From contig CAXTYC010000058.1 of NCBI GenBank assembly GCA_964248365.1, positions 1-19,006 on the forward strand: DNA of 19,006 bases. The letters are read 5' to 3'. Below the pieces are notes generated by a model, which was not told the DNA's origin, made no database searches, and saw nothing but the letters and a program-made list of their open reading frames with translations. Positions 1 to 19,006 of the stretch are shown here, in pieces. This stretch comes from an uncultured Chroococcidiopsis sp. (GTDB taxonomy: Bacteria > Cyanobacteriota > Cyanobacteriia > Cyanobacteriales > Chroococcidiopsidaceae). Numbering within the stretch: position 1 is the first letter of the stretch; the number at the start of each line of letters is the position of its first letter. Made by a program: the position numbers and the translations under genes.

Positions 1-81
1 TCATACGATTCAAAAGCTATTTTCATCACACCCTTTCCTCTTCCCCCTTTGCAAGTTTTTGTCCTGTACTAAGAAGCCTGA

Positions 82-136
82 CTTATTTTTTGTCGCCAAT
101 TCCAAGCTCTGTTTTTAGGACGGAAAATCCTGGGAA
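82..136 (+). repeat. Right half of the composite structured repeat; diverged direct repeat of 4332-4389
   Basis: CTTATTTTTTGTCGCCA (82-98) matches 4332-4348 at 16/17. TTTTTAGGACGGAAAATCCTGGGAA (112-136) matches 4365-4389 at 23/25. The partner left half would lie before the window. Confidence 0.85.
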
Positions 137-263
137 GGAGTAAGGTTTATCGCTGATTGGGATGATTCTTTAGAGCAGCGCTACCACCGTTTACAAGTCT
201 ACCAACTAATTTTCGCTCCTGTCGTGCTAGCTTGCGAAGCCGATGTCCCCGTTAATTAACTCA

Positions 264-1625
264 TCAAGCTTGTTCGCTGCTCTCTATTGCTATTGGCAGC
301 GGCAGGTATAGCCGCTCTTCGCTAGCATCGTACTCAAACAGTTCCGCGTAGCGCCCCCAATCAATCGCCGTTGCGAATTGGCGCTCAGCTTCTGCACGCG
401 GGTAATATTCATCCAGTAAATCTAGGAAGAAATCTGCCCGCATTGAGCCATTGTGTTTCTCCCGCAGCGTCTGAACTATGCTAACTAACATCGGCACAGA
501 TTTCAGTACTTGCTGCCCGAACAAGTCTTTACTTTGAAGAATTGTTGTCGTGGCAAAGTTGCGCCCAATTTCTGTGAGTTTGACATCACCCTGTTTGATT
601 TGTGCAAAGCCAAGCATCACTGCACCATCAAGGATAGGTAGGAGATCATCAACTTGTAGTTGGAGCCGTTCTGCCAATCGAGGAATATCGTCCTTGCCTT
701 GTGGTTGATCCACTAGCAACTCTAATAACCCGCTGATGCCACCTGCCCGCACGTGCGGTAGTGGGTGGGCATATGGCGAACGGGATGGTTGTGTGGGTGC
801 AGTAGGTGCGGTAACTGCCACTTCTTCCGTCACTTCGGCTTCTGGGTTAGTCATTACCGTGTAGATATAGTCTACTAGAGCTTTGAAGCGAAGACTGCTA
901 CGCTCGTGAGGTCGCGGTAAATCAATCACGACCTTACCGCGAATGTACCCTGGATTCGCTCCCAGGATGATTACTCGGTCTGCCAAAAATACTGCTTCTT
1001 CGATATTATGTGTGACAAGCAGAATACTTTGGGACGGGAAGGAGCTAGCATTCCACAAGTCGTCAATTTCACCCCGCAGGTTCTCAGCAGTTAAGACATC
1101 CAGCGCACTGAACGGCTCATCCATAAACAGCACTTTTGGCTCCATCACAAATGCCCGCGCAAAGCCAACCCGCTGCTTCATGCCACCGGATAACTCCTTG
1201 GGGTAAGCACTCTCAAACCCATCTAAGCCTACTAAGTCAATAGCTTTGAGCGCTCGTGCTCGTCGTTCCTGGTGATCGACACCTCGCGCTTCTAACCCTA
1301 ACTCGACATTTTCCTGTACTGTCAGCCAGGGCAGGAGGGCGAAGCTCTGGAACACCATTGCTACATCTTGATTAGCACCTTGTAGGGGTCTACCATTACT
1401 GATCACTCGCCCTTGGGATGGTGGGATCAAGCCAGCCATGATCCGCAGTAAAGTGCTTTTGCCACTGCCGCTGCGCCCTAACAATGCCACCACTTCCCCT
1501 GCTTGCACTCTTAGGTTAATGTCACGCAGAACCGTAAACTCTCCTTTCCCTTCTGGCAGGGGAAAACTCTTATTCACCTGCTCGACAGCGATCAGTACGC
1601 CATCGGTTACTCGCTTAGCTGCCAT
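264..1625 (-). CDS. NitT/TauT-family ABC transporter ATP-binding protein with C-terminal AAA-associated domain (453 aa)
   Basis: Walker A GRSGSGKST, signature LSGGMKQR, Walker B VLFMDEPFSALD, switch VTHN, and a C-terminal extension ending IDWGRYAELFEYD. Start set at ATG 1625 because AGAGGAG lies 8 nt upstream; the longer ORF overlaps the permease. Confidence 0.93.
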   Translation of the reverse strand: MAAKRVTDGVLIAVEQVNKSFPLPEGKGEFTVLRDINLRVQAGEVVALLGRSGSGKSTLLRIMAGLIPPSQGRVISNGRPLQGANQDVAMVFQSFALLPWLTVQENVELGLEARGVDHQERRARALKAIDLVGLDGFESAYPKELSGGMKQRVGFARAFVMEPKVLFMDEPFSALDVLTAENLRGEIDDLWNASSFPSQSILLVTHNIEEAVFLADRVIILGANPGYIRGKVVIDLPRPHERSSLRFKALVDYIYTVMTNPEAEVTEEVAVTAPTAPTQPSRSPYAHPLPHVRAGGISGLLELLVDQPQGKDDIPRLAERLQLQVDDLLPILDGAVMLGFAQIKQGDVKLTEIGRNFATTTILQSKDLFGQQVLKSVPMLVSIVQTLREKHNGSMRADFFLDLLDEYYPRAEAERQFATAIDWGRYAELFEYDASEERLYLPLPIAIESSEQA

Positions 1626-1639
1626 GCTTGCATCTCCTC

Positions 1640-3373
1640 TCATAGATGGTACTTGGTTTCCGCTAGTTGATACAGTCGCCGCCAAAATAGCCGATTTAGC
1701 CCTACAACGTACAGGCTCATCATCCCGATCCCCAAGGTAATGCGCGGCCAGTCGCCCACTGCTGTCGCCCCAGCAATGTATGCCCCTAACCCATTCGCCG
1801 TTAGGGTAGTCTGTCCCCAAGCAACGACTTCCGCGATAATACTAGCGTTCCATGCCCCACCACTGGCAGTAATGCCGCCTGTTACCCAGGCAGAGAAGAT
1901 GCCAGGAATGATTAACTTGCGCCACCGTCGCCAGCCGCGCAGCCGTATGTTCGCTGCCATCTCGCGCAAATCGGTCGGGACGCTCATGGCTCCGGCAATG
2001 GAGTTGAAGAGAATGTACCATTGCGCACCCAGCGCCATCAAAAAGATACTGCCCCAATTGATGCTGATGTGGGAGCGAATGAAGAACAACGTAGCGAAGG
2101 GAAAAATGAAATTGGCTGGAAATGATGCTAGGAGTTGCACAACTGGCTGCAACAGGCGTGCTAGTCGTGGATTGAATCCGATCGCCACCCCCAGGGGTGT
2201 CCAGATTAGCGTTGCTGCTACCAGCAGCACCAGCACGCGCCCCAGTGTGAGCAGTCCCAGTAGAAAGGTCTTGAATACTTCGTTCAGTCCTACCGTCGTC
2301 AGAATAAAGTGCAACCCAGCAACCAGCAACGCGCCAATCAAGAACAATAGTACCAAGTTGTAGAAGCGATCGCCCAATTCCTGCTGATTCGGGTCTACAC
2401 GGTGCGGCGATCGCGGGGGGGTCAGCGATGACAGCACGAGGTTAACAGCTTCACCCACCGGAGTCAGCGCCTGCCCGATTAAACGGGGAAGTCTTGCCGC
2501 TTTCAGCAGCTCGAACAGCCAGGATTCGGGAGCCTCCGTTGCCGCACTTTGTTCCAGCCGGAACTTATCTGCCCAAGCAATCAAAGGTCTCCAGAACAGT
2601 TGATCTACCAGCACAATCACTACAGAGATCGTTAGCGCTGCCCAGCCCACAGCTGGCAAGTTCTGGGCGGCGATCGCGGAGGCTACGTAAGAGCCAATCC
2701 CTGGCAGCGTATATTTCTGGTTCAGCACACTGATGGCTTCGCTAGCAGCCACAAAAAACCAGCCGCCCCCAAAACTCATCATCGCGTTCCACAGCAGCCC
2801 AATCATCGATGCAGGTACCTCTAGTTTGGTGAACCGCTGCCAGCGCGACAGCTGATAGAGCGTCGCTGCTTCATCCAGTTCGCGGGGTATCGTTCTCAGC
2901 GACTGGTAGAACGAAAAGGTCATGTTCCAGGCTTGACCAGTAAAAATTGCAAAAATCGACGCTGCCTCCAGTCCCAACAGACTGCCAGGAAACAGGGCGA
3001 TGAAGCCTGTCACGGTAATTGATAAAAACCCTAGTACTGGCACCGACTGCAAGATATCGAGCAGCGGCACCAGGACTCGCTCAGCACGGCGGCTTTTGGC
3101 AGCAATGTAGCCATATATTAAGGTAAACAGCGTTGACCAAATCAGCCCGATAAACATCCGCAGAGTTGAGCGTCCAGCGTAGTAAGGCAGATTACGCGGG
3201 TCGAGGCTAACATCAGGCACTACCTTTGGTGGCACAAAGCTCACCAGAGTCCCTGCACCTACACGAGCAATCAGCGCCAGTAATACCAACGTGCCAAGAA
3301 TGACCGCAAGATCGGCTAAGCCAAAAGGGAACCGTTGGAGTACTTCAGGGGAGGGAAAGGTTCGCTTCAGCAT
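1640..3373 (-). CDS. NitT/TauT-family ABC transporter permease with two fused transmembrane domains (577 aa)
   Basis: Many hydrophobic helices and two EAA-type loops (PRELDEAATLY, PTDLREMAANI). GGGAGAG lies upstream of the ATG, and the gene is co-oriented 14 bp before the ATPase. Confidence 0.93.
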   Translation of the reverse strand: MLKRTFPSPEVLQRFPFGLADLAVILGTLVLLALIARVGAGTLVSFVPPKVVPDVSLDPRNLPYYAGRSTLRMFIGLIWSTLFTLIYGYIAAKSRRAERVLVPLLDILQSVPVLGFLSITVTGFIALFPGSLLGLEAASIFAIFTGQAWNMTFSFYQSLRTIPRELDEAATLYQLSRWQRFTKLEVPASMIGLLWNAMMSFGGGWFFVAASEAISVLNQKYTLPGIGSYVASAIAAQNLPAVGWAALTISVVIVLVDQLFWRPLIAWADKFRLEQSAATEAPESWLFELLKAARLPRLIGQALTPVGEAVNLVLSSLTPPRSPHRVDPNQQELGDRFYNLVLLFLIGALLVAGLHFILTTVGLNEVFKTFLLGLLTLGRVLVLLVAATLIWTPLGVAIGFNPRLARLLQPVVQLLASFPANFIFPFATLFFIRSHISINWGSIFLMALGAQWYILFNSIAGAMSVPTDLREMAANIRLRGWRRWRKLIIPGIFSAWVTGGITASGGAWNASIIAEVVAWGQTTLTANGLGAYIAGATAVGDWPRITLGIGMMSLYVVGLNRLFWRRLYQLAETKYHL

Positions 3374-3694
3374 GGTGACTCACTCTCCCTAGATTGACTA
3401 ATTCCTACTAGTTTGACCTGGCAATCCGTTCTCGCTTTAGCAGCATTATTTTTCTGTTCTACGCTGATGAACATACAATTTTCTGTGTCTCCCCCGCGCT
3501 GGAAGACTGCTCTACCTGGCGCTTAGGAAATTAATACTGTGAATAGATGGACTATACTGCCCATGAAATTCCTAAAATTCGGCATCGCTACCCACAAGGA
3601 CAGCGTTGATCTTAGCATAACCACATTGGAGTTTTACGTGCAGGCAGCTAATATCTTACGTAGCCGCCGCCCACCTATACCCAGTAAGCGCATC

Positions 3695-3708
3695 AGAACA
3701 AACGTACT
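3695..3708. promoter_or_regulatory. Candidate cyanobacterial LexA box
   Basis: The minus strand reads AGTACGTTTGTTCT, a full match to the cyanobacterial LexA consensus RGTACNNNDGTWCB. A minus-strand TATAAT lies at 3735-3740. Confidence 0.45.
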
Positions 3709-3836
3709 GTTCTAGAGACTCCAAAGGAATGCCTATTATACGGTTACGGCAGACCTCACAAACAAGGCAAAACAAGTAAGGTAGCTAATGGTACTTCTGC
3801 TAGCGCTTGTAGGGCGTGTCTGCTTGCTAACCTACC

Positions 3837-4389
3837 TGGGAATCCAATGTAACTCTAAAAAATGAGGGCGTGGGAGGCAAGGCTGGAAAAATATTGTCAG
3901 CTTTCTTTGGGAGATCTGTTGGCTCCAATGGCGTATTTGTTTTGTTATAGGGCTGACAATATTTTTTTGCGCCACTTCCAGACCTTGTATTCGAGTTGTT
4001 CGCAGCATGGGTGATCTATTTTGAAGGCAAGGGAGGCAAGGCTTGAAAAATAAGGACAGGCATCAGTGGTATTCGGTTGTGCATAACAGATTTACACTTG
4101 GCGCAAAAAAAATAAATCCAGCCGAGAGTTCTTTTTCTAAAAATAAAGCGGTCCTTGTTTTGAGGTTATCTGCTTGTCCCAACGCGGATCTATTATGAAG
4201 GCTGCCCTTATTTTTAGAGAGCCATTGGAAGCCTTCAAGGGGGAATATGGGTGGTGAACGAGAGATCTTTAATCAACGGCTGGATTTATTTTTTCAAGCC
4301 TTCCTTTAGTCTGTTTTGTATTAAGCAATTCCTTATTTTTTGTTGCCACGTTCTATGCCCTCATTTTTTAAGACGGAAAACCCTGGGAA
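3837..4389. repeat. Cluster of nested structured repeat elements (five inverted-repeat pairs with A-tract/T-tract cores)
   Basis: Perfect inverted pairs: 3856-3869/4357-4370 (14 bp), 3887-3901/3952-3966 (15 bp), 4046-4056/4330-4340 (11 bp), 4107-4124/4277-4294 (18 bp), 4136-4146/4208-4218 (11 bp). Direct repeats: 3872-3893/4031-4052 (21/22) and 4013-4028/4187-4202 (15/16). Confidence 0.9.
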
Positions 4390-4624
4390 AAAAGAGGCGC
4401 AAAGTAACTAGTTGATGTGGCGATTCGGTTGGAGGCAGAGGCGATTTAACTGATAAGCAGTGGCTTGATGCTTTAACCATTGTTGCCACCCCAAAAAGCT
4501 CACACAGGTCAGCTAGCCCCAATAGCGATCGCACCTAAATTTATACTTAGAGCTAACTGGTATACTAGAAAAATTTTGTTTGCCAGACAAAAAAGGCTAT
4601 AATTGAGCCTCCCCGATTCACCCA

Positions 4625-4826
4625 ATCAAGCTCAAGCCCAAAATTAGGATTTGGCAACACTTGGCACAGATGAGCAACCTAGCCAGCCAACGCTAAACAG
4701 GCGACATCAATTAATCGACATGGTGACGATTGCGATTGTGTGCAGTCGTTTGTGGTGCTGATACGTGGGTGGATATAGAAAGTTATGGACAGGTTAAGTT
4801 TGAATGGTTAAAACAGTTTTTAGAAT
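4625..4826 (+). pseudogene. ISAs1-family transposase N-terminal remnant, frameshifted and truncated
   Basis: Across frameshifts it reads KLKPKIRIWQHLAQMS...RRHQLIDMVTIAI / CAVVCGADTWVDIESYGQVKFEWLKQFLE, the typical ISAs1 (H-repeat) N-terminus. ATC stands where ATG is expected, there is a stop, and similarity ends after FLE. Confidence 0.85.
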
Positions 4827-4958
4827 TTTTTATTATATCAATTATAGAAATAATGTTTTTTTGATGATTTAAAAGCTCAACATGATGTGTTATTGAACGC
4901 ATTAATTGCTGTTACAAGTTACTTCATTCTTAGTCCAGTTCCTAATTTTTAGATACTG

Positions 4959-5198
4959 CTATCTTTTTAGAGATTTAACTATCTCATTCTTCAATTTTAA
5001 CTGCTGCTCTTTCGGGCAGGCGGCAAAATATACTTCTGGACATGGAATATTAGCTACTTTATAAGTAGAGTATATTGCCTGATTAGCTTCAGGCTCACTA
5101 AATTTTGTAGATAAAACCATTGAATACCACTTTTAAAAATAGCTGTAGTAAAGTAATTTTTGCGGCGGTATATCTAGATAAATTACAGATAATTTCAT
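4959..5198 (-). pseudogene. Degenerate fragment resembling the N-terminus of cyanobacterial DUF6745-type proteins
   Basis: Reads MKLSVIYLDIPPQKLLYYSYF*KWYSMVLSTKFSEPEANQAIYSTYKVANIPCPEVYFAACPKEQQLKLKNEIVKSLKR*. The KW...LST...A..AI...Y......PE..F...P pattern is recalled from that family. One in-frame TAA. Confidence 0.45.
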
Positions 5199-5548
5199 TA
5201 CTACAAAAGTAGTATTTATATACAAATCAGGTAAATAATAATTAAAATTATGGCAAAAGGTTTGCATTTTAAGCAGTTCATCTGATTCCTTCGATTGCTG
5301 TGTCTCTAGTGAACAAATAGTATTTAAATTTAATGAGAATGTTTTTTACAACCAGTAAAAGCGATCGCCCTTATCACTAAGAACCGTCTGATAAAAACTA
5401 TTAGGGACTTCAATTTACCAAGTGCCAATCAAGCCAGGGAATCGATCAATACTTTGCTACTTGGAACTACTGCCAAAAATTTTTATTTGGTTTCCCGCAT
5501 TTTTTGGCTCAGTCAACTCACAACTTGCACTCTTTAGAAATCTCGGTT

Positions 5549-5626
5549 AAAATGAGGCTCGCCCTGAATGGGTACGTCTGTAGATCCTTATAGCGAGCTA
5601 TTTGTGTATAGGACGAGCCTTATTTT
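5549..5626. repeat. Structured element with A-tract arms
   Basis: AAAATGAGGCTCGCCCTG (5549-5566) is inverted to TAGGACGAGCCTTATTTT (5609-5626) at 15/18. It has the same AAAAT(G/A)AGG arm as the 3.8-4.4 kb cluster. Confidence 0.7.
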
Positions 5627-5671
5627 CGGATACGTCTATTCAACGGTTTTGGGAGTCTCTCAAGGAGAAAA

Positions 5672-5749
5672 TCGGGTAGGAGAATTGCAAAACCCTTGTC
5701 CAACTGCGTTAGAAGTTAGCTTTAGTACTAGAAGCAATTACACCCGAAC
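5672..5749. repeat. Bulged imperfect palindrome (TCGGGT...AATTGC / GCAATT...ACCCGAAC)
   Basis: Stems 5672-5677/5742-5747 and 5683-5688/5734-5739 are separated by a 5 x 2 internal loop. Confidence 0.55.
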
Positions 5750-6351
5750 AAATTGTCTGTCTCACCTCTTACAACTTTATTCTTAAAGCTTTCTTTAGCG
5801 CAACATAAAGAATTGGTATGACAAATATGCTCTTGAGATTATTTCGATACCTGTCACCTATTAGACACGAATTTGACACACATAAGACATAATTGTTTTT
5901 TAGAGTATTTACAGCAATTGATACATCTGGCGAAGCTATTAAAAATATTTTGCTTTCAGTGTAACTCGGAAAAAGCCAAAATTAAGGATTTATTAAGATG
6001 TAAAGAAAAAATTTAACAGCTATGCTAAAAAAAACTGAAATAATTAGCATTATAATTTGATGCCATTAGCTAGAGCGAGTTATAGAAATAATTAGGTTAG
6101 TAATAAATCAGTTCAAATTTGCTCCTTGAATAGTTAATGGAGCTTTTTTAGCGCTGGCAAGGACGGCTGTAGCAAAGCAAAGTATAAGCCAAAATAGGAA
6201 ATAACTATAGCAAATTTTAAGCTTGTGTCAAGAAGTGAAATTATTCCGCTGCTGTAATGCTTAATGAATCTGATGGTTTAAAAGAAAAAGTGGGTAGCAT
6301 TCCAAATATGTACCTCCAAATCCTCTGTAGGCGTTTCCAAAAACTAGTGGT

Positions 6352-9300
6352 ATGCAAATAAAAGATCGCAAATCGGGCAAACAGCAATTTCCTAAGATTA
6401 TTGATGCATTAACTACTGGGGTTGACATATTAGAAAAACCACCGCAGCGATTGCATTACTTCTTTGAACAACGCTGCGATCGCAATCCCAATGCTATTGC
6501 TTTAGTCTGTGAAAACGAGTATCTGAGCTACGCCCAGCTCGATGCACAAGCCAATCAGCTGGCTAACTACTTGGTAAGCCAAGGCATCAAACCTGGTAGC
6601 AAAGTCGGTATTTTGCTCGAACGCTCGGTTAACACCTATGTGGCGCTGCTGGGAGTACTCAAGTCCGGTGCTGCCTTTGTACCGCTTGATACATCCTTCC
6701 CCCAAGACCGCATTACTTACATTGCTTCTGATGCAGGACTCGACCTGCTAGTGACTAGGGCTAATTTGGACAGCCTGACTTCGAGGGTAAGCTGTCAAGT
6801 ACTGGCTCTCGACACTGCCTTAGCGATCGCCACCCAAAGTGCCGAGCGGATTGCACTGGGTGACAACTTAGACGCACTGGCTTACATTATTTATACTTCC
6901 GGTTCGACTGGGCGACCCAAGGGCGTGGCGGTCAATCATTCGAGTATCTGCAACTTCATCGCCGTGTGTACGCCCATCTACGGCGTAAGCAGCCGCGATC
7001 GCGTCTATCAAGGTATGACCATTGCCTTTGATTTCTCGATTGAGGAGATCTGGCCTACCTTCAAGGTTGGGGCAACTCTAATTGTTGGTCCCACCGACCA
7101 TAGACGACTTGGTGCGGGACTGACTGACTTCCTGGTCGAGCAGTCAATCACAGTTTTGTATTGCGTCCCAACCCTTCTAGCGACAGTCGAGCGGGATGTT
7201 CCGACAATACAAATCCTGCTCGTCGGCGGCGAAGCTTGTCCGCACGATTTGGTGAAGCGCTGGAGTAAGCCTGGTCGGCGGATTCTTAACACCTATGGTC
7301 CAACCGAAACAACTGTTAGTGCACTTTGGACTGAACTGGTGCCGGATAAACCAGTAACCATTGGCAGACCGCTACCAACTTACAGCGCCTACATTCTTGA
7401 CGAGGCGCGGTGTCAAGTGCCAAGCGGGGAAACTGGGGAAATTTGCATCAGCGGCATTGGCGTGGCGTGTGGCTACGTCAACCTCCCAGAACTCACTGCT
7501 ACTAAGTTCGTCCCCGATCCGTTTGCCCCCAACGGTGGCGTAATGTACCGAACGGGCGACCTTGGTCGAATCACGCCATCGGGGGAAATCGAATATCTAG
7601 GTCGCATCGATAGCCAGGTGAAGATACGCGGCTACCGGATCGAATTGAGCGAAATCGAAGCGGTGTTGATGGAAAGCCCAGAAGTTAACAACGCGGTCGT
7701 TTCGCTCGTATCCATAGATGAGGCGGTTGGGGAACTGGCAGCTTACATTACACTGAGCGTCCCCACTACCGATTCAGAGGAATTGAAGCAACAGCTGCAC
7801 GAAATATTACGCGATCGCCTGCCCAGCTACCAGGTGCCAGCGTACATCCAGATTCTGGATCGCTTTCCCATGATGCCTAGCGGCAAGGTAGACCGCTCTA
7901 AGCTTCCTGTACCTCAAAAACGGCTTTCTACGCGATCGGGTGCTGTTCTGCCGCCAAATACGCTGCTTGAGCGCTCACTAGCTGCCGCTTGGCAAGATGC
8001 GTTCAAGCGCGATGACATCTCGGCCGAGGACAATTTTTTCCGCGAACTCGGCGGTCATTCCCTACTTGCTGCAAGGGTTATTTCCCATCTCAGGGAGAAC
8101 CCGAACCTAAAGCACTTGTCCATTGCCGATCTCTACTCTTACCCCACTATCCGCACCCTAGCAAGTCACATTGAGCAAACCGCAACGCCAAATGAGTCGC
8201 CCCAGGTATTGGAAGCTCAGCCCAAACGCCGCATCCGACGCTACAGCAGCTTACGGGTGGGGGCGATGGGAGCTATGCAAGTGTTGTTGCTTTATTTCCT
8301 ATTCGCCATCGTTGGAGCGCCAATAGCTTGGATAATGTCAGAACTGAGAAGCTTGCCGCTGCTTACTCTGACATTGGTGAGCGTCACTCTCCTCCCAATC
8401 ACCTGGCTGCTGTTCTCTCTAGGATTGCCAATTGCCGCAAAATGGCTGCTCATCGGTCGGTTCCGTCCTGGTCGTTACCCGCTGTGGGGTTGGTATTATT
8501 GTCGCTGGTGGTTGGTACGTAAGATTTTGACCCTAGCACCGCTCCCCTACTTCGCTGGATCGCCGCTGATGCCCTTATATTTCCGGCTGCTGGGCGGACG
8601 TGCTAGTCAAGAATGTTACATCGGCAGCGCCCAGTTACACCTTCCCGATTTGATCGAAATTGGCGATGGAGCTAGTATCGGCTATGGTGTTGAAATACAA
8701 CCATTTCTGATTGAGGACGGCTGGCTGTATCAAGCCCCGATCCAGATCGGAGCCAACGCCTTCATCGGTACTAACTCAGTCATCGAACTGGGTGGTAAGG
8801 TAGGTTGGGGGGCGCGGTTGCTCGAACAGTCCCTCGTGGCACGCGACCAAGCGATTCCAGAGCGTGAAACTTGGGCTGGAGTGCCGTCTAAACGCACCGC
8901 CAACGCTGACGCAGTTCTGGACGCAATGGCGGAAAAAAAGACACCGAAATCAAGCTGGTCGCCCGCGCTTTGGGTGGGATTTGCGCTTGGATTTGTCCTG
9001 CTGGAGGCGCTGCCGTTTTTCATGTTCCTTCCTGGACTAGCATTGCTAGGGATCGATTATGTTGATTTCAATGACGATCTGCTTTGGGTACTCGCTGGTA
9101 CGCCCGTTGCGGGTTTGCTGTTCGTGCTGAGCGCCTGTATCCTGGTGGCAGTGGGTAAGTGGTTGGTGATGCCAACTTCCCGAACGGGCATTTTCCCTTT
9201 GCGATCGCGTTTTGGTCTGCGTAAGTGGCTGGTTGACAAGCTCATGCTGACTAGTTTGACAGTTACCAATACACTCTACGCTACCTTGTATACGCTGCCC

Positions 9301-10350
9301 TGGTTGCGTTTACTGGGAGCTAAAATCGGGGCGAGGTCGGAAGTCTCTACCGTATCGCACATCGACCCTGGACTGCTGAGATTGGGGACCGAAAGTTTTG
9401 TTGCCGACTTTGCGACGATTGGTGCGGCAAGATATGACAACTCTTTCGTGGCGCTGGGCGCTACATCGCTTGGCAACCGCTGCTTCATTGGTAATGCAGC
9501 CTTGGTTCCGAGCAATACGCAACTAGGCGACAATAGCCTAATTGGTGTGCATTCGGTGCCACCAAGGGAACCTGTTAAACCTGGTACTTCCTGGCTTGGT
9601 TCACCACCTATCTTTCTGCCGCGCCGCCAAATAAATACTAGCTTCGACGATAGCTTTACCTTCCGACCTCCAGCGAAGCTAGTTGCTTGCCGTCTAGGGA
9701 TGGAGTTTTTGCGGGTTGTGCTGCCACCCAGTCTCATGTACTTGATGATCGCCGGAGATCTTCTAGAGATGCTGTGGCTTGCTCCCAGACTTTCAACGGC
9801 AATGCTCGTAGCGATCGCGCCAATACTATACTTTATTTCCGCCCTGGTCGTGACTTTATTAGTTGTGGCGTTAAAATGGCTCGTGGTCGGGCGCTATCGT
9901 CCTCGGATTGAGCCGCTTTGGTCTTTCTTTGTCTGGCGTAGCGAACTGATTACTGGACTATACGAAAGTGTAGCAGTGCCGTTGTTGCTGACGTGGTTCA
10001 CTGGCACACCACTGCTACCCGTGATGTTGCGCTGGTTCGGTGTCCGAATCGGTCGGCGGGTCTATATAGAAACGACATTCGTGACTGAATTCGACTTGGT
10101 TCGCGTCGAGAACGATGCCGCTATTGGCATATTAACATCGCTTCAGACCCATTTGTTTGAAGACCGAGTGATGAAAATGTCGAGGGTAACTATCGGTCGG
10201 GGTTGTACCGTTGGAGCGCGATCGGTGGTGTTGTACGATTCGGTAATGGAGGCAGGATCTCGTCTTGATGCACTGTCGCTGGTGATGAAGGGCGAAAAGT
10301 TGCCGCCCAATAGCCACTGGCGAGGCATCCCAGCGCGTTTGGTTGAATAA
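6352..10350 (+). CDS. Pls/PosA-family single-module non-ribosomal peptide synthetase (A-T-membrane terminal domain), 1332 aa
   Basis: A-domain motifs YTSGSTGRPKG, FDFS, NTYGPTE, YRTGD, QVKIRGYRIELSEIE and PSGKVDR. T domain LGGHSL (Ser codon 8059-8061). No C or TE domain. The C-terminal half has three repeats of transmembrane helices plus KW..G.(F/Y)RP-type motifs and hexapeptide LbH stretches, as in epsilon-poly-L-lysine synthetase. Confidence 0.93.
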   Translation: MQIKDRKSGKQQFPKIIDALTTGVDILEKPPQRLHYFFEQRCDRNPNAIALVCENEYLSYAQLDAQANQLANYLVSQGIKPGSKVGILLERSVNTYVALLGVLKSGAAFVPLDTSFPQDRITYIASDAGLDLLVTRANLDSLTSRVSCQVLALDTALAIATQSAERIALGDNLDALAYIIYTSGSTGRPKGVAVNHSSICNFIAVCTPIYGVSSRDRVYQGMTIAFDFSIEEIWPTFKVGATLIVGPTDHRRLGAGLTDFLVEQSITVLYCVPTLLATVERDVPTIQILLVGGEACPHDLVKRWSKPGRRILNTYGPTETTVSALWTELVPDKPVTIGRPLPTYSAYILDEARCQVPSGETGEICISGIGVACGYVNLPELTATKFVPDPFAPNGGVMYRTGDLGRITPSGEIEYLGRIDSQVKIRGYRIELSEIEAVLMESPEVNNAVVSLVSIDEAVGELAAYITLSVPTTDSEELKQQLHEILRDRLPSYQVPAYIQILDRFPMMPSGKVDRSKLPVPQKRLSTRSGAVLPPNTLLERSLAAAWQDAFKRDDISAEDNFFRELGGHSLLAARVISHLRENPNLKHLSIADLYSYPTIRTLASHIEQTATPNESPQVLEAQPKRRIRRYSSLRVGAMGAMQVLLLYFLFAIVGAPIAWIMSELRSLPLLTLTLVSVTLLPITWLLFSLGLPIAAKWLLIGRFRPGRYPLWGWYYCRWWLVRKILTLAPLPYFAGSPLMPLYFRLLGGRASQECYIGSAQLHLPDLIEIGDGASIGYGVEIQPFLIEDGWLYQAPIQIGANAFIGTNSVIELGGKVGWGARLLEQSLVARDQAIPERETWAGVPSKRTANADAVLDAMAEKKTPKSSWSPALWVGFALGFVLLEALPFFMFLPGLALLGIDYVDFNDDLLWVLAGTPVAGLLFVLSACILVAVGKWLVMPTSRTGIFPLRSRFGLRKWLVDKLMLTSLTVTNTLYATLYTLPWLRLLGAKIGARSEVSTVSHIDPGLLRLGTESFVADFATIGAARYDNSFVALGATSLGNRCFIGNAALVPSNTQLGDNSLIGVHSVPPREPVKPGTSWLGSPPIFLPRRQINTSFDDSFTFRPPAKLVACRLGMEFLRVVLPPSLMYLMIAGDLLEMLWLAPRLSTAMLVAIAPILYFISALVVTLLVVALKWLVVGRYRPRIEPLWSFFVWRSELITGLYESVAVPLLLTWFTGTPLLPVMLRWFGVRIGRRVYIETTFVTEFDLVRVENDAAIGILTSLQTHLFEDRVMKMSRVTIGRGCTVGARSVVLYDSVMEAGSRLDALSLVMKGEKLPPNSHWRGIPARLVE

Positions 10351-10476
10351 TAATATTGTCCTGAGCGATCGCCAATATCTGCGTAACTTTAGCGATCGCA
10401 CCAATGCCCCTTGTCGCGTTGGTATTCTCCACATCTTGCATCAGTATCTAAATAGATCTTTTCAAGAAATTAAAAG

Positions 10477-11199
10477 ATGAAACTTATAACAGTAATTAAT
10501 TTCTTGGTGATACTTCTGGTTTTATTGCCGATATCTCAGGTTCAGGCATCCTCAAATCAGTATGCACTAATATATAAGGGACCTGGAAGCTGCCCAGGAT
10601 GTCCTGAAGCTGCGGCAAGAATTGCAGCCAGACTTCAATTGCCAATCCGATACATTGAACCTGGTAGTTTGACTACAAAAACTTTTTCAAATGCGGCTGT
10701 TTATATTCAAGCTGGCGGCGATGATAGTCTTGACATTAAGAAAGCTTTATCTGCTGAAGAAATATCGGCATTGAAAAATTATGTGAAAACAGGTGGACGC
10801 TATTGGGGTCTTTGTGCGGGTGCCTATTTTGCTGGTGAAACCCTAGATGATGAAGGCAAAGTTGAGGGACTTAGTATTATACCAGGAGATGCCGAACCAT
10901 ATACGCGATCGCATAAGCCTCGCGTAGAATTAGTGACATGGCAAGGTCAAAAAAGACAAATGTATCTCCAAGACGCTCCTCGGTTCCGCCTCCAGGCAGA
11001 CGCTAAAGTAATTCCAATTGCTTACTATAACAATGGTTCAATTGCAGCTTTCATTTCTGATTATGGTAAAGGCAAAGTAGCGGTTTGTGGTCCTCACCCT
11101 GAAGCTGATTATGCATGGTTTGACAAGGATGGACTTTCTCGCCCTGCTGCTCTTAGCCAAGATCTGGCGGTCGAAATGTTACGCGAACTGCTGCGGTAA
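10477..11199 (+). CDS. Secreted BPL_N / class I glutamine amidotransferase-fold protein (240 aa)
   Basis: N-terminal signal peptide (MKLITVINFLVILLVLLPISQVQA), QAGGDD oxyanion-like strand, nucleophile elbow GLCAGAY (Cys 10813-10815), GPHPE His-Glu (11095-11103) and a CPGC motif. Confidence 0.85.
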   Translation: MKLITVINFLVILLVLLPISQVQASSNQYALIYKGPGSCPGCPEAAARIAARLQLPIRYIEPGSLTTKTFSNAAVYIQAGGDDSLDIKKALSAEEISALKNYVKTGGRYWGLCAGAYFAGETLDDEGKVEGLSIIPGDAEPYTRSHKPRVELVTWQGQKRQMYLQDAPRFRLQADAKVIPIAYYNNGSIAAFISDYGKGKVAVCGPHPEADYAWFDKDGLSRPAALSQDLAVEMLRELLR

Positions 11200-11214
11200 A
11201 TACTAAAAAATTTT

Positions 11215-12128
11215 GGTCGTGCAGGGCGCAAGCGTAGGACTGCTAGACTGAAGCATTGTGTAGTCGATCACTAGCAGAACAATGAAATGTCCCCTGTGCG
11301 GTCATGAAAAACCACATAAGCATGGCTTGACGAGTAAAGGGAGCCAACGCTACTTCTGTAGCAAATGTACACAAACCTTCACTGATACCTTTGATACGCT
11401 GTATTACCGACGGCAAGTGAGCGAGGAAGATGTGCGGATTGTACTGCAATCCCATGAGTCTCGGCAGCCGTTTACGAAGCATTAGTCGGATCAGCGGTTT
11501 AGCCTATGATACAGTTGTCAGCATCGTGCAAGCAGCGGCTCAGAAAGCGCAAATGGTACACAATAGCCAGGTAAAAAATGTCGATACAGATGCCATTGCA
11601 GCAGATGAGTTGTGGTCATTTGTAGAAAAAAACAAAAACACTGCTTACCCCAAGAGCTAGAAGCTGGAGATTGTTGGATAGCCGTAAGTTTGGCACAGCC
11701 CTTGTGGTCTGCTCCTATGTGGTCGTATAGGCAAGCATACCGACGAGTTAGCTCAGGAATTGGTAACTAGTACCCAAGGCAAGACTAGCTGTAAGGAATG
11801 GCACACCGATGGCTGGAGCGGATACTCGCTGTGCGCTTTGTAATGATGAGATAGAGCACTATATTAGCAAAACTTTGACACAACGTGTAGAGCCAACCAA
11901 CGGTATTGTGCGTCAACAGACTGGGCGCTGGCATCGACAACAAAATAAATTCAGCAAGTTATGGGGGCGTGCCTGAGCTAATTATGCGGTTAGTGGTAAG
12001 CTACTTCAACTGGATCTGGCGGCATTCCTGCTTAGGGACTATAGCGGCGTGGGCGTGCACAATTAACTCAAAGACCTTGGACTTGGAACGACATCGCTAC
12101 CTATCCCACGCTTTTGTATGGCACGACC
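11215..12128 (+). mobile_element. IS1-family insertion sequence, 914 bp, degenerate
   Basis: Terminal inverted repeats GGTCGTGCAGGGCGCAAGCGTAGGA and (reverse complement) GGTCGTGCCATACAAAAGCGTGGGA match at 18/25 and enclose an InsA/InsB-type coding region. No clean target-site duplication. Confidence 0.9.
11282..12120 (+). pseudogene. IS1-family transposase (InsA/InsB-type) with disabling frameshifts
   Basis: Zinc ribbon CPLC...CSKC, HTH SLRSISRISG, DELWSFV, A7C slippery site at 11626-11633, then TDGW and QRVEPTNGIVRQQTGRWHR. Extra frameshifts near 11460, 11700 and 11830. End coordinate approximate. Confidence 0.85.
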
Positions 12129-12226
12129 AAATACTTTCCAATCGGTTCAATGGGCAAATAGTCATCGCCTAGTACCATCCAGATCTGCTGATGGGAATCT
12201 GGGAGGAGTCCCTTTTGCACTTTCAT
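12129..12226 (-). pseudogene. 5' stump of a Tn554 TnpA-like tyrosine recombinase gene, truncated by the IS1
   Basis: GGAGAG then ATG at 12226 reads MKVQKGLLPDSHQQIWMVLGDDYLPIEPIGKYL, which I recognise as the N-terminus of cyanobacterial Tn554-type integrases (W.VL.DDYLPIEPI..YL). It ends at the IS1 right end. Confidence 0.75.
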
Positions 12227-12395
12227 GGCTGGCTCTCTCCAATAACGCTATTAACATTATAGAGTTAAAATAATAAATTATTAAACAGTTTACATATCGT
12301 TGCTAAAAAGGTTCGTCTGAGCTACGCTGTTGTTGTTGTTGTTATTTATAATTTAATAAGACTTATAATGAGGCAATAAATATTAGAAATGTACG

Positions 12396-12412
12396 CTTCG
12401 GCGTTGCCGAAG
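12396..12412. repeat. Small GC-rich hairpin resembling cyanobacterial short dispersed repeats
   Basis: CTTCGGC-GTT-GCCGAAG: a perfect 7 bp stem in AT-rich surroundings. Confidence 0.45.
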
Positions 12413-12473
12413 GCTAGGTCTGCGAATTTTAGCTTTAAGAACTAGCGCTTCTGCCCTTGGAGGGAATGTAAGA

Positions 12474-12590
12474 CCCTGGGTTTTCCGTCTTAAAAAGTAG
12501 AGGCAACCCTGTTTTAAAGATCCCCACTATGTACGAGAAATACTGATGATGAGGGTTGCCTCTATTTTTTAGGGTTCCATCGGATTCCCA
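12474..12590 (-). repeat. Short (117 bp) copy of the structured element whose long nested form is 3837-4387, in opposite orientation
   Basis: The reverse complement of 12564-12590 matches 3837-3863 at 24/27. 12474-12496 matches the reverse complement of 4365-4387 at 22/23. Internal inverted repeat 12491-12510/12552-12571 at 19/20. Confidence 0.9.
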
Positions 12591-12796
12591 AGTTTTCAGG
12601 ACGTAAAAAATCTATGAAAACAGAGGCAATCCCCCGTGATTGGGAACCCTACACTGACCTGAGTGTGAGCGTGTAGGTAGTTCACAAGGCTACAACGACC
12701 CAATGGCATCACAGCTGCAACAGAAAATTGTCTCTCCTCCCCAGTGGTCAATACATAAAACGGCATATTCACACGAACTTGACTTTAAAAAGACAT

Positions 12797-14245
12797 TCAG
12801 ACTCGGCGACTATGGTCATGACTGAGCGCCTTGACTAGCTTTCTCGCCACGATCGCGCCCACAACGATACCGCCCACAATTTCAACTACTTTGACTGCTT
12901 GCTTCAAACCATCGGAGTGATGCTGCTCAAAAATTTCATCTTTCAGCCACTCGGTTGTGGCTTTAAAGTTGTGCAGCGGTGTGGGCAGTAATTCTAAATA
13001 AGTACCCTGCCGAATTAAGTGACCTGCCTCGCCGCCTATTTCAATGGTGTTGAAAATGTTGGCAACGCTTTCCTCTAGCCCCAGCTTGAGCAAAGTGCCG
13101 CGCAAATTGACTTTGGCAGGTTCCAAGTCGTAGCCCAAAGCCATCAGTCGGAGATTGCGGGCGATCGCGTAACCCTGCTGGTAGGCAACTTGCGCCGTGG
13201 GCGGTAGCGGCTTCAGGTCTGGATGCTGTTCTTCGCTGCTGGTAGTCTGGTCGTGCTGATGCTGCGGCTGTTCGTAGCTATCGTGTTGGATCGGCGTGGC
13301 TTGCAAATCAACGGCGCAGTCTCCGCCCGCGAATACTTCGGGAAAGTCTGGCAGTTGTAGTGTGGGAGTCACATTCAACCGCCCGTGCTTGTCGCGGTGT
13401 TCGTCGGGAATCGGCAGGGATTTAATCAACGGATGGGTATTAGTTCCGGCAGTCCAGATGATCGTGCCTGCGTTCAATGTGCTAGATTGCCCGTCGCGCT
13501 CGTACTTGATCGCGCTGGGACGAATTGCCGTCACTTTCGCGCCAATTAACAGTTCGGCGGGAACTGCTCGTTTTTGCAGCGCTTGTTCTGCCGTTTCGCG
13601 CAGGCGACTGTTGACATCGCCTTGCAGAATTTCTGCGTGATTGACTAGCACCACGCGCACCTCATCGCGCTTACCGCCCATCGCTTCGTACCACTGCGGC
13701 ACTAGATCGGCGAGCGTTGCTGTCATTTCCACGCCCGAAGGCCCGCCACCAACGACTACGGTAGTTAGCAATTGCCGTCGCTGTTCTGGATCTTTTAGCC
13801 CAATGGCGCGGTTAAGGCAGTCGCGCAGATGATGATCGATAGCGATCGCGTCTTGCTGGGTGCGAAATGGCAAAGCGTTTTCCTGTGCGCCCTCAACGTT
13901 AAAGTAGCCCGTAACACTGCCCAACCCTAAGACTAAATTGCTGTACGAATAGCGATCGCCGGATGCAAGTTGAATTTGTTTTTGATGCAAATCGATCGCC
14001 TGTACCGTATCTTGCACAAAGATGACACCGCTATGATTTAGCAGTTCATCGAACCTGGGAACAACCTGATTTGGTTCCATCTCGCCGCTGAAGTATTCAT
14101 ATAGTAGCGGTTTGAAGCAGAAGCGTTCGTTTTGGTCGATCAGGATCACCGAGCGAGGATAGTGTTCATGGCTCAGATGCAGAGCAGTGAACAGCCCAGT
14201 AAATCCACCCCCTACAATTACAGTTTGATAAACAGGATTGGTCAT
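12797..14245 (-). CDS. Type II NAD(P)H:quinone oxidoreductase (NDH-2 family), 482 aa
   Basis: Two Rossmann motifs (IVGGGFTG, VVGGGPSGVE), FKPLLYE, IWTAG, VFAGGDCA, the quinone-site motif AQVAYQ and a C-terminal hydrophobic helix. Confidence 0.9.
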   Translation of the reverse strand: MTNPVYQTVIVGGGFTGLFTALHLSHEHYPRSVILIDQNERFCFKPLLYEYFSGEMEPNQVVPRFDELLNHSGVIFVQDTVQAIDLHQKQIQLASGDRYSYSNLVLGLGSVTGYFNVEGAQENALPFRTQQDAIAIDHHLRDCLNRAIGLKDPEQRRQLLTTVVVGGGPSGVEMTATLADLVPQWYEAMGGKRDEVRVVLVNHAEILQGDVNSRLRETAEQALQKRAVPAELLIGAKVTAIRPSAIKYERDGQSSTLNAGTIIWTAGTNTHPLIKSLPIPDEHRDKHGRLNVTPTLQLPDFPEVFAGGDCAVDLQATPIQHDSYEQPQHQHDQTTSSEEQHPDLKPLPPTAQVAYQQGYAIARNLRLMALGYDLEPAKVNLRGTLLKLGLEESVANIFNTIEIGGEAGHLIRQGTYLELLPTPLHNFKATTEWLKDEIFEQHHSDGLKQAVKVVEIVGGIVVGAIVARKLVKALSHDHSRRV

Positions 14246-14270
14246 AACACGATTACAAGATAAATGAAGG

Positions 14271-14942
14271 TTAGGGTTGCCAGAGGTATAGCAGTGAAAA
14301 TAAAATCAGCCAAATTACATCGACAAAGTGCCAAAATAGCGATGTAGCGCTGACACCGAAATGAGTTCGGTTGTAGTTGCCAGGAATAAAGGAACGTCCA
14401 AACATCAGCAGTTGCAGCACAATTCCCGCCAGCACGTGTAGTCCGTGAAAGCCCGTGAGCAGATAAAACGTTGCGCCAAACAGTCCTGTCGTGAGCTTGA
14501 AGGGGAGACCTCGCCATTCGAGCGCCTGCCCAATCAGAAAATACGTTCCCATCAACGATGTGAGCAGCCACAGCAATCGAAACGTACCAAGCTTGTTTCG
14601 CTTTAACGCCCGTTCTGCAAAATAAATCACGAAACTGCTCGATACCAAGACAGCCGTATTAATTGCAGGTTTCGCCACTTCTAACCCTTTAATCCCAGGT
14701 GGAAGCCAGTGAGGAGTAGTTAACCGCAGCGCAAAATACGCCAGGAAAAAGCTCGCAAACACCATGCTTTCGGAGAGCAGAAAGACGGTGAAGCCAAACA
14801 AGCCCTTGCCATGATGATCGTGGGCATCGCCGCCACCGAGCGGCAAATATCGTTTCAGCCAGGTGGGGAGGCGACCATGCAGTAGGTCGAACCGGACGGG
14901 GCTTTCATCAATGTGACGGGTCGGTGGCGCGGAATTTGTCAT
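14271..14942 (-). CDS. ctaE: Heme-copper oxidase subunit III (ARTO type)
   Basis: GFTVFLLSESMVF, NTAVLVSSSF, FYLLTGFHGLHV, FWHFVDVIW. Confidence 0.93.
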   Translation of the reverse strand: MTNSAPPTRHIDESPVRFDLLHGRLPTWLKRYLPLGGGDAHDHHGKGLFGFTVFLLSESMVFASFFLAYFALRLTTPHWLPPGIKGLEVAKPAINTAVLVSSSFVIYFAERALKRNKLGTFRLLWLLTSLMGTYFLIGQALEWRGLPFKLTTGLFGATFYLLTGFHGLHVLAGIVLQLLMFGRSFIPGNYNRTHFGVSATSLFWHFVDVIWLILFSLLYLWQP

Positions 14943-14954
14943 AGATTCGGTAAT

Positions 14955-16622
14955 TTATTCTTGAGCCGAGGCTTCTATGGTTCGCTGTCCCGCTTTGTCG
15001 TAATTGTAAGGCGGTTCAGTCACAAAGGGAATTTCCTCGAAATTCTCTACGGGCGGTGGTGAAGTAGTTGTCCACTCCAATCCTGTTGCGTGCCAGGGAT
15101 TATTTCCGGCAGGTCTACCCAAGAAGCAGGAGGCAATAATATTGACGATAAACGGCAGCGTAGACACGCCTAATAGAAACGCGCCCCCACTGGCAATAAT
15201 GTTCCACCCTTGATATTGGGGGTCGTAGGAAGAGATGCGCCGCACCATGCCCTGCAAGCCCAGCGGATGCATCGGGAAAAACGTGAGATTTGCACCCATA
15301 AACGTGAGCCAGAAATGCAGTTTTCCCCAGCCTTCGGCGTACAGGCGACCAGTCACCTTCGGAAACCAGAAATAAACGGCGGCGAAGATCGCCATCGTAA
15401 TCGTGTTGTAGACAACGTAATGAAAATGCCCGACAACGAAATAGGTATTATTGACGTGCAAATCAAAGGGAACAGATGCCAACATAACTCCGGTGATGCC
15501 TGCAAACAAAAACGAGATCACACCGCTAAGCGCAAATAACATGGGAGTGTCTAAGTGTAATCTGCCGTTCCAAACCGTAGCAGTCCAAGCAAATTCCTTG
15601 ATCCCAGTGAATACAGCAATCAGCATTGACGTAATCATGAACACTAGCCGCATCCAGCTTGGAGTTCCACTGGCAAACATATGATGCACCCACACTATAA
15701 TGCTGACGAACGCGATGCCAAATGAAGCGATCGCCACCGTCCGATAGCCAAATAGCGGATTGCGCGAGAATGCAGGCAGAATCTCTGAGAAAATGCCAAA
15801 CGCAGGCAGCGCCATCACATACACGGCAGGATGCGAATAAAACCAAAACAAATGCTGATAGAGAATTGGGCTACCGTCTTTGAATGCGTTGAAGATATTC
15901 GTACCCAACGCCAGATCGAAGAACAGCAGAATCAGTCCGCCCGTCAGCGCTGGGAGACAAAATAGCTGCAAAAGTTGAGCGCTTAGTACCGTCCAAACAA
16001 ATAGCGGCATCCGAAAAAACGTCATTCCTGGCGCTCGCATCCAGACGATCGTTGTCACAAAATTGACGCCGCCCATGATCGAAGAAATTCCAATCAGCAC
16101 GGCGCTGACAATCCAGATGAATTCCCCGTTAATCAAGTGTCCAGACGGATTTTGAATACTCACGGGCGGATACGACCACCAACCTGCTTGCGCCGTTCCA
16201 CTGGGCAGAAAAAAGCTGGACAGTAGCAGAATTCCCGCAGGTGGAATGATCCAAAAGGCGATCGCATTCAGAACGGGAAACGCCATGTCCCGTGCGCCAA
16301 TCATGAGAGGAACTAAATAGTTCGCCAATCCTGCCAAACACGGAATGATCCACAAAAAGATCATCATTGTACCATGAATGGTCATTAACCCGTTGTAAAC
16401 TGGGCGATCGACAACATTCAACTGTGGCGTAATTAGCTCGGCTCGAATCAGCATTGCCAGCAGACCCGCAATCAGAAAGAAAACGAACGTCGTGAGGATA
16501 TACTGAATACCGATGACTTTGTGATCGGTGCTGAAGCTCAGATAGCGCCGCCAGCCTGTTTGCGATTGGGTGTGCGAGATTCCTCCATTGTCAGCAATGC
16601 CGTTGGGCGGGTGATATGTCAT
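14955..16622 (-). CDS. ctaD: Heme-copper oxidase subunit I (A2-type YSHPxVY, ARTO type)
   Basis: DHKVIG and all six metal-ligand His are present (TIHGT, YSHPAVY, VWVHHMF, GHFHY), plus GARDMAFP.LN and GMVRR. Confidence 0.95.
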   Translation of the reverse strand: MTYHPPNGIADNGGISHTQSQTGWRRYLSFSTDHKVIGIQYILTTFVFFLIAGLLAMLIRAELITPQLNVVDRPVYNGLMTIHGTMMIFLWIIPCLAGLANYLVPLMIGARDMAFPVLNAIAFWIIPPAGILLLSSFFLPSGTAQAGWWSYPPVSIQNPSGHLINGEFIWIVSAVLIGISSIMGGVNFVTTIVWMRAPGMTFFRMPLFVWTVLSAQLLQLFCLPALTGGLILLFFDLALGTNIFNAFKDGSPILYQHLFWFYSHPAVYVMALPAFGIFSEILPAFSRNPLFGYRTVAIASFGIAFVSIIVWVHHMFASGTPSWMRLVFMITSMLIAVFTGIKEFAWTATVWNGRLHLDTPMLFALSGVISFLFAGITGVMLASVPFDLHVNNTYFVVGHFHYVVYNTITMAIFAAVYFWFPKVTGRLYAEGWGKLHFWLTFMGANLTFFPMHPLGLQGMVRRISSYDPQYQGWNIIASGGAFLLGVSTLPFIVNIIASCFLGRPAGNNPWHATGLEWTTTSPPPVENFEEIPFVTEPPYNYDKAGQRTIEASAQE

Positions 16623-16636
16623 TGATGATCGTCCTG

Positions 16637-17551
16637 TTAGCTGGAGTAATTTACAACTGGCGGTGCAGCCGGAGGTAATGTCGTCCAGCCGCTGTGTCCG
16701 CTGAGCGATCGCTCCCTATGTTCGGTAAAAGCGGGATTATTGGCGGCTGTGGGAGTCCGAGTTGCCGCTTGCGCTAGCCACTGATGGTAGGCGGCAGGCG
16801 ATTCAACAATTACATCTGCCTCCATCAGCGCGAAATACGTGCCGCTAAATTGCGAATCGCGCAGACGATACTTGCCCTCTTGCAGCGGCGTAACCGTAAA
16901 CGTAATGGCGCGATTCGGAATAATGTCTTGCTTAACGCGAAATTCCGGTACGTAAAAGCCGTGTAGCACATCAAGAGATTGCAGTTTCAGCCGCACGCTC
17001 TGATTCACTGGGAGATGCAATTGAGTACTCGTAACATTGCTCTGGGGATAGCGAAATGACCACGACCACTGCTTTGCCGTCACCTCAACTTCTTCTGCCG
17101 CCAGCTTCTGATCGGGATTGAGTTGTGTTGGTTTGGTTTGAGCATTTGCGGGTTCCCCTAACAGATGCAGATGCACAATTGGCGTAAGTCCCTGAAGATT
17201 CAACTGTTGATAAATCTTGAAACTTTGCGCCGACAGCCACAATACCAGCAGCAGGGGAGCTACTGTCCAAGCTGTTTCCAGTCGCCAATCTTGACGGGCG
17301 GGGTGTCCGTGACTCCAATCGCCTCGCGGTGCGCGATCAAAGACAACTGAGTACAGAATCATTCCCGTCAAGCCAATAAATACAAACGTGCCGATCGATA
17401 CCAGAAAACTAAATAAATTATCGACTTGTTTCGCTTCTGCGGTCGCTTGGCTGGGCATCCAACCGAACGCCTGATGTCCCATCCACCGACTGACAATTAG
17501 GTTGGCGGCGATAAAGATGGCTAGTAGAACTCGATTAAAAACTTTTCTCAT
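16637..17551 (-). CDS. ctaC: Heme-copper oxidase subunit II lacking the CuA site (ARTO type)
   Basis: Transmembrane helices, LETAWT, QWSWSFRYP and DVLHGFYVP. The CxExCGxxH motif is replaced by DSQFSGTYF. Confidence 0.93.
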   Translation of the reverse strand: MRKVFNRVLLAIFIAANLIVSRWMGHQAFGWMPSQATAEAKQVDNLFSFLVSIGTFVFIGLTGMILYSVVFDRAPRGDWSHGHPARQDWRLETAWTVAPLLLVLWLSAQSFKIYQQLNLQGLTPIVHLHLLGEPANAQTKPTQLNPDQKLAAEEVEVTAKQWSWSFRYPQSNVTSTQLHLPVNQSVRLKLQSLDVLHGFYVPEFRVKQDIIPNRAITFTVTPLQEGKYRLRDSQFSGTYFALMEADVIVESPAAYHQWLAQAATRTPTAANNPAFTEHRERSLSGHSGWTTLPPAAPPVVNYSS

Positions 17552-17554
17552 AGC

Positions 17555-18157
17555 TTACTTAAGTACCTCACCAGGATTCTGCCCCTGCCGCAGTAATCCC
17601 GCCGCTGTGTTATGAACGCCAAATTCATCGCCTAATTGCGCTCCTAACGTACCTTGAACAAATAAGAGACCGAACATGACAATTCCAACCAGCAAGTAGC
17701 TCCACTGCACTTGTCGAGGTGATTCTTTACGCCAGCGGTAACGCTGAAAGCCCCGCCAAACACTCATACCGACGATCGCCCCCAGCAGCAAAATCCCACT
17801 CAAGCCATGCAAAATCATAGTAGCACTGGCGCTCAGTCCCCAAGCACTTTTCATATCAGTTGGTGGATTTGCCAACATGATCTCGAAAAAGCCAGCCGCA
17901 ACGGTGAAAATGGTAATGATGGCCGCTGCCAAAAGGTTATACCAGCCAACATCATAAAATCCTGAGCGAGTTGCCGTGACGGCAAACACTTTGAACAGCG
18001 GACGTTCGAGCGGAAACAAGTTTCCGGCAATGTCAAAAATTACTGCAATAATAAATAGTCCCAGCGTCAAATGCACTAGCTTTGGATGCAGTGGAAGCTC
18101 GTAAGGCAACTCATTTGCACCTAACTTCAGGCTCACATCCAGCAGTAGCAAATTCAT
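17555..18157 (-). CDS. DUF2231-type membrane protein (200 aa)
   Basis: HPKLVHL motif, four hydrophobic helices and a later His (ILHGLSG). Its ATG overlaps the upstream stop (ATGA). This is the usual position before cyanobacterial ARTO genes. Confidence 0.85.
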   Translation of the reverse strand: MNLLLLDVSLKLGANELPYELPLHPKLVHLTLGLFIIAVIFDIAGNLFPLERPLFKVFAVTATRSGFYDVGWYNLLAAAIITIFTVAAGFFEIMLANPPTDMKSAWGLSASATMILHGLSGILLLGAIVGMSVWRGFQRYRWRKESPRQVQWSYLLVGIVMFGLLFVQGTLGAQLGDEFGVHNTAAGLLRQGQNPGEVLK

Positions 18158-18648
18158 TGCAAAACTCCCTTGCGCGCTGCTTCGGCTACGGGTTCAACGT
18201 GCAAGCCGTACACCCAAACCAGTCGTGTGCCTAAAATCATCTGAAAGAACACAATACACACTAAAATCGTTGCCACGCCTAAGTAGATTGGAGACACCTT
18301 GATGGGATCGCGCGATCGCATTACAAATCGCCATGCTGTAACCGCTACGAGAATTGCCGACAGCGACCAACCGATAATCGTATGTAAGTTTAACGTTGGC
18401 TTAACGGCTGCATAAGGTTGCGCGATTCCGGCTTCAAATTGACCAAATAAAATGGCAATAAAAATGGAAACGGATGCGACAACCAAATTCCAAAAGCTCA
18501 CTTCGTACAAACGATGATTGCGCGTGAAATAGCCCACCACATCGCAGAAAAACGAGAAGAATACCATTGCGATGATAAAGTGAACCACGATCGGATGAAT
18601 CGGATCAGGATATGGAAGATTCTGAGCATTCAACGGCAAAGTAGGCAC
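18154..18648 (-). CDS. DUF2231-type membrane protein (164 aa), first gene of the ARTO operon
   Basis: PYPDPIHPIVVHF and NLHTIIGW; paralogous to the next gene. Start moved to GTG 18648 because GAGGAGG lies 5 nt upstream. Confidence 0.85.
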   Translation of the reverse strand: MPTLPLNAQNLPYPDPIHPIVVHFIIAMVFFSFFCDVVGYFTRNHRLYEVSFWNLVVASVSIFIAILFGQFEAGIAQPYAAVKPTLNLHTIIGWSLSAILVAVTAWRFVMRSRDPIKVSPIYLGVATILVCIVFFQMILGTRLVWVYGLHVEPVAEAARKGVLQ

Positions 18649-18860
18649 GATATCCTCCTCACCTGATTGTGTAAGCAATTATACTTGAGATAAATTGTGA
18701 ACCGCTACGCCCATCAGAATAATAAAGTATAACTTAAATTTCTCTATTCCTTTGGAGTGAATTACTGATTCATCAAAAATTTTGCAAAATTGTGATGATA
18801 ATCGCCAGCAGGAGTTCACTTGATTTCTGACCTTGGGTAGACTTTTTTTGTTTCTCGCAA

Positions 18861-18965
18861 CGGCGCATAGACGCTAAGGAGCCTCTGCGCGACCGTAGCC
18901 GCGATCGTTCGGACGCAAAAAGGAGCGCTAGGCTCCTTATGCAATACGTCTAATCAATACAGCCG
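18861..18965. repeat. Bulged hairpin element upstream of the ARTO operon
   Basis: TAAGGAGCCT 18875-18884 / AGGCTCCTTA 18930-18939, TAGACG 18868-18873 / CGTCTA 18947-18952, and CGGC 18861-18864 / GCCG 18962-18965. Confidence 0.65.
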
Positions 18966-19006
18966 CGTGGAGTACTAAAGAGGCAAAAGATCAACTGTTG
19001 CAACTA

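Follow-up and report, generated by a model that had tools for sequence, protein, structure and literature searches.

A stretch of 19,006 nucleotides from an uncultured Chroococcidiopsis sp. (the window) holds, in a non-coding interval flanked by genes for an ABC permease and an NRPS-like protein, a cluster of inverted pairs lying one within another, which raises the question of what such a nest consists of. The preliminary description had hesitated between recombination sites recognised by their fold and tiny mobile elements that insert into each other. The second proposal is borne out by a recurrent doublet, empty sites, frame restoration and an excess of nesting and, with a probability of about 95%, the cluster is five copies of one ~110-bp non-coding mobile element, nested by successive insertion. 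The two neighbouring genes, of which the NRPS-like one (window 6352-10350) carries adenylation, carrier and hexapeptide-repeat domains, appear to have no relation to the cluster.

The nested cluster

The five pairs reported earlier are all perfect: 3856-3869/4357-4370 (14 nt), 3887-3901/3952-3966 (15), 4046-4056/4330-4340 (11) and, further in, 4107-4124/4277-4294 (18) and 4136-4146/4208-4218 (11). Nevertheless, two more perfect 13-nt pairs (3962-3974/4099-4111 and 4038-4050/4290-4302) cross the nest, because the members share end sequences. The nested reading is preferred because removal of the inserts leaves units of family length, 115 bp for E1, 109 bp for E3 and 106 bp for E4. The profile scores after this removal were 23.8 bits for E1 and 36.7 bits for E4; the peeled E3 gave no profile match at 5 bits. 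The 566-base cluster region folds with a z of −4.25, and none of 100 shuffles was as good. The members and the further copies in the window are the following, with subfamily names coined in this analysis.

3838..4386, + strand: E1, outer element, GG subfamily; own loop at about 3987-4024; 115 bp without E2 and E3
3872..3980, + strand: E2, GGGAGG subfamily; intact, 109 bp, 29 bits; inside the left arm of E1
4031..4355, + strand: E3, GGGAGG subfamily; in the right arm of E1, with E4 in its loop; ends ±2 bp
4091..4306, − strand: E4, AAGG subfamily; in the loop of E3; carries E5
4122..4233, − strand: E5, innermost, GG-core variant; at the conserved CC of the E4 arm; 55 bits
12474..12588 (start also 12476), − strand: further intact GG-subfamily copy; profile match
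5535..5640, + strand: further divergent copy, ends approximate; no profile match in the rescoring of peeled elements
72..133, + strand: a further nested pair, with a GGGAGG type within a GG type, of which only the right halves remain

E1 shows GG at both junctions and an 8-bp direct repeat (3835-3842/4382-4389). Its ends recur at a dozen other loci, and in a related strain its left end is kept at the same place with a different interior. The left half of E3 matches copies on contigs C1, C2 and C5 of the source genome (G000; C-numbers are its contigs). The 216-bp E4+E5 doublet (4091-4306) recurs at C85:90-305 with 99.5% identity and other flanks, and CC stands at both E5 junctions. Around the 12474 copy, decayed IS1-like sequence and, by eye, a likely group II intron fragment occupy window 11280-12170 and 12600-12790.

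Nesting was also counted across G000, where 20 of 120 cores are enclosed by another arm pair compared to 1-4 in five controls, two or three of the 20 looking like chance. Another core lies within 150 bp of 24 of the 120, compared to 3.4 expected (maximum 14). At C41:26849-35703, an 8.8-kb nest between one arm pair holds roughly twenty members together with pieces of IS1, IS5 and IS630.

Anatomy, covariation and distribution of the family

The family unit is non-coding, multicopy and 103-115 bp long, and is built in this order:

left outer end, 11-17 bp: differs from the right outer end
arm: A-tract, 6-9 variable bases and CC plus two; mirror arm on the far side of the loop
loop, ~41 bp, mostly 39-44 bp: conserved
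right outer end, 12-15 bp: differs from the left outer end

The arm length across the family is 16-22 bp. At least five subfamilies are distinguished by their outer ends (TA, GG, AAGG, GGGAGG and GAAT), and these ends are asymmetric, as noticed earlier. The inverted repeats are perfect sub-terminally only, and the tips are not inverted in most subfamilies. The terminal loop had been described as variable and is, on the contrary, the most conserved part across the family, with GATC in 76 of 114 loops compared to 12.5 in shuffled ones. An 8 x 1 unpaired bulge is present in one subfamily and not in others.

The core profile gave 107 matches in G000 and none in reversed G000, and iteration brought the number to 120 cores. 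In the same way, AAAAAT...ATTTTT pairs at most 600 bp apart with at least 8 complementary inner bases numbered 56, compared to 0, 0, 0 and 0 in four register-shifted controls. The mean column identity within the family is 48-56%, and for this reason repeat finders based on identity will miss it. G000 has 5556 HIP1 sites in 5.58 Mb, a density that marks it as cyanobacterial, and its low-HIP1 contigs (12% of the assembly) carry 42 of the 120 cores. Many copies lie inside ISs and group II intron genes, a frequency that may reflect tolerance instead of targeting.

Some members depart from this plan. The outer end is swapped for unrelated DNA of similar length in the copies at L238:739-775 and L202, hinting that flanking DNA can supply new ends. 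Insertions of ~20-35 bp, which we take to resemble very small cyanobacterial repeats, occur inside loops or arms at C29:41156, C50:21231, C3:271923, C7:7923 and C70:7511 of G000. Remnants with both outer ends and no stem-loop occur at C26:49116 and at C7:145570 and C40:5445, the latter within a tnpB reading frame. A two-tier model, with a core inserted into a small outer element, was dropped: just two such coreless remnants were found, one of them in two IS copies, and they are read as deletions.

The covariation of the inner stems proposed earlier was confirmed. In 44 aligned G000 cores, 96% of 702 cells are paired, with 173 two-sided compared to 9 one-sided changes, a result that none of 500 shuffles reached; 40 cores from eight genomes gave 95.8% paired and 210 two-sided changes. 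As the alignment seeds were chosen for paired arms, the paired percentage is inflated, and it is the ratio of two-sided to one-sided changes that carries information. Among 114 profile-found cores there are 94 different left arms, and 69 cores pair perfectly over 16 bases in the register chosen for best pairing. The mismatches in 1824 arm positions comprise 15 G-T, 19 A-C and 75 others, with no strand bias. G-T being no commoner than A-C, the arms point to DNA inverted repeats with no favoured strand. A structured non-coding or retroposed RNA, to which the strong hairpin and the covariation would also be suited, is therefore very improbable: besides the mismatch classes and the scarcity of one-sided changes, the loop folds no better than shuffled loops, Rfam holds no family at the gathering threshold, and there is one promoter-like site compared to 2.2 expected, with none inside the cluster.

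Further paired copies exist beyond the 120 cores of G000: nine other cyanobacterial genomes, spread over four families, have members, in a patchy distribution. A first model matched 4 of 24 same-family genomes (G005, 11; G014, 22; G033, 2; G003, 1) and none of 16 other genomes; in 150 genomes of the phylum it gave, among the candidates scored, one weak match, which was rejected. In 150 genomes of the order, matches among the candidates scored were found in G212, G188 and G273. A second model gave, among the candidates scored, at least 90 copies in G212, 6 in G230, 3 in G188, 1 in G020 and 4 in G273, the best 30-111 candidates per genome having been scored in the large searches. A match in G069 was a short hairpin without loop and was dropped. 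The paired matches that exact-pattern scans returned in genomes, and most of those in metagenomes, were duplicates of DNA already in the set; they are not counted as extra genomes. The copies of G212 have arms of 20-22 bp that start with a T-tract, so that the A-tract once ascribed to every arm is not general, and show a two-box loop and flipping as in G000.

Mobility, junctions and exchange between copies

The family is mobile. At least 11 nearly identical copies of a young TA subfamily are scattered over unrelated sites, filled and empty paralogues supply empty sites, and removal of the insertion restores the frames of IS1, ISAs1, IS630, integrase and reverse-transcriptase genes. The frame was restored with TA kept once at 2 loci, one by each analysis (homologous proteins and paralogue comparison), with GG kept once at 2 loci (against homologous proteins), and by removal of the element plus one base at 3 loci (1 AAGG, 2 GGGAGG); 54 elements were taken, most of which lie outside testable genes. 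On inspection, a TA copy in a hicA-like gene misses the TA rule by one base. In a related strain, an empty allele of the 12474-12588 copy joins 12475 to 12597 on a single contig of run X1, of depth 2.9 and aligned at 85% likeness.

The junctions differ by subfamily, being TA, GG, one base or 3 bp, with no target duplication of a single fixed length. The AAGG and GGGAGG types present a one-base, often unequal overlap. In all 13 AAGG copies (9 of 9 in the frame-restoration set) the fifth base past the right end is G; there is no left-side rule. TA targets have two bases in common and nothing more, and GG targets resemble the joined ends beyond the 2-bp core, over 8 bp at E1. Set beside the DNA around them, reconstructed empty sites show no better folding in G000 (−5.5 compared to −5.7, n=45) and only slightly better folding in G212 (−5.6 compared to −4.9, n=48), and general hairpin targeting is unsupported by these values.

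These junctions bear on two explanations which are both unlikely, and which are nevertheless close rivals of the Y1/HUH-type enzyme considered below. According to the first, the copies are ordinary MITEs that depend on DDE transposases, those of the TA types on an IS630/Tc1-like one, the other subfamilies having arisen by loop exchange and being moved by other transposases. The Correia/NEMIS, RUP and ERIC MITEs are alike in size, long terminal repeats, inversion and insertion into repeats (PMC3184786, PMC10969869): RUP and Correia share the TA duplication of one group of subfamilies and the 105-110 bp size (PMC3184786), inversion is described for Correia, and insertion of one repeat into another for the pneumococcal repeats (PMC10969869). 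Moreover, active ISs are collapsed out of the G000 assembly, and an IS end in G000 has the loop motif too. However, one family here combines TA, GG and one-base junctions, a fixed-length target duplication is found in the TA types alone, the GG and one-base types have no inverted repeats at the tip, and the target bias is one-sided. The arms vary from one copy to the next while keeping their pairing, and a transposase that reads sequence would not allow 94 different arms among 114 copies; the arms are absent from the repeated contig-end sequences listed, and no matching IS was found.

According to the second, a serine recombinase would excise a double-stranded circle, integrate it at any matching 2-bp core and also invert it, with the loop as accessory binding sites. 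IS607-type serine-recombinase elements have a matched 2-bp core at both junctions, and inversion is native to this class. The fixed TA and GG cores, the resemblance of GG targets to the joined ends and the unbiased arm mismatches are in agreement with it, as is the G212 loop, which holds two near-palindromic boxes 19-22 bp apart (81% compared to 29% of shuffles). The palindromic-box test fails in G000 (11.2 compared to 10.5), so the model holds in G212 only, and the AAGG and GGGAGG types have no matched 2-bp core. PF00239 has three matches in G000, none intact of IS607 size, and is also present in element-poor genomes.

The loop is found both ways round relative to the outer ends. Among the 114 G000 cores, end-matched pairs are flipped in 110 and parallel in 233 cases, and in G212 in 37 and 37. 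The loop orientation counts are 9 and 10 in GG, 13 and 4 in AAGG and GGGAGG together, and 12 and 3 in TA, 35 of 86 copies being without assignment. E5 and its sister copy at C7:143498 have loops 92% and ends 93% identical in opposite relative orientation. The inner-arm variants travel with the loop, which places the crossover in or beside the tract. Two left and two right arm types occur in each of the four possible combinations, as separate insertions; perfect arms are therefore unnecessary for each move. Similar loops with unrelated ends make up 31 of 295 close-loop pairs. We infer that flips and chimeras arise by recombination between copies and then arm-to-arm copying, for which template switching at imperfect palindromes provides a basis.

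The mobilising enzyme and the place of the family

A long autonomous version was found neither by the long-range arm scan nor by the orphan half-element search in G000, nor at its contig ends, nor in exact-pattern scans of genomes, metagenomes, viral contigs and a plasmid collection. A 1288-bp case from the arm scan is two chimeric copies and not an autonomous element. No enzyme gene or IS flanked by family ends was found in G000, whose assembly is fragmented and has masked stretches. A repeat of more than 250 bp, unannotated, is common to the starts of contigs C28, C67 and C95.

We tentatively favour, at somewhat less than even odds, mobilisation in trans by an enzyme of Y1/HUH type that cuts and joins single strands and whose gene lies elsewhere, because the variable one- or two-base junction sites and the one-sided target bias fit that chemistry best (PMC8266576). 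TnpA-REP cleaves between C and T or at CA, CC, GA or GT, like the subfamily-specific dinucleotide sites seen here (PMC8266576). The likeness of the loop to that of double-foot REPs, the adjacency to tnpA in G212 and the remnants lacking exactly the long stem-loop also count in its favour. Against it weigh the absence of arm strand bias, processing of IS200/IS605 and REPs being strand-specific (PMC8266576), the loop working either way round, the movement of copies with mismatched arms, the want of a guide and of an enzyme gene between family ends, the distribution of the subclass 2.4 enzyme, the folding of the empty sites and the loop motif in an IS. On inspection, no guide tetranucleotide covarying with the junction base was found, and the GT[AG]G tetranucleotide is absent from the hairpin foot.

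The preliminary description had matched the structure to no known class. This stands for Rfam, but REPs were dismissed too quickly. Double-foot REPs (PMC6006769) and REPINs (PMC3116915) are likewise non-autonomous and dispersed, with one long inverted-arm hairpin and a loop of ~36-41 nt. A loop signature is common to the family and to 45 GTAG candidates of G000, three or four of which look spurious: the loop profiles cross-score 4.4 compared to about −3.7, and 2.9 compared to about −8.8, for base-shuffled loops. This likeness may reflect a shared host-protein site, and the motif's presence also in the terminal repeat of an IS in G000 points the same way. The family differs from double-foot REPs in having no GTAG/CTAC feet, longer and hypervariable arms, asymmetric outer ends of 13-17 bp and no flanked transposase gene, and in interrupting genes and nesting. 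A separate 113-bp repeat is inserted into double-foot REP loops at C1:48853, C1:268177, C2:119229, C53:9434 and others of G000.

Double-foot REPs accompany the subclass 2.4 TnpA-REP, flanking and interrupting its gene (PMC6006769). Such a gene lies at C1:275684-276313 in G000, where the PF01797 genome search missed it, with double-foot REPs on its flanks and one inside in frame. As mobiliser this enzyme was rejected, since it is anti-correlated with the family: with its REPs it is abundant in G001 and G003 (0 and 1 family matches), while G014 and G033 yielded very few of either or none. The three RAYT genes and one fragment of G000 have other repeats and were rejected as well. In G212, a copy is located 68-192 bp past the tnpA gene, within the left-end region of IS605, at 4 of 14 loci (14 of 16 loci were taken, the first four fetched because the adjacency had been noticed); other copies lie in tnpB or between tnpA and tnpB. 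The IS110/IS1111 class, marked by a long target set by a guide and by a recombinase of its own, was set aside, as the TA targets have two common bases alone and G000 has one 99-aa fragment.

Folded single-strand sites like attC or those of CTX phage, recombined by a tyrosine recombinase, had also been proposed. The attC sites have a strand-specific fold, a conserved GTT/AAC crossover triplet and cassettes. The family shares with them a covarying, sequence-tolerant long stem with a bulged outer part, its single-point crossovers have no coupling sequences, and G003 and G014 contain plasmid-type integrase genes with a single copy immediately upstream. Nevertheless, the conserved and invertible loop, the lack of strand asymmetry, of a common triplet (by end inspection) and of cassette arrays, and the interruption of genes make this quite improbable. 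The expected neighbouring recombinase was not confirmed either: most integrase loci have no copy, several integrases are themselves disrupted by a copy, neither the plasmid-type nor the Tn554-like tyrosine recombinases are consistently linked, and a supposed 292-aa family was not one family. At C12:4601-8503 of G000, a Tn554-like trio (two tyrosine recombinases and a third gene) has its second recombinase interrupted by a family member. In G273, a telomere-resolvase-like gene (L326:5315-6286) shares a plasmid-like contig with two family members, and cas-like genes are near. A protelomerase was rejected as mobiliser, being beside two copies in G273 and not found in G000, G005, G014 and G033.

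With a Y1/HUH-type enzyme, the arms would fold the element into a hairpin on exposed single-stranded DNA, and the enzyme would cut on both sides of the loop, about 29-33 bases away from it, at one or two bases set by the subfamily (between T and A, between the two Gs, or at a looser site), the ends being joined. The element would then be joined into the same site elsewhere, with a fixed 1-2 bp overlap instead of a genuine target duplication. A common target would be the conserved CC at the inner arm end of other members, which would produce the nesting. Loop recombination between copies would leave mismatched arms, and arm-to-arm copying at the replication fork would restore them and flip the loop.

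Small repeated mobile DNA is also represented in cyanobacteria by MITEs and SDRs (Nezha, MaeMITE, the Anabaena 90 groups); SDR5, reportedly treated by Elhai in 2008, is small repeated DNA of this kind. From these, mostly 130-435 bp, the family differs in size, and Anabaena 90 group 1 (77-181 bp) may overlap with it; the Anabaena 90 MITEs too have no matching IS in the account of PMC3542288. No description of the family was found in searches of the published literature; some copies may be listed in automated MITE catalogues or in supplements. By defining features it is not assignable to MITE, REP, attC or IS110, and it works like a MITE/REPIN-type passenger.

The family is an abundant, recently active, gene-disrupting element, and several junction types in one family would surprise transposition specialists. 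To our knowledge, a mobilising enzyme has been proven for only a minority of bacterial miniature elements, and the spread of REP-like repeats is still debated. Here, many natural variants with known junctions, flips and chimeras make the rules of cut-site choice and of arm homogenisation testable. There is a small chance that this is an undescribed class of minimal mobile DNA, an element of ~110 bp that targets itself and whose enzyme recognises the loop and the complementarity of the arms instead of their sequence, taking the cut site from the tips. If so, one enzyme would serve the TA, GG and other subfamilies and invert the loop, flanking DNA taken up as new ends would give rise to new subfamilies, and the enzyme would be a naturally retargetable, near-scarless DNA inserter.

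Follow-up and report, generated by a model that had tools for sequence, protein, structure and literature searches.

The DNA at positions 12476-12589 of the window, by which we mean the whole 19,006-nt stretch of an uncultured Chroococcidiopsis sp. contig analysed here, is a member of a dispersed, non-coding and gene-less family of short repeats. The unit consists of an end A, an arm of 18-20 bp, a loop of about 41 nt, the mirror arm and an end B; its copies are insertions, and the arm sequence is hypervariable while self-complementary. Tentatively, and at slightly less than even confidence, we favour the explanation that this 113-bp non-coding nesting unit, with its 2-3 bp core, is non-autonomous and serves as the substrate of a trans-acting tyrosine recombinase of the relaxed-overlap type. 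The parts of the copy are as follows.

12474..12475, + strand: CC core of the left junction, on the target side, present also in the empty form (the X1 and X3 joints start from 12475, see below)
12476..12490, + strand: end A, which is not an inverted repeat of end B
12491..12510, + strand: left arm with A-tract, variable 9 nt and CC; the equivalent position is an insertion site in other copies
12511..12551, + strand: loop of 41 nt in which two repeated motifs are spaced by about 20 nt; orientation Y-X relative to end A
12552..12571, + strand: right arm, reverse complement of the left at 19/20 positions, from inverted-repeat detection
12572..12589, + strand: end B, ending in the donor-type junction ATTCC(C), from end and junction comparison

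A sequence-only reading had described a 117-bp copy of a longer element at 3837-4387; the element itself was confirmed and its inserted length corrected to 113-114 bp (12476-12589). The reported likeness of the ends was reproduced, with 24/27 for the B end in a direct comparison and 22/23 for the A end by blastn, and the inverted arms 12491-12510 and 12552-12571 are 95% complementary and 41 nt apart. Its interior had been called unrelated, which holds pairwise against the long copy's own loop (alignment scores -8 and -3) but not within the family, where it is an ordinary loop, closest to that at G000:C7:146800 in the same genome (score 15; best of 200 shuffles 4), and the whole unit shares 78.8% identity with that locus over 118 nt. 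The single-stranded DNA fold of 12474..12590 has z = -3.4 and -3.6 on the two strands, equalled by 1 of 200 shuffles on each, and no Rfam match reached the gathering score in the window. The DNA hosting the copy, window 12371-12700, ends in a motif shared with contig C12 of the same genome near 8850 and resembles an IS200/IS605 right-end remnant.

The family is abundant in the window's own genome (G000; 5.58 Mb, 43% GC, 102 contigs); HIP1 repeats, a cyanobacterial mark, occur in the window. A weight matrix of the A end gave 41 matches at 15 bits or more against 9 in a reversed-genome control, and 17 A-B pairs measure 113-118 bp, the remaining pairs ranging from 54 bp to more than 500 bp. A model-free scan found 92 A-tract-bounded inverted repeats, 62 of them of 70-84 nt, against none in shuffled DNA, and a profile recovered 62 simple units, 58 of which are distinct. 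All share one grammar, namely a left end, an A-tract, a variable arm closing in CC, the loop, the mirror arm and a right end, and similar loops are used by several end subfamilies. The outer ends are lineage-specific: the A-end pattern with up to 2 mismatches was found in none of 30 relatives, though in G014 and G005 the family occurs with different ends.

With a covariance model, matches were obtained in 3 of 27 same-family genomes (21 in G014, 7 in G005, 1 in G511) and also in G073 (17), G148 (2) and G003 (1), the blanks of model searches over 150 genomes being weak, as each search scored only 29 candidates; a match in G147 looks like a terminator and was set aside. Pattern searches gave 69 matches in G073 and 58-59 in G014. 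Narrow loop patterns run over 400 genomes of the phylum revealed no further expansion, with matches in 15 and 5 genomes; of 21 such loci checked, arms were present at only one, where they were HIP1. The exact A end had a single match across GTDB, in a spirochaete coding region and judged to be chance; the metagenome scan returned four matches, one of them real (L114), the viral scan three, all by chance, and the plasmid search none. The family is patchy, bursting in repeat-rich genomes. As separate observations, one G014 unit (L290-L329) rides on a larger repeated element that is present in at least 36 identical copies and ends in GAACGGTTAC, an end which we take to be IS66-like, and some units lie within or adjoin group II intron sequence (G073 L222-L224; G000:C40:45324, C68:8329 and C37:23487), where some may be passengers and some intron targets.

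The symmetry of the arms is a property of each unit. Among 58 units, identity between the two arms of one unit is 0.79-0.98 over 17 positions, 0.66 at position 18 and at chance level from position 19, whereas the variable arm positions agree across units at only 0.28-0.49. The same 58 units contain 50 different variable 9-mers, and 31 have no mismatch there. Compensatory change, raised as a check in the sequence-only reading, is evident in aligned copies, with 61 two-sided changes against 19.5 in shuffled ones, a count from 22 copies that is inflated by their relatedness. The geometry holds even in G014, where the A-tract itself is replaced and arms of 17-20 bp and loops of 39-45 nt are retained. 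The proposal that the unit is defined by its ends and its foldability, and not by simple duplication, is supported as to the ends and the fixed hairpin geometry, and selection on folding itself is only one possible source of the symmetry: arm mismatches comprise 24 G-T and 21 A-C pairs, so there is no G-U bias, and recombination or template switching between the arms could equally produce the symmetry. The stem being perfect, both strands fold alike.

The loop occurs in both orientations, with 7 X-Y and 10 Y-X among 17 A/B units of G000 (two ambiguous) and 14 against 9 among 28 units of G073, 5 being unlabelled. A direct flip pair is formed by G073 L219 and L220, which have the same arm, a nearly identical end A and loops that differ by 1 nt and lie in opposite orientation, and two arm types are found in all four pairings among near-identical TA-core copies. 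Frequent spontaneous flipping is disfavoured, since none of 37 identical G014 copies was flipped (40 fetched of about 58; 36 of them ride in the larger repeated element).

The junctions follow a rule of their own. At the present copy the left junction reads AGACC and the right ATTCC, with only the CC core common to both, so the ATT at the right junction came with the unit. In 27 G073 units the left and right sides match at letters 2 and 3 before the junction with frequencies of 0.96 and 0.89, compared with 0.35 and 0.41 between units; C stands at letter 1 in 24 of the 27, and letters 4-7 are at chance. In 32 G000 units, compared at fixed offsets that are imperfect for one subfamily, agreement of the two sides at positions -5 to -2 is 0.59-0.69 against 0.32-0.52. 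Partial matches extend to 5-6 bp. At the right junction the three letters before the core differ among close copies, and the CATTG beyond these letters is nearly constant. The target consensus, from 23 units, is TTCC(C)A, about 6 nt. The core is inherited by subfamily (CC, CT, TA, TG, GA or TT), and two empty sites place the crossover in different registers of CCC. Terminal inverted repeats are absent, as ends A and B differ and the inverted repeat begins 15-18 nt inside, and there is no plain target duplication, as generally only 2-3 letters match and the core follows the subfamily. A genomic B-to-A junction lies between tandem units at G000:C40:44248. From this footprint we infer exchange at a short matched core rather than target duplication.

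Filled and empty sites demonstrate that the copies are insertions. At the present locus, contigs of two public runs lack the unit, X3 joining 12475 to 12590 with one letter between and X1 joining 12475 to 12597 with eight between, the shorter side of the joint being only 27 nt at 88% likeness; these empty sites may be paralogous repeats, as the flank is repeated in those samples. Within the window's genome, the filled site G000:C7:146781 has an empty paralog at C41:31267 that aligns with no gap, and in G073 the filled L184 and the empty L180 differ by a net 114 bp with TTACC on both sides. A copy at G000:C12:6145-6260 splits the second integrase gene of a Tn554-type unit. That Tn554-type unit (G000:C12:4598-8482, L001) comprises two tyrosine recombinases and a DUF6262 gene, sits in a tnpB gene, and bears at one end the TTATGTCG motif common to some A-type ends. 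In G073, different units lie at C-runs of IS200/IS605 end regions (L350, L355 and L357, also L036, L038 and L062). The use of both the family's own arms and IS200/IS605 ends as targets hints at a preference for hairpin stems.

Nesting of units in one another is illustrated by the long copy and its surroundings.

3838..4387, - strand: long A/B copy with other family units inserted in both arms
4357-4387, 3982-4028 and 3838-3869, - strand: skeleton of the long copy, being end A with arm, own loop, and arm with end B, respectively (nesting dissection)
3870..3981, no strand assigned: simple unit, with ends of a different subfamily, within one of the long copy's arms (family unit comparison)
4029..4356, no strand assigned: composite of nested units in the other arm; the joint 4028-4356 is found in X1, with a side of only 20
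4124..4233, + strand: innermost A/B-like unit, inserted at AGCC within the arm of its host unit
1..134, - strand: a further end A, then a second subfamily end with arm, cut near the contig start (end scan)

Growth of the 551-bp copy by nested insertion, as had been supposed, is borne out, in that setting aside the inserts in both arms leaves a 110-bp skeleton of one ordinary unit; its length thus results from units inserting into each other's arms and loops. The more diverged third copy also proved real, spanning 4124-4233 with AGCC on either side (4120-4123 and 4230-4233) and matching at 13/18 as reported, and an additional A end at window 112-134 had been overlooked. The inner block 4091-4306 recurs at G000:C85:90-305 with 99.5% identity and different flanks. 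Nested units use the CC of other units' arms (G000:C64:12051, window 4124 and G073 L040), and insertion at the loop centres of other units yields a 52-bp period in G073. An X1 contig matching 2985-3859 with 6 differences carries end B followed by 231 unlike letters, which suggests that a close strain may have a different interior at the long-copy site.

Several unusual arrangements were noted besides. At G000:C37:35842-37142 a 1.1-kb stretch containing a small membrane-protein ORF is enclosed by two near-identical TA-core units in direct orientation, whose arms are reciprocal hybrids, the outcome expected if a cargo circle had integrated into a resident unit. A loop-less 54-bp unit at G000:C50:19011-19064 and a still shorter fusion of two ends at G000:C26:49114 are possible deletion or excision products. 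Inverted symmetry reaches past the arm at G073 L174:3773-3887 (35 bp, with B-type ends on both sides) and at G000:C22:45697-48920 (a 3.2-kb segment with inverted ends); both suggest occasional longer copying events.

The search for the enzyme covered several recombinase classes. A recombinase gene bounded by unit ends was found neither in G000 nor at 89 integrase loci, in assemblies that are fragmented, and no long inverted pair in G000 encloses a recombinase between unit ends. In one family of XerC-like plasmid integrases 2 of 30 loci have units nearby, as does 1 of 59 loci of Tn554/RIT-type TnpA and other tyrosine recombinases, and neither group was found to be linked. The three resolvase matches in G000 include no IS607-like TnpA; the one IS607 tnpA that adjoins a unit, in G073, appears to be interrupted by it, and the IS607 ends read here are unlike unit ends. 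PF01548, the IS110 DEDD domain, has no match in G000, and IS110 ends are likewise dissimilar at the three loci whose ends were read, 8 of the 12 fetched having been scanned. Integron integrase (TIGR02249) is absent from G000 and G073; a same-genus cyanobacterium carries a full one at G003:C1:4737719-4738660 (L257). Six of 30 Y1 loci have a unit within 1.5 kb, three of the units being 40-60 nt past the tnpA stop; these three differ from one another and sit inside the IS end region, and a Y1 gene with units as its own ends was rejected. The sole protein family recurring near units in three genomes is the group II intron reverse transcriptase (6 ORFs), which we read as hitch-hiking.

Our preferred tyrosine-recombinase reading is favoured by the variable window of about six letters before the junction, matched on one side only, as for IntDOT. 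For that enzyme two bases must match at the first exchange, and mismatch is tolerated at other positions, according to the available part of PMC2817482. By this mechanism ends B and A would join into a small circle, and the enzyme would exchange strands where two or three bases match the target. Mismatch would be tolerated, in IntDOT fashion, across the rest of an overlap of about 6 bp, and through this tolerance end B would come to carry letters of earlier targets. The loop flip would be an exchange between the two inverted arm sites, heteroduplex over the arms would copy one arm onto the other, and the fresh target sites brought by every unit would lead to nesting. Core sites of tyrosine recombinases are normally inverted, and the reading is weakened by the loop motifs of the family being direct repeats, as well as by the lack of a recombinase gene bounded by unit ends in the loci searched. 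The circle step is weakened by the tightness of a double-stranded circle of 113 bp, and the flip step by the lack of any flipped copy among the 37 identical G014 ones. Since arm symmetry of 18-20 bp exceeds a 6-8 bp overlap, branch migration or a second process is needed, and a pure 6-bp heteroduplex model was discarded in view of symmetry that spans 18 bp. A matched 2-bp core also suits serine and IS110 recombinases.

The main rival is a strict 2-bp-core enzyme, either an IS607-type serine recombinase or an IS110-type one with a trans guide RNA, with flips and arm symmetry left to polymerase template switching in the arms, an account that we consider unlikely. The A/B core on the opposite strand is GG, and IS607 inserts at (G)GG without duplication or, in the part of PMC6188088 available, any other target rule; IS110 uses a short core to recombine a circle, and in IS1111 the inverted repeats are sub-terminal and 7-17 bp long, both of which suit the strict-core account (PMC11208160, in part). 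A gene-less module moved in trans has a precedent in ISPpu9 (PMC12288879, in part), and template switching is described as homogenising arms and inverting spacers (PMC8604942, in part). However, G000 has neither an IS607-like TnpA among its three resolvase matches nor PF01548, the G073 IS607 tnpA appears interrupted by a unit, IS607 and IS110 ends are unlike unit ends, and the target consensus is not long enough to be set by an RNA guide; the three pre-core letters vary among close copies, and the partial matches reach 5-6 bp. The loop motifs were rejected as bridge-RNA guides, as the same motifs accompany every end type.

Third in rank, and improbable in our estimate, is an HUH enzyme (Y1, RAYT or IS200/IS605 TnpA-like) that reads the single-stranded hairpin, in which case folding would be selected. 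Stem and loop length are kept in G014 even with the A-tract replaced, 6 of 30 Y1 loci have family units within 1.5 kb, and in the canonical subfamily the stem foot at end A carries CGTC, as in CGTC-tagged REPs, for which the available part of PMC3733652 gives no known transposase; but those REPs have loops of 4-5 nt and are unreported in cyanobacteria in that same part. Moreover, the three post-tnpA units are flanked by IS-like sequence on both sides, resembling insertions into an IS end, the perfect stem folds alike on both strands, and by eye no letters of end, arm or loop followed the core in the manner of a guide. It is quite improbable that the unit is an ordinary MITE with a passive inner hairpin, mobilised by a DDE transposase that duplicates 2-3 bp of target: the non-coding nature, the length of about 113 bp, the dispersal in lineage-specific bursts and the three letters matching across the junction in most G073 units all agree with it, whereas the ends are not mutual inverted repeats, the core is inherited with the subfamily, AGACC on the left stands against ATTCC on the right, and the two empty sites cross over in different CCC registers. 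Least of all, and highly improbable, would the units be a host regulatory hairpin, such as a terminator or small RNA, spread by duplication rather than mobile; a T-tract follows the hairpin on both strands, but the filled/empty pairs are clean, sister strains already differ in part by presence or absence of insertions, insertions lie inside genes, no Rfam match reaches the gathering score, G-U bias is absent, and model matches occur in only 3/27 same-family genomes.

The tyrosine-recombinase reading finds its closest parallels in Tn554-type elements, whose right junction, as proposed for that of the unit, carries letters of earlier targets, and in CTnDOT, where IntDOT similarly uses a short matched core with unmatched neighbours (PMC2817482, in part). 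Both are kilobase-sized and encode their enzymes, in contrast to a 113-bp unit that has none linked and contains an internal invertible hairpin. Among cyanobacterial repeats, the MITEs Nezha and MaeMITE are likewise short, non-coding, dispersed and foldable, with filled and empty sites and dependence on an enzyme in trans; the unit departs from them in having sub-terminal hypervariable arms, a flipping loop and self-nesting and in being without terminal inverted repeats or target duplication (PMC3184786, in its available part). IS607 similarly has GG/CC at both ends, a (G)GG target, no duplication and no terminal inverted repeats in the available part of PMC6188088; matched GG is true of the A/B subfamily, but the core varies by subfamily (CC, CT, TA, TG, GA, TT), and unit ends are unlike local IS607 ends, with no IS607 TnpA found in G000. 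IS1111/IS110 and the ssr9 module of ISPpu9, so far as the sources cited above for them extend, share the short-core circle, sub-terminal inverted repeats, a gene-less module acting in trans and hairpin insertion, but the unit has a target of about 6 nt (23 units) instead of a bridge-RNA-set one of about 11 nt, no guide match was seen, the arms are variable rather than fixed, and no DEDD domain was found in G000. REP/REPIN and CGTC-tagged palindromes are comparable as clustered hairpin repeats with CGTC at the stem foot (in one subfamily of units) and no dedicated enzyme known in the available part of PMC3733652, where they are 20-40 bp with 4-5 nt loops and fixed stems, whereas the unit differs in its two distinct ends, its matched core and a loop of 41 nt that contains conserved motifs. 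Integron attC sites also keep geometry while sequence varies; units are instead dispersed without cassette arrays, insert themselves, and occur in G000 and G073 without an integron integrase.

The unit works like a non-autonomous integrative element yet fails the defining tests for MITEs, IS607, IS110, REPs and attC. Our literature search found no description of the family, which papers on cyanobacterial repeats could list. Non-autonomous elements are normally read by fixed terminal sequences, and here the main repeat varies freely in sequence and keeps its symmetry and length; the junction rule speaks for recombination and against cut-and-paste. Such units escape MITE finders keyed to terminal repeats and duplications; they also disrupt genes, fragment assemblies and may promote rearrangement of the genomes that they enter. 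Their anatomy offers a ready assay for the missing enzyme, which would be a recombinase of very low target demands. A further possibility, which we regard as doubtful, is that they represent a new minimal class of mobile DNA recognised by geometry, with two asymmetric ends, a 19-bp stem of nearly any sequence and a loop of 41 nt. Such DNA would be moved by an undescribed recombinase requiring only 2-3 matching bp; its arms would be flipped and rewritten, and nested arrays and small cargo cointegrates would be built. The enzyme would in that case be a compact insertion tool with a programmable core.

A role of the two copies in inverting or carrying the NRPS module between them had also been proposed.

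6352..10350, + strand: Pls/PosA-family NRPS gene between the copies, with no sign of being cargo

The inverted bracketing itself is correct, the long copy being on the - strand and the short one on the + strand with their A ends toward the gene. The role was not upheld: the 12475 site is empty in the X1 and X3 contigs, no strand change was seen among the 15 joints listed of 25, G000 has about 20 A/B pairs, with three A ends in the window alone, and IS1-like and Tn554-like remnants, lying between the gene and the short copy, flank it equally, the IS1 matches being below the cut-off. The bracketing looks coincidental. Window 12129-12370 is a Tn554-type 5′ end with the start of tnpA, identical (100% over 242 bp) to G000:C12:8385-8626, and is cut by the IS1-like remnant 11212-12131. 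Window 6352-11199, comprising the NRPS gene and a downstream gene with a BPL_N domain, has counterparts of about 90% identity in three metagenomes, from urban, air and biofilm samples.
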